The translations under genes were made by a program, and so were the position numbers. A stretch of 64,000 nucleotides of DNA from Leucoraja ocellata (taxonomy: Eukaryota): assembly GCA_036785375.1 (NCBI GenBank), contig JAWMAR010000054.1:9796001-9860000 (forward strand). Direction: 5' to 3'. Positions within the stretch are counted from its first letter, which is position 1. Each line of letters begins with the position of its first letter. The notes beneath the pieces were generated by a model. That model worked only from the letters and a program-made list of their open reading frames with translations. It was not told the origin of the DNA and did not search any database. Positions 1 to 64,000 of the stretch are shown piece by piece.

Positions 1-950
1 AAGTCTTAATGCCATTTCACCTACAAAATGACTCTTTGTTTAAGACACTGGTTAACATTTTTGATATTTGAAATATATAGCAGACACTCCAAACCATTTT
101 AAAACACCAAATTGTATACACAAGTGTATTTCAGAATCAAATATCCATTTAAAAATCAATAGACAGCTATAAATTTGATGTTAATGCACAGTCTTACTAT
201 TATAAAATGTTCTCCTACCTGGAGTACAAAATGACTGCAAAAGATTTTCTGCTCAATACAGAAAGATTTCTTATAAAAGCCTCATCAGCGCATTTGAACT
301 TCGTTATCCACTGAGCAACGAACGGTCCTTCAGAAGGGGCACAAAGTCTCTGATGTGAGTGTGCATATCGCTGTCACAGCCGCGGCACAAAGAGCCAGCC
401 CTACCTCTTTCAGTGTCTTTGCAGCCAATCAATAAAAACAAGCATTGCAAACCAACCACTGAAAAAGCAACCAAAGTCCAAAGGGCTTTCTTACATTTTC
501 CAGTCACCACTTAACTCCTACACCCTCCGTGCCCCGCTGTACACAACTGGTGAACTTTACACTAAGCTAACATATCTCTTTGCTTCTCATCCAAATTGCA
601 CTGACCGAGTGTGTGTAAATCTAGAAGTAAACATCTAAAACAACACTGTTTAGGAAAGAAGTGCTTTGGTGTGCGATCCAAGGTCGGAATCAAAGTGATA
701 GAGATGCAACATAAATCCCTTCCTCACCCGCCCATACACGTATGTATATACCCTCATACACTGGTTCTTTGCAATATTCAAATATTATTTTCATTTGTCC
801 AAATTCTGAGCAAACAAATTTAAAAATAGATCCACTTAAGCATTCTTTTCAAATGCTCTAATTGAATTGTTTTGCTTCTATCTGAGCTCGTAACACATGA
901 TCTATTCCTCCAGAACAACTCATGTTGACTACAACTAGAACTAATGGTAA

Positions 951-1008
951 CATAGAAACATAGAAACATAGAAAATAGGTGCAGGAGTAGGCCATTCGGC
1001 CCTTCGAG
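951..1008 (-). mobile_element. CR1 (HER1-like) subfamily A 3'-terminal fragment
   Basis: (CATAGAAA)n tail plus TAGGTGCAGGAGTAGGCCATTCGGCCCTTCGAG, as at other A 3' ends. Confidence 0.85.
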
Positions 1009-1179
1009 ATAAAGGTTTGTGTTTAAAATTAATTTTCCATATTATATTGATCCGAAAGGAGGAAGCTTTAGCTGTTTCCAATTAGTTCCCTAATGTGACC
1101 TGTACCTCTTAATGTACACAGCCAATAAATTAATTCCAGTTGCACAAAAACACCACAGTTAAGTTGAGATTCTTCTTTT

Positions 1180-1687
1180 AGAAACATAGAAACATAGAAA
1201 TTAGGTGCAGGAGTAGGCCATTCGGCCCTTCGAGCCTGCACCGTCATTCAATATGATCATGGCTGATCATCCAACTCAGTATCCCGTACATGCCTTCTCT
1301 CCATACCCCCTGATCCCCTTAGCCACAAGGGCCACATCTAACTCCCTCTTAAATATAGCCAATGAACTGGCCTCAACTACCCTCTGTGGCAGAGAGTTCC
1401 AGAGATTCACCACTCTCTGTGTGAAAAAAGTTCTTCTCATCTCGGTTTTAAAGGATTTCCCCCTTATCCTTAAGCTGTGACCCCTTGTCCTGGACTTCCC
1501 CAACTTAGGGAGCAATCTTCCTGCATCTAGCCTGTCCAACCCCTTAAGGATTTTGTAAGTTTCTATAAGATCCCCTTCTCAATCTCCTAAATTCTAGAGA
1601 GTATAAACCAAGTCTATCCAGTCTTTCTTCATAAGACAGTCCTGACATCCCAGGAATCAGTCTGGTGAACCTTCTCTGCACTCCCTC
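1180..1687 (-). mobile_element. CR1 LINE subfamily A, 5'-truncated
   Basis: ORF2 C-terminus (TRGHSLRIRG...FFTQRVVNLWNSLP) and tail. Confidence 0.92.
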
Positions 1688-1819
1688 CAGAACAACTCAT
1701 GTTGACTACAACTAGAACTAATGGTAAGATGGCCAAAAGCTTCCAAAGGTATAGCACAATACAATTTAGAGAAAGAACTGGTCCAGGCGAGACCTTTAAA
1801 CAAAGCAACAGAGAAAGCA

Positions 1820-2550
1820 ACACTGCTCACATTCTCATTCCACTCTTGTCATTTGGGAGAAGGTTTAGGAGTCTGAAAACTGCAAAGTCCAGGTTCAAGA
1901 GCAGCATCTTCCCAAAAACCATCAGGCTATTGAACATTATAAGATTGAAACATATAAGATTGTTAAGGGCTTGGACACGCTAGAGGCAGGAAACATGTTC
2001 CCGATGTTGGGGGAGTCCAGAACCAGGAGCCACAGTTTAAGAATAAGGGGTAAGCATTTAGAACGGAGACGAGGAAACACTTTTTTTCTCACAGAGAGTG
2101 GTGAGTCTGTGGAATTCTCTGCCTCAGAGGGCGGTGGAGGCAGATTCTCTGGATGCTTTCAAGAGAGAGCTAGATAGGGCTCTTAAAAATAGCGGAGTCA
2201 GGGGATATTGGGAGAAGGCAGGAACGGGGTACTGATTGGGGATGATCAGCCATGATCACATTGAATGGCGGTGCTGGCTCGAAGGGCCAAATGGCCTACT
2301 CCTGCACATATTGTCTATTGTCTATTACATACTGCGACAAAACTTTAAACTACAAACTGCCTGGGTTGTTGTACTCGGGACTTTGGGGTTTGTTTTGTTT
2401 TTGTGCTATTTTGGGTTTTGTTGGATTTCTATTTTTTCTGTGTATGTTTATTATGTTACCTAGTGAGTACTGCACTTACAAATCTAATGAGCTGCTGCAA
2501 GTAGCAATTTCATTGTTCCATTTTGGGACATATGATAACAAAACACCCTT
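1820..2550 (+). mobile_element. Degenerate Rex1/Babar-like LINE 3' end, interrupted by CR1-B
   Basis: GRRFRSLKT..SRFKSSIFPKTIRLLN motif; tail-like ATTTCATTGTTCC...GA. Confidence 0.55.
1946..2325 (+). mobile_element. CR1 LINE subfamily B, 5'-truncated
   Basis: LDTLEAGNMFPMLGESRTR; (ATTGTCT)n tail. Confidence 0.9.
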
Positions 2551-3723
2551 GGCTCTTGAGAAAGTGGGACCATATCATAATGAAAAGGAAATTGGTAACG
2601 GAAAGAAAGAAAAATAGGCAAGAATATCATGTTCAAACTGAAGGCATAAATTTACAAGCACCATTCTTTCCCTGCTGAAGGTTAATGAATGATCTTATGG
2701 CATGCATTTAAAATTAAATTCTCTCAAAAATAAATACCAACAGATTGCTGACATCACAAAGCTCAGGTCTTTAGCGATGTCCACCACTACTTGTAAACTT
2801 GGTTCAGGAGAAAGTCAGACTTTATAAGTGAAACGATTTTAAATGAAAAACAAAGACCTCAACAAAATCCAAATTTCAACCTTGTGTGATTTGTAAACAT
2901 CTGAGTTCAGTTTGCATTGGGAGTATTATGACACAATTCCAATTGTTAAAGACATCCCAAAATAACTTCTTGAAAACATAATTACTGCATTGCATAACTG
3001 TTTTCTAACTTGCACTTGGAAATGCTGATTAAACATAGGAAGGAGTGGAGTTTCCATGCTTTTTGCCGGATGCAACTTACTTAAAACTGTTAAATAAATG
3101 ATGCAATGCATAATAACGCTACATTACTGCAGCTTACCCAAGCCATCAGAAAGGAGATCAGAGCCAAAAAAAAATTTAGACGACTTAATTCCAAAAAAAA
3201 CCATTTAATCCAGCACTTCATCTTGGATACAACAGCAGACTGGGGATGTTGAAATCTTGCACAAATAGCAAAGTATGAGATACTCAGCAGGCCAGCCAGC
3301 AACTGTGGAGGGGAAATGGACCTGATGACATTCCAAATCTGAAAACTATAAACTTCTACCCTATAAGATGGAAATGAAGACCAGAACTTGCAGCAAACCT
3401 ACTGTATTTTGTTGTCTACTTATATAGAATTATACACTGTGAAAACAGAATGGCAGCACATGTAAATGTTCTTGTATTTCACATTGTAACATAGTTAATT
3501 TGATTTTCTTGTGTTGGTATCAAGATATCAAGAGCCACTTACATACCAATAACCCAGTAGCTGATGTCAAGTCCTGACATCACATGCGCCTTGGTCTAAA
3601 CATAGACTAAAGGGTTGAGTTCCAGAGATGATGATGGAAAGAGTGCCCTTGACATTAAGGCTACGTTTGACCAAGTTGGTATCAAGGAGACTTGGCAAAA
3701 ACAAAGACATTGGGCATCAAGAA

Positions 3724-4316
3724 TGTACAGGGTCTTGGTGAGACCACACCTGGAGTATTGCGTACAGTTTTGGTCTCCTAATTTGAGGAAAGACATTCTT
3801 GCCAGAGGGATAACAGAGAAGGTTGACCAGACTGATTCCTGGGATGTCAGGACTTTCATATGAAGAAAGACTGGATAGACTCGGCTTACACTCACTAGAA
3901 TTTAGAAGATTGAGGGGGGATCTTATAGAAACTTACAAAATTCTTAAAAGGTTGGACAGGCTAGATGCAGGAAGATTGTTCCCGATGTTGGGGAAGTCCA
4001 GAACAAGGGGTCACACAGTTTAAGGATAAGTGGGAAATCTTTTAGGACTGAGATGAGAAAAACATTTTTCACACAGAGAGTGGTGAATCTCTGGAACTCT
4101 CTGCCACGGAAGGTAGTTGAGGCCACACAGTTCATTGGCTATATTTAAGAGGGAGTTAGATGTGGCCCTTGTGGCTAAAGGGATCAGGGGGTATGGAGAG
4201 AAGGCAGGTACAAGATACTGAGTTGGATGATCAGCCATGACCATGTTGAATGGCGAATGGTGCAGGCTCGAAGGGCTGAATGGCCTACTCCTGCACCTAT
4301 TTTCTATGTTTCTATA
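3724..4316 (+). mobile_element. CR1 LINE subfamily A
   Basis: [18 protein letters not shown] through tail. Confidence 0.92.
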
Positions 4317-5415
4317 TGTGGAGGATGGTGGGTTAGCACATTCAGGGCAGCTCTGCTGTGGCACATATTCAGGGTTCCTTGATGAGACTCAGGAGCAGGT
4401 TTGTGTACATCACCAAGTGGAACAAACAGATGCTTGATGCAGGGTAAAATTAATGCCACTTAAGATCATCTGGTGTTTCACCTTTCCACGTCCGAGCTGA
4501 ATCCAGCCAGTGCCAATACAATAACACCCACGCATACACACACTCCAACCAGGATTATGAAGCAGTAATTGTCAGCAGCTGACTTGGTGTATAGACCTTG
4601 GGAACTAGTGTTATGTCACCACTGGGTTTAGATCAGCAGAGTTAGCTCATTATGAGGACAACTTACCTAATTTCCCATTGCTCAGTTTCACCAATAGACA
4701 GCACCTGAGTTCATTTCTAACATGTGGCTCAGTTCATAACATGCTGAGCACAAATGCTTTCACTGCAAAAAGCCAACTTGAAAAATACAGGCATGGTTTA
4801 AGCAGGAATGCACTGAAATGCATGAAAGCTTTTTTTTTTTAACATTTTTTTGTAAGTAACTATTTTGCATGACAATGGCAACTAGAAACGATATTTATTG
4901 TAAATAAAGTGAAATAATGGCTTAAATATCTTTGCCCAGTTTCTCTTACAGGATAGTGTAGCCCTCACTGTGGATACTTGTCCATCTCTGGAGGAAGATG
5001 AAAATGTGGATCCTTTTAAGATATTCCCCAACTGCTGTAATTGCAAGAGCCCTGGAATGATGCATGAAGTACTCCATTTTATGTCCACTTATGCGATGAG
5101 GTCATCTGTGTGGTTTCAAAATGCAATCCTACTAACAGTCCATTATACCAATCCCCCCGACAGCGTAAAATATCAGCACACACAGAAGCTAATTAGTTTA
5201 TTAATACCATTCCAGAATCTGAAAGGCACAGTACTGTGTGGAAGGAAGGATCAGAATTATTTGCACCAAGTTAATGTTAAAAAATTATCTCTGAAAAACA
5301 ATATGCAGTTTTATTTTAACTGAACTGGCAAATCACAATCATCTGGATACAAAATCCTTTCCTTTTAGGATGCTTTCATTTTACATTCCTTTATTAAAGA
5401 GAGGGCTACATTTAA

Positions 5416-5876
5416 AGGGCCTGTCCCACCAGCATGCGATAGTACGTGTCAAGGGCGGGCAAACGTGGTCGCTTGAGGCGTATAGGCCTGGCTAGGCCGG
5501 TCCCACTTTGATCGGCGGAGGCGTATGGAGTTGTGGTCCCGACATCGCGCGGGGCTCCGAAAATCTTGCACTGTCCGAAAATCCCGCATTGAGGGCGTAC
5601 GCAGCGTCTGGACGGCGTACGCCTAGCGCTTGGCGTTGCGCAATGACGTCATCGCCCGGCGTGCCGTTGCGTGATGACGTCACCGCCCAACGCCGTGCGA
5701 CGTCCAAATTCAGTCGGCCCGCCTCCTGCCCAGCTGATTGGTGAGTATGATGTCGGGACCAGCCCCGCACAACTCCATACGCCTCCGCGGTTGGAAGTGG
5801 GACCGGCCCCGCGAGGCCGTACGCCTCAAGCCACCACGTTTGGTCGCGCTAGACGCATGCTGGTGGGACAGGCCAT
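5416..5876. mobile_element. PIF/Harbinger-like palindromic MITE
   Basis: TIR AGGGCCTGTCCCACCAGCATGCG / CGCATGCTGGTGGGACAGGCCAT; TAA on both flanks; long internal inverted symmetry. Confidence 0.8.
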
Positions 5877-5899
5877 TAAGGGTTTAATCATAGATTCTG

Positions 5900-6135
5900 C
5901 CATTTTCATCCAGAGAGTTGTGAATCTGTGGAACACTGCCTCAAAAGGCAGCGAAAACTGATTGGATGCATTCGGGAAAGAGTTAGATAGATATCATAGA
6001 GCTCTTAAAAATAGCGGAGTTAAGGAATATGGGGAGAAGGCAGGAGCGGGGTACTGATTGGGGATGAACATAGTGAATGGCAGTCCTGGCTCGAAGGGCT
6101 GAATGGCCTACTCCTGCACATATTGTCTATTGTCT
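5900..6135 (+). mobile_element. CR1 subfamily B-like 3' end, diverged
   Basis: QRVVNLWN motif, 3'UTR and ATTGTCT tail. Confidence 0.8.
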
Positions 6136-6332
6136 AATAGGAACAAGGTAACTTCACGTTATTAAAACCCAAACAAATACCAAGTATTACAACACTACTG
6201 CTAATGCAGGCTCTCACTGTATACATTCCTGTCTATTTGGTCAGCCTCTTATTAGTAACACAAGAATAAAAATGTCCTCAAATGCGCAATGTGGCTTTAC
6301 CTTTCCATTTTAGCAGAATGTCAGCCTTCTCA

Positions 6333-6877
6333 ACATAGAAACATAGAAACATAGAAATTAGGTGCAGGAGTAGGCCATTCGGCCCTTCGAGCCTGCACCG
6401 CCATTCAATATGATCATGGCTGATCATCCAACTCAGTATCCCGTACCTGCCTTCTCTCCATACCCCCTGATCCCCTTAGCCACAAGGGCCACATCTAACT
6501 CCCTATTAAATATAGCCAATGAACTGGCCTCAACTACCCTCTGTGGCAGAGAGTTCCAGAGATTCACCACTCTCTGCGTGAAAAAAGTTCTTCTCATCTC
6601 GGTTTTAAAGGATTTCCCCCTTATCCTTAAGCTGTGACCCCTTGTCCTGGACTTCCCTAACATCGGGAACAATCTTCCTGCATCTAGCCTGTCCAACCCC
6701 TTAAGAATTTTGTAAGTTTCTATAAGATCCCCTCTCAATCTTCTAAATTCTAGAGAGTATAAACCAAGTCTATCCAGTCTTTCTTCATAAGACAGTCCTG
6801 ACATCCCAGGAATCAGTCTGGTGAACCGTCTCTGCACTCCCTCTATGGCAATAATGTCCTTCCTCAGATTTGGAGAA
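6333..6877 (-). mobile_element. CR1 LINE subfamily A
   Basis: Open ORF2 C-terminus (ORF 6433-6897) and tail. Confidence 0.93.
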
Positions 6878-7004
6878 GGATTGCTTTCATTCTTCATTGT
6901 TAGAATTAAGTTTCATTTAAAAAATCTTTTTGAAGTGGAAAAAGACATTTAGATCCCATAACCACTTGATTCAATGCTGTCTTTCCCGAAACTATGCCCA
7001 ATTA

Positions 7005-7135
7005 TTATTTGGCCATAGAGTCCTACCCCAAAATGTTGCCTATTCATTCCCTTCATGGATGTTACCTGACCCGCTGAGTTACTCCACCACTCTGTATTTT
7101 GCTCAAGATTCCAGCATCTACAGTTTCTTGTCTCC
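7005..7135 (+). mobile_element. PLE pLTR-derived fragment, old
   Basis: CCTGACCCGCTGAGTTACTCCA...GATTCCAGCATCT motif shared with PLE termini in the window. Confidence 0.65.
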
Positions 7136-7140
7136 CTATG

Positions 7141-7736
7141 ATAGACAATAGACAACAGGTGCAGGAGTAGAGGCCATTTGGCCCTTCGAGCCAGCACCGC
7201 CATTCAATGTGATCATGGCTGTTCATCCCCAATCAGTACCCCGTTCCTGCCTTCTCCCCATATCCCCTGACTCCGCTATTTTTAAGAGCCCTATCTAGAA
7301 AGCATCCAGAGAACCTGCCTCCACCGCCCTCTGAGGCAGAGAATTCCATAGACTCACAACTCTCTGTGTGAAAAAGTGTTTCCTCGTCTCCGTTCTAAAT
7401 GGCTTACTCCTTATTCTTAAACTGTGGCCCCTGGTTCTGGACTCCCCCAACATCGGGAACATGTTTCCTGCCTCTAACGTGTCCAAGCCCTTAACAATTT
7501 TATATGTTTCAATGAGATCCCCTCTCATCCTTCTAAACTCCAGAGTGTACAAGCCCAGCTGCTCCATTCTCTCAGCATATGACAGTCCCGCCATCCCGGG
7601 AATTAACCTTGTAATCGTAAACAGGAAACCGAAGATCTCGGCGAAAACGCCCTTAACAATTTTATATGTTTCAATGAGATGCCCTCTCATCCTTCTAAAC
7701 TCCAGAGTGTACAAGCCCAGCTGCTCCATTCTCTCA
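7141..7736 (-). mobile_element. CR1 subfamily B with internal duplication and SINE-derived linker
   Basis: ORF2 C-terminus; 7487-7574 repeated at 7649-7736. Confidence 0.9.
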
Positions 7737-8182
7737 TTACTATTATTTGGTAAATATTTATTCCCATCTCTTTCCAACTTTTGTATGGTCAACCATGCTG
7801 ATAAAACACAAGCTTAAAGAAGTTCTCAAAAGGAAAATCACAATCTGTTTGCATAATGTGTGCTGTTCATGGAACAAAACTGTCACCGTTTATGAAGGCT
7901 GAATGTTAATATCTTGCATATTACAACATTTCTGCCCATTTAAAAATTCGTATATGTTTGACTCTCAGTTTCTCTTGACATAAATAATGCACACAATGCA
8001 CCACACAAGAGAAAGAAACAGGGCATGTCAACACTGTAGGGAACATGTGGTTCGAGGGAAGATTAAAGTACCTGAGTGGGGGAAGGGGGTAGGTGGGAGA
8101 TCAAGTGGCACAAGGAATATCAGTGAGCAAATGTAGAGACATATGCAAGCACAGAAGGAATGGGCATGCCAGCCATCACAAA

Positions 8183-8647
8183 GCCTGGGTTTCAACAACT
8201 AAGTTACAGAGATTGGTTGAATAAGTTAGGTCTTTATTCTCAGGAGCGCAGAAGGTTAAGGGGGGACTTGATAGAGGTCTTTAAAATGATGAGAGGGATA
8301 GACAGAGTTGATGTGGACCAGCTTTTCCCTTTGAGAATAGGGAAGATTCAAACAAGAGGACATGACTTCAGAATTAAGGGACAGAAGTTTAGGGGTAACA
8401 TGAGGGGGAACTTCTTTACTCAGAGAGTGGTAGCGGTGTGGAATGAGCTTCCAGTGGAAGTGGTGGAGGCAGGTTCGTTGGTATCATTTAAAAATAAATT
8501 GGATAGGCATATGGATGAGAAGGGAATGGAGGGTTATGGTATGAGTGCAGGCAGGTGGGACTAAGGGAAAAAAAGTTGTTCGGCACGGACTTGTAGGGCC
8601 GAGATGGCCTGTTTCCGTGCTGTAATTGTTATATGGTTATATGGTTA
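8183..8647 (+). mobile_element. CR1 LINE subfamily D
   Basis: PGFQQLSYRD...FFTQRVVAVWNELP; (ATATGGTT)n tail. Confidence 0.92.
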
Positions 8648-9399
8648 AAGCAGAAAGGCATATCAGCCAGTCAATGGGTACTAGAGGGGGATTAGTGAGA
8701 GGTGTGTGGGTGTGAATGGAGATGTATACCAGCAGTGTGGACAGGGGAACAGAGTAAACAGCATGTGGAAATGTGGAAACATGGGGTGCAATTGAGGATA
8801 ACAAGAGATTTGGCTGTCAAACACTCAGAAGGGTGAATGGGAGAGTGCCTTGGAGAGGGGGAAACATTGGAATGGGCATGCAAAGGGGAGGTTGATTGAG
8901 CTGGGGATCAAACACAGGAGTTGGTGTGGGAACATCTGAACAGAAGATGATGAGGGGTTGCAAGTGAGCAAACATTGGAGTGTGGAGAGGGAGTGTGGGC
9001 TTTGTGCATGAGTTTGGGTTAGGTGGTAATGTGAGCCAGCATTGGAGGATGCAGGGGGGGGGGGGGGAGGGGCAGTTCTTGCACCAGTGGAATAGGCTTG
9101 GGAGGGAGGGGAATGGGAGCTTTGGCAAAGTGGGAGGAAAAATTGGAGAGGAACGGGAGAGAAACCAAGGCATCAGAGTAGGAAATGGGTTAATGCTGCC
9201 ATTCGGCCCCTCTACCTGCCTCCACATCTCCCAACCAACAGCGGAAATCTCCCCTTTATTCTAATATGCATTGGAAACTTGACTGCAAATCAAGGTCCGC
9301 CATGTTTACATTGATATTGTTTGTCAATATTAAAGGTTTCAATTCACGAGTGCATGAGAATTGTTGTTTATGAGGATGTTCGCAAACATTTGTTCACAT

Positions 9400-9795
9400 T
9401 TTCGGGAGCTCGCAGGTCCCAGGTTGGTGACCGGTTTTTTCCGGAGCTCCCGCAACCACAGTTTCGTCCGCTGGACTGGAGGGCGGCAGCTTCGAGCGCT
9501 CCGGGCCGCGGCCCGTTCACGGAGCTCGGATTCAGCCGTGGGGCTGACTTACTTGTCATCACCCGGCGGGGTCACAACATCGGATGCCTGGATCGCCTCA
9601 ACGCAGAGGGAGAACAAGGAGGGAAGAGACAAGGACTTTAAGACTTTTGCCTTCCATCACAGTGAGGAGGTGCCTGGTAGACTCACTGTGGTGGATGTTA
9701 AATCTGTGTTAAGTGTGTGTTTTGTTATTTTATTCTATGTTATGACTGCAAGGCACGACTGTAAAGTCTGAATTACAATAAAGGATACTCTACTT
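9400..9795 (+). mobile_element. GC-rich non-coding retroposon, hairpin family
   Basis: Homologous to 19610-19930; stem-loop at 9653-9695; ACAATAAA plus short-repeat tail. Confidence 0.65.
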
Positions 9796-10837
9796 TTTTG
9801 CTAGTTTCTAGTACTCTATATTCTCCATCTTTGAACAGAGTACCTGCCGATACCGATTGCCTGACGGAAAATGAGATTGAAGGCAAGGTTGTAATCTTCG
9901 AACCATTACAGCTATCGATTCACACTTAACATTTTATAGCTGTGACAATCAGCTTGGTAATTGAATATTCCATCCATTATTTAAGAAATGCATCCAAATA
10001 TTTGTGTATCGTACACTAAATTATAAAAATGGGCCAGTGCGACTTTAGGAAAATCTAGAAGTAAATCAATGCATTATTGCCTCGAGTTAACAGCTACTCC
10101 AATTCCAATTCTCTTGCACCTTGGTTTTAAAACAACAATAATTCACAGGAATGGAAGATTCGTGTGAGCACTTAAGGATGACAAAAATTTGGGGGTGCAT
10201 TAAAATTATTGATAAACACAAGAATTAGATTGTCATTAAATGCAGCAATACAGCTAGGCCGCAAATTAAATTTAACCAGAATTATATTCTCAGTTTTATA
10301 AAAATGACTGCCATATTTAAAAAAAAAATCATAATGATATATCAAGAGGATGGTTATTCCTATAATCTCCTAATCACAGAAAATTGTCATTTGGTAATTT
10401 TTTTATCTGAAAGTTATAGTAGAATTATGCCATGCAGATTTTTGGCTGGCATTTTACATGGACTTGTGCAATATCCTGCCACATACAAATCAAGGATGTA
10501 CAGGATCAAATGAATGCTCTAATAACTTTCACATTCAGATCATAAGGCAGGTTTACCAAATAATAAAAGAAAACCCGAATCACAATATATTAAAGTGCAT
10601 TTCATAGGTTAGCATTATTGGTTCCTGAGTTCCTGCTTTGCTGTCGGGAGACATACAAGTGAAGCTTTTACCGTGAATAAGTGCAGCAGCTGAGTCCCAA
10701 TTTCTGCTCGATTTTTAAAAAAATATTCTCTTGATCATGAAATGTATCAAGATCTAGATCTACCTGCAGCAATCCGTCACAACTGGTATAGTGTCTTTAC
10801 ACCTTCTGTCGTGTGTCTTTTAGTATAATTTAGTTTA

Positions 10838-11460
10838 GGATTTGAGTATAGGAGCAGGGAGGTTCTACTGCAGTTGTACAGGGTCTTGGTGAGACCACAC
10901 CTGGAGTATTGCGTACAGTTTTGGTCTCCAAATCTGAGGAAGGACATTATTGCCATAGAGGGAGTGCAGAGAAGGTTCACCAGACTGATTCCTGGGATGT
11001 CAGGACTGTCTTATGAAGAAAGACTGGATAGACTTGGTTTATACTCTCTAGAATTTAGAAGCTTGTGAGGGGATCTTATAGAAACGTACAAAATTCTTAA
11101 GGGGTTGGACAGGCTAGATGCAGGAAGATTGCTCCCGATGTTGGGGAAGTCCAGGACAAGGGGTCACAGCTTAAGGATAAGGGGGAAATCCTTTAAAAAC
11201 GAGATGAGAAGAACTTTTTTCACACAGAGAGTGGTGAATCTCTGGAACTTTCTGCCACAGAGGGTAGTCGAGGCCAGTTCATTGGCTATATTTAAGAGGG
11301 AGTTAGATGTGGCCCTTGTGGCTAAGGGGATCAGGGGGTATGGAGAGAAGCCAGGTACGGGATACTGAGTTGGATGATCAGCCATGATCATATTGAATGG
11401 CGGTGCAGGCTCGAAGGGCCGAATGGCCTACTCCTGCACCTAATTTCTATGTTTCTATGT
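10838..11460 (+). mobile_element. CR1 LINE subfamily A
   Basis: Frameshifted ORF2 C-terminus and tail. Confidence 0.92.
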
Positions 11461-11815
11461 TTTTAGACCTGCAGCTCCGTTGAGGCGAGCCAGGCCAACG
11501 TGTCATCGTCCAGGCCAATCGGACCTCGTTCACCATTCGGTGGCCAACCGGTCGGTGTTTGGGGCAACTGGTGACCATGTGCTCCACTGTCTGTGTTGGG
11601 TCCCCACACTCGCAGGAGGCACTCACTGTCCACGAGGCCCCACCTCTTCATCGCTGCTACTCCATAGCGTCCGACTCCCGTCCTCAAGCGGTTGAGGGTT
11701 GTCCACTGCTTTCAGGGCAGATCCTGGCCAGGGACGTCCATGGGGGTCATTGATGTACTGGTGTAGCCTAGATGGTTCCGCAGACTTCCACTGGTCTCTC
11801 CACTGGCAATGCCTT
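11461..11815 (-). mobile_element. Vingi/Ingi-like (I-group) LINE 3' end
   Basis: Translation across frameshifts: LNRLRTGVGRYG..MKRWGLVDS.SCECGDPTQTVEHMVTSCP...LDDDTLAWL, a C-terminal CCHC knuckle. Confidence 0.65.
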
Positions 11816-12745
11816 TACATCAGCTGTAAGCATTGATCAAAATACTAGAAAAGTATTGATCTTACTTGAAGCTTTCTTTCCATTGCTTAAATACCCAATG
11901 CCAACACATTCCCCTTGTTTGTATTGATGCTTATCTCAAGGAGAGGGGAGAAATGATGGAAAGAAAAGGTTGGTGAAAAGCGAAACTCACCGATTCCGCA
12001 AGTCATAAAATAGAAAGTGGGGAAGAAAAATTAAATGCTCAAGATTGAGCTGTGATTAAGTACTGGGGAATAAATGTCATGTTCATAAGGCAACATATCA
12101 GTTTCAAATGGCAAAACAAGTATATTTGGTAAAATTGGTTTTGCTTATGGAATATGTCAATGACTAACATTCAAATTTCTATGAAATCACAAGGAACAAA
12201 TAGAAATGTTGCTTTTAAAAGTAAAACCATGGGTCACTGTGAACTTTCTGTGAAGGTTGAGTCTTCTTTGGTTGTTGCTCTTAAATGTTACATCCATTAC
12301 TTTTGTCTGTAACCTCCAGAAGTTTCGAGATTCCAGAATAACTTATAATGATCAAGATAGAAATATTTGTATTTAAAAAAGAGCTCTAGGGGCCAATAAT
12401 AAATTGCAAATGGAATTCTAATGGGGACGGACGTGGCTGGCTGTGGGTGTACAAGGGAAATCTAGTTTTGAATAAATCCCAAAGCTCACTCGTTTTACTG
12501 GGCAATTCAGCTTGGGGAGCAACAATTACAACTATATTCCAAAAACAGAGCTGGTCAGATACATAATTACGCAGCAGCCTGGTTTTGCATTAAGAACATT
12601 TTTCAAATGGAAGCGATTGCTCAGTCTAACACTCATTGCTCATACTTAATCTCGCTTATGTAAATGGAGCAGCCCTTTTTGTAACACTGACATTCAGCTA
12701 AGGATCGAAACACTTGCAAATATCATTGTTGCACGAATACAACTA

Positions 12746-13502
12746 GCATTCATAGCAAAAGGATTTGAGTTTAGGAGCAGGGAGGTTCTACTGCAGTTGT
12801 ACAGGGTCTTGGTGAGACCACACCTGGAGTATTGCGTACAGTTTGCGTACAGTTGCGTACTAATCTGAGGAAAGACATTCTTGCCATAGAAGGAGTACAG
12901 AGAAGGTTCACCAGACTGATTCCTGGGATGGCAGGACTTTCATATGAAGAAAGACTGGATAGACTTGGCTTGTACTCGCTAGAATTTAGAAGATTGAGGG
13001 GGGATCTTATAGAAACTTACAAAATTCTCAAAAACCTATTTCCTTCGCTCCATAGATGCTGCTGCACCCGCTGAGTTTCTCCAGCATTTTTGTGTACCTT
13101 CGATTTTCCAGCATCTGCAGATCCTTCTTGAACAAAATTCTTAAGGGGTTGGACAGGCTAGATGGAGGAAGATTGTTCCCGATGTTGGGGAAGTCCAGAA
13201 CAAGGGGTCACAGTTTAAAGATAAGGGGGAAGTATTTTAGGACCGAGATGAGAAAAAAATGTTCACACAGAGAGTGGTGAATCTCTGGAATTCTCTGCCA
13301 CAGAAAGTAGTTGAGGCCACAGTTCATTGGCCATATTTAAGAGGGAGTTAGATGTGGCCCTTGTGGCTAAAGGGATCAGGGGGTATGGAGAGAAGGCAGG
13401 TACAGGATACTGAGTTGGATGATCAGCCATGATCATATTGAATGGCGGTGCAGGCTCGAAGGGTTGAATGGCCTACTCCTGCACCTATTTTCTATGTTTC
13501 TA
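12746..13502 (+). mobile_element. CR1 subfamily A interrupted by a PLE fragment at about 13035-13130
   Basis: ORF2 motifs; insert flanked by ACAAAATTCT duplication. Confidence 0.9.
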
Positions 13503-14377
13503 ACTATGTAAATGAAAGATGTAATGATAAAAAGAGCAGAGGAGATGTGCATTACATTGCTAACCGAGCTCGGTGAAACCTCATTCCATCAAAAACAGGC
13601 ACACAACACAGATTGGTCAGATCAATTACAGAATGGATTTGAAGGTTATTTGACTCCCAGAATTTCATTACAAGTTCTCTGGCACCAGTACAGAAGAACA
13701 TCCACAGAAATACTAGGTTACATGACATTAAGATCCGTATGACTCTGCTGTGCAACAAGGGAATTAGCAGCATTTCTAAACATAAAACAAGGCTTAAGAC
13801 TGTTTGGTGGAAATACTTGATGAAGCAAATGAAACGGAATCATATTATATAGCCTTGCATTAGGACAGCACTCAAATGCTGTTGTGCTCTTTAATATAAC
13901 ACAGCCTTGAGCATTAAAAAATAAAATGAAAGCCAAGGTAACAATTTCTGCAAGATCGAAGTGTGGTCAGAATGAAATAGTTCCAGCATGAACAGAGTTC
14001 TCTGAGACCGTTTTTTTTAATCAACTTATTTTCCTGTCAACCAAATGATTGATTTGGGAGAACTAACTTGAAATGAAAAACAGCATAATAAATTGTGGGT
14101 GAAGCTAGCTGGCAGCTCCTGCTTGTTTTCTTTCCATGACATACAGCATTGAAAATCCCTGGATCTGAACTATGTATATCCACGCTTCTCAACACACACA
14201 CACACACACAATCTCACAATTCCTAACCAGCCCTGCGTGTTTTTTCCCCCAAGGTTCTTACCTATTTATCAAACTCTTCCACAGCCTCCTCTGCCCTTTC
14301 AAACTCTAACCTTTGACACATACTCCACCCATCTGCCAATCAGACCCCCACTCACCTGTATCCATCTATCACTTACC

Positions 14378-14918
14378 AGGTAGACAAAAATGTTGGAGAA
14401 ACTCAGCGGGTGCAGCAGCATCTATGGAGCGAAGGAAAAAGGCAACGTTTTGGGCCGACACCCTTCTTCAGACTGATGGGGGGGGAGGGGAGAAGAAAGG
14501 AAAAAGGAGGAGGAGGAGCCCGAGGGCTGGGGAATGGGGAGGAGACAGCAAGGGCTAACAAAATTGGGAGAATTCAATCAGTCTGAAGTCTACATCAGTC
14601 TGAAGAAGGGTTTCGGCCCGAAACGTTACCTATCTCCTTCGCTCCATAGATGCTGCTGCACCCGCTGAGTTTCTCCAGCATTTTTGTGTACCCGGGAGAA
14701 TTCAATGTTCATGCCCCCAGGATGCAGACACCCCAAGCGGAATATGAGGTGCTGTTCCTCCAATTTCCAGTGTTGCTCGCTCTGGCCATGGAGGAGACCC
14801 AGGACAGAGAGGTCGGATACGGAATGGGAGGGGGGTTGAAGTGCTGAGCCACCGGGAGGTGCGGTTGGTTATTGCGGACCGAGCGGAGGAATCCAGCAAA
14901 ACGATCGCCCAAGCCTAC
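14378..14918 (-). mobile_element. Penelope-like element 3' part (GIY-YIG C-terminus plus pLTR) with nested opposite-strand pLTR at 14579-14693
   Basis: LGDRFAGFLRSVRNNQPHLPVAQHFN...LEEQHLIFRLG..MNIEFSQ; nested piece flanked by GGGAGAATTCAAT duplication. Confidence 0.82.
14600..14627 (+). ncRNA. Minimal type-I hammerhead ribozyme motif (PLE pLTR)
   Basis: CTGAAGA-A-GGG(TTTCGG)CCC-GAAA-CGTT; activity untested. Confidence 0.6.
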
Positions 14919-15363
14919 GGTTTGTCGCTTGCCAGGCTTTGTCCCACTGCACCTCTTCTGCACCCCACTACAATCAATCTGAAGAAGGGTCCCAATCTGA
15001 AGCATCACAAATCCATTATCTATCTCCACAGGTGCTGCCTGACCCACTGAGTTCTTACAGCAGTCTGTGCCTAGTTCAAGATTCCAATATCTGCAGTTCA
15101 TTGTGCCTCCTCAATATTCTGTGCTGTTCTAGTTCTGGCCTCTTACATATTTGGAATCTAGCTATTTAATACAGATAATTAAAGATGATGAAAAATACTG
15201 AATCAATATATGTGCTCATTAATAACTTTTCAGTTCAACGTTATCTAATTATATTTTTGGATGTTACAGTTGTTTTGAAACTCAGTCCAAATTGTATACT
15301 ACACAATTCTTGATTTGCTAGCAATAATTGAAACTGATTACTAAATGAACGATGAAATCATGA

Positions 15364-16525
15364 AACAATAGACAATAGGTGCAGGAGTAGGCCATTCGAC
15401 CCTTCGAGCCAGCACCGCCATTCAATGTGATCATGGCTGATCATCCCCAATCATGTTTTCAAGAAGGAACTGCAGATGCTGGAAGATCGAAGGTACACAA
15501 AATTGCTGGGGAAACTCAGCGGGTGCAGCAGCATCTATGGAGCGAAGGAAATAGGTGACGTTTCGGGCCGAAACCCCTTAAAGGAAATAGGTGACGTTTC
15601 GGACCGAAACCCTTTGGGTTTCGGCCCAAAACGTCGCCTATTTCCTTCGCTCCATAGATGCTGCTGCACCCGCTGATTTTCTCCAGCAATTTTGTGTACC
15701 ATCCCCAATCAGTACCCCGTTCCTGCCTTCTCCCCTATATAGAATAGAATAGAATAGTTTCTTTATTGTCATTGTAACATGAACCATGTACAACGAAATT
15801 TAAAAATGTCAGCCAGTCAGTGCACCATTCAAACATTTCTAAAAGCTAACGATACATACAAGATAAAATATTAAAAGATAAACAACTAAAATAAATATCA
15901 TGAAAATAGCACGCATAAACACCCAACCCTCCATCCTTCTGTCGATTTCACAGTGTACCACAGTCCCTTAGTATGTATCGCCCCTATGTTCCTTGGCGGC
16001 TACATTTAGTGCCTTTACAGCAGTGGGGTAAAAACTGTTTTTATGTCTGTTTGTCCTTGTCCCCTGACTCCGCTATCTTTAAGAGCCCCATCTAGCTCTC
16101 TCTTGAAAGCATCCAGAGAACCTGCCTCCACCGCCCTCTGAGGCAGAGAATTCCACAGACTCTCCACTCTCTGTGAGAAAAAGTGTTTCCTTGTCTCCAT
16201 TCTAAAAGGCTTACTCCTTATTCTTAAACTGTGGCCCCTGGTTCTGGACTCCCCCAACATCGGGAACATGTTTCCTGCCTCTAGCGTGTCCAAGCCCTTA
16301 ACAATCTTATATGTTTCAATGAGAATCCCTCTCATCCTTCTAAACTCCAGAGTGTACAAGCCCAGCTGCTCAATTCTCTCAGCATATGACAATCACGCCA
16401 TCCCGGGAATTAACCTTGTAAACCTACGCTGCACTCCGTCAATAGCAAGAATGTCCTTCCTCAAATTAGGGGACCAAAACTGCACACAATACTCCAGGTG
16501 TGGTCTCACTAGGGCTCTGTACAAA
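15364..16525 (-). mobile_element. CR1 subfamily B with PLE palindrome (15454-15699) and inserted Rex1-like 3' end (about 15740-16060)
   Basis: ORF2 motifs; CATCCCCAATCA duplication around the palindrome; (ATAGA)n tail of the second insert. Confidence 0.88.
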
Positions 16526-17759
16526 CTACACCGGTTTAATCCAATTAGCAGGAAATATCTTTAATCATCACTTAATTGAAAACTGGCCAAGAATTTAAAG
16601 ACAGGATTAGTAATTTAAAAAAAGATTGATTCCAAAAAGAAGAATTTTGTTGGAGGAACAACTTGATCAAAATCTTTGCAATGGCAATGGAAAGAGAAAA
16701 ACTAGTACCAATCAACCAAAGGTAGCACTTATAAGATCTGGACACTGTGAAAGTTAGGTCAAACTGCTAGCATGGAAAAGTAATCTTCAGATAATAGCCA
16801 CTAACGAGAGCAAAGTAGAAGGAATGGAAACACTCTAGGGTGACTTAATTAGAAGGAAGATTTAGTTCATTTCTAGAGGAAATTAATACCATGGTAGTGT
16901 CAAGTTAAATGTATAGTCATATCCACAAGTATAGTGTGCTGCACGTTCCAAATGCAGCAGCATCTCAGGCACTCAGACAAACAAAAACATATCAATTATT
17001 CCACAAGGCAGTGAAAAGAAAAGGGCTACATAAAAACCTATTGAAAAATACACAGTTAGACAAACAAGTCCGTGCAAAACAAGCAGGGACAACAGATGTA
17101 GATACTTGATGCCAATTGCAGTTCTACTTGGTGTGAACCAAAATAGTTTGATCTCAATCTCAAAGCCCCGGACTTTGCTCGATACATTGGTAGGATAGGC
17201 GTTGTGCATAGTTGGCTTTTGAGTCCATTTTAGCAATTCGACACAGATCAAATGTTGATCAAAGTCACTCTAAATCAAGCATGTTTGCCAGCTCCACGGC
17301 ATCAATTTGATATTCTATTTTTAAACGGGTAGTCTAACAAAAGGTACAGCTGCACTAAAGCAAGCAATGGTCTAAACAGGAAAGGAAAACCTTGGACCTA
17401 ATCCCATTCCTCAGTCTTGATGTTTTTTTTCCCATCAGATTATGCAGCACTGAGTAAGACCAGGAAACAAGAGTAAAAAAAAATAAAATATTTATACTCG
17501 AATTGGGCACCTCATCCCATTTTTAAAAGCTTCGCTTACAACAAAAGGATTCCCAATTCCTGAACACATTTAAAATTAAATAAAGGTTCTGTGTTGAAAC
17601 GTCTTGAATAGATTGGTACATAAACATTTCTTCCACCAAAGTTTCAGGAAAAATGGGCACATTCGGGGAGAAATTCACTTGAAAGTTCACAGCTTTCAAA
17701 TTTGTACCTCAAATATCGCCCAACATATGTATTTTTTCTATCTGATGTACAGTGAATAA

Positions 17760-18292
17760 ACCTAATTTGAGGAAGGACATTCTTGCCATTGAGGGAGTGC
17801 AGCGTAGGTTTACAAGGTTAATTCCCGGGATGGCGGGACTGTCATATGCTGAGAGAATGGAGCAGCTGGGCTTGTACACTCTGGAGTTTAGAAGGATGAG
17901 AGGATATCTCATTGAGACATATAAGATTGTTAAGGGCTTGGACACGCTAGAGGCAGGAAACATGTTCCCGATGTTGGGGGAGCCCAGAACCAAGGGCCAC
18001 AGTTTAAGAATAAGGAGTAAGCCATTTAGAACGGAGATGAGGAAGCACTTTTCTCACAGAGAGTGGTGAGTCTGTGGAATTTTCTGCCTCAGAGGGCGGT
18101 GGAGGTGGGTTCTCTGGATGATTTCAAGAGAGAGCTAGATAGGGCTCTTAAAAATAGTGGAGTCAGGGGATATGGGGAGAAGGCAGGAACGGGGTACTGA
18201 TTGGGGATGATCAGCCATGATCACATTGAATGGCGGTGCTGGCTCGAAGGGCCAAATGGCCTCTACTCCTGCACCTATTGTCTATTGTCTAT
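17760..18292 (+). mobile_element. CR1 LINE subfamily B
   Basis: ORF 17752-18069 and tail. Confidence 0.92.
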
Positions 18293-18793
18293 CAAAAAGC
18301 AACACTGCATAGATGTTGGAACAATGAAATAGGGTACATGGTAAGAAGCAACAAGTGTGTTGGTGGAGATTGAAATGAACCAGGCAGTAGGGGTGGTTTC
18401 AGTATACTCTGAAAGGTAGATGGGGAGATAATTCTAGTAGTAGGGATGGTAGTTCTATCAGGTGGGGGGAATTATCTCAGGATGACCCAAGGAATGTGGA
18501 TCTTGGGTGGGGTAGCAGAAGGTGAAAGGAAGAACAACTATCTCCTCACTCTGGGTATAAGAAGTAGGTCAGGACAAGGTTACAAAGTGGAACAGACATG
18601 TTTCGACCACGATTGGTTGTGGTGGAGAGAAGTTGGAAAAAGAGACAAGGGGGTAATGGGCAGGCACCCTTTCAAGTCAAGAGTCTTCTTCACACCCATA
18701 CCAATCCAAAGTGCCACTTGTCCATTCCCTCCACAAATGCTGCCTAACCCAGCGTGCTCCTCCAGTACTTTATGTTTTAAGTTATAGAAGTCG

Positions 18794-19008
18794 ACAATAG
18801 ACAATAGACAATAGGTGCAGGAGTAGAGGCCATTCGGCCCTTCGAGCCAGCACCGCCATCCAATGTGATCATGGCTGATCATCCCCAATCAGTACCCCGT
18901 TCCTGCCTTCTCCCAATATCCCCTGACTCCGCTAATTTTAAGAGCCTTATCTAGCTCTCTCTTGAAAGCATCCAGAGAACCTGCCTCCACCGCCCTCTGC
19001 GGCAGAGG
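18794..19008 (-). mobile_element. CR1 subfamily B 3' end
   Basis: (GACAATA)n tail and 3'UTR. Confidence 0.88.
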
Positions 19009-19609
19009 AGTGGTTATTCAATGTTGGAATGAGTTTGGTTGAATGAAGAAGGTGGTGATGCAGCACCAATCCTATCCTTGAGGATCTTAATCATTTCTTA
19101 TGGGTAATCACAGAGACTATTTATTCTCAGATAGCACGACTTAAGTACCCAACATCCGTATACAGCCTTCAAATTGGCAGCCTATTCCAACAATCAAGGT
19201 CATTTGTTCCTGTCATTGTGCCAATATTCACAACACCCACAGTCTATTGTAGGATTCTCAGGACAACAACCAGAAGAAGGAAAGCCAGCCAGTTAGTTTT
19301 CCCCTTGCTGTTTCAGAGATGCTACAGCACTAGCAAATTCACTACCCACTAAACAAATTAGGAATCTATTCTCAGATAAACCCATTAGATCATAAAGGGG
19401 TTCTTATCTGCCATGTTTTAGAAGTCCTTCTTGCATCGTATGAAGGGAACATTTTCAGCTATTATGCAATACTGCCAACATAATTCAAAATGCACCAGAT
19501 CCAGTAAATAGTTATTTTCCACGAGCTGTCCAATAAAGCATCTGTATTTGAGGTCCTGTGGTGATTTTTTTTTGTTATTTTATTCTAAATAACCCTCACC
19601 AATGAGTAC

Positions 19610-19930
19610 GAGAACTGGACTGGGGGGCGGCAGCTTCGACCACCGCGGGCCGCGCAGCTTGAACCGACCCCTTCGCGGAGCTCGGTTGAGCCGCGGGACT
19701 GACTTACCATCGCCCGGTGGGATAACAACATCGGAGGCCTGGATCGCCTCAGCGCAGAGGGAGAAGAAGGAGGGAAGAGACTTTAAGACTTTTGCCTCCA
19801 TCACAGTGAGGAGGTGCCTGGTGAACTCACTCTGGTGGATGTTAATTTGTGTGTTTTGTTATTTATTATTATATGTATGACTGCAAGGCAACGAAAATTT
19901 TGTTCTGACCGAAATAATCTAATCTAATCA
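19610..19930 (+). mobile_element. GC-rich non-coding retroposon, hairpin family
   Basis: Homologous to 9400-9795; stem-loop at 19797-19839; (TAATC)n tail. Confidence 0.65.
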
Positions 19931-19994
19931 AAAGCAGAAGGCTGATAATAGAAATCAGACAGAGTTAAAACAGTGAAGAGGAAAATATATCATA

Positions 19995-20058
19995 ACATTG
20001 CATTTCGTTGTCTCTGTACTGTACACTGACAATGACAATTAAAATTGAATCTGAATCT
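19995..20058 (+). mobile_element. Isolated LINE/SINE 3' tail (GAATCT)n
   Basis: CATTTCGTTGTC...GACAATGACAATTAAAATTGAATCTGAATCT; same tail at about 24922-24961. Confidence 0.6.
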
Positions 20059-20344
20059 AACAACTGCAGAATCTGAAAATGTATTTCTCCATTTTTTCTG
20101 ATTGGCATCATGAGAGAAAGACATGAGTATTGTAAATTGCTCCTTGCGCAGATCAGCAGTCAGAAAGGATGGGAAAGAATTGATAGGGGGAACATTTTGA
20201 GAGAAAATGAAGAAAATGAAAACTGGTTGCTGTTTTAGATTTCCTTCAGTTGCCCACTGAATGGCAGCTTTTCCATCAGAGCGAATCAAAAAACATTCAG
20301 CTCGAAAGGATGTCATCCTATTGAGGCAATTTGTGTTTTATATG

Positions 20345-20545
20345 GACGCAGAAATATATGGCACAGAAATAGGTCCTTTGGTTCACCACATCCATTCCAC
20401 CCATCACACACTCAGCTCCACCGCTCAAAATGTCCCCTATCAATTCTTTCCCATCTACGCAAGGAGCAATTTACAAAACCCAATTTGGCATGTGGGAAGA
20501 AACCAGACTACCTGGGGGAAATCCACATTGTCAAAGGGCAGGTGT
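20345..20545 (-). mobile_element. Degenerate V-SINE (HE1-like)
   Basis: TGTGGGAAGAAACCAGA..CCTGGGGGAAATCCAC, antisense V-domain. Confidence 0.5.
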
Positions 20546-20666
20546 GCAGCATTACCCTAGAACGTTCTTGTTTTAGAACTAGGTGATGGGTGTGGATCGT
20601 TCTGAATTAGGCACATTCACCTTCTTTTTGGTTTAGCTGCCCCTTCTTTGGATTTTTCACTTATTT

Positions 20667-21049
20667 CATAGAAACATAGAAATTAGGTGCAGGAGTAGGC
20701 CATTCGGCCCTTCGAGCCTGCACCGCCATTCAATATGATCATGGCTGATCATCCAACTCAGTATCCCGTACCTGCCTTCTCTCCATACCCCCTGATCCCC
20801 TTTAGCCACAAGGGCCACATCTAACTCCCTCTTAAATATAGCCAATGAACTGTGGCCTCGACTACCCTCTGCGGCAGAGAGTTCCAGAGATTCACCACTC
20901 TCTGTGTGAAAAAAGTTCTTCTCATCTCGGTTTTAAAAGATTTCCCCCTTATCCTTAAGCTGTGACCCCTTGTCCTGGACTTCCCCAACATCGGGAGCAA
21001 TCTTCCTGCATCTAGCCTGTCCAACCCCTTAAGAATTTTGTAAGTTTCT
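20667..21049 (-). mobile_element. CR1 LINE subfamily A
   Basis: ORF2 C-terminus and tail. Confidence 0.9.
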
Positions 21050-21325
21050 TTTCCTTTCCCTTCTTAAGGCCCTCTTTTCTTTGGGGCCTGTTTTCTTTTT
21101 TTTTTCCCCCATTCTCAAGCACGCAGTTTACTTAAACATCATCATTCATCTAACGCCAACTACTGCGGACCGCACTTCACTACTATCCACATTCTTCTCT
21201 TTTCTCTTTTTCTATTACAGCTTAAAGTTAAAAAAAAAAAGAAGTTGTATACAAAATGCATTATGTTGCATATCATGATTAAGATGTATGTACAATGCTT
21301 TTAATTTAAAAAAAAATTAAAAAAG
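21050..21325 (+). mobile_element. Probable L1-like 3'UTR remnant
   Basis: Pyrimidine-rich UTR ending in an A-rich tail, similar to 23440-23600(-) and about 26900-27060(+). Confidence 0.4.
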
Positions 21326-22240
21326 AAGGGAAGGTATACAATGTTTACGCAGAGAGCATTCAAAGTCAAGCCGGATCTATGAGGCATGAATGTATCAAAC
21401 TCCCTCAACTCTCCTTTCTCAAGTCTCACTCAGATGGATTTCTGGTTCCACTCCTAAGTTCTGTTGCAAACGTTGTGGTGCCATCAGCATACACTAAGGA
21501 AATTGTTGATCAATCATCCAATTTTAATTTTAACACATACAATTTGGGATAAAAACAAAAAAATGTACTCGGCAGGTCAGGAAGCATCAGTGGGAAGAGA
21601 AACAAAGTTAATGCTTGAAGTCAAAACCCTTTCATTGGTATTTTCCATTTTTTTAAATTTAAGATATCTAGCATTGGCAGTTTCCATTCTCACCCCCCCC
21701 CCCCCCCCCCCCCCCGGCACAGATTTTCCAAATTGTGGATTTTGATTTCCATCTGACCAAATATTCCACGGATTCGATCGAGATATTTATGGCAAGAACA
21801 CATACATGTCATTTAAGACCTGTTAAATCTTGAGATATTAATTTTAATTTTAGATTCTAGCAGAGTCGACCCAATAGTATATTTCTCTAATCTTTCTGGT
21901 CTATCTTAGGGAAGACGAGAAAAAGGCAGAAGGCAAGGAAAGAAAAGTAGAATCTCAACTTAACTGTGGTTTTGTGCAACTGGAATTAATTTATTGGCTG
22001 TGTACATTAAGAGGTACAGGTCACATTAGGGAACTAATTGGAAACAGCTAAAGCTTCCTCCTTTCGGATCAATATAATATGGAAAATTAATTTTAAACAC
22101 AAACTTTTATCAAGAAGTAAACGGCTACAATTATTAATTCAAATTAACTCTCTTCACAATATGGAGAGGATTGGGTTGCCCTGCTAAATTAAACTATTAA
22201 TTCAACATGAAGGTTTCAATGTCATACAGACTTGTGTACT

Positions 22241-22983
22241 CTTATAACCATATAACAATTACAGCATGGAAACAGGCCATCTTGGCCCTACAAGTCCGTG
22301 CCGAACACATTTTTTTTCCCCTTAGTCCCACCTGCCTGCACTCATACCATAACCCTCCATTCCCTTCTCATCCATATGCCTATCCAATTTATTTTTAAAT
22401 GATACCAATGAACCTGCCTCCACCACTTCCACTGGAAGCTCATTCCACACCGCTACCACTCTCTGAGTAAAGAAGTTCCCCCTCATGTTACCCCTAAACT
22501 TCTGTCCCTTAATTCTGAAGTCATGTCCTCTTGTTTGAATCTTCCCTATTCTCAAAGGGAAAAGCTTGTCCACATCAACTCTGTCTATCCCTCTCATCAT
22601 TTTAAAGACCTCTATCAAGTCCCCCCTTAACCTTCTGCGCTCCAGAAAATAAAGACCTAACTTATTCAACCTATCTCTGTAACTTAGTTGTTGAAACCCA
22701 GGCAACATTCTAGTAAATCTCCTCTGTACTCTCTCTATTTTGTTGACATCCTTCCTATAATTGGGCGACCAAAATTGTACACCATACTCCAGAATTGGTC
22801 TCACCAATGCCTTGTACAATTTTAACATTACATCCCAACTACTATACTCAATGCTCTGATTTATAAAGGCTAGCATACCAAAAGCTTTCTTAACCACCCT
22901 ATCTATATGAGATTCCACCTTCAAGGAACTATGCACGGTTATACTCAGATCCCTCTGTTCAACTGGATTCTTCAATTCCCTAC
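22241..22983 (-). mobile_element. CR1 LINE subfamily D
   Basis: Open frame 22322-22996 with LYKALVRPILEYGVQFWSP; tail. Confidence 0.93.
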
Positions 22984-23249
22984 TCTTAATGCTCACAAAG
23001 AATTATGTTATGTATAAAACCAGAATAGTCACTGAACGTCAGGGTTATTTTCCTGGTGTGTTATTGGTTTCAGTCCTAGGATGTTAAGAAAAAATACAAA
23101 GCAACTCTTTCCAGATAAATAGTTGGAGAATGTCTTCCTATTAGAAGTATCATACATCAGTGTAAATATTCATTTATTTTGATATACTTTATTGAAATTA
23201 TAGTCCAATATACCGTTTTGCAAGAGAAAAGATATATATATATATATAT

Positions 23250-23435
23250 TTGTTTGTACACATACACACACACACACACACCTTAGAAGGTACACAAAAA
23301 TGCTGGAGAAACTCGGCGGGTGCAGCAGCATCTATGGAGCGTAGGAAATAGGCAACGTTTCGGGCCGAAACCAAGGGTTTCGGCCCGAAACGTTGCCTAT
23401 TTCCTATTGCTGAGTTTTTCCCGCATCTTTGTACC
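23250..23435. repeat. Local copy of the 24876-25100 locus ((CA)n flank plus PLE palindrome)
   Basis: Shares the flank TTGTTTGTACACATAC(AC)nCTTAGAA and a private deletion (TTTCCTATTGCTGAG). Confidence 0.8.
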
Positions 23436-23439
23436 ATAT

Positions 23440-23990
23440 ATATATATTTTAAAAATAGTTTTATTAGAAGCAATGTACAGTAGTATACGCCGCAACATAT
23501 GACAAAATACATTTAATGTACCTTCCATTTTAATTGAACAAGAAAGAAATAGAAGAGAAAAAGAGTGAGAAAGAGAAAGAGAGAAAGAGAAAGAAATAGT
23601 GAATGTGTAAACTCCTAGACTACCAGATAGTGCAGTCCGTGTAAACCCCTAGACTACCAGATAGTGCAGTCCGGGAGTGAATGTGTAAAAGCCTATAGAA
23701 TCGTAAGAAGACAAAAAACAAAAAATAATAAAGAAAAATAAAAAAGGGACCTTTACATGTTGATATACCTGCTTCATTTCTCACCACAACCCATCACCCT
23801 GTCCGTGAATCGGTTTAATTCCAGAGTTGTGTTGCACCATATTATACTTGTAATGAATCAATGAAAGGAGACCATATCTTTAAAAATTGCTCTGTGATGC
23901 TCCTGCTAAGACGAGTCTCATATCTTCAAGATGTAGTGTCTCAGACATGCTTGTGATCCACATTTTAAGCCTTGGGGTGGATACATTTAT
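23440..23990 (-). mobile_element. L1/Tx1-clade LINE 3' end
   Basis: TPRLKMWITSMSETLHLEDMR...QFLKIWSPFI ORF2 C-terminus; UTR with AATAAA; two ~34-bp tandem units near 23606-23673. Confidence 0.72.
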
Positions 23991-24907
23991 CCAGCAAGAG
24001 AAAGGATATTAGTACAGGTCCACCGTCAATTTTTTGGCCCTTTTTCAATCCGGGCAAAATTACAAGAGCGCATTTGGAAATCCCCCCCCCCCCAGGAAGT
24101 CCCCCCGAAAAATGTAGCGCCCACGCGGGTGAGACGACCGATCTAGACTTCGCTGGGACTTCCGCGCCGATTGGCAGATCGAATTTGCACCCTGTGGCTG
24201 GGGCTCTGGAACTGCAGCCTGGCTGGGAGCCGCAGATCCGTTCCCACAGTCGACTTCCACGGTCAATCCGCTAGTTGAATTTGCTCCCTGCAGCCGAGGA
24301 GCTAGAACTCTGACCCAGCCGGTAACCAGGAGATCCCTTCGCTTAGCTGACTTTCGAGGCTGACTTTGCGGGCCAATATCTCTCTCGCTCGGCTCCCCCA
24401 CTGCCCAGACGTACTGTTGCGGTACCGTTGGACTCTTCTCGGAGACCATTGCCTCTCTCCGCCAGTCTGGCAAAAGAGATATAATCCAGAAAGGCTCTGG
24501 AACCAAGAACGCTGGTGGGCCTGTATATCATCGGCAACATGTGTCAGTGTAATTTAAGGCAGCTGTAAAAAGACCACCACATGTTTTTAGACAAGCTAAC
24601 AGAATAATTCTTACTTTTAAAACAACAGTCACATGCGGTGAACGAAACTGAGTAAGCAACAGAAGAACTGCCATCAAAAATAACTTCATCCAAGTATTAC
24701 AGAATGGGGTATAAAAGGCAAGGCCATCTGCACGGTCGGTGGATGATTGATGAAAGCAAACCATTCCACAGGTCGCGCTTTCAATCTTTCTGACTATTTA
24801 TTGAATGTCACACAAAGCAAGGCGAAAAGCTAAATCACATTATATTCCTTCAAATAAAATGCAAGGTGGATGTTTTTGTTTGTACACATACACACACACA
24901 CACCTTA

Positions 24908-25137
24908 GAAGGTACACAGAAGGTACACTGACAATGACAATTAAAATTGAATCTGAATCTGAAAATGCTGGAGAAACTCAGCGGGTGCAGCAGCATCTAT
25001 GGAGCGTAGGAAATAGGCAACGTTTCGGGCCGAAACCAAGGGTTTCGGCCCGAAACGTTGCCTATTTCCTATTGCTGAGTTTTTCCTGCATTTTTGTGTA
25101 CCTTCGATTTTCCAGCATCTGCAGTTCCTTCTTAAAC
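24908..25137. mobile_element. PLE-derived palindrome with inserted (GAATCT)n tail
   Basis: Inverted pLTR arms; ACACACACCTTAGAA duplicated on both sides. Confidence 0.78.
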
Positions 25138-25761
25138 ACACACCTTAGAACCCAGACCACTGCATCCCGAATGTATACTTCAAATTTAAAAGAATCATTT
25201 CTCTGCAGGAACTGTTACACAAGCACAGTAAAAAAAGATGAATGAGATGGTTCACCATGTGATGGCTTGATATAAACTCCTGCGTTGAATTTTCATCTTT
25301 ACAACACTTCCATACAGCTGTGCAATTTCCTGAGAGAGGCATTTAATAAAAAGACTCTCGGCTACTTAGGATAAAAACAAAATGAAAAATTCCCCTCTCC
25401 GACAGTGAATTCAAGATTCCAGAACACAAGCAACTACAGATGCTGAAACCTTGAGCAAAAGGCAAAGTAACTCAGAGGGTCAGGCAGCATCTGTGGAGGG
25501 AATGGGCGGATGACATTTCTGGGAAGGATACTCCAGACCGCAGCACAGTCCCAAAACGTTGTCTATCCGCTCCCTCCACAGATGCTACCTGACCTGGTGA
25601 GTTCCTTCAGAATATTAGTGTTTTCCAGGGGAGTACAGTGACTTATTCTACAGACACCAACTGCAGCCTGACCAGGCAGCACCCAATGAGCTGTGTAATT
25701 TGAGGCATCCTCCATATGAGCCCCTTCTATGGGGAGAGGACAGGAGAATAGGGTTGAGGGA

Positions 25762-26240
25762 GGTGGAAAGCATCTTGTCTGGGAACATTACCATCTGGTT
25801 TGGGAATTGCTCTGCCCAGGACAAGAAGGCTCTGCAAAGAGTAGTGCGTTCGGCCGAACGCACTATGCGAACTTCACTCGCCCCCCCTGCAGGAACTATA
25901 CATCAGGAGGTGCAACTCCAGAGCCAACAATATCATGGGAGACCCCTTCCACCCCTGCAACGGACTGTTCCAGCTGCTACGGTCAGGCAAACGCCTCCGT
26001 TGCCATGCGGTGAGAACGGAGAGGTTGAGAAGGAGTTTCTTCCCAGAGGCCATTCGGACTGTAAACGCCTATCTCACCAGGGACTAACTCTACTGAACGA
26101 TTGTCCTTCCATTATTTATTATGTAAAGGTATATGTGTGTTAAGATTGCGTTTATAGGTTGTTTGTCTTTTTGCACAAAAGTCCGCGAGCATTGCCACTT
26201 TCATTTCACTGCACAACTCGAATGTGTATGTGACAAATAA
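25762..26240 (+). mobile_element. Rex1/Babar LINE 3' end
   Basis: ESILSGNITIWFGNCSAQDKKALQRVV...HPCNGLFQLLRSGKRLR...SFFPEAIR; (CTTGA)n tail. Confidence 0.85.
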
Positions 26241-26429
26241 ACTTGACTTGACTTGACTTGATAGTTCAGCCATAATTGAAAGTCATTACAAAACATGTCC
26301 GAGGCGCTACATCTTGAAAATATTAGACTTGTCTTGGCAGAAAAACCAGATCATTTCCAAGACATGGACATCATTCATTGATTTATTACAAGGATAGTAT
26401 GGTATAGAAACTTACAAAATTCTTAAGGG

Positions 26430-26629
26430 NNNNNNNNNNNNNNNNNNNNNNNNNNNNNNNNNNNNNNNNNNNNNNNNNNNNNNNNNNNNNNNNNNNNNNN
26501 NNNNNNNNNNNNNNNNNNNNNNNNNNNNNNNNNNNNNNNNNNNNNNNNNNNNNNNNNNNNNNNNNNNNNNNNNNNNNNNNNNNNNNNNNNNNNNNNNNNN
26601 NNNNNNNNNNNNNNNNNNNNNNNNNNNNN
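26430..26629. other. Assembly gap (200 N)
   Basis: N run. Confidence 0.99.
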
Positions 26630-26735
26630 GGTGTGCCAGGACCAGCCTCTCGAAGCACTTGGTGATGATGGGGGTAAGTGCAACTGGGCGGAAGTCGTTG
26701 AGGCTTGCCGCAGTGGAGTGTTTTGGCACTGGCAT
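26630..26735 (-). mobile_element. Rex1/Babar RT fragment
   Basis: [34 protein letters not shown]. Confidence 0.8.
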
Positions 26736-26897
26736 CCGCCCATCCGCCCGCCCTCGGGCTCCTCCTCCTCCCCTTTTCCTTCCTTCTTCACCCCCCATCA
26801 GTCTGAAGAAGGGTTTCGGCCCGAAACGTTACCTATTTCCTTCGCTCCATAGATGCTGCTGCACCTGCTGAGTTTCTCCAGCAATTTTGTGTACCTT
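26736..26897 (+). mobile_element. PLE pLTR fragment
   Basis: Matches the region 3' of the GIY-YIG stop at 50952-51195. Confidence 0.8.
26803..26830 (+). ncRNA. Minimal type-I hammerhead ribozyme motif
   Basis: CTGAAGAAGGGTTTCGGCCCGAAACGTT. Confidence 0.6.
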
Positions 26898-27473
26898 CAC
26901 TTTTTCTCTTTCTTGCTTTTTCTCCTTTCCTTTCTTCCAATTCCAGCTAAATGTTACAATTGAAGCTGCACAATAACTGTATCATTTTATATGCCGTTGG
27001 TTCTATTTTTGCACATTTGCTTCAAATAAACAAAAATATAAAAAATAAATAAATTGAAACAAAATAATAATTGAAAGGCAGATGGGCCAAATGGCCTATT
27101 TCTGCTCCGTTCATTTAACTTCTGAACTCATGTTCCTCCCCACCCTGTTCAAACGATCCACAAAGATACAGCCAAACTCTTTAATTTAAAGAGCCTAATT
27201 AATTCTTAAAATGGAAAGTTTTCCAGAAGATAATAACCTTACCTCTGCTAATTCTTTTTTACTAATTGCTGACACTTCAACTATAATAGGCTTCCAGAAA
27301 ATATCCTGGAGCTACTTTGGGTACTAAGTGTCAGCATAAAGCCACAAATCAGGCTGTCGTGAATTAGCTGTTCTTCCCAATGGTAACAGTGGTATTGAGT
27401 ACAGATTACACAGGCCCAGGGCCGGCAGGCAGGTGTTTCCAATCTTCATTGTATTCCCAACTGCCCTCGCTGT

Positions 27474-27790
27474 TAGAAACATAGAAATTAGGTGCAGGAG
27501 TAGGCCATTCGGCCCTTCGAGCCTGCACCGCCATTCAATATGATCATGGCTCATCATCCAACTCAGTATCCCGTACCTGCCTTCTCTCCATACCCTCTGA
27601 TCCCCTTAGCCACAAGGGCCACATCTAACTCCCTCTTAAATATAGCCAATGAACTGGCCTCGACTACCCTCTGCGGCAGAGAGTTCCAGAGATTCACCAC
27701 TCTCTGTGTGAAAAAAGTTTTTCTCATCTCGGTTTTAAAGGATTTCCCCCTGATCCTTAAACTGTGACCCCTTGTCCTGGACTTCCCCAA
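27474..27790 (-). mobile_element. CR1 LINE subfamily A
   Basis: ORF2 C-terminus and tail. Confidence 0.9.
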
Positions 27791-28183
27791 TATCCCTTGA
27801 CTCCACTAGCCCCTAGAGCTCTATCTAACTCTCTCTTAAATCCATCCAGTGACTTGGCCTCCACCGCCCTCTGTGGCAGGGAATTCCACAGATTCACAAC
27901 TCTCTGGGTGAAAAGGTTTTTCTCACCTCAGTCTTAAATGACCTCCCCTTTATTCTGAGACTGCGGCCCCTGGTTCTGGGCTCGCCCAACATTGGGAACA
28001 TTTTTCCTGCATCTAGCTTGTCCAGTCCTTCTATAATTGTATATGTTTCTATAAGATACCCCCTCATCCTTCTAAACTCCAGTGAATACAAGCCTCGTCT
28101 TTTCAATCTTTCCTCATTCGACAGTCCCGCCATCCCAGGGATCAATCTCGTGAACCTACGCTGCACTGCCTCAATCACAAGGA
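27791..28183 (-). mobile_element. CR1 subfamily C lacking its own tail, fused to the A copy
   Basis: [15 protein letters not shown]...GLDKLDAGKMFP; homologous to 35085-35478. Confidence 0.88.
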
Positions 28184-28283
28184 TTGTTGTGACATGACAA
28201 TGACATACTTCAACATCCTCTTATGTTCCTGCACCCCCAGAACTTGATTACAATTAGCTAGAGCAATAGTTTAAATATCAGCA

Positions 28284-28510
28284 CAGAGTGTGGTGAGTCT
28301 GTGGAATTCTCTGCCTCAGAGGGCGGTGGAGGCCAGTTCTCTGGATGCTTTCAAGAGAGAGCTAGATAGGGCTCTTAAAAATAGCGGAGTAAGGGGATAT
28401 GAGGAGAAGGCAGGAACAGGGTACTGATTGGGGATGATCAGCCATGATCACATTGAGTGGCGGTGCTGGCTCGAAGGGCCGAATGGCCTCTACTCCTGCA
28501 CCTATTGTCT
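28284..28510 (+). mobile_element. CR1 subfamily B 3' end
   Basis: 3'UTR and tail. Confidence 0.88.
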
Positions 28511-28511
28511 A

Positions 28512-29038
28512 GTGCTTCTACGCAGCGGCGATGGAAAGCATCTTGTCCGGGAACATTACCATCTGGTTTGGGAATTGCTCTGCCAAGGACAAGAAGGCTC
28601 TGCAGAGAGTAGTGCGTTCGGCCGAACGCACTATGGGAACTTCACTCGCCCCCCCTGCAGGAACTATACATCAGGAGGTGCAACTCCAGAGCAAATAAAA
28701 TCATGGGAGACCCCTTCCACCCCTGCAACGGACTGTTCCAGCTGCTACGGTCAGGCAAACGCCTCCATTGCCATGCGGTGAGAACGGAGAGGTTGAGAAG
28801 GAGTTTCTTCCCAGAGGCAATTCGGACTGTAAACGCCTATCTCACCAGGGACTAACTCTACTGAACGTTTTTCCTTCCATTATTTATTATGTAAAAGAAT
28901 ATGTGTGTTATGATTGTGTTTATAATTTGTTTGGTTGTTTTGTTGTTTGTCTTTTGCACAAAAGTCCGCGAGCATTGCCACTTTCATTTCACTGCACATC
29001 TCGTATGTGTATGTGACAAATAAACTTGACTTGACTTG
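28512..29038 (+). mobile_element. Rex1/Babar LINE 3' end inserted in the CR1-B tail
   Basis: Near-identical to 25762-26240; (CTTGA)n tail. Confidence 0.85.
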
Positions 29039-29294
29039 TCTATCAATGAAGGGTTACCGAAATCCAGAAATGCCAGCAATGGACAATGCTGCACCACGAT
29101 GACTTTTGTAAACTAGTGGCAATTGATACGCAATAATCACACATGGTGATGTTGTGCAAGTGGATTTTATCTGCAAGCTGATCATGTACTGATTCCTGCT
29201 GTCAACCAGGTCTCTGGGTGGTCAGGGGATCAACCTCCATGGACATCACGTGCACTGGTTCGATTCACTGCACATACACAGTTCACAGGAGTGT

Positions 29295-29616
29295 TCACCC
29301 GACGCCGGAGTTCCATCTTCCCGGCAAAGAGGGCCTGTAACATCGGACTGGCTGCGGAGGCCACAAAAAGGCCCCAACCTCGGGTAATCACAGAGGAAGA
29401 GGACTTAACTTTCTGATTCCTTTCCCCACAGCGGAAAATTTTGATTCTGTTGTGGGGGGGACATTCATGTTGAATTCTATAATGTGTTGTGTCATTTTTC
29501 TTTTTTTTAATTTTTCTATGGATGTACGGAAACTTAATTATTTCTTCTATGTCAAGCACTTTGGTTTCAACGCGAGTTGATTTAAACGCGCAATATAAAT
29601 AAAATTTACTTACTTA
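29295..29616 (+). mobile_element. GC-rich retroposon, hairpin family, with L2-like tail
   Basis: Stem-loop at 29423-29461; AAGCACTTTG...ATATAAATAAA(TTAC)n tail, which resumes after the MITE. Confidence 0.55.
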
Positions 29617-30094
29617 AGGGCCTGTCCCACGAGCATGCGACTGCATGCGGCAAGCGCGACCAAACCGGAAGCGGGGGGCCACCCAATCCCCGTACAGGGC
29701 CTGTCCCGTGAGCATGTGACTGCATGCGGCGAGCGCAACCAAACTGGAAGCGGGGGCCGCGCGGAGGTCGAGTGATCCCCGTACGAGTTGACGTGAAGTT
29801 CGAGCGAAGTCCGCGGGAAGTTCGCGTGTGACGTACGGCGTCAAGACGCTGCGCGCGCCCGTCGGGACGGTGCGTACGGCCTCAATGCGGCTGCGGGCCG
29901 GCAGGCCGTTGCCGCGTGGAATTTTTGAACACGGTCAGTTTTTCGGAGCCCCGTGCGATTCGGGACCAGCTCCGCACAACTCCATACGGCTCCGGCGATC
30001 GAAGTGGGACCGGCCCCGCGAGGCCGTACGACTCAAGCGACCACGTTAGGTCGCGCTTGCCGCATGCAGTTGCATGCTCGTGGGAACTGGCCCT
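29617..30094. mobile_element. PIF/Harbinger-like MITE with duplicated left end
   Basis: TIR AGGGCCTGTCCCACGAGCATGC; flanks TTA/TGA; left terminus repeated at 29696. Confidence 0.8.
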
Positions 30095-31074
30095 TGACTT
30101 ACTTACACATGGAGCTGGGTGTCAAACAAAGTAGCCACATCTGAGTCCAGAGGGTTGTGAGGCCAGTGTCAACTGTACTTCAAGGCCCATCTGCTGCGGG
30201 GGATTTGCCCGGTGTTGTGTCTCTGCTTCCAGTCTTGTCCTCTGCACCCTTATACTCACTGCCGATTATCATACCACCCACAGTCTCCTATCCTCTACAA
30301 GTTGAAAGATCTTGGAAGAAAAAGCTTTGAGGATGATTGCACTTGCAGAGTTGGACCTCCCACACACGATGCTTTGGGAGTCAGGCACAATGGACACTGC
30401 AGTGTCATCTGGTTGACCTGCACATCGCAGTGGGGGGTCCTCTCCGTGATACGTCTTCAACGTGAAGACTTGCAAACCCAATCTATCTTCTTGAACTTTC
30501 AGAAGATTTCAAAGAGCTAAGGTTGCCAATCAGAATGCACTCGTTTTCAAATAGGTTAAAACAAGATGACTTTTTGCAGAGAGAATTCAGTGAATAGATT
30601 ACACTTGAGCAAAGAAAGTTGCAAAGCCGTTCTTCCAAAGCGGTTTTCCTCACATCCTTTGCCACGTATTGCAAAACTGCATTTCAATTGTATCCAGATC
30701 GCCATTCACGCTCAAGAATGTGAAACAGATGTGTCTTCTTGCAAAATAGAATTAGAAAATGGTGAAAACGCTCAGCAGATCAGGCAGCATTTGTAAAAAG
30801 ACTGAATTAACATTCAAGGTTAAAACTCTCTGGTTGGAACGAGAAACAAATGAGCTGCTCTTGATGCTGGAAACACACAGCAGGCCGGGCAGCATCTGTG
30901 AAACACCGGTAACTTTTGAGGCCAATGTTCTGATCAAGCGTCTTCATTTGCAGAGAGGGTGGCTGCATGATGGGTGGACAAAGGCTTTGAAAGGCCAAGG
31001 CCATGATCGCTGTAGAACAGTGCAGCTAATTGTAGAACAGTGCAGCTTAGAAACAAACCCTAAAGTCCCCAATG

Positions 31075-32285
31075 TCTGCACTGCAAACAAGTCCTCTCTG
31101 CCTGCACACAATCCACACACCTCCATATTCATTTGCCTTAATGAAAGCCTCTTAAAAGTCACTATCGTTTCTGCTTCCACCACCATCCCTGGCAGCCAGA
31201 TCCAGGCACCTAGCAGCCTCTGTGTAAAACAACTTACCCTGCACCTCTCCTCTCAACGTGCTCCCACTCACATTAAAGCTGTGCCCTCTAGTATTTTACA
31301 TTCCACTTGTGAAAATGATTCTGACTGAACCACGTTATATGTGCCCCTCATAACTTAATAAACATCTCTCAGGGGCTCTCCTCAGCTTCTAACACTCCAG
31401 AGAGACAACCCAAGTTGGTCCAGCCTCTCCATATAAGTAATGCCCTCCAAATCAGGCAGTGTCCTCATATAATCTCTCTTTAGCAATCTCCAAAGCCCCC
31501 AAATCTCTCCTCTAATGGGGCGACAAACAATATTCCAAATGCAGTCTAACAAATGTTTTGTAAGTTGCCCCATGACTTCTTGACTCTTGAGTTTAGAGTC
31601 AGGATGTTTAGCCACTGAAAAGCTCTGAAATAGGCAGGCAAAAAGGCATTATAAAATTACAAAAAAAGGCACGAAAAAAAGCATTTATTGACAAAAAACT
31701 CCCAACTGGCTTTTGGCAAAGAGTGAAAAACACTCTTGATGGTTTCTGGTACATTACCTCACGCAATTGGTATTATGTCTGTAGGTATATTAACTCCAGT
31801 TTTCTGGTATTTCTGTGTGTGTGCTGCTGGAATATTCAGATGTAAAACTGTTGCCTCTGGGTCTCTAGGCCCACACCCATCAGACATAAAATTAAAGCTT
31901 TTAAGAATTTGTACTTTGTCTATCTTTTTAAGTGAACTTTTCCAGGTCCTGCCATTATCTTTCCCCTACATTTAACCTCCCAAAGTGGAAAACCTCACAG
32001 GTGCCCTGAGTAAACTGCATCTGTCATTTCTCCACCGGTTTCCATGGGTGAACTATATCTTGCTAAATACTTGGACAGCTTTCCTCACTGTCCGCAACTT
32101 CAGCGACATTGGCATTGTCTACAAACTTACTAACCAACCCATCCACCCCATAGATCGTAATCTTATAGGTCAGCCTACCATGAAGGACCTTGTCAAATAT
32201 TTTACCAAAATCCATGTGGACAACATCCATGGCTCTACCCACATAAGTAACCTTTGTCACCTCAAAAAACTCAATCAAATAGATC
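31075..32285 (-). mobile_element. Old degenerate CR1 fragments (about 31075-31590 and 31900-32285)
   Basis: LPDLEGITYMERLDQLGL; VVHMDFGKIFDKVLHGRL; SKFVDN (decayed KFADD). Confidence 0.7.
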
Positions 32286-32310
32286 TGTCCCACGCCCGAC
32301 ACAATGATGC

Positions 32311-33143
32311 CGGATAAATGGTGGATAAATGTGAGGTTATCCATTTTGGTGGCAAAAACAGGAAAGCAGACTATTATCTAAATGGTGGCCGATTGGGAAA
32401 AGGGGAGATGCAGCGAGACCTGGGTGTCATGGTACACCAGTCATTGAAAGTAGGCATGCAGGTGCAGCAGGCAGTGAAGAAAGCGAATGGTATGTTAACT
32501 TTCATAGCAAAAGGATTTGAGTATAGGAGCAGGGAGGTTCTACTGCAGTTGTACAGGGTCTTGGTGAGACCACACCTGGAGTATTGCGTACAGTTTTGGT
32601 CTCCAAATCTGAGGAAGGACATTATTGCCATAGAGGGAGTGCAGAGAAGGTTCACCAGACTGATTCCTGGGATGTCAGGACTGTCTTATGAAGAAAGACT
32701 GGATAGACTTGGTTTATACTCTCTAGAATTTAGGAGATTGAGAGGGGATCTTATAGAAACTTACAAAATTCTTAAGGGGTTGGACAGGCTAGATGCAGGA
32801 AGATTGCTCCCAATGTTGGGGAAGTCCAGGACAAGGGGTCACAGCTTAAGGATAAGGGGGAAATCCTTTAAAACCGAGATGAGAAGAACTTCTTTTCACA
32901 CAGAGAGTGGTGAATCTCTGGAACTCTCTGCCACAGAGGGTAGTTGAGGCCAGTTCATTGGCTATATTTAAGAGGGAGTTAGATGTGGCCCTTGTGGTTA
33001 AGGGGATCAGGGGGTATGGAGAGAAGGCAGGTACGGGATACTGAGTTGGATGATCAGCCATGATCATATTGAATGGCGGTGCAGGCTCGAAGGGCCGAAT
33101 GGCCTACTCCTGCACCTAATTTCTTTGTTTCTATGTTTCTATG
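32311..33143 (+). mobile_element. CR1 LINE subfamily A
   Basis: Frame 32318-32947 VDKCEVIHFG...; tail. Confidence 0.93.
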
Positions 33144-33149
33144 CAATCA

Positions 33150-33570
33150 TGCAGAAAAGTCACCAATGCCTCTACCACCTTAGAAGAATGAAGGAGGTCA
33201 TTATCTCATTGAATACTCACTCTATCTAGCTTCAACAGATGTACGATGGAGAGCGTATAGAGAGACTTATTGCATCACTTATTGCCTGGTTTGGCCACCC
33301 ACATGCCCAGGAACAGCAGAGATCACAGCGAGTGGTAGAGTCTGCCTGGTCCTTCACAAGTACTGACCTCCCCACCATTGAAGTGATCTCCAGGAGGTGC
33401 AGCATCAGAATGACAGCCAGAATGATCAAAGACACACGTCGCCTTGGCACACATCACTCTCTCATATGTCTTCAGGAAGAAGGTGCAAGAGCCTGAACGC
33501 AGATGCAAGAACAGCTTCTTCCCAGCAATCGTCAGACTCTTGAACACTACACAACATTAACCTCAGTAAG
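33150..33570 (+). mobile_element. Degenerate Rex1/Babar 3' end (UTR resumes at about 34069-34270)
   Basis: IERLIASLIAWFG..AQEQQRSQRVVESA; KNSFFPAIVRLLN. Confidence 0.7.
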
Positions 33571-34068
33571 TAACATAGAAATTAGGTGCAGGAGTAGGCC
33601 ATTCGGCCCTTCGAGCCTGCACTGCCATTCAATGACTATACTCTCTAGAATTTAGGAGATTGAGAGGGGATCTTATAGAAACTTACAAAATTCTTAAGGG
33701 GTTGGACAGGCTAGATGCAGGAAGATTGTTCCCGATGTTGGGGAAGTCCAGGACAAGGGGTCACAGCTTAAGGATAAGGGGGAAATCCTTTAAAACCGAG
33801 ATGAGAAGAACTTTTTTCACACAGAGAGTGGTGAATCTCTGGAACTCTCTGCCACAGAGGGTAGTTGAGGCCAGTTCATTGGCTATATTTAAGAGGGAGT
33901 TAGATGTGGCCCTTGTGGCCAAGGGGATCAGAGGGTATGGAGAGAAGGCAGGTACGGGATACTGAGTTGGATGATCAGCCATGATCATATTGAATGGCGG
34001 TGCAGGCTCGAAGGGCCGAATGGCCTACTCCTGCACCTAATTTCTATGTTTCTATGTTTCTATGTTTC
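33571..34068 (+). mobile_element. CR1-A with an inverted 3'-tail fragment (33571-33633) at its 5' end
   Basis: Tails point outward at both ends; AAGTA on both flanks. Confidence 0.88.
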
Positions 34069-34872
34069 AAGTATGATCTTCTATGGACTGCATATTTGGT
34101 TGCATTAAGGACTAGTTTCTCCACTATATTATAGTTACCATGATACTAATTTATTGTATTTGTAATTATCTGTGTGTTATTGTATTTACAGACTTGTTAA
34201 GCTGCAGTTGGCAACAATATCATTGTTCCATTGTCGATACATATGAAAATTAAACACTTTGACTCTTGAAATAACCAACAAAACTCTCCCAAGCTTTTTG
34301 TACTTCCTTTGGCACAAAACCAGCCCCTAGACACAAATTTTAAACAGGAGTATGAGTGGGACACACTGAGCCTCAAGGCTACTCTTGACAACACCGTCGG
34401 TTTTAGCACGATACCATTTCTACATCCCAACAACATCTCTCTCTAGTCATTCACCTGTTATTTGATCCCCAGTCTTGAGAATCTCCACAATCTATTCCAG
34501 TTGGTCATCTGGAAGCCCAGGATTACAAATTATCTACTCCTGCCATCAATTCCAATGTCACCTATTTCTTCTCTCCAGAGATGCTGCCTCACCCGCTGAG
34601 TTACTCCAGTTTTTTTGTGTCTATTATTATTATTCTGCCCAGCACCAAAAAACCAATTCCACATTAGATTCTACATCTGACCCTACCGTAGGCTTGTGTC
34701 AATATCTTTTCCACCTTAGATTCTACTACTCCAATTATCCTAAGCCACTACCCTGCTCAGTTGATTTGATCATTGATGAGTCATCCCAATATCCCAATTT
34801 TAATTCATCCTTGTGTTTAAACTCCTTCAATACCTTGATTCTCCCACAGACCAACTACTGTCAGTTCTAGAT

Positions 34873-35545
34873 AGAGCTAGATAGGGCTCTTAAAAATAGC
34901 AGAGTCAGGGGATATGGGGAGAAGGCAGGAACGGGACACTGATTGGGGATGATCAGCCATGATCACATTGAAACATAGAAAATAGGTGCAGGAGGAGGCC
35001 ATTCGGCCCTTCGAGCCAGCACCGCCATTCATTGTGATCATGGCTGATCGTCCCCTATCAATAACCCGTGCCTGCCTTCTCCCCATATCCCTTGACTCCA
35101 CTAGCCCCTAGAGCTCTATCTAACTCTCTGTTAAATCCATCCAGTGACTTGGCCTCCACTGCCCTCTGTGGCAGGGAATTCCATAAATTCACAACTCTCT
35201 GTTTTTTCTCACCTGAGTCTTAAATGACCTCCCCTTTATTCTCAGACTGTGGCCCCTGGTTCTGGACTCGCCCAACATTGGGAACATTTTTCCTGCATCT
35301 AGCTTGTCCAGTCCTTTTATAATGTTATATGTTTCTATAAGATCCCCCCTCATCCTTCTAAACTCCAGTGAATACAAGCCTAGTCTTTTCAATCTTTCCT
35401 CATATGACAGTCCCACCATCCCAGGGATCAATCTCGCGAACCTACGCTGCACTGCCTCAATCACAAGGATGTCCTTCTGCTTTGAATGGCGGTGCTGGCT
35501 CGAAGGGCCAAATGGCCTGCTCCTGCACCTATTGTCTATTGTCTC
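34873..35545. mobile_element. CR1-B 3' end (+) with nested CR1-C (-, about 34971-35478)
   Basis: TTGAA duplication; B sequence resumes after the insert. Confidence 0.88.
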
Positions 35546-36269
35546 TTTACCCAATAAGAAACTCTCTGTTGATATTGGGCTCTGCATAAAACTACATCCA
35601 AGTTGTTCATCTCCACCCAAACAAGAACTCTTCCTTTCAGCATCCTGTTTTGTTGTGAGTTTATGGCTGTTAAATGCTGTTATGCTAAATACGAGTTGTG
35701 GCTTTGTGCTTCAAACCGGGAGAGAGACTCTCTTCTGTTAAGAGTTGCCTACAGCTCTCCTCTAGAACTGGGTCAGGATTCACCTCAGGAGTCATACCAG
35801 CAATTTCAACCTTGGGAAACATTAACTGCTGGGCTCCATCAATCCATTTCATATCTAGCAGTCATTTACTAAAAGCAAAAGGAATGGCTTGAATGAGAGC
35901 ACTTCACCTCTCCATTCAGGCTGCAAACCTTTTTTAACACAGTATTATTCACCATTATTCACATTAATCCCAGAGATCCCTCTGACAGATGGGCAGTTAC
36001 TTCAACAACCAAAAATCAATGTCTCAGTTGCATCATTTCAGTTGCCGACCTCCAGGAATACTCTGTGGAGTATTCGAGAACTAATGACTCATTTCTAGCA
36101 CATGCCACCCAGGAGAGAATGAAAATGAAAAATTTGGGAATTCTTTCACTGGGAAAGGAAGAATCTACTATCTTTGCAACTGGTGTGGAGAGGCTGTGCC
36201 CCATTATCTCATCACCGCCAACTTATCTTTCAGCTTCAAGTTGTGGATTCAAAATTATTGTTAAACCAA

Positions 36270-36490
36270 AGAAACAAATTGGTGGAGAACCTCAGCGAGT
36301 CAGGCAGCATCTGTGGAAGGAATGGACAAAGCTTCTGTTCAGTCGGAATCTTTCAACAATCTGAAGAAGGGTCACGATTTGAAACACCGTCTGTCTATTT
36401 CCCCCACAGATGCCTCCTGGTTTGCTGAGCTCCTTCAGCGGTTTGCTTTTTGCTCTAGATTCTAACGTCTGCAGTTTCTTTAGTCTCCTT
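36270..36490. mobile_element. Old PLE-derived palindrome; similar remnants at about 3227, 18710, 21555, 25420, 30720, 34555 and 50570
   Basis: CTCAGC.GGTCAGGCAGCATCTGTGG...CTGAAGAAGGG...CACAGATGC..GCTGAG. Confidence 0.65.
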
Positions 36491-36642
36491 GTTCTTAAGC
36501 CAGTGTGGCTATCAAACTGTTGGAATGGACCTGACCATATACGTGCCTCTAGCTGACAACTCTTGAGAGAACCACCAGCTTCTTCCTCCCCAGGATTTGC
36601 TCAACTCCTGATACAATGCACAACCATTGAACTTGGAGACTT

Positions 36643-37396
36643 GGTGGCCGATTAGGAAAGGGGGAAATGCAGCGAGACCTGGGTGTCATGGTACACCAGT
36701 CATTGAAGGTAGGCATGCAGGTGCAGCAGGCAGTTAAGAAAGCGAATGGTATGTTGGCTTTCATAGCAAAAGGATTTGAGTCTAGGAGCAGGAAGGTTCT
36801 ACTGCAGTTGTACAGGGTCTTGGTGAGACCACACCTGGAGTATTGCGTACAGTTTTGGTCTCCAAATCTGAGGAAGGACATTATTGCCATAGAGGGACTG
36901 CAGAGAAGGTTCACCAGACTGATTCCTGGGATGTCAGGACTGTCTTATGAAGAAAGACTGGATAGACTTGGTTTATACTCTCTAGAATTTAGGAGATTGA
37001 GGGGGGATCTTATAGAAACTTACAAAATTCTTAAGGGGTTGGACAGGCTAGATGCAGGAAGATTGTTCCCGATGTTGGGGAAGTCCAGGACAAGGGGTCA
37101 CAGTTTAAGGATAATGGGAAAATCTTTTAGGACCGAGATGAGGAAAACATTTTTCACACAGAGAGTGGTGAATCTCTGGAATTCTCTGCCACAGAAGGTA
37201 GTTGAGGCCACACAGTTCATTGGCTATATTTAAGAGGGAGTTAGATGTGGCCCTTGTGGCTAAGGGGATCAGGGGGTATGGAGAGAAGGCAGGTACGGGA
37301 TATTGAGTTGGATGATCAGCCATGATCATATTGGATGGCGGTGCAGGCTCGAAGGGCCGAATGGCCTACTCCTGCACCTAATTTCTATGTTTCTAT
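36643..37396 (+). mobile_element. CR1 LINE subfamily A
   Basis: Frame 36667-37233; tail. Confidence 0.93.
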
Positions 37397-37399
37397 ATG

Positions 37400-37712
37400 A
37401 TAGACTTTGGAATTTAGAGATTCAGCATGGAAACAGGCACTTTGACCCATCGAGTCGATGCCGACCAGCGATCATCCCGTACACGAGCACTATCCTACAC
37501 ACTAGGGACAATTTGCAAATTACAGAAGCCAATTAGCCTATAAACCTGAGTGTCTTTGGCGTGAGGGAGTAAACTGGAGCAGCTGGAAAAAACCCACACA
37601 GTCACAATGAGAACATGCAAACACCACACAGACAGAACCCATAGTCAGGATTGAACCCGGGTCTCTGGCGCTGTAAGGCAGCAACTCGATAGCTGCACCA
37701 CTGAGCCGCCCC
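37400..37712 (-). mobile_element. tRNA-derived V-SINE (HE1-like), full length
   Basis: A-box TGGTGCAGCT, B-box GGTTCAATCC, V-domain GTTTGCATGTTCTC, CR1-like tail GGCCTGTTTCCATGCTG-type. Confidence 0.85.
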
Positions 37713-38038
37713 TTGACTTGATTAGTGAACACGTCATATATAGGAGCAAGGATGTACAACTTTATGTTAGGCTACCCCTGAAGTACTATTGTGCAGTTCA
37801 ATGCTTGCCACATTATATGAGGCCATCGACTGCACTCGAAAGGGTGCAGAGAAAACTCACAAGGATAGTGCCTGGGATGAAATATTTCAGTTGCAACAGA
37901 ATGGACAGAACAGGTTTGTTTTTCTTGAGGCAGAGGTGAGTAATGGGCATCTAAATGATGTATGCAAAATCATGAGGCTCGAGACACATAGGGAGCAAAA
38001 AACATTTCTGTGTATCCGAATTGTTTTGCCCCAAAGAG

Positions 38039-38292
38039 CATTTTTCACACAGAGAGTGGTGAATCTGTGGAACTCTCTGCCACAGAGGGTAGTTGAGGCC
38101 ACACAGTTCATTGGCTATATTTAAGAGGGAGTTAGATGTGGCCCTTGTGGCTAAAGGGGATCAGGGGGTATGGAGAGAAGGCAGGGATGGGATACTGAGT
38201 TGGATGATCAGCCATGATCATATTGAATGGCGAATGGTGCAGGCTCGAAGGGCAGAATGGTCTACTCCTGCACCTATTGTCTATGTTTCTAT
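38039..38292 (+). mobile_element. CR1-A 3' end, following an old CR1 fragment at about 37735-38030
   Basis: FFTQRVVNLWNSLP; tail. Confidence 0.88.
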
Positions 38293-38372
38293 TTTTAAGG
38301 TCCGAGATTAAAAAAATGTTCTTTCTTATATCTTCATTCACTCTTTGGCGACACTACTTTGGTAGTCTAGGG

Positions 38373-38715
38373 CAGTGATTCCCAACCTGGGGCCTTATGT
38401 CAAATTTCAGGGGGGGGGGCACAGAAAAATGTTGGGATTTAGGGGGCCACCTGTCCAATGAAGGGGGCCACAGAGCTACCACCCTGTTGCCTCCAAAATT
38501 TCAGTTCTAATAAATTTAAATCTATGTAATTGAAATATTTTTGACGTTTGTGGAATAGAATAAAAGTAAATATATAGAATTAATAGACACTGATATCTTT
38601 ATGGAAGGTATTATAATATTGAAGTACTTTTTTTCCGCTAATAATGTCAGAGGGGGCACAGAAAAATTAAAAGATCCCAAGGGGGCCATGAGCTAAAAAT
38701 GTTTGGGACCCACTG
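38373..38715. mobile_element. hAT (Charlie-like) MITE
   Basis: Termini CAGTGATTCCCAAC / GTTTGGGACCCACTG; 8-bp TSD GTCTAGGG/ATCTAGGG. Confidence 0.8.
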
Positions 38716-38800
38716 ATCTAGGGGGGGTCCTATCTTTTCCCTCATTTTCAGGTTTAAAGGGTCAAAATTGAAGCTGTACAATATTTGTATAATTTTACAT

Positions 38801-39273
38801 GCCATATAACCATATAACCATATAACAATTACAGCACGGAAACAGGCCATCTCGGCCCTACAAGTCCATGCCGAACAAATTTTTTTTTCCCCTTAGTCCC
38901 ACCTGCCTGCACTCATACCATAACCCTCCATTCCCTTCTCATCCATATGCCTATCCAATTTATTTTTAAATGATACCAATGAACCTGCCTCCACCACTTC
39001 CACTGGGAGCTCATTCCACACCGCCACCACTCTCTGCGTAAAGAAGTTCCCCCTCATATTACCCCTAAACTTCTGTCCCTTAATTCTGAAGTCATGTCCT
39101 CTTGTTTGAATCATCCCTATTCTCAAAGGGAAAAGCTTGTCCACATCAACTCTGTCTATCCCTCTCATAATTTTAAAGACCTCTATCAGGTCCCCCCTTA
39201 ACCTTCTGCGCTCCAGAGAATAAAGACCTAACTTATTCAACCTATCTCTGTAACTTAGTTGTTGAAACCCAGG
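38801..39273 (-). mobile_element. CR1 LINE subfamily D
   Basis: ORF2 C-terminus and tail. Confidence 0.92.
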
Positions 39274-39589
39274 CCGAATGTTTTATTCTGGTACAATTGC
39301 TTCTAATAAAAATAATTTAAAATACATATTTTTTTTAAAGAATCTGGGCCCCATTCACATTGTCTGAGTGGGACAAGGAGGCTGACACTCTCACAATATT
39401 CAATTATCCACATATACATTTGGATGATCGTATCACACGAGATTATGGACCAAAAGCTGGTAAATGGGATGAACAGAGATGGCTCCTCGACAGTTGGCAC
39501 AGACACAGTAGGGCAAAGAGTTTATTTCTGTGTGGTATGCCTCTATTTCAGATTGTCACGGCCTCGGTAATAGCAAATGTTTACCAAAT

Positions 39590-40352
39590 TATTATAATAA
39601 TAATAATAATATATTTTATTGTCATTGCACGTCAGTGCAACGAGATTTAGTATGCAGCTCCAACCGATGACAAAATAGAGAGAGTACAGAGGAGATTTAC
39701 TAGAATGTTGCCTGGGTTTCAACAACTAAGTTACAGAGATAGGTTGAACAAGTTAGGTCTTTATTCTCTGGAGCGCAGAAGGTTAAGGGGGGACCTGATA
39801 GAGGTCTTTAAAATGATGAGAGGGATAGACAGAGTTGATGTGGACAAGCTTTTCCCTTTGAGAATAGGGAAGATTCAAACAAGAGGACATGACTTCAGAA
39901 TTAAGGGACAGACGTTTAGGGGTAATATGAGGGGGAACTTCTTTACTCAGAGAGTGGTAGCGGTGTGGAATGAGCTTCCAGTGGAAGTGGTGGAGGCAGG
40001 TTCATTGGTATCATTTAAAAATAAATTGGATAGGCATATGGATGAGAAGGGAATGGAGGGTTATGGTATGAGTGCAGGCAGGTGGGACTAAGGGGAAAAA
40101 AATTTGTTCGGCACGGACTTGTAGGGCCGAGATGGCCTGTTTCCGTGCTGTAATTGTTATATGGTTATATGGTAAAAGTAAAATAAATAAATAAGCTGTG
40201 TGACGTGGCCATCCGAGGGAGACAGTCCAGGGGGGCTGGGGGGGGGGGCACTCAGCAGGGCCGGTTCAGAGCCGCTATAGCTCTGGGAATAAAGCTATTT
40301 CTGAGTCTGGAGGTTCGGGCATAGAATGCCTTGTAACGTCTGCCGGAGGGAA
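39590..40352 (-). mobile_element. Rex1-like 3' end split by CR1-D
   Basis: LPSGRRYKAFYARTSRLRNSFIPRAIAALN at 40260-40352; (ATT)n tail at about 39590. Confidence 0.72.
39680..40173 (+). mobile_element. CR1 LINE subfamily D
   Basis: Frame 39705-40091; tail. Confidence 0.92.
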
Positions 40353-40993
40353 GTTCACTTGGTTTTTGGTCTTCTGGGTAGAGTAACGACACCGACAGGC
40401 AAATGTTCATACATGCAGTTCACTTGGTTTTTTGGCATCGCTGAAGACATCCCACTAACAGCTGTACAAGCAACTCACATTCCATGCTGAGCATTTACTG
40501 GAAAATGAAGATTGGTCGAAGATCTATGAAATTTCTGGCTCAAATCAAAATCAGCAAGTATGCATTCAAGGAGTTCAAATAGGTTAAAGCTGTTTGCATT
40601 TCACACCTCAAGCCCACTGATACTAGTTACATCTTGAACACAATGGGTGGTCTACAGACCATTTTCCCACTCCCCCCCCCCCTGCCTCCCACCAACACCA
40701 ATGTTAGTCAAGGGAATAAAAGGTCACCCCACTGCATCAAAAAATTTGGCACTCTACCAAGTAGAAAGAAAAAAACAAAAATAAAACATGATCCCCATGT
40801 GTTAGTGCGTCACAGTCTGAAACGGTTCAATAAGTTTCCGTGGTTTGTCTTCAGAACAGTATGAAAGCAACTTGAACGCTCGGAACGAGGATTTACACAG
40901 CTGTAATCCAATCATTGGCCTCACAACAACAACACCAACAACAACAAACTTCATCCATGGTTTCCCTCCAGAAGGCAATGACTTCATGCTAAA

Positions 40994-41490
40994 CATTTCT
41001 CACAGAGAGTGGCGAGTCTGTGGAACTCTCTGCCTCGGAGGGCGGTGGAGGCAGGTTCTCTGGATGCTTTCAAGAGAGAGCTAGATAGGGCTCTTAAAAA
41101 TAGCGGAGTCAGGGGATGTGGGGAGAAGGTTGGAACGGGGTACTGATTGGGGATGGTACGCAAAATTGCTGGAGAAACTCAGCGGGTGCAGCAGCATCTA
41201 CGGAGCGAAGGAAATAGGCGACGTTTCGGGCCGAAACCCTTTCCTTATTTCATTTTCACCTATTTCCTTTAAGGGGTTTCGGCCCGAAACGTCGCCTATT
41301 TCCTTCGCTCCATAGATGCTGCTGCACCCGCTGAGTTTCTCCAGCAATTTTGTGTACCTTCAATCTTCCAGCATCTGCAGTTCCTTCTTGAAAACATGAT
41401 TGGGGATGATCAGCCATGATCACATTGAATGGCGGTGCTGGCTCGAAGGGCCGAATGGCCTACTCCTGCACCTATTGTCTATTGTCTATT
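40994..41490 (+). mobile_element. CR1-B 3' end carrying a PLE palindrome (41156-41396)
   Basis: TGATTGGGGATG duplication; same junctions as 15454-15699. Confidence 0.88.
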
Positions 41491-41770
41491 GATGCCCACC
41501 ACATTGTGCCCACGTGGATCTGCACTACCTTTAGCAGTGGATATCAAAAATATATTCAACAACAAGTTTATCAGCCACAACATTCTACCCATGTCTCCAC
41601 ATGGTAATAACACTTGCCGGTCGGTGACCCTTTACTCTACCCAGAAGACCAAAGGAAAACTGTGGGATCACTAACTGAATCTATCCAAGATTTGCCAACA
41701 CATCAGGTTTAATCCAGCCACCTTCCTGCTTTCCGTGGCACCAGCTGTCATTTGCTTTGATTTGGCAAAT

Positions 41771-42218
41771 TAGAAACATAGAAATTAGGTGCAGGAGTAG
41801 GCCATTCGGCCCTTCGAGCCTGCACCGCCATTCAATATGATCATGGCTGATCATCCAACTCAGTATCCCGTACTCCGGTAGGCGGCGCGGCTCTGGCCAG
41901 CAGCGGCCTCTGCAGCCTGTCCGCGTTTTTATTATTTTTTGTCTGTGTTTTTATGTAGTTTTTGTTATTTTATGTTGGGGTGTGTGTGTGGGGGGGCGGG
42001 GGTGGGGTGGGAGGGGGCGGGAAACTTTTTGAATCTCTCCCTGCACTGGTGACCCGACCTTTTCTCGTCGGGTCTCAGGTGTCGTTGAGGCCGCAACGAG
42101 GAGCGGCCTCCAACGGGAAGAGACCGGGGACTCAGGTGTCGACTCACCGTTGCCGTCGCGGAGCTGGCCGAGACCGGAGCGGGTGGAGCGGTGGAGGAGC
42201 GCTGCTGCTGCTGCTGTC

Positions 42219-42254
<36 letters not shown>

Positions 42255-43003
42255 ACCGGAGAGTCGGAGGCTCCAACGACGGGTCTGTGGACGACGGCAC
42301 CGGGAGCCCACGGCTCCCTGGAGGGAGACCGCTTCTCAGGGCTCCTGCAACGGCGACTTCTCCCGCCCGAGTTGCGGGGTTGAAGAGCTCCTGGAGCGGG
42401 GCCTGACACCACTGCCCCGCGCGGCTGGAATGGCCGCGGACTCTGCGAGCGCACACCGGGGGCTCTAACACCAAGACCCGGTGTGCGACCTCGCACCACC
42501 CGGCGTGGCTTTAATGGCCGCGGGACAATCGCCATCGCCAGCCGGGGGCTATGACTTTGACTCTGACATCGGGGGGGGGGGGAGAGTGCAGTGGAGAGAT
42601 AAGTTTATTTGGCCTTCCATCACAGCTATGTGATGGATGTTTATGTTAAATGTAATTATTGTTGTGTCTGGGGTCTATTTGTATGTAATGTATGGCTGCA
42701 GAAACGGCATTTCGTTTGGACCTCCAGGGGTCCAAATGACAATTAAATTGACTCTGACTCTGACCTGCCTTCTCTCCATACCCTCTGATCCCCTTAGCCA
42801 CAAGGGCCACATCTAACTCCCTCTTAAATATAGCCAATGAACTGTGGCCTCGACTACCCTCTGCGGCAGAGAGTTCCAGAGATTCACCACTCTCTGTTGT
42901 GAAAAAAGTTCTTCTCATCTCGGTTTTAAAGGATTTCCCCCTTATCCTTAAGCTGTGACCCCTTGTCCTGGACTTCCCCAACATCGGGAACAATCTTCCT
43001 GCA
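41771..43003 (-). mobile_element. CR1-A split by the 41874-42762 insertion
   Basis: CAGTATCCCGTAC|...|ACCTGCCTTCTC continuity. Confidence 0.88.
41874..42762 (+). mobile_element. Young ~890-bp CpG-rich non-coding retroposon, hairpin family, with (GCT)n tract
   Basis: Inserted in a young CR1; two 3' stem-loops; (GACTCT)n tail. Confidence 0.75.
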
Positions 43004-43307
43004 AACAATTCATCCATAGACCTATAAATAATTTAAAGTCAGCAACTTAAGGGGGTTAGCGGTGAACCATGTTTGTAACAAAGCCATGGGGATCACATTA
43101 TAGTATAGGTGGATAAAACAAAAAACGCTACACTCATTTCATTCTTGGCAACAACATTCATTCATTATCTTTGTATATAACATTGCAAATAATCAGCAAG
43201 ATTTATCTGATTTATAATTGCACTGATTGGCTGGCATGATAGCAAATGACAACAATCAGATCTAGTTCCATTTAATGTATCTGAGGAAATAAAATCAAAT
43301 CTCATAA

Positions 43308-44221
43308 ACAATAGACAATAGAAGAAGGGTTTCGGCCCGAAACGTTGCCTATTTCCTTTGCTCCATAGATGCTGCTGCACCCGCTGAGTTTCTCCAGCAC
43401 TTTTGTGTATAATAGACAATAGACAATAGGTGCAGGAGTAGGCCATTCGGCAGCTTCAAGCCAGCACCGCTATTCAATGTGATCATGGCTGATCATCCCC
43501 AATCAGTACACCGCTCCTGCCTTCTCCCCATATCCCCCTTAGGAAGGACATTATTGCCATAGAGGGAGTGCAGAGACGGTTCACCAGACTGATTCCTGGG
43601 ATGTCAGGACTGTCTTATGAAGAAAGACTGGATAGACTTGGTTTATACTCTCTAGAATTTAGGAGATTGAGAGGGGATCTTATAGAAACTTACAAAATTC
43701 TTAAGGGGTTGGACAGGCTAGATGCAGGAAGATTGCTCCCGATGTTGGGGAAGTCCAGGACAAGGGGTTACAGCTTAAGGATAAGGGGGAAATCCTTTAA
43801 AACCGAGATGAGAAGAACTTTTTTCACACAGAGAGTGGTAAATCTCTGGAACTCTCTGCCAAAGAGGGTAGTTGAGGCCAGTTCATTGGCTATATTTAAG
43901 AGGGAGTTAGATGTGGCCCTTGTGGCTAAGGGGATCAGGGGGTATGGAGAGAAGGCAGGTACGGGATACTGAGTCGGATGATCAGCCATGATCATATTGA
44001 ATGGCGGTGCAGGCTCGAAGGGCTGAATGGCCTACTCCTGCACCTAATTTCTATGTTTCTATGTTTCTATCCCCTGACTCCGCTATTTTTAAGAGCCCTA
44101 TCTAGCTCTCTCTTGAAAGCATCCAGAGAACCTGCCTCCACCGCCCTCTGAGGCAGAGAACTCCACAGACTCTGTGAGATAAAGTGTTTCCTCGTCTCTG
44201 TTCTAAATGGCCTACTCCTTT
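43308..44221 (-). mobile_element. CR1-B with a PLE fragment in its tail (43320-43410) and nested CR1-A
   Basis: B sequence resumes at 44068 after a TATCCCC duplication. Confidence 0.85.
43541..44068 (+). mobile_element. CR1 LINE subfamily A (nested)
   Basis: Frame 43568-43972; tail. Confidence 0.92.
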
Positions 44222-45095
44222 CTTTCACCATTTCTTGTTGAACAATGGAAAGCATTCCAAAGGTGTCAGGAATGTATTTTCCTCAGTAAAAACAGATTGA
44301 ACATCAGATAAAAATCTAAAGTCCTTACCTTTACTAAATCATGCAGAAACAATTGCTTAGCAGCTATATGTTTATGGGATATTCAAAGTTAGTCAACTTA
44401 AAGTAAAAAGTAGTTAACAATTCTTTCTTGTGTGGACAAATTAATCTGAGATACATTAAGCTGTTTTTAATGTTGTGAATGTGAATTTTAAGCAGGAAAA
44501 GCAGGATATCATCAGTTCACCCCTTCATCTTAAAGTAAGTATTAAAGTGGTCATGCTGGTTCTTTTGTTTGACATAGAAATTTTGACCTGCTCCACCTCC
44601 AGAGACCTGGTACATTCATTCATCCAAACTATCGGTCTGAAAGTATGCTCGCAAGGAAAAACACTTTAGGTGAGTGAAGTCCCATGTTTGCCCTCATCCC
44701 AAATCTTGGGGGGTTGCAGGATTGACCAAACAGCAAATTACTCTACACTTCATTAAAATAAAACAATTCACATTAATAGTGAATGGTCGACACTGCGAAT
44801 CTCAGACCGTGGCCAGTGCACTCGTCCCAGAATTAATATGTAGCATACAATCTCAAAATGGCAACGACTGGTTTGTGTACATCATTTGGCCAGAATCAGA
44901 CATTTGCTCCTTTCAGTGGTCATAGGTCAAGCAAAAATAGAGGAGAACAGTCAGTCTTTAGATCTCCTTTGGACAACTCAGCAAGGACAACTTGCAAAGA
45001 CCTGGGACTATTCCTGGGATTCTGGAACTATTCCTGCAACCCCTGTAAGAAAAATACCATTGGTGCAAGAGAATGCGATTGCTCTTGTTCCCATA

Positions 45096-45766
45096 AGGGC
45101 CTGTCCCACTTACGTGTCCTTGGCACGCAAATTACGTGACCTCGTGGTAGCGTTGAGGCGTACGGGCATCGTATGGCCGCGCGGGGCCGGTCCCACTGAG
45201 AAGCGCGGAGGGGAATGTAGTTGTACGTGACATCGCGCGGGGCTCTGAAATTTTTGTAGCGAACGAAATCTTCTCGCGCCAACGGCCTGTCGTGGAACTG
45301 ACGGCCAAAGTGGGACAGGCCCAAGACCCTGGCACGACGCAACGTCTCACCTCCAACAGCAGCAGAAGCCGGCAAACCATCGCCGAACTCGGCCTGGGGC
45401 TCACGGCCGTTGTGGTCCGGATCCGCCCCCACTTCTACTCCCAGAGCGGGGCCAAGAAAATTGAAGATGGACACAAAATGCTGGAGTAACTCAGCGGGAC
45501 CGGCAGCATCTCTGGAGAGAAGCAATGGGTAACGTTTCGGGTCAAGATCCTTCTTTTCAGACTGAAGAAGAGTCTCGACACAAAATGTCACCCATTGCTT
45601 CTCTCAAGAGATGCTGCCGGTCCCGCTGAGTTACTCCAGCTTTGTGTCCATCTTCAAATGACGTCACGCGCTCCAGACGGCTGTGCGGTCGAATGAAATC
45701 GCGCGCGACCTTCGCGGGACCGTGGCGTAATTTGCGTGCCAAGGACACGTAAGTGGGACAGGCCCT
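45096..45766. mobile_element. PIF/Harbinger-like MITE containing a PLE palindrome (45461-45657)
   Basis: About 40-bp TIR AGGGCCTGTCCCACTTACGTGTCCTTGGCACGCAAATTACG; close homologue at 58775-59458. Confidence 0.85.
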
Positions 45767-46282
45767 TCACTGTCAGGACTCTTATAAACTGTTTTACAAG
45801 TCAGTTTGACCAATAATAATTGTATTGCTTTTTCTGGAGGCTGAGGGGTTGATCTGAAAGTATATAAAATGATAAAAGACATAGATGGGGGGTAATGGTG
45901 AGAGTCTTTTTCACGGGGGTGGGAAGGTCAAACAGCACAGGACAGAGTTTTAAAAATGAGTGTGGGAAAATTCAACGGCAAATTTAAAAAAAAAACAGAC
46001 AGTGTGTAATTGCCTGCTGCACCAAGCCACAAAGCAGATACAACTGCAACATTTAACATGCATGTGGACAGACATGAATAGAGGGATATATGTGCAAGTA
46101 CATATGATTAAATGAGTTTACACGCAGACAGGGTAGGCTGAATGGCCTGTTCTTGTGTTGTGGTTTACTATGTTGTAATCAGATCATGCACAATCTACAC
46201 CGATGTAAGAGTTATATCAAGATAAACTCAAGAATACCAAATGGGCAAACACCATCTATAAGTAGCATTCACACATGTCGTT

Positions 46283-46415
46283 TGTTTAAGAAGGAACTGC
46301 AGATGCTGGAAAATCGAAGGTAGACAAAATTGCTGGAGAAACTCAGCGGGTGCAGCGGCATTTATGGAGCGAAGGAAGTAGGCAACGTTTCGGGCCGAAA
46401 CCCTTCTTCAGATTG
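46283..46415 (-). mobile_element. PLE pLTR 3' end
   Basis: Terminus CTGCAGTTCCTTCTTAAAC on the minus strand. Confidence 0.78.
46384..46411 (-). ncRNA. Minimal type-I hammerhead ribozyme motif
   Basis: Reverse complement reads CTGAAGAAGGGTTTCGGCCCGAAACGTT. Confidence 0.6.
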
Positions 46416-46531
46416 AAGCATATCACATTCACATATGTAAACTGAACCAAAAGTTAAAATGAACTTTTTTTTCCTGTATCATACATTGTACAATGAGTCT
46501 AAAAGCACAAGATTCAGCGAGTTGGCAACAT

Positions 46532-47056
46532 NNNNNNNNNNNNNNNNNNNNNNNNNNNNNNNNNNNNNNNNNNNNNNNNNNNNNNNNNNNNNNNNNNNNN
46601 NNNNNNNNNNNNNNNNNNNNNNNNNNNNNNNNNNNNNNNNNNNNNNNNNNNNNNNNNNNNNNNNNNNNNNNNNNNNNNNNNNNNNNNNNNNNNNNNNNNN
46701 NNNNNNNNNNNNNNNNNNNNNNNNNNNNNNNNNNNNNNNNNNNNNNNNNNNNNNNNNNNNNNNNNNNNNNNNNNNNNNNNNNNNNNNNNNNNNNNNNNNN
46801 NNNNNNNNNNNNNNNNNNNNNNNNNNNNNNNNNNNNNNNNNNNNNNNNNNNNNNNNNNNNNNNNNNNNNNNNNNNNNNNNNNNNNNNNNNNNNNNNNNNN
46901 NNNNNNNNNNNNNNNNNNNNNNNNNNNNNNNNNNNNNNNNNNNNNNNNNNNNNNNNNNNNNNNNNNNNNNNNNNNNNNNNNNNNNNNNNNNNNNNNNNNN
47001 NNNNNNNNNNNNNNNNNNNNNNNNNNNNNNNNNNNNNNNNNNNNNNNNNNNNNNNN
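46532..47056. other. Assembly gap (525 N)
   Basis: N run. Confidence 0.99.
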
Positions 47057-47208
47057 GCACACCCACACACACACCAGCACACCCACACACACACCAGCAC
47101 ACCCACACACACACCAGCACACCCACACACACACCAGCACACCCACACACACACACACACCCACCCACACACACCAGCACACACACACACACACACACAC
47201 ACCAGCAC
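47057..47208. repeat. CA-rich minisatellite, 20-bp unit CCAGCACACCCACACACACA
   Basis: Direct tandem repeats next to the gap. Confidence 0.9.
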
Positions 47209-47565
47209 AGTTTTGCAGCAGTAGATTCGCGACCTTATAGCGGCATAAACCAGGGTTCGATCCTGACTACGGGCGTCGCTTGTACGGAATTTGTACGGTT
47301 TCCCTGGGTTTTCTCCGGGCGCTCCGGTTTCCTCCCACATTCCAAAGAGGTGCAGGTTTTCACTTCATTTCACTTGCACTTTATGTGCAATGTGACAAAT
47401 AAAATCATATTGTATTGTAGTGTATTGGTTTGTAGGTTAATTGGCTTCTGTAAATTCTCCCAAGTGTGTAGCAAAGAACTAGTGTACAGTTGATTACTGA
47501 TTGGCACGGACTCAGTGAGTTGAATGGCCTTTTCCCCACACTGTATCGCTAAAATTAAAACTAAC
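47205..47565 (+). mobile_element. V-SINE (HE1-like) with a LINE tail inserted at about 47362-47420
   Basis: B-box GGTTCGATCC; TCCGGTTTCCTCCCAC V-domain; CR1-like tail. Confidence 0.8.
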
Positions 47566-49498
47566 AACTGTAGCTAAGTAATACTCTCAGGATGAACTTT
47601 AGGACCCATATATGCTGATTCTAGGATTATCCATGCAAGAGATCCAGTTCACACCTCACCAGCATTCCCACATCAAACTCAACTGAAGAGCACTACACAT
47701 TTTCAGGACATTTTCCCACAATTACAACAAAAACATTTTCCTTTCCGATGCCAGAGAAATACGGAAAAGAACAAACCACAATTTCAATGGGAAAAATTCT
47801 TGAAATGTTTGGACTGAATTGGACTGAAATATTGCAACGTTGAACTGTCTAAACTATTATCTCATTAAAAAATTATTATGCAGAATCAAAAGTTTGTAAA
47901 AAGTGTGATCAAAAGCGAAGCAATGAAAGGTAGAAGGAAATACTACTTTTCATTTTCCTTATCTGAAAGCAGACATTGAAGTGCTATGAATCCACAATTA
48001 CAGATGAAATACTCCAACATTACTTTAACGAATCATCCAATTTTTCAATAACCACTAACTGCGCTAATAGTATGCAAACATGGAAACTTATTGGTGGATT
48101 CAACTTTTAATATTTGTCTGCGGTATAAAGGACCGTGACACATAGTAATAAAAACAAGAGACATTTATTTACGTTAATTTCAATTATAAAATAAGTTCAA
48201 AATAATTGAGAGCTTTTCGAAAGACAAAACCTTAACTTAATGCCACAACATACCTGATTAAAATCTCATTGCTGCCTTTGACAAACCAATTCCGCATTGA
48301 TGAAATATACATTTAACGAATAGTACCACAAAAAGATGATTTAAAAACACTTAAGTTGATTCCTACCGCAGAACACTTCAGACAGTCAACTCAAAACATA
48401 AGAACTAAATGTCAAAGTTTTGGTCGACTTTACTGCTGAGAAAACAATCAGGTTCACCAACAACACCCACAAAGCAAAGTCGTACAGGATGTGGGTGGAT
48501 GTTTTCTCCTGTGTAGTTTATACATTTGCTTTTTTTTTTAAATGTTAAACTCAATCTCACTATTTTAGAGTTTAAAAAAAATCTTCCACAAATAAATGGC
48601 ACCAATCAGCCAAATTCCCACCCCGCCCTAAAGTTAACTCATTTGCAAGCTGATGTTTAAACATACACAAGCGGCCATATCTGTGACACTTAATTCCAAC
48701 ACTTTTGGTCAATCCCATTTTCCTTAGCAACTGCTCATGTTTTGTAGATACGGTGTTTCCAGTTCGAAGTCTGCACTCGCTGCTAACCGATTGAGTCAAA
48801 GCACTTGAATTCTTGACACAAAACTAGTATTTGCCTACACTAACACACAGTTGTGCATTATAACAATCTCACCAGTTCTGGGCAAAGATTCAAAACATAA
48901 AATCACTGCAACTTACGTAATATTGACACAACAAGTCTTTTTTCTCACAGTGTCCGGTTTCCAACAGGCGAAAAAAACCTACAGCTTGTTTACATTTTCA
49001 ACTCCATGACAAAAAACTTTTTTTTCCCCCTAAACTCCCAAATTTGTAGAGGTTATATTTTAAAAATAAATAGAATCATTTGTAAGAACTGATTTTCTAA
49101 TTAATCGCACTTGGGTGCAGGTGCAGCTGGATCACATTTTCACTTACAAAAGATCAGGCTGCTATAAAGTGAAAACTTCAACATCAGATAGATTCGCCAC
49201 CGAAAATGGTGGCTGGGTTTTGTGCTGGTGACTTACAACAAATGAAACGACAATTAATCCACCAGGGACCTCCAGAAAAGTAGTGCTGGCTCAGTCTCAG
49301 AACTTAGTTTCACTAGTTCAAAAGAATACCGAAACAATATTTTAGGACATGAGAAATGCCACATTATCTTTATGCCACTTGCAGGTACAATCACCATTTA
49401 TTATTTCGTTCTGGGTAACACCACTAATACACACAAATTACTGAGAGAGAAAAACTATGTTTTAGAGATTATAAATAGTTAGAGATTATAAATAGTTT

Positions 49499-50153
49499 GC
49501 GAATGGTATGTTAGCTTTCATTGCAAAAGGATTTGAGTATAGGAGCAGGGAGGCTCTACTGCAGTTGTACAGGGTCTTGGTGAGACCACACCTGGAGTAT
49601 TGCGTACAGTTTTGGTCTCCAAATCTGAGGAAGGACATTATTGCCATAGAGGGAGTACAGAGAAGGTTCACCAGACTGATTCCTGGGATGTCAGGACTGT
49701 CTTATGAAGAAAGACTGGATAGACTTGGTTTATACTCCCTAGAATTTAGAAGATTGAGAGGGGATCTTATAGAAACTTACAAAATTCTTAAGGGGTTGGA
49801 CAGGCTAGATGCAGGAAGATTGTTCCCGATGTTAGGGAAGTCCGGGACAAGGGGTCACAGCTTAAGGATAAGGGGGAAATCCTTTAAAACCGAGATGAGA
49901 AGAACTTTTTTCACACAGAGAGTGGTGAATCTCTGGAACTCTCTGCCGCAGAGGGTAGTTGAGGCCAGTTCATTGGCTATATTTAAGAGGGAGTTAGATG
50001 TGGCCCTTGTGGCTAAGGGGATCAGGGGGTATGGAGAGAAGGCAGGTACGGGATACTGAGTTGGATGATCAGCCATGATCATATTGAATGGCGGTGCAGG
50101 CTCGAAGGGCCGAATGGCCTACTCCTGCACCTAATTTCTATGTTTCTATGTTT
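49499..50153 (+). mobile_element. CR1 LINE subfamily A
   Basis: Open frame 49508-50059; tail. Confidence 0.93.
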
Positions 50154-50749
50154 CCCCCGTTGAATCTTCTCTGTATGCTATTCAAGCTTCAGCCCCAAAT
50201 AAAATTAATTAGGCACTAATATCTCTGTAAATTCCAGCAAAGATTCAAACGTAATCAAAAACGGAGCAAAGAAAAATCTCCCATAATATCTACATTCCTT
50301 TCTTTAAGGAGTGGTTTCATTTTTAATTAATTAAATGTTTAGTGAAGAATGAATGGAATTGACCAAATCCCAATAAAAGATAATCATATGGTAAATATGA
50401 TTTTGTACCACAGAATCACCTCTTCATAAATCCAGAGCAAATGATTGTTGGGATAACATCTTGTTTCTAAATACCACAGAAATCCACCAAAACCATATAT
50501 TCAAATTCTTACATGTTCCTTTTCTTGAAATAAAACGGTCAGAGCAAATGCACACCATTCATAAACCAAATCAAAAATTTCTGGAGAAACTCAGCAGATC
50601 AGGCAGCATCTGTGAAGGGGGAATAGACAGATGATGTTTCGGGAGAGGACCATTCTTCGGGAAGTTCAGTCTTAAGATAGGTCCTGACCCGAAATGACAT
50701 TTGTCTCTGTTTCTCTTCACAGATGCTGCCTGCCCCAACAGGTACCTCC

Positions 50750-51195
50750 GCTCAGTCCGCAATAACCTACCTGAACTCCCGGTGGCTCAGCACTTCAACT
50801 CCCACTCCCATTCCCAATCCGACCTCTCTGTCCTGGGTCTCCTCCATTGCCAGAGTGAGCAACACCGGAAATTGGAGGAACAGCACTTCATATTCCGCCT
50901 GGGTTGCTTGCGTCCGGATGGCATGAATGTTGAATTCTCCCAGTTTTGCTAGCCCTTGCTGTCTCCTCCCCTTCCTTAACCCTCGAGCTGTCTCCTCCCA
51001 TCCCCCCGCCCTCAGGCTCCTCCTCCTCCCTTTTTCCTTCCTTCTCCCCCCCACCCCCCATCAGTCTGAAGAAGGGTTTTGTCCCAAAATGTCGCCTGTT
51101 TCCTTCGCTCCAGAGATGCTGCTGCACCCGCTGAGTTTCTCCAGCAATTTTGTGTACCTTTGATCTTCCAGCATCTGCAGTTCCTTCTTGAACAG
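50750..51195 (+). mobile_element. Penelope-like element 3' part (GIY-YIG C-terminus plus pLTR)
   Basis: LRSVRNNLPELPVAQHFNSHSH..LSVLGL..RKLEEQHFIFRLG..PDGMNVEF; 13-bp duplication AACAGGTACCTCC. Confidence 0.85.
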
Positions 51196-52099
51196 GTACC
51201 TCCAGAAGATTGTTTTTAAAAAAAAATCAGGATTCCAGCCTCTGCAGTCTCTTGGCTCCATTTAAAATCAAATCCATGATGAACCCTCAACCAGAACCAG
51301 GGAAGACACTCTTCCAAAAAAAGCTACTGAAACTTTGCTGTACTTTGGAATAACTCAGCGGGTCAGACAGCATCTCTGGGGAAAAGGAATAGGTGACATT
51401 TAGGGCCGAGGCCCTTCTTCGTACCTCCACCCGAACCTGTTTTTGTTCGGTCATTTAACTTCTTTCCCGTCTCTTGCACAATCTTTCCTCACACGTGGAG
51501 TCATTGCTGCAGGTCCTGTTCATCCTGTTTGTCCACAACACCTCTCACTTACAAAAAGCGTTGCTTTCAAATCTCTCCATAGCCTGGCTTGGCCCTCCCA
51601 CTCAACTCCTGCAGTCAATAACCCTCTCAGACGATTGCACTCCTCTAATCCAACCTTTTTATGTGTCCAGATTGTGTTTATAAATCATCCCAGCTCTGGA
51701 GTTAGTTCTCTCTGGAGTTTTTAAGCTCCTGGATGTTTTCCTCTTTCAAGAATCCCCAATCAAACCTGATGACTCTTGCACGAACATCTTTGGAAACACA
51801 TTGAGTTTTTATTCTTGTGAAGGACTGCGGTCAGCATGCTGTTGCTAGGACAAAGGTCAGACTCAAGAACAGCAAGGTCATGCAGATTTGGGCGCCATTG
51901 GGTTGAGCACAAGAAACAGGAAGGAAATTCAACCAAGATGTGGATGTTAAATCTGGGCAACTTGCAGAAAGGGGATCCAGGATAATAGCAGTGGGGTTTC
52001 TAAATGGTGTGTAGCTGGAAAAGGGAGAATCGGTGCAGGAGTGGAACAGTTCAATCATGATGCAGCTATGATGGTATTTTTAAAGGAGACAGATGTCAG

Positions 52100-52455
52100 C
52101 ATTCTTCGACCGCCGGCCTGCGGCTTACACCAACCTGAAGCCGCGCACGGTCTCCGGTGGGGAAACACCGATTCTGGACTTACATGGACCTTTACCTTGT
52201 CTACACATCTGGACGCCCGCAGCGGCAGCTGTGGAGGGTTGAGGTCCCGACCACGGGGGGGAAATGGAGGAGGACTGGCCAAATTTTGTGCCTTCCACCA
52301 CAGTGATGAATGCTGTGGTGGATGTTTGTGTTCAATTCTTATTGTGTTTTTGTGTGTTCTTTTTTCATTGTAATGCTGCTGGCAAATTCATTTCACTTGC
52401 ACTTTATGTGCAGTGTGGCGAATAAAACTGATATTGATTGATTGATTGATTGATA
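52100..52455 (+). mobile_element. GC-rich retroposon, hairpin family
   Basis: Stem-loop at 52294-52322; CATTTCACTTGCAC...AATAAA(ATTG)n tail. Confidence 0.62.
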
Positions 52456-52579
52456 TTGACAGAAGAAATGGAGGATCTTGATCTCTGGTGACATGTCGAG
52501 GTCTCCAGCAATTTGGTTTGTGTGCAGATAATAGTAAGATGGATCAGTTTTGATCACCCTGCTATGAGAAATAGCAGGG

Positions 52580-53075
52580 TGCCATTAGACTGTGTAAAAG
52601 TGCAGCGAAGGTTTACAAGGATGTTGCCGGGACACTAAGGCTGAGCTGCAGAGAAAGACTGGGCAGGTTCGGAGTTTGTTCCTTGAGTACAGGAGGCAGG
52701 GAGGTGACTTTATGGAGATGTACAAAATGATGAGGGGATAGGTAGGGTGAATGAACGCACACAGTCTTTTTCCAGGTTAAGGAAATCAAGAACTAAAGGG
52801 TATATGTTTAAGGCGGGAGGGAAAAGAATTAATAGGAACCCGAGGAGCAACTTTTTCTACACAGAAGAGGGTGGGCAGATGGAACAAGCAGGCAGATGAA
52901 ATAGTTGAGGCAGGTCCAATAAGACATTTAAAGGACATTTGGACAGTCAAGATTGGAAAGGTTTAATGCAATATGGGCCCAACATGGACAAATGGGACTA
53001 GGGTTGATGGGCATCTTGGTCGGCATGGATGAGTTGCTCAAGGGCTCAATTCTGTGATGTTTGACTCAATGACTC
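52580..53075 (+). mobile_element. Old CR1 3' end (similar remnant at about 45825-46170)
   Basis: VQRRFTRMLPG..; decayed CR1 UTR. Confidence 0.72.
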
Positions 53076-53084
53076 CAAGAAATG

Positions 53085-53480
53085 CAGACTCCGAGCCGGA
53101 GACTAAGGAAAGTTGTACAGGGTCTTGGTTTCTATGTTTCTAAAGCAGGTCTCCCCGCTGCCCATCTAGCAACCTTCTACAGGGGCACAATTGAAATCAT
53201 AATAACCTACGGCATCACTTCCTGGTTCGGGAGCTGCAAGGCGTACGGACAATATCAACTAAACAGGACAGTGAAGACAGCCAGCAGGATTATTGGTGCC
53301 CCTTGCTGGAGATATACAAGAAGCGGAGCATCAGTAGAGCCATCTCCATCATCCAGGACCCCTACCAACCCTTCACACCACATCTTTTCCATTCTGCCAT
53401 CTGGGAAGAGATCCTGCAACACCAGCAGGATGCCCCACAGCTTCTTCCCACAGGCAATAAGACTGATTAACGGACTTTGT
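53085..53480 (+). mobile_element. Degenerate Rex1/Babar 3' end
   Basis: LATFYRGTIE..ITYGITSWFGSC; HSFFPQAIRLIN. Confidence 0.75.
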
Positions 53481-54627
53481 CCCCTCCCAAAACATCGCTC
53501 ACCAACGCATCCAACCCCCTGCCCATACTTTGACAGTTAGGCACCTGTCAAAGTAAAGCCACTGTCGATCGGAATGTCAGTGTTTTAATTATATTGGTAA
53601 TTTTTAGACCTACTTTCTTTTTAACATGGTCATTTTAATTTGTTTTTAAAGCTCTATGTATCATCCTTTTTTTTTCTTCTTTTTTTTATTTATACACTGA
53701 ATGAAAACTGATCAGGGGAGGGTTTGGCTATTTGGTGAAAAGGGAAAACAGAAACAGCTGATTAGATAGTCTCAAGATTGGTGACAATGATAACTCTTTG
53801 TTAGATCTGAAGGGGTAAAAACAAGGCAGGGTAGGCAAATGTATAGAGGTGGTATATTGTGATGAAATGAGCCACGCAATCCCTCCATTCTCCAGGGATG
53901 AGCCCGGTTTATAGAGATATTATTATCAGAAAATATCCCAATAGAAATTCTGAAGAAAAATCACCGAGCTGCAATATTCTCGTCCACAGATCTGTTGAAT
54001 ATTTCGACCACATCTGGTGAGGGATGGATAAATGGGTTGCATGCCATTTACGTACAAATCCGAGGTTCTTAATGGTATTGAGGTGGTGGCATGCGATGGG
54101 AGAGACGATTCTGAATGGTTACAATATGGACTTTTACAATATCCGCATGTTAATTTCCATATTCAACTATTCAGCAATCAAGTGGATCTTAAGAGCAATT
54201 AGCAGGCACTGCCAAATTAAGTTTTTATATTGCATCAAAAATTACACCTACTGAATGAACTATATATGAAAATCAATCAACTAATTGATTTCCCAAACAT
54301 TTAATTTCTATTTGCATATTAAAACAATGTCATATTGATCAGACAATTAAAATGTGGATTAATTGTAACACCTGCTGTTTCAATGCTTCCTCTCTCCCCA
54401 GATGAGTCTCATTGCCCTGCCTTCAGTTCCGGCTAACAATCCCGAATCCTAAACCCATTACTTGTCACTTACCAATGATTATTTAATCGTTCCAGCATGT
54501 TATGTTTTTATTGAATGTGTTAAATACCCAAGCTACCTTTTACGTAACAAATTGCATTAGCTGGAGATCAAATTACGATTTGACCCACTGGCCAGATATT
54601 CCAACTTTATTCCTTACGTTGCCGATG

Positions 54628-54912
54628 CCACATAGTTTAAGAATAAGGGGTAAGGCATTTAGAACGGAGACGAGGAAACACTTTTTCTCACAGAGAGTGG
54701 TGAGTCTGTGGAGTTCTCTGCTTCAGAGGGCGGTGGAGGCAGGTTCTCTGGATGCTTTCAAGAGAGAGCTAGATAGGGCTCTTAAAAATAGCGGAGTCAG
54801 GGGATATGGGGAGAAGGCAGGAATGGGGTACTGATTGGGGATGATCAGCCATGATCACATTGACTCGAAGGGCCGAATGGCCTACTCCTGCACCTATTGT
54901 CTATTGTCTATT
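54628..54912 (+). mobile_element. CR1 subfamily B 3' end
   Basis: HSLRIRGKAFRTETRKHFFSQRVV; tail. Confidence 0.9.
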
Positions 54913-55896
54913 TTCATTTACAAAACTGCAAATTTACAGGCTCCGATTCCTGAATACAAATACAAGCAAAGTAAATGATTGCGGTTTTAGCTAAAGATAT
55001 TCTTTTAACAATGTGTGAATAGTCACCAATAATGCTGGAACTTTATACTGGGAGAACCGCAAAATCAAACTGAGAAATGAATGCAGTTGATACAAGGCAG
55101 AAGTGAAAAATTAAATGCATTCCACAAGAGTGACACAAGACATTTTTAGGAATAGAGCACACATCAAAAAGGCAGAAATGCAAGTCATTTACGTTCAAAA
55201 TCTGCAGGAAATGGAACAAATTAAATAGTATGCTTAGCATTCCACGGAATACCTTAAAATGTCTGCAATGAAAGTTTTAACTAATTTGCAGCCGTGGATT
55301 AGAACACCACTTCTTGAATAAACACACGTGAAAAGTTCACGACTATTGTACGCAAACAGTATTCTTCAACCAGACCAGCTTGACACAAAACGCCAAAAGA
55401 ATCTAATTGTGGAATGCATACTTTGGAACTCTCTTTAGTGCCATTACCAACAAATGCTACGCTAAAAACTGAAAATAATCTGATGCAAAGTTGAAATATC
55501 TTCAACAACAGAACATTAATATTTTTATTCAGACGGTCGGTCGAGGCTATATTTTGGAATTGAGCTTGGGGACATTTGCAACATGTGCAACAAACTGCAA
55601 CCTCGCATATCATTTGATCACTGTTAAAGATGTTCACTGTGAAAGCGGGACATGTTTGCTGTGAACAAGAACAGCAGCGAATAAACAGTAGATTCAGAAT
55701 TAAACCCAAATCCCTGCTGCTAATAATACATCACACTGAGAGATATCATCGGCAATGGTCGTGAGAAATGAGGCATATGTCCGGTATAAGCATCTGGGGC
55801 CAAGTAGGAGTATCGAGTGTAGAGAGTACACTTAATAGAAAAATCAGGAGGACAAAAGTGGGATATGGGATAGCTTTGTCAGGTGGGGTAAAGGGA

Positions 55897-56421
55897 TATA
55901 GACAATAGGTGCAGGAGTAGGCCATTCGCCCCTTCGAGCCAGCACCACCATTCAATGTGATCATGGCTGATCATCCCCAATCAGTACCCCGTTCCTGCCT
56001 TCTCCCCATATCCCCTGACTGCGCTATTTTTAAGAGCCCTATCTAGCTCTCTCTTGAAAGCATCCAGAGAACCGGCCTCCACCGCCCTCTGAGGCAGAGA
56101 ATTCCACAGACTCACCACTCTCGGTGAGAAAAAGTGTTTCCTCGTCTCCATTCTAAATGGCTTACTCCTTATTCTTAAACTGTGGCACCTGGTTCTGGAC
56201 TCCCCCAACATCGGGAACATGTTTCCTGCCTCTAGCGTGTCCAAGCCCTTAACAATCTTATATGTTTCATTGAGATTCCCTCTCATCCTTCTAAACTCCA
56301 GAGTGTACAAGCCCAGCTGCTCCATTCTCTCAGCATATGACAGTCCCGCCATCCCGGGAATTAACCTTGTAAACCTATGCTGCACTCCCTCAATAGCAAG
56401 AATGTCCTTCCCCAAATTAGG
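55897..56421 (-). mobile_element. CR1 LINE subfamily B
   Basis: Frame 55981-56415; tail. Confidence 0.92.
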
Positions 56422-56424
56422 ATA

Positions 56425-57415
56425 TCCAAAGAGATTTTACAAGTATATTGAGGGCAAAAGAGTAATGAGGGAGACGCAGAAATCCTTAAAGATCAGCCAG
56501 ATTACCTATGCGTGGAGCCACTGGAGAATGGGTGAGGACCTAAATGAATATTTCTCATCTATGTTTAGCCTGGGTAAAGACATGGATGCTAGGTAACTCG
56601 GGGAAGTTAATAGTGATGTCTTCAACACAATCCATGTTGCAGCTAGAGTCTTAAAACACAAAGGTAGATAAATCCTTTGGACATTGTATGAAACAATTGC
56701 AGGACCCAGGCTGTTCACAGCAATCATGTCATACTTAAATTATGATTATATCAATTATGAATATATTAGTTAAAGTATGGTATCATGGGTAAAGAGAATG
56801 ATCAATGTAGGTTTTGGTCTTCATTGGGTCAGGGTATTGAGTGTAGAAGTTGGGACTTTATAGACAATTATTCACTTTGTAGTTGTATAGACATTGGTGA
56901 GGCCACACTTGGTACAGTATTCCGTTTTGGGCACCCTGCTGGAGGAAAGATGTTATTAAGCTGGAAAGAGTGCAGAAAAGACCTACGAGGATGTTGCCAA
57001 GACTTGAGAAGCTGAGCTATAGGGAGAGGCTGGGCAGACTAGGAATGTATTCATTGGAGTGCAATTGGCTGAGGGTGATCTTATAGAGGTCTATAATATC
57101 ACAAGGGAATAGATGGGGTTAATGCACAGAGTATTTCACCCAGGGTAGAGGAATCAAAAACAAGAGGACATATGCTTAAGGTGAGAGGACCAAGATTTTA
57201 TATAAATCTAAGGGGCAACTTTTTCACTCAAAGGGTGGTGGAACCAGTTGGCAGAGTAGGTAGATCTATAACAGCATTTAAAAGACACTTGGACAGGTAT
57301 ATGGATAAGAAAGGTTTACAAGGATATGGGCCAAATGCAGGCAGATGCAACTATCTTACAAGAGGCATCTTAGTTGGCAAGGCCTGGTTGAGCCAAAGGG
57401 CTTGGTCCATGTTAT
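56425..57415 (+). mobile_element. Old, internally deleted CR1
   Basis: PKRFYKYIEGKR, LNEYFSS, NLRGNFFTQRVV. Confidence 0.72.
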
Positions 57416-57617
57416 AAAACTCAATCTGCCACACTGGATGATGATATCCTTGTTATTTGCCATTAAAGAAACTGTACAGTTCTATGAACTAATTAAGTCC
57501 AAATCTTTCATTTATTGCTGTAAATAAGATAATGGAGCAATTAGTGACAATACTTTGGCTACATAAAATAGGTCAGCATTACAAAACACAAATTGACATC
57601 AAATTGCGAATGGTATC

Positions 57618-57845
57618 GTAGCGCCAGAGACCCAGGTTCAATCCCGACTACAGGTGTTTGTCTGTACGGAGTTTGCACGTTCTCCCCATGACCAAGTGGG
57701 TTTTCTCCGAGATCTTCGGTTTCCTCCCACACTCCAAAGACATAAAGGTTTGTAAGTTAATTGGCTTGGTGTAAATGTAAAATTGTCCCTAGTGTGTATA
57801 GGGCAGTGTTAATGTGTTGGGATCGCTGGTCGGCACGGACTCGAA
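57618..57845 (+). mobile_element. V-SINE (HE1-like), truncated
   Basis: GGTTCAATCC B-box; GGAGTTTGCACGTTCTCCCC V-domain. Confidence 0.82.
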
Positions 57846-58317
57846 GTCTCAACTTTGCACCAGAATAGAGTTTCTACAGATAATATTTGGAATTCCTGCT
57901 TTTGGAACGAGCTAAAGTTGATGATATATTACGGAGATATATTAAGGAGCTTCAAGATTATGAAAGATTACAACTGCAAAAATAGTAATAATTTCATTCC
58001 TTTGGTCGTCAGGAAGAAGCCACATTGAAAATAATCTCAAATAATTCAAGCAGAGAGTTGGGTCAACATTTTCCTTCAAATACCAGTATTAAAAAGGAAA
58101 TTAGATGATGGTTTCAAGAAGAGAAATATGAAAAGAGTATTCAAGAACAAGCAAGGATACAGGATGGAAGTAGAGGACGAGACCACATAAATGTGGACCT
58201 ACCTGATGGATTATATGCCTTTTTCTGTGTTACATTTGCTGTGACCTACTCTACAATACAACTTTGAAGATGGTACCAATACACAAGCAAGTTCTGCAGT
58301 CTATAACTGGTGTAAAA

Positions 58318-58650
58318 AAGGTACAAACTGCTGGAGTAACTCAGCGGGTCAAGCAGCATCTCTGGAGAGCGATGTTTCAGGCTGGTACCTTCTTCTGAAG
58401 AGCCCTGGCCCCATGGTCACCTATCCATGTTCTACACAGATGCTGCCTGACCCGCTGAGTTACTCCAGCACTGTGAAACGTCACCTATCCATGTTCTCCA
58501 CAGATGCTGCCTGACCCGCTGAGTTACTCCAGCACTCTGTGAAACGTCACCTATCCATGTTCTACACAGATGCTATCTGACCCGCTGAGTTACTCCAGCA
58601 CCTTGTGTCTTTATTTGTAAACCAGCATCTGCAGTTCCACGTGTCTATGA
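58318..58650. repeat. PLE-derived palindrome with three 64-66-bp tandem units (58416-58601)
   Basis: Unit GTCACCTATCCATGTTCT...GAGTTACTCCAGCACTGTGAAAC. Confidence 0.85.
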
Positions 58651-58774
58651 CTGGATACCTAGTTAAATGTAAGCAGTGAGAATTATGCAACTTTTAACAC
58701 AGGATATGATAGCAATTAAAGTACCAATTTTGACAGATGCTGCTGAGAATCCATAGTCTTTAACAGTAGTCTAA

Positions 58775-59458
58775 AGGGCCTGTCCCACTTACGTGTCCTT
58801 GGCATGCAAATTACGTGATCTCGTGGTCGGGTTGAGGTGCACGGGCATCGTATGGCCGCGCGGGGCCGGTCCCACTGAGAAGCGCGGAGGGGTATGTAGT
58901 TGTGCGCGACATCGCGCCGGGCTCCGAAATTTTTGTAGCGAACGAAATCTTCGCGCGCCAACGGCCTGTCGCGGAACTGACGGCCAAAGTGGGACAGGCC
59001 CAAGACCCTGGCACGACGCAACGTCTCACCTCCAACAGCAGCAGAAGCCGGCAAACGATCGCCGAACTCGGCCTGGGGCTCACGGCCGTTGCGGTCCGGA
59101 TCCGCCCCCACTTCTACTCCCAGAGCGGGGCCAAGAAAATTGAAGATAGACACAAAATGCTGGAGTAACTCAGCGGGACCGGCAGCATCTCTGGAGAGAA
59201 GCAATGGGTGACGTTTCGGGTCAAGACCCTTCTTTTCAGACTGAAGAAGAGTCTCGACACGAAACGTCACCCATTCCTTCTCTCCAGAGATGCTGCCGGT
59301 CCCGCTGAGTTACTCCAGCTTTGTGTCCATCTTCAAATGATGTCACGCGCTCCAGACGGCCGTGCGGGTGCATGAAGTCGCGCGGGACCGTCACGCCTCA
59401 ACGCGACCACGAGGTTGTGTAATTAGCGTGCCAAGGACACGTAAGTGGGACAGGCCCT
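58775..59458. mobile_element. PIF/Harbinger-like MITE containing a PLE palindrome (59140-59336)
   Basis: TIRs as at 45096; flanks TAA/TTA. Confidence 0.85.
59241..59268 (+). ncRNA. Hammerhead-like motif inside the MITE
   Basis: CTGAAGA-AGAGTCTCGACAC-GAAA-CGTC, with one mismatch in helix II. Confidence 0.45.
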
Positions 59459-60676
59459 TTAGATTCCATTTCATAAAAGACGGTGCACTCATTTAACTGA
59501 ATACCAATCCCAGCAAAACAAGTGTGCATGATTAAAATCTCAATGGCAATAATTTGTATTTATTTGCCAATTGTACACCAGCTAAACCTTCCACGACACA
59601 ACTGAACACAATTAATGCAGTAGGGCAGGGAACAAAAGGTTTAATCTAAGAGGGGGCATTTTAAGAAGCATCCAGGAAAAGTTAGAATGAGATATAAGGG
59701 GGCGGTGGAAATTCCAGAGCCAAGAGGCTTGTTGGCCAAAGTGCTTCACATTTGTTATAGATAATCAAGAATCTTGAAACAGAGCTGTGTGTAAATGTCA
59801 GGAGTTGTACAGCCTGAACAGCAAGGCCATGGGGGAAATGCAGTAATCTAAATAGAAACACTCTTTAACTGGGGGAGTTAATTCTTATCCGTACGTACTG
59901 TGGTGATGGGCAATGCGTGGTAGGCAATGCGTTTTCAATTACATCAAATATACAGAACACAAGGCAGGATTACCAGGAACCAAGCACAGATCCTGGCAGT
60001 GCCATAAGAGTTTCTTTCATCACCAAGCTGCCAGCCTAATCTTTTCTTTCTGAATACCTTGCAACCAAGAATAATATGTTCCCACACCTCACATCAGTTC
60101 TCGTGTTGCTGCCACCATAATGCTATCCCATGTGGGATATTTTGACTCTAATTGACAAATTTAATTACATGCTATATGCATTTTCACACATGCCTTCCCA
60201 GGCCTTCTTACAAAAGGACAAACAGGTTTTCTCTCCCAGCCTCTAATTGTGTTGTAATATTGTGTATAATAAAGTGTTCTCAGCAGCTGCACACTACATT
60301 TGGACTTATGAATGTAGTAAATATCTATCTTTTATCGTCTTTCTTGTTTCTATTCCATCCAATTATCGATGTTTCACCCGTTTGATGCTCTCAAACCCAA
60401 CACCAAGCAACCTTCACATGTGGCCACGATAGCCCCTGCATTCCTCACGACAATCCCAAACAGACAAGTCTTTATCTTCTCTCTTCAGAGCTCTGTCGAT
60501 CAACTTCCTCTTGTTTGTCCAACAGATTGGTGTCAACAATTCAGATCATTATTCATCTTTCCCTTTCCTAATTGCACATTTTTTCAAAACGATTGTTTGC
60601 TTTCCAGGTTAAACTTCAAAAAAAACTTTTGAATGGCATCCTTTCATTGCCCCATGAACACTCTCATCTATAACTA

Positions 60677-61304
60677 TCTATCTACCTATATACTATTAAA
60701 ACTGTGTGTGTGTGTGTGGGTGTATGTCATATATTTGGCCTTTGATTCGTTACTCCGCCAAAACCACACGCAAACACGCAGAGGTTTTTTACCATTTCGC
60801 TAGCGATTTCACTTTTACATTCACTCATCCACCCCTCATTAAATTTAGTCATTTTTCAGTACACATTTTCAGTAAAATCCTTCCCCCCCCCCCCCCCCCC
60901 ACTCAATCATTTTTCCGCCTCCTGCTGGCCAGCGACCATAACGGCTGCTGCCGCCCGGCTCTCCTCCAAAAACGCAGACATTTTTCCCATTTCGCTAGCG
61001 ATTTTACTTCATCCATTCCCCCCCCCCCCCCCCCCGGCTCAGTCACGCTGGCTGAAGCCAAAGATCGCCTGCTCCCCCCGCTGCTTTTCACCATCCTCGC
61101 GGGCTTGCACTGCCGAAAATCCCGCGTGTCAACAACCTGTCGGCCTGCAGGCGCATTGAGGGCATACGCAGCGTCTTGATGGGCGTATGCAGCGTCTCGA
61201 CGTCGTAGCCTAGCATGTGGTGTTGCGCGATGACATCAGGCCGCCCCCTCCCCTTGCAACCGCGTGTTGTGGGAACAGACCCAACGGGTCTGCACTTGGT
61301 CTAG
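60677..61304 (+). mobile_element. Non-autonomous Helitron
   Basis: 5' A|TCTA..TATATACTATTAAAA; 3' hairpin CAGACCC-AAC-GGGTCTG then CTAG|T; no TSD. Confidence 0.78.
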
Positions 61305-61734
61305 TTAGTATTAAAAATTAGAGCCTGATTTGCAAACACCTAGAACTATTTCCTTTGTAAATTGAACAATAACTTATTGCGACTCCATCTTTGCATACTC
61401 TTTCATTTTGGAACACAAAACAAATACCAGACAAAGGTATCAAAATAGCTATTGACTATCACACACACAAAACAATCCAGTCGCAAGACCTAATGAAATA
61501 ATAATTCAGCATGAATTCTAGGAAGTTGGTTGAATCAGAAGCGCACACTGCATAATCTGTGGACAAAAATATGAAGGTCCAAACCTGACCAAAAGGCTAA
61601 AGAATTCAAGACAAAATTTTAAATGTTAGAAAAGATATTGCAATCAACAATTCTGATGGAGTTGTTCCAAAATGTTTGATTGTAGCAGCAGGCCTGTTTG
61701 TCAAGGTATTGAGGAATCGCAGGCAGTCCCTGGC

Positions 61735-61873
61735 TTAAAAATGGCAGAGTCAGGGGATATAGGGAGATAGCAGGAACGGGGTACTGATTGGGGATGATCA
61801 GCCATGATCACATTGAATGGCAGTGCTGGCTCGAAGGGCCGAATGGCCTACTCCTGCACCTATTATCTATTGT
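61735..61873 (+). mobile_element. CR1 subfamily B 3' end
   Basis: 3'UTR and tail. Confidence 0.85.
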
Positions 61874-62039
61874 TATGCAAGGGTACTGTTCCTATCCAAA
61901 AACGAATTTCTAAGTCAGTCCGAAACATCCATTTTCTATAGTAACCCATGTTGTATTGGTCGATAAACTTGCTATTATACTTTCATTTCATTAAATAATC
62001 ATGCGAACTCTGCCCATAAACAAATGAAATATATACAGT

Positions 62040-62685
62040 ATGCTATCAGTAACGAATACCTGGAAACATTCAAAAATTATTTAACGAGCGTGTGGGGGGG
62101 TTACAATTTAAGAGGAATATTTAATTTTAAGAAACAAAGAGTCGGTACGACTATAAAAACCTTTTGTATTTCGGTTTGTGGAGTAGGAGTGTGGAACAAA
62201 TTGAACGAGGAATTAAAGCAATGTACAAACATGAATCATTTTAAAATGATATATAAAAAAATAATTTTGAAGGGTTTGGACACGTGGGGGTTAATGTTTA
62301 TCTATTGCTTTACAATTGTTTACTTATGTTTGGTTACTTCATATATGAAGTTTGTATGTGTATAATAGCTGTATGTATATATATGTCTGTAGGTATTATG
62401 GGAAATTGACTGGGGTAGTATTATTATTAGTAATTAATAGATTTTTAAATATGGTAGAAGAGTTGGGGAAAAGGGGTGAGATTTAATAAGTTATTCTTCT
62501 TCTCACTCCTTTTCGAGCTTGTACAGACACAGAGTTGGACATTGGACATTTGCTTTTTGTTCTTTTCATTGCTTGTAAATATTGATTGTAATGTCCAATT
62601 GTTTGATAATTTCGATTTTGTTACTATTAATGTCTTTAATGTCTTTACTTGTTCGGAATAAATAAAATAAATAGAAAAAAATAGA
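62040..62685 (+). mobile_element. Crack/Daphne-like (CR1-group) LINE 3' end
   Basis: YNLRGIFNFKKQRVGTTIKTFCISVCGVGVWNKLNEELKQC...FK..YKK; A-rich tail. Confidence 0.68.
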
Positions 62686-63399
62686 AAAATACCTTGCAAT
62701 ACTTAAATTGCCTAAAGTCAGATTTCCATAAGTCAAGTCATTCGTAACACAGGGAGCCCTTGCGTTATGGAAAGAAAAATAATGGGTAACTTCAAGAATC
62801 TACGTTCAACGTCACCACAAATGACTCGTCACTAGAACATTTCAAAGGTCTGTATATAAACTGCGAATGTTCTGAACTGGGGAAGATCCGAAATGACCAT
62901 ATTATACCTCGAAACCCAGCATTGGGTAGACCATTGCTAATGTATTTCACCTCCACTGTGTCAATATTAGAAGGGAACTAAAAAAAATAAGATGGAAAAA
63001 CACAAGGCCAAACACAAACATATATAAATCACCTGAACATGAATGCAGCAAAGGTTAATACACCCAATCTGGTCAGCAAACTGGCAGGCTCCTCAAAGAT
63101 AGCCATCACTACAATAATACTTCACCCTTCACCCACTTCCAACTAATCATCATCAACAGCAGCAGAGTATTGTGCACCAGTATGGAGATATTTGATACAT
63201 CCAAACTCACATCCAGCTCAATTCAACTAAAAGCACATCACCACAGGAAATCCTGGTTCCTAGCTCTGAGACACATCACTTCCCCTCACAGTTAGGAGAG
63301 ACATCACAACAAGCGGGCAGTTCAAGAGGATTCATGACAAACCAAGGCAGCTTCTACAAAGATCGTGTTAACCACAACATCACAACAGGATCTTGAGCT

Positions 63400-63620
63400 G
63401 AAACGTCACCCATTCCTTCCCTCCAGAGACGCTGCCTGTCCCACTGAGTTACTCCAACATTTTGTGTCTATCTTCGATCACAATAACCCATATTGTTGAC
63501 ACTATAAGGGCAGTTCATAGAAGAGATAAAGACACAAAAAGCCGGAGTAACTCAGCGGGACAGGCAGCATCTCTGGAGAGAAGGAATGGGTGATGTTTCA
63601 GGACGAGACCCTTCTTCCAA
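63400..63620. mobile_element. Two PLE pLTR arms, tail-to-tail
   Basis: GAAACGTCACCCATTCC...GAGTTACTCC and its inverse about 50 bp later. Confidence 0.7.
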
Positions 63621-63774
63621 AGATATTCTGGCAAAAATGCGTGGAATCCGGCAACATCCAACTGGTACTTTGACAAAACCCATCGCTGAGTTTCCTGGCT
63701 GCGACCTACCCAGCCATCAGAGGATCTTTCTAACGATTGCTTCCATACAATCAACCAGCAAGAATGAATGTCTC

Positions 63775-64000
63775 ACGCTAGAGGCAGGAAACATGTTCCC
63801 GATATTGGGGGAGTCCAGAACCAGGGGCCACAGTTTAAGAATAAGGAGTAAGCCATTTAGAACGGAGACGAGGACACACTTTTTCTCACAGAGAGTGGCG
63901 AGTCTGTGGAATTCTCTGCCTCGGTGGTGGAGGCAGGTTCTCTGGATGCTTTCAAGAGAGAGCTAGATAGGGCTCTTAAAGATAGTGGAGTCAGGGGATA
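63775..64000 (+). mobile_element. CR1 subfamily B, running off the window
   Basis: TLEAGNMFPILGESRTRGHSLRIR. Confidence 0.9.

Follow-up and report, generated by a model that had tools for sequence, protein, structure and literature searches.

Non-element DNA within or beside LINE insertions has been described in several systems. In human tumours, L1 'templated insertions' carry less than 250 bp of genomic DNA, typically taken from within 15 bp, which is copied during integration and for which a strand-annealing-like switch has been proposed (10.1101/2024.08.27.596794). In induced cells, complex L1 insertions contain same-orientation pieces from two RNAs joined by template switching, and the available text of that report also describes three insertions that contain genomic DNA originating close by, as well as cleaved flaps together with cDNA at another junction (PMC11702581). 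Tripartite LINE chimeras, in which three pieces within one pair of direct repeats are explained by a double template jump, are reported from Magnaporthe and mammals (PMC2104539), and LINE-RNA chimeras are likewise known (PMC13174262). MMBIR insertions are short, often inverted copies of nearby DNA with imperfect microhomology, which occur as germline variants and may involve several switches (PMC8421209). Finally, LINEs of the L2/CR1 type may carry extra nucleotides at their 5' junctions that are copied from flanking DNA (PMC4245944).

Here, we analyzed an inherited insertion in Leucoraja ocellata that resembles each of these systems in part. It lies in contig JAWMAR010000054.1 (C54), near the left end of the window, that is, the whole stretch of 64,000 nt analyzed here (positions 1 to 64000). 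As far as the available text of the above reports goes, it departs from the somatic L1 templated insertions in that the donor is 21 kb away, the copied piece is inverted, the element is CR1-like and synthesis appears to restart at a second 3' tail; from the cell-line L1 events in being an inherited CR1 allele, a donor distribution of 5-90 kb being a feature of the skate side; and from the tripartite chimeras, all pieces of which are transcript copies, in having a middle piece of unique local sequence that is antisense to the host gene. MMBIR needs neither retrotransposon RNA nor a target duplication and its templates were searched within ~100 bp, whereas the extra nucleotides of L2/CR1-type LINEs number a few, come from directly adjacent DNA and sit at the 5' junction, unlike the 170 bp from 21 kb found here near the 3' end. 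The general kind of event is therefore known from L1 templated insertions, tripartite chimeras and MMBIR, and what is new is the distance scale, the germline setting and the CR1 family.

The initial annotation had read the locus as a three-part insertion, and its anatomy was confirmed. The 44-mer at 907-950 (+) is repeated at 1684-1727 (+) with 44/44 identical positions, and the match stops at both ends. Between these two copies of the target-site duplication lie a first CR1 3' end at 951-1008 (minus strand; 58 bp, comprising a 24-nt octamer tail and 34 nt), a captured piece at 1009-1179 (minus) and a second, 5'-truncated CR1 3' end at 1179-1687 (minus; 509 bp, comprising a 22-nt tail and 487 nt of young-subfamily body). 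The last two nucleotides of the left duplication copy (AA) are also compatible with the tail repeat, and the first four of the right copy (1684-1687) are common to the 5' end of the element. The three parts together are enclosed by a single duplication, and the 5' microhomology is of the usual kind. As had been claimed, the middle piece is an inverted copy of unique DNA at 21943-22111 (+): positions 1008-1179 (172 nt) are the reverse complement of this 169-nt donor except for substitutions at 1014 and 1174 and a 3-nt indel at 1149-1151, giving three differences in 172 nt. The donor is ancestral intronic DNA, neither edge of which adjoins a CR1 in the present assembly, and its distance of 20.9 kb from the insertion lies far outside the ~15 bp range typical of tumour L1. 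Exact microhomology amounts to 1 nt on each side of the capture (1008 and 1179), which is the level expected by chance, and with mismatches allowed 5/7 nt pair with the donor at the left junction, as compared with the at least 2 bp used as a criterion for MMBIR.

We take the family to be CR1 from its octamer tail and from ORF2 C-terminal motifs. The 8-nt tail unit is found at both CR1 3' ends of the insertion, and an octamer microsatellite at the 3' end is a described feature of the CR1 clade (PMC4316615). A 3.1-kb young, 5'-truncated copy of the same family (L104:7285-9999, minus) contains an uninterrupted ORF2 stretch of 904 aa with RVT_1 (1e-32) and Exo_endo_phos_2 (3e-11) matches; therefore, the family has been active recently. 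The insertion body belongs to the young subfamily at 14/14 diagnostic sites and differs by 1.5% from the subfamily majority state, which from sequence divergence would roughly agree in age with the 3/172 differences between capture and donor. The second tail, at 22 nt, has the commonest length among young copies (12/97). The two tail pieces (953-1008 and 1179-1234) differ at one of 56 sites, the first post-tail position, where the first piece has A, the base of the older subfamily. This A/T difference hints at two templates; the hint is weak, given that an older-subfamily A next to the tail was also found in 5/74 young-body copies (C54:8.4-10.06 Mb), scattered over sub-types at about ten times the mean per-site rate. 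These five copies may themselves reflect early switches between subfamily RNAs.

The structure of the insertion is real. The captured 170-mer was found at two of two candidate places in the 3.44-Gb assembly, both within the window, so it is not a dispersed repeat, and the left flank of the insertion occurs at one place. With regard to relatives, six of the 14 listed contig runs with a share of at least 0.3 and two of four raw RNA runs were compared with the window. In outgroups C (~4.0% diverged) and D (~4.5%), one contig each joins 906 to 1684 with a single 44-mer, as the initial annotation had anticipated for an empty site, and this confirms the target duplication of a target-primed insertion. 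The donor is present ungapped amid other flanking sequence in organisms C, D and E, with contigs continuing beyond the donor edge; thus, the non-element piece has a single pre-existing genomic donor, as in templated insertions (assembly-wide search; C, D and E), and the 3-nt indel represents a deletion in the donor copy of the window. On the filled side, both runs of organism A yielded a contig at 982-1173 with zero differences that crosses the 1008/1009 junction, and the organism B run (1.6% diverged) yielded a contig at 984-1198 that crosses 1008/1009 and 1179 and has the ancestral base at 1014, the junction overhangs of these A and B contigs being 19-27 letters, under the 31-letter bridging rule. 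The insertion is thus older than the split between A and B and younger than the split from C, because A and B are filled and C and D empty. Only empty or full alleles were seen at the insertion site, in a small number of samples. The donor itself diverges in the outgroups by 3.5-6.4% (six differences per 172 nt in C, 11 in D and nine in E) as compared with 4.0-6.2% for neighbouring sequence, and would thus appear to evolve like neutral intron DNA with no indicated function: the earlier description of the copied DNA as local and intronic stands, and nothing points to its being regulatory.

The region is also represented by a second haplotype contig (C347), which has a scaffold gap over the focal insertion site. 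Compared with C54:8.5-10.02 Mb, this contig is an inverted second version with a steady identity of 96-97% and many private insertions, and it may be either a duplicate or an unusually deep haplotype that was retained.

The target duplication had been singled out as far longer than the others of CR1 copies in the window. It is rare (~1%) but not unique. A strict scan of 1.66 Mb found no duplication of at least 6 bp in 88/105 young copies (96 in mismatched controls), and CR1 insertions private to one haplotype show overlaps of 2-10 bp in 5/6 cases. A wider scan together with the survey described below gave long duplications at about 3-5 of 384 CR1 3' ends, and target duplications longer than 20 bp are a recognised LINE class (PMC4245944). 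Candidates include direct repeats of 218 bp around C54:9890123-9890885 and of 96 bp around C54:8668337-8669125, both of which are low-copy DNA enclosing one truncated CR1 copy. In addition, an LSM14-like reading frame lies between 206-bp direct repeats at C54:9577224-9578785 and is possibly a retrocopy with a long duplication.

The window lies entirely within intron 1 (141 kb) of a minus-strand GAB-family adaptor gene, presumably GAB1, which was placed by a heuristic exon scan and a motif search; exon 1 is 13 kb to the right and exon 2, which encodes the PH domain, is 65 kb to the left of the window. A composition skew of -8 to -11% agrees with a minus-strand host transcript, and the exon scan confirmed no plus-strand exon within the window. 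In the two RNA runs, depth in unique intron bins was close to zero, and the bulk run was unstranded and so uninformative on strand. First-strand synthesis proceeds rightward along the + strand, so that the donor + strand served as template for the capture, and because the host gene is on the minus strand, this template is antisense to the host pre-mRNA. The middle piece is thus antisense to the only gene found over the donor, which differs from the sense-transcript copies of tripartite RNA chimeras. DNA is therefore the likelier and simpler template. The initial annotation had allowed either looped DNA or a + strand transcript; DNA is kept, but the transcript is unsupported given the minus-strand orientation of the host gene, and the remaining candidates are DNA and an antisense RNA that escaped detection. 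The host pre-mRNA itself, suggested as template by strand clusters among other local copies, is rejected for the same orientation. All four checked events with donors inside the host gene have a + strand template, which along the 1.66 Mb is not a significant clustering (two-sided p ~0.13, hand calculation).

To place the focal event in context, we surveyed local copies in the window and the 1.6 Mb beside it. Among 86 two-copy segments, 21 were dissected and 18 were checked genome-wide. The 18 comprised 11 low-copy pairs, six dispersed repeats and one undecided pair. Ten of the 11 low-copy pairs, that is, the focal event and nine others, are bounded by CR1, and one has no CR1 boundary. The donors of the ten CR1-bounded events lie 5, 6, 15, 19, 21, 25, 28, 38, 57 and 88 kb away (median 23 kb), with none beyond 88 kb within the 1.66 Mb. 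If donors were evenly spread, the chance of all ten lying within 90 kb would be ~2e-10, a figure to be read with the facts that candidates were hand-picked and donors outside the stretch invisible. CR1-adjacent pairs more than 130 kb apart proved to be dispersed repeats in 4/4 checked cases, and the unique-looking segment 11466-11802 of the window proved to be a dispersed 330-bp repeat with at least 40 copies at 91-97% identity.

Several of the survey copies look like products of repair rather than of reverse transcription. In 7/10 checked events CR1 is still next to the copied flank at the donor. Rare variants common to the copy and the donor CR1 were too few to point either way. The events at C54:9997948 and 8716924 are missing from C347, whose CR1 copy is whole, and both show a change from donor type to own type near the re-entry point; this fits a nearby CR1 having been invaded from one side, either while the element inserted or afterwards, a deletion in C347 being the alternative. 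These data point to homologous invasion or repair as the common route among the survey events. On the other hand, a long enclosing duplication was found in 0/8 survey events with simple homologous anatomy but encloses the focal event, which ties the capture to the insertion. A different anatomy was found at C54:9710413 (region C54:9710360-9711772), where a CR1 copy lying 88 kb leftward has received 590 bp of the window (2341-2930, +) in inverted orientation; no homology is involved, and exit from and re-entry into this CR1 copy are separated by 4 nt. At C54:9710360, the 590-bp piece is preceded by 55 bp copied from nearby DNA, and C347 contains a further partial copy of this junction ~9 kb away. 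The 55-bp repeat was dropped as a target duplication, the enclosed unique DNA having no other place in C54. At C54:8917217, donor minus-strand sequence is followed by a tail, which is the anatomy of a priming junction, and the donor CR1 is still there. C54:8618793 was dropped as a case of focal-type anatomy, its 48-bp CR1 end being a nested piece.

Our preferred reading, for which belief and doubt are about evenly balanced, is a single insertion event that passed from CR1 RNA to local chromosomal DNA and then to a second CR1 RNA end; this and the following gradings are rough judgements rather than computed posteriors. The nicked + strand end at 950 would prime on the CR1 RNA tail, and 58 nt would be copied before the cDNA end slips off and pairs weakly (5/7 nt) with the donor + strand, where either the reverse transcriptase or a polymerase of the host would copy ~170 nt. 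Re-priming of the free end on a CR1 RNA tail would add another 509 nt, after which the cDNA would pair through its terminal 4 nt with the opposite side of a 44-nt staggered break, and fill-in of this break would produce the duplication. Such a course suggests that the two sites were physically near each other. Capture during insertion is favoured because there is no CR1 at the donor and a long duplication encloses the event, unlike in the homologous class. Judging from the sequence of the insertion, the start of the second piece at the tail end and the difference between the tails at a subfamily-marking site would also speak for one event, as may the L1 precedents by analogy; C54:9710413 is a second non-homologous excursion with the same geometry. 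Against one event, re-priming at a fresh tail inside one duplication was found nowhere else in the 1.66 Mb, same-strand CR1 3' ends less than 900 bp apart are not enriched there (33 seen versus 38 expected), most of the ten survey events keep a donor-adjacent CR1 and two are missing from C347. Thus, the single priming event with two switches put forward in the initial annotation is plausible and accounts for one duplication around all parts, but it is not proven. The same switches may have used germline RNA antisense to the host gene (+ strand) over the donor as the middle template, and RNA-to-RNA double jumps are known (PMC2104539); the uniform + strand templates within the host gene would be in keeping with this. 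However, the minus-strand host transcript with its concordant skew and the absence of a confirmed + strand exon in the window argue against it, the near-zero RNA depth being uninformative, and we consider such a template very unlikely.

It is possible, if somewhat doubtful, that the capture, the second tail and the body form one donor-primed unit. A CR1 at 21942/21943 on another allele may have been copied together with 170 bp of its 3' flank, which would need one switch and amount to local 3' transduction, or the flap and cDNA of a simultaneous insertion may have been joined to the 58-nt stub; in L1 cell models, it has been inferred that flaps can be cleaved and inserted at other places together with their cDNA (PMC11702581). 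Donor minus strand followed by tail is exactly a priming junction, C54:8917217 has the same anatomy with the donor CR1 retained, 8/18 young copies are missing from C347, and the 48-bp CR1 end of one survey copy is matched at its donor in C347 but not in C54. Yet no source element lies just upstream of the donor, the DNA left of 21943 being unique in the present assembly, so this account requires either that an allele was lost or that two events took place no more than 21 kb apart; moreover, the near-identity of capture and donor when copied suggests the same haplotype, and CR1 insertions have no target-site signature to speak of against which the donor junction could be tested. The claimed difference from 3' transduction therefore holds for distant masters but not for a CR1 formerly at the donor edge on another allele. 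Less probable still, and in our view unlikely, is a simple CR1 insertion with a 44-bp duplication that later broke near its 3' end and was repaired with 170 bp of nearby DNA by an MMBIR or end-joining type of process, 56 bp of its own end being duplicated or taken from a lost donor, so that reverse transcription would be unneeded for the capture. The absence of C54:9997948 and 8716924 from a second haplotype with whole CR1, the exit and re-entry at C54:9710413, the single difference between the two tail pieces and the multi-template germline insertions that are common in people (PMC8421209) would all suit such repair, but it needs a change at precisely the subfamily-marking site, re-entry no more than a few bases into the tail and, by chance, a host copy with one of the rare long duplications. 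An assembly error, a dispersed repeat or 3' transduction from a distant master is scarcely credible and already largely refuted: although no listed contig piece from the relatives' runs spans the whole insertion and the second haplotype is gapped here, the 170-mer has two places genome-wide, junction contigs come from three runs under two organism labels, and one of these contigs carries a distinct allele at 1014, and both outgroups have empty sites. The misassembly that the initial annotation had named as a risk thus did not materialize.

The focal event is a neutral-looking intronic scar. It provides a clean inherited LINE capture from tens of kb with both an empty site and a donor in outgroups, the templates in human tumours being a few bases away according to the available text (10.1101/2024.08.27.596794). 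In the literature covered, which mostly excludes subscription papers, we came across no cartilaginous fish for which CR1-bounded captures with donors 5-90 kb away are reported. Taken together, the survey suggests that local copying is common in the skate genome and has a set reach. We would go further only very tentatively, with more doubt than belief: CR1 ends in the germline may routinely reach 5-90 kb and copy 100-800 bp of single-copy DNA, leaving about six scars per Mb with a strand rule from replication or transcription, and such scars might serve as a fossil record of contacts in germline chromatin and as a steady source of short-range shuffling within genes, distinct from transduction. 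If true genome-wide, this would offer a countable, strand-resolved record of what broken or inserting germline DNA ends touch, and a means to separate reverse-transcriptase switching from repair.

Some additional repeats were observed in the surveyed region. Window positions 15357-15735 and 41120-41493 form an inverted pair with 92% identity, in which a CR1 piece encloses a 250-bp palindromic repeat; the best full-length match of the former is its local partner, and the pair may be another local copy. Inverted repeats of ~60 bp that lie 4.7-4.8 kb apart at C54:8629434-8634307 and 9566931-9571696 are likely DNA transposon ends. Finally, a 91-bp repeat at L041:9792-9882 (C54:10049792) occurs on many contigs in at least 40 copies that are 100% identical, and is a very young small element.

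Follow-up and report, generated by a model that had tools for sequence, protein, structure and literature searches.

Bipartite LINEs (RIME/Ingi, NARTc/L1Tc, Bov-A, WALLSI3, Vingi and the R2 derivatives) join the 5' end of a partner LINE to its 3' tail, contain no ORF and are presumed to be transcribed by Pol II (PMC5786205). The available part of that 2018 survey lists such ORF-less forms for RTE, Ingi, Vingi and R2 only and makes no mention of Rex1. We analyzed a stretch of 64,000 nucleotides from the skate Leucoraja ocellata (contig JAWMAR010000054.1, positions 9,796,001 to 9,860,000; “the window”) that contains five elements, named E1 to E5 (Table 1). One of them, E4, resembles the bipartite LINEs in all of these respects. 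However, its partner appears to be Rex1, outside the four clades listed in the available part of the survey (PMC5786205), and approximately 600 to 700 nt in its middle have no known LINE origin, so that E4 is not a simple internal deletion of a LINE.

Other composite retroposons are alike in part. The CORE, V, Deu, Meta and UCON3 SINEs combine an internal module with more than one LINE tail, according to the accessible parts of their descriptions (PMC7245038, PMC11481361). In the skate elements this internal module consists of a short hairpin close to the 3' end, and E4, with 889 nt, T-runs and no tRNA, 5S or 7SL head, is set apart from those SINEs as they are described. In BuceSINE and ManaSINE2, RTE SINEs of birds, an untraced GC-rich sequence is likewise combined with pieces of a LINE 5' and 3' UTR; in the available part of the description (PMC4844689) it lies 5' of the RTE bipartite tail, whereas in E4 the Rex1 5' end precedes it and the tail follows. 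SVA, as the accessible part of its description has it, is also composite and non-autonomous; it measures at least 700 bp, its middle is GC-rich and contains repeats, and its copies are often 5'-truncated (PMC4229983). This likeness implies no sequence relationship. Unlike E4, SVA possesses a poly(A) tail and target site duplications and is mobilised by L1.

Finally, the autonomous batoid Rex1 LINEs themselves (HypSab_Rex1-11, HypSab_Rex1-7 and the LeuEri_Rex1 families), in the available part of their description, share with E4 a set of 5' motifs followed by a T-rich tract and a stem-loop tail with a variable repeat, but E4 differs from them in having no ORF (PMC13343379). Rex1 accounts for 6.6% of the little skate genome and 9.1% of the stingray genome. 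No paper describing the present elements was found in the literature, where our coverage extended to work outside subscription papers and Repbase Reports; uncurated entries may exist.

Five elements with a hairpin near the 3' end

An earlier note on this DNA had described five separate, non-coding, SINE-like elements with one layout: a CpG-rich body, a purine run, a hairpin, a T/G-rich run and a LINE-type tail with a microsatellite. We found this layout again, and all five stems were recovered in place on the + strand. On the other hand, E1 and E2 are 79.9% identical over 299 columns and belong to one family, and there are therefore four lineages rather than five. The elements can be kept together as a non-coding retroposon group with a common hairpin core, but the SINE label had to be given up in view of the 889 nt, the Rex1 5' end and the T-runs of E4. 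That all five lie on the + strand is not significant (p = 0.06 by simple arithmetic). A protein search also returned an ENA protein record, P0001, which stems from a spurious ORF in an additional E1-like copy located elsewhere.

Table 1. Positions of the elements, of the parts of E4 and of associated features in the window.
Feature	Position	Strand	Description
E1	9402-9794	+	apparent 5'-truncated relative; hairpin 9653-9695; Rex1-type tail with internal deletion
E2	19610-19929	+	E1 family, apparently 5'-truncated; broken stem 19797-19839; distal tail deleted; (TAATC)n
E3	~29295-29617	+	core and L2-like tail (~29550-29603), (TTAC)n; hairpin 29424-29457; 5' boundary uncertain
E4	41874-42762	+	889 nt, probably full-length; inside young CR1 (HER1-like) 3' fragment
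Rex1-like 5' terminus of E4	41874-41977	+	GC-rich 52 nt, then T-rich tract; presumed internal Pol II promoter; no ORF start
E4 middle	41978-42570	+	GC/CpG-rich, non-coding; origin not traced
E4 core	42571-42690	+	purine run, hairpin 42616-42637, T/G-rich run
E4 Rex1-type 3' tail	42690-42762	+	small hairpin, 12-bp stem-loop, AATAAA-like motif, (TGACTC)n
E5	52100-52454	+	apparent 5'-truncated relative; hairpin 52294-52322; Rex1-type tail, (ATTG)n
ORF-bearing Rex1-type 3' fragment	28522-29038	+	candidate type of partner; another copy at 25764-26258
Possible decayed tRNA-like Pol III head upstream of E3	29215-29266	+	B-box-like 10-mer at 29257

The window is non-coding vertebrate DNA in which approximately 39% of the bases have another copy inside the window, mostly in CR1-type 3' fragments. 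Its mix of repeats, together with the Rex1 matches to stingray and skate given below, fits an elasmobranch and probably a skate or ray. A family of short repeats, abundant and often arranged as inverted pairs, occurs at 14600-14624, 26803-26827, 36361-36385 and 59241-59265 (+ strand) and at 46411-46387 (- strand). A compact motif in these repeats (CTGAAGA, a short stem, GAAAC) resembles the core of a hammerhead in shape; Rfam gave no hammerhead match, and we take the family to resemble Penelope-type terminal repeats. CpG-rich elements with terminal inverted repeats, which we assume to be probably Harbinger-type MITEs, lie at 5415-5877, 45095-45767, 58774-59459 and 29618-30095, the last inserted directly after the E3 tail. 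At 61967-62690 lies the 3' part of a different type of LINE, presumably Crack/Daphne-like, whose UTR is long and AT-rich. The GC-rich segment at 23960-24600 (- strand) has a 155-aa frame, is unlike any repeated family in the window and is possibly the 5' part of another retroelement. Two assembly gaps (N runs) span 26430-26629 and 46532-47056, the second adjoining a CA-rich minisatellite.

The relationship among the elements extends beyond the hairpin. Homology among E1, E2 and E4 covers the body, the core and the tail: E1 9402-9513 aligns with E4 at ~42300-42404 (p = 0.001). The E5 body aligns with E4 at ~42086-42197 (p = 0.002, one of 15 comparisons). No alignment was found between the E3 body and the other element bodies (p ≥ 0.09). 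The sequence right after the hairpin is weakly common to E3, E4 and E5 (p = 0.002-0.036, among 21 comparisons), and four of the five elements, E3 included, carry ACATCGG at a distance of 50-82 nt upstream of the core; this heptamer has 20 matches in the window, 15 of them in CR1 copies and one elsewhere. A degenerate arm-gap-arm pattern derived from the copies matched four loci in the window (E1, E2, E4 and E5) and none of 100 shuffles, while a covariance model built from the five gave no sixth copy in the window (next match 16.2 bits, E = 0.96).

Tracts of the window at 47238-47359, 57619-57852 and 37413-37672 are tRNA-type SINE copies with B boxes, which we take to be probably V-SINE/HE1-like. 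Compared with these ordinary SINE bodies, the elements gave no match beyond the common tail at 47364. There, the SINE at 47238 is followed by a 54-nt tail (47364-47417) that is 89% identical to the E5 tail and is an orphan 3' remnant or another case of a SINE paired with such a tail.

Folding gave different outcomes for the different copies. The stem had been said to pair in every copy, which does not hold for E2: it carries a C-C mismatch, and its stem pairs have a probability of 0.06 or less when the whole element is folded. For E1, E3, E4 and E5, most stem pairs reach 0.9-1.0. The z-scores of the isolated hairpins were -2.76 (E1), -0.84 (E2), -3.81 (E3), -3.10 (E4) and -3.09 (E5). In the common 10-bp stem, 48 of 50 cells pair, and both sides change in two columns only, one of which depends on E3, whose register is ambiguous. 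The compensatory change previously taken as a sign of selection was not significant, as the observed value was reached by 57 of 500 shuffles (MAFFT alignment of five sequences from four lineages).

A better hint of structural constraint than covariation is that the stem is extended with unrelated sequence in three lineages, by non-homologous pairs amounting to 4 bp in E1/E2, 5 bp in E3 and 2 bp in E5. DNA-level repair of inverted repeats could also yield these extensions, and we therefore rate selection on the RNA structure of the hairpin as plausible and not higher.

The 3' edge of the hairpin lies 90-157 nt from the 3' end of the element. In all five elements the 5' arm ends in CAG preceded by a pyrimidine-rich tract, and by a crude count this CAG ranks between the top 0.5% (E3) and the top 11% of 3,828 YAG sites. 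No support was found for the core as a SECIS, IRE, snoRNA or ribozyme; in Rfam 15 the gathering score was reached by 0 of 19, 0 of 4 and 0 of 4 matches, and ARAGORN gave nothing at threshold. The hairpin pattern occurred at 10 loci in GTDB compared with 7.9 expected by chance, none of them resembling the window, and E4 and E1 had no match in plasmid and phage collections.

Rex1-like ends of E4 and the tails of the other elements

The site occupied by E4 is empty in other CR1 copies. Its flanks are identical to those copies at 100% (left) and 96-98% (right), and by this both ends of E4 are defined. No target site duplication was found at E4 beyond a 2-nt overlap.

To compare the E4 head with Rex1, we looked up short motifs from its first 45 nt in the supplement of PMC13343379, as far as available (the first 400 nt of each consensus, 579,336 characters). 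The 12-mer at 41880-41891 had one match in this supplement, at position 7 of the stingray consensus HypSab_Rex1-11, and it begins at position 7 of E4 as well. The 12-mer at 41898-41909 had two matches there, at the starts of HypSab_Rex1-11 and HypSab_Rex1-7. Among the consensuses given, GCAGCGGC occurs by eye in the first ~35 nt of 6 of the 19 from little-skate Rex1, compared with 0 of the 12 from CR1, L2 and Daphne. A T-rich tract comes next in both E4 and the HypSab_Rex1-11 consensus, after which an ORF opens in the consensus but not in E4. This match between E4 and the Rex1 5' end consists of an exact motif look-up and a comparison by eye, made for E4 only, and carries no alignment score. 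The partner LINE 5' end is kept in E4 over approximately its first 35 nt, and the 3' tail is kept in E4 and E5.

From 41926 onwards E4 contains seven runs of four or more T, which would stop Pol III, and it has no B-box match; it is therefore probably a product of Pol II. Its length exceeds the 700 bp limit of the SINEBase definition, and its head is that of Rex1 rather than of a Pol III transcript. Given the Rex1 head, the Rex1-type tail and the defined ends, E4 is most likely full-length, and the most likely reading of its sequence is an ORF-less bipartite Rex1 derivative made of a 5' end, a GC-rich middle, a hairpin and a Rex1-type tail. E1, E2 and E5 look like 5'-truncated relatives.

The E4 middle was not traced to Rex1, and for this reason we class the element as composite. 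Within it, a (GCT)n tract occupies 42201-42254, and one subunit is present twice, 84-86 nt apart (42410-42469 and 42494-42555); the fold of the whole of E4 had a z-score of -5.0 against 20 shuffles. Pfam gave no match to the middle, and no protein homologue was found for one reverse frame. No remnant of LINE ORF2 was detected in any of the five elements by comparison with the LINE C-termini of the window (best E = 0.24), and we discarded the idea of a conserved peptide, since the copies do not share their open frames. In the available part of PMC13343379, none of the consensuses contains, in its first 400 nt, any of five motifs taken from the middle of E1 and E4; a sixth, from E3, had a single match there, in one amphibian-labelled L2, which we treated as chance.

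Just upstream of E2, at 19565-19587, a T-rich 18-mer is identical to E1 9720-9737 and has 15 nt in common with the tract of the E4 head; it may be a relic of the E2 head or a low-complexity chance match. A consensus 5' splice donor lies antisense (- strand) in the bodies of E1 (9547-9552), E2 (19702-19707), E4 (42142-42147) and E5 (52178-52183), a possible route to exonisation. These donors may be chance, as the hexamer occurs 42 times on the - strand of the window.

We take the ORF-bearing fragment at 28522-29038 to be Rex1 from its C-terminal peptide, and the clade label of the tails is our assumption likewise; Pfam, a homologue search and the PDB gave no name for the clade of this fragment. 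In the tail alignments p = 0.003 is the floor set by 300 shuffles. This value was obtained for the E5 3' end against the 3' end of the ORF-bearing LINE fragment (28955-29024), for the E2 tail against the E4 tail, for the E1 tail against the E2 tail, and for the E4 tail against one of two orphan tails of the same class (p = 0.007 for the other). The E1 and E4 tails aligned weakly (p = 0.04-0.08), and different parts of the Rex1-type tail are missing in E1 and E2. A stem-loop followed by an AATAAA-like motif appears in the predicted folds of E4, E5 and three further tails of the class. The 161-nt 3'UTR of the ORF-bearing fragment does not contain the core hairpin.

The earlier note had counted four different tails and proposed that one core recruits different LINE partners. 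The microsatellites do differ, but the tails fall into two classes only, E1, E2, E4 and E5 being alike and E3 different. What stands is that the core occurs with at least two tail classes; four partners do not, and the swap is based on one copy, E3. The (GACTCT)n repeat had to be assigned to E4, the 3' end of E1 being a short TACTC-type repeat. Rex1-type tails in the window end in several different microsatellites, and according to the available part of PMC6274825 a variable oligonucleotide repeat comes after the conserved 3'UTR of Rex1. The microsatellite is therefore no guide to the partner.

The E3 tail aligned with none of 13 other 3' ends (p ≥ 0.116), and its designation as L2-like is a label that we assume. 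The absence of a tRNA head, as reported earlier, was borne out for E4. On the other hand, the only perfect B-box-like 10-mer of the window lies approximately 35 nt upstream of E3. Neither Rfam nor ARAGORN matched a tRNA there, no cloverleaf was found and the fold was not above shuffles. Since the ordinary SINEs near 37656, 47255 and 57636 have tRNA-type heads that both programs failed to detect as well, their silence on E3 is weak evidence. E3 may be a true SINE; as an account of E3 alone, which leaves E4 unexplained, we regard this as rather unlikely.

Proposed propagation of the elements and alternative explanations

Taken together, these data suggest that the elements are probably composite, ORF-less retroposons that parasitise Rex1 LINEs, with the full unit seen in E4 only. 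From this single full-length copy, the unit most likely comprises a Rex1 5' end, a GC-rich non-coding middle, the hairpin core, a Rex1-type 3' stem-loop tail and a microsatellite.

Such a unit could propagate as follows. Pol II would transcribe it from the retained Rex1 5' end, where the homology is observed and the promoter activity presumed. The single Rex1 protein would bind the stem-loop of the 3' tail in trans, as suggested by the homology observed among the tails and by experiments with stringent L2 elements, for which the available part of PMC4176376 demonstrates recognition of the tail stem-loop. Target-primed reverse transcription would then start in the microsatellite and leave no target site duplication, as observed at the E4 junction, and its outcome for most copies (E1, E2 and E5) would be 5' truncation. 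It could be speculated that the core hairpin is a local cis element in the RNA, which would shield the tail from the GC-rich body and at the same time hide the acceptor-like CAG and so keep the transcript intact; we put forward this joint role tentatively, with slightly less than even confidence. For the E3 lineage we lean slightly towards an origin in which the core would have been joined to an L2-like tail, probably via template switching, as judged from one copy. An extended form of this proposal, in which a superfamily of Pol II-transcribed, SVA-like composites in cartilaginous fishes would possess LINE 5' promoters, a selected acceptor-masking hairpin and switching between Rex1 and L2, seems rather doubtful.

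One alternative accepts a non-autonomous element but takes the hairpin, the T/G run and the tail to be the ordinary 3'UTR of one Rex1 lineage and not a core domain in its own right, with the stem kept through descent. The distance of the hairpin from the 3' end fits the 171-270 nt of non-coding sequence (length minus ORF) in four skate Rex1/L2 families of the available PMC13343379 data, the covariation is not significant, and the published Rex1 consensuses were compared over their first 400 nt only. However, the hairpin is absent from the ORF-bearing Rex1-type fragments of the window, including one with a tail matching that of E5, the core occurs with a different tail in E3, and the homology between lineages reaches into the body. 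We consider this explanation unlikely.

Another possibility is that E4 is a one-off chimera, formed by template switching or nested insertion, and not a replicating unit. E4 is a single copy, and the T-rich and G-rich tracts after its head could be junctions. This is nevertheless very unlikely, since the full 889 nt fill a single clean insertion site in a young CR1 copy. In addition, reverse-transcribed LINE 3' sequence would be expected at the end of such a chimera and not at its beginning, whereas the E4 head starts at the Rex1 5' terminus.

It could also be argued that the core is the body of a new superfamily of Pol III SINEs, in which E3 is tRNA-headed and L2-tailed and the other copies have lost their heads. 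The B-box-like 10-mer upstream of E3 is unique in the window, the silence of ARAGORN and Rfam counts for little when ordinary SINE heads are missed too, and one body with several LINE partners is known, as the accessible parts of PMC11481361 and PMC7245038 describe. Against this, no tRNA match or cloverleaf was found upstream of E3, and a definition of less than 700 bp and Pol III transcription (PMC3531059, available part) does not accommodate the Rex1 head, 889 nt and T-runs of E4; a superfamily of this kind is highly improbable. Least probable of all, that all five elements are 5'-truncated autonomous LINEs with very long (>890 nt) 3'UTRs would suit the four of five copies that are 5'-truncated and have no defined head, but the Rex1 5' end stands at the start of E4 in the corresponding position, the 889 nt of E4 hold no ORF2 remnant, and five long-ORF skate Rex1/L2 families leave just 14-270 nt non-coding in the available PMC13343379 data.

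Significance for LINE partnerships and for skate and ray genomes

Of these explanations we retain composite retroposons that parasitise Rex1. E4-type elements probably extend the known strategy of the bipartite LINEs to a new element group and to Rex1, as their sequences suggest. If this is true, the Rex1 case would mean that the clade bias of bipartite LINEs is not absolute and that single-ORF LINEs of the CR1 group can be parasitised by Pol II passengers. Elements of this type would escape surveys seeded on the RT domain, such as that described in the available part of PMC13343379, and with five occurrences in 64 kb they may account for a considerable share of skate and ray genomes that is still unannotated. 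We do not imply any function for them in the host.

If a core is common to lineages with Rex1 tails and lineages with L2 tails, young copies would offer a test of the hypothesis that bipartite LINEs gave rise to SINE bodies. If, in addition, the tRNA head of E3 is real, the core would have been caught on its way from a bipartite LINE to a Pol III SINE, and the origin proposed for SINE body domains would be seen directly.
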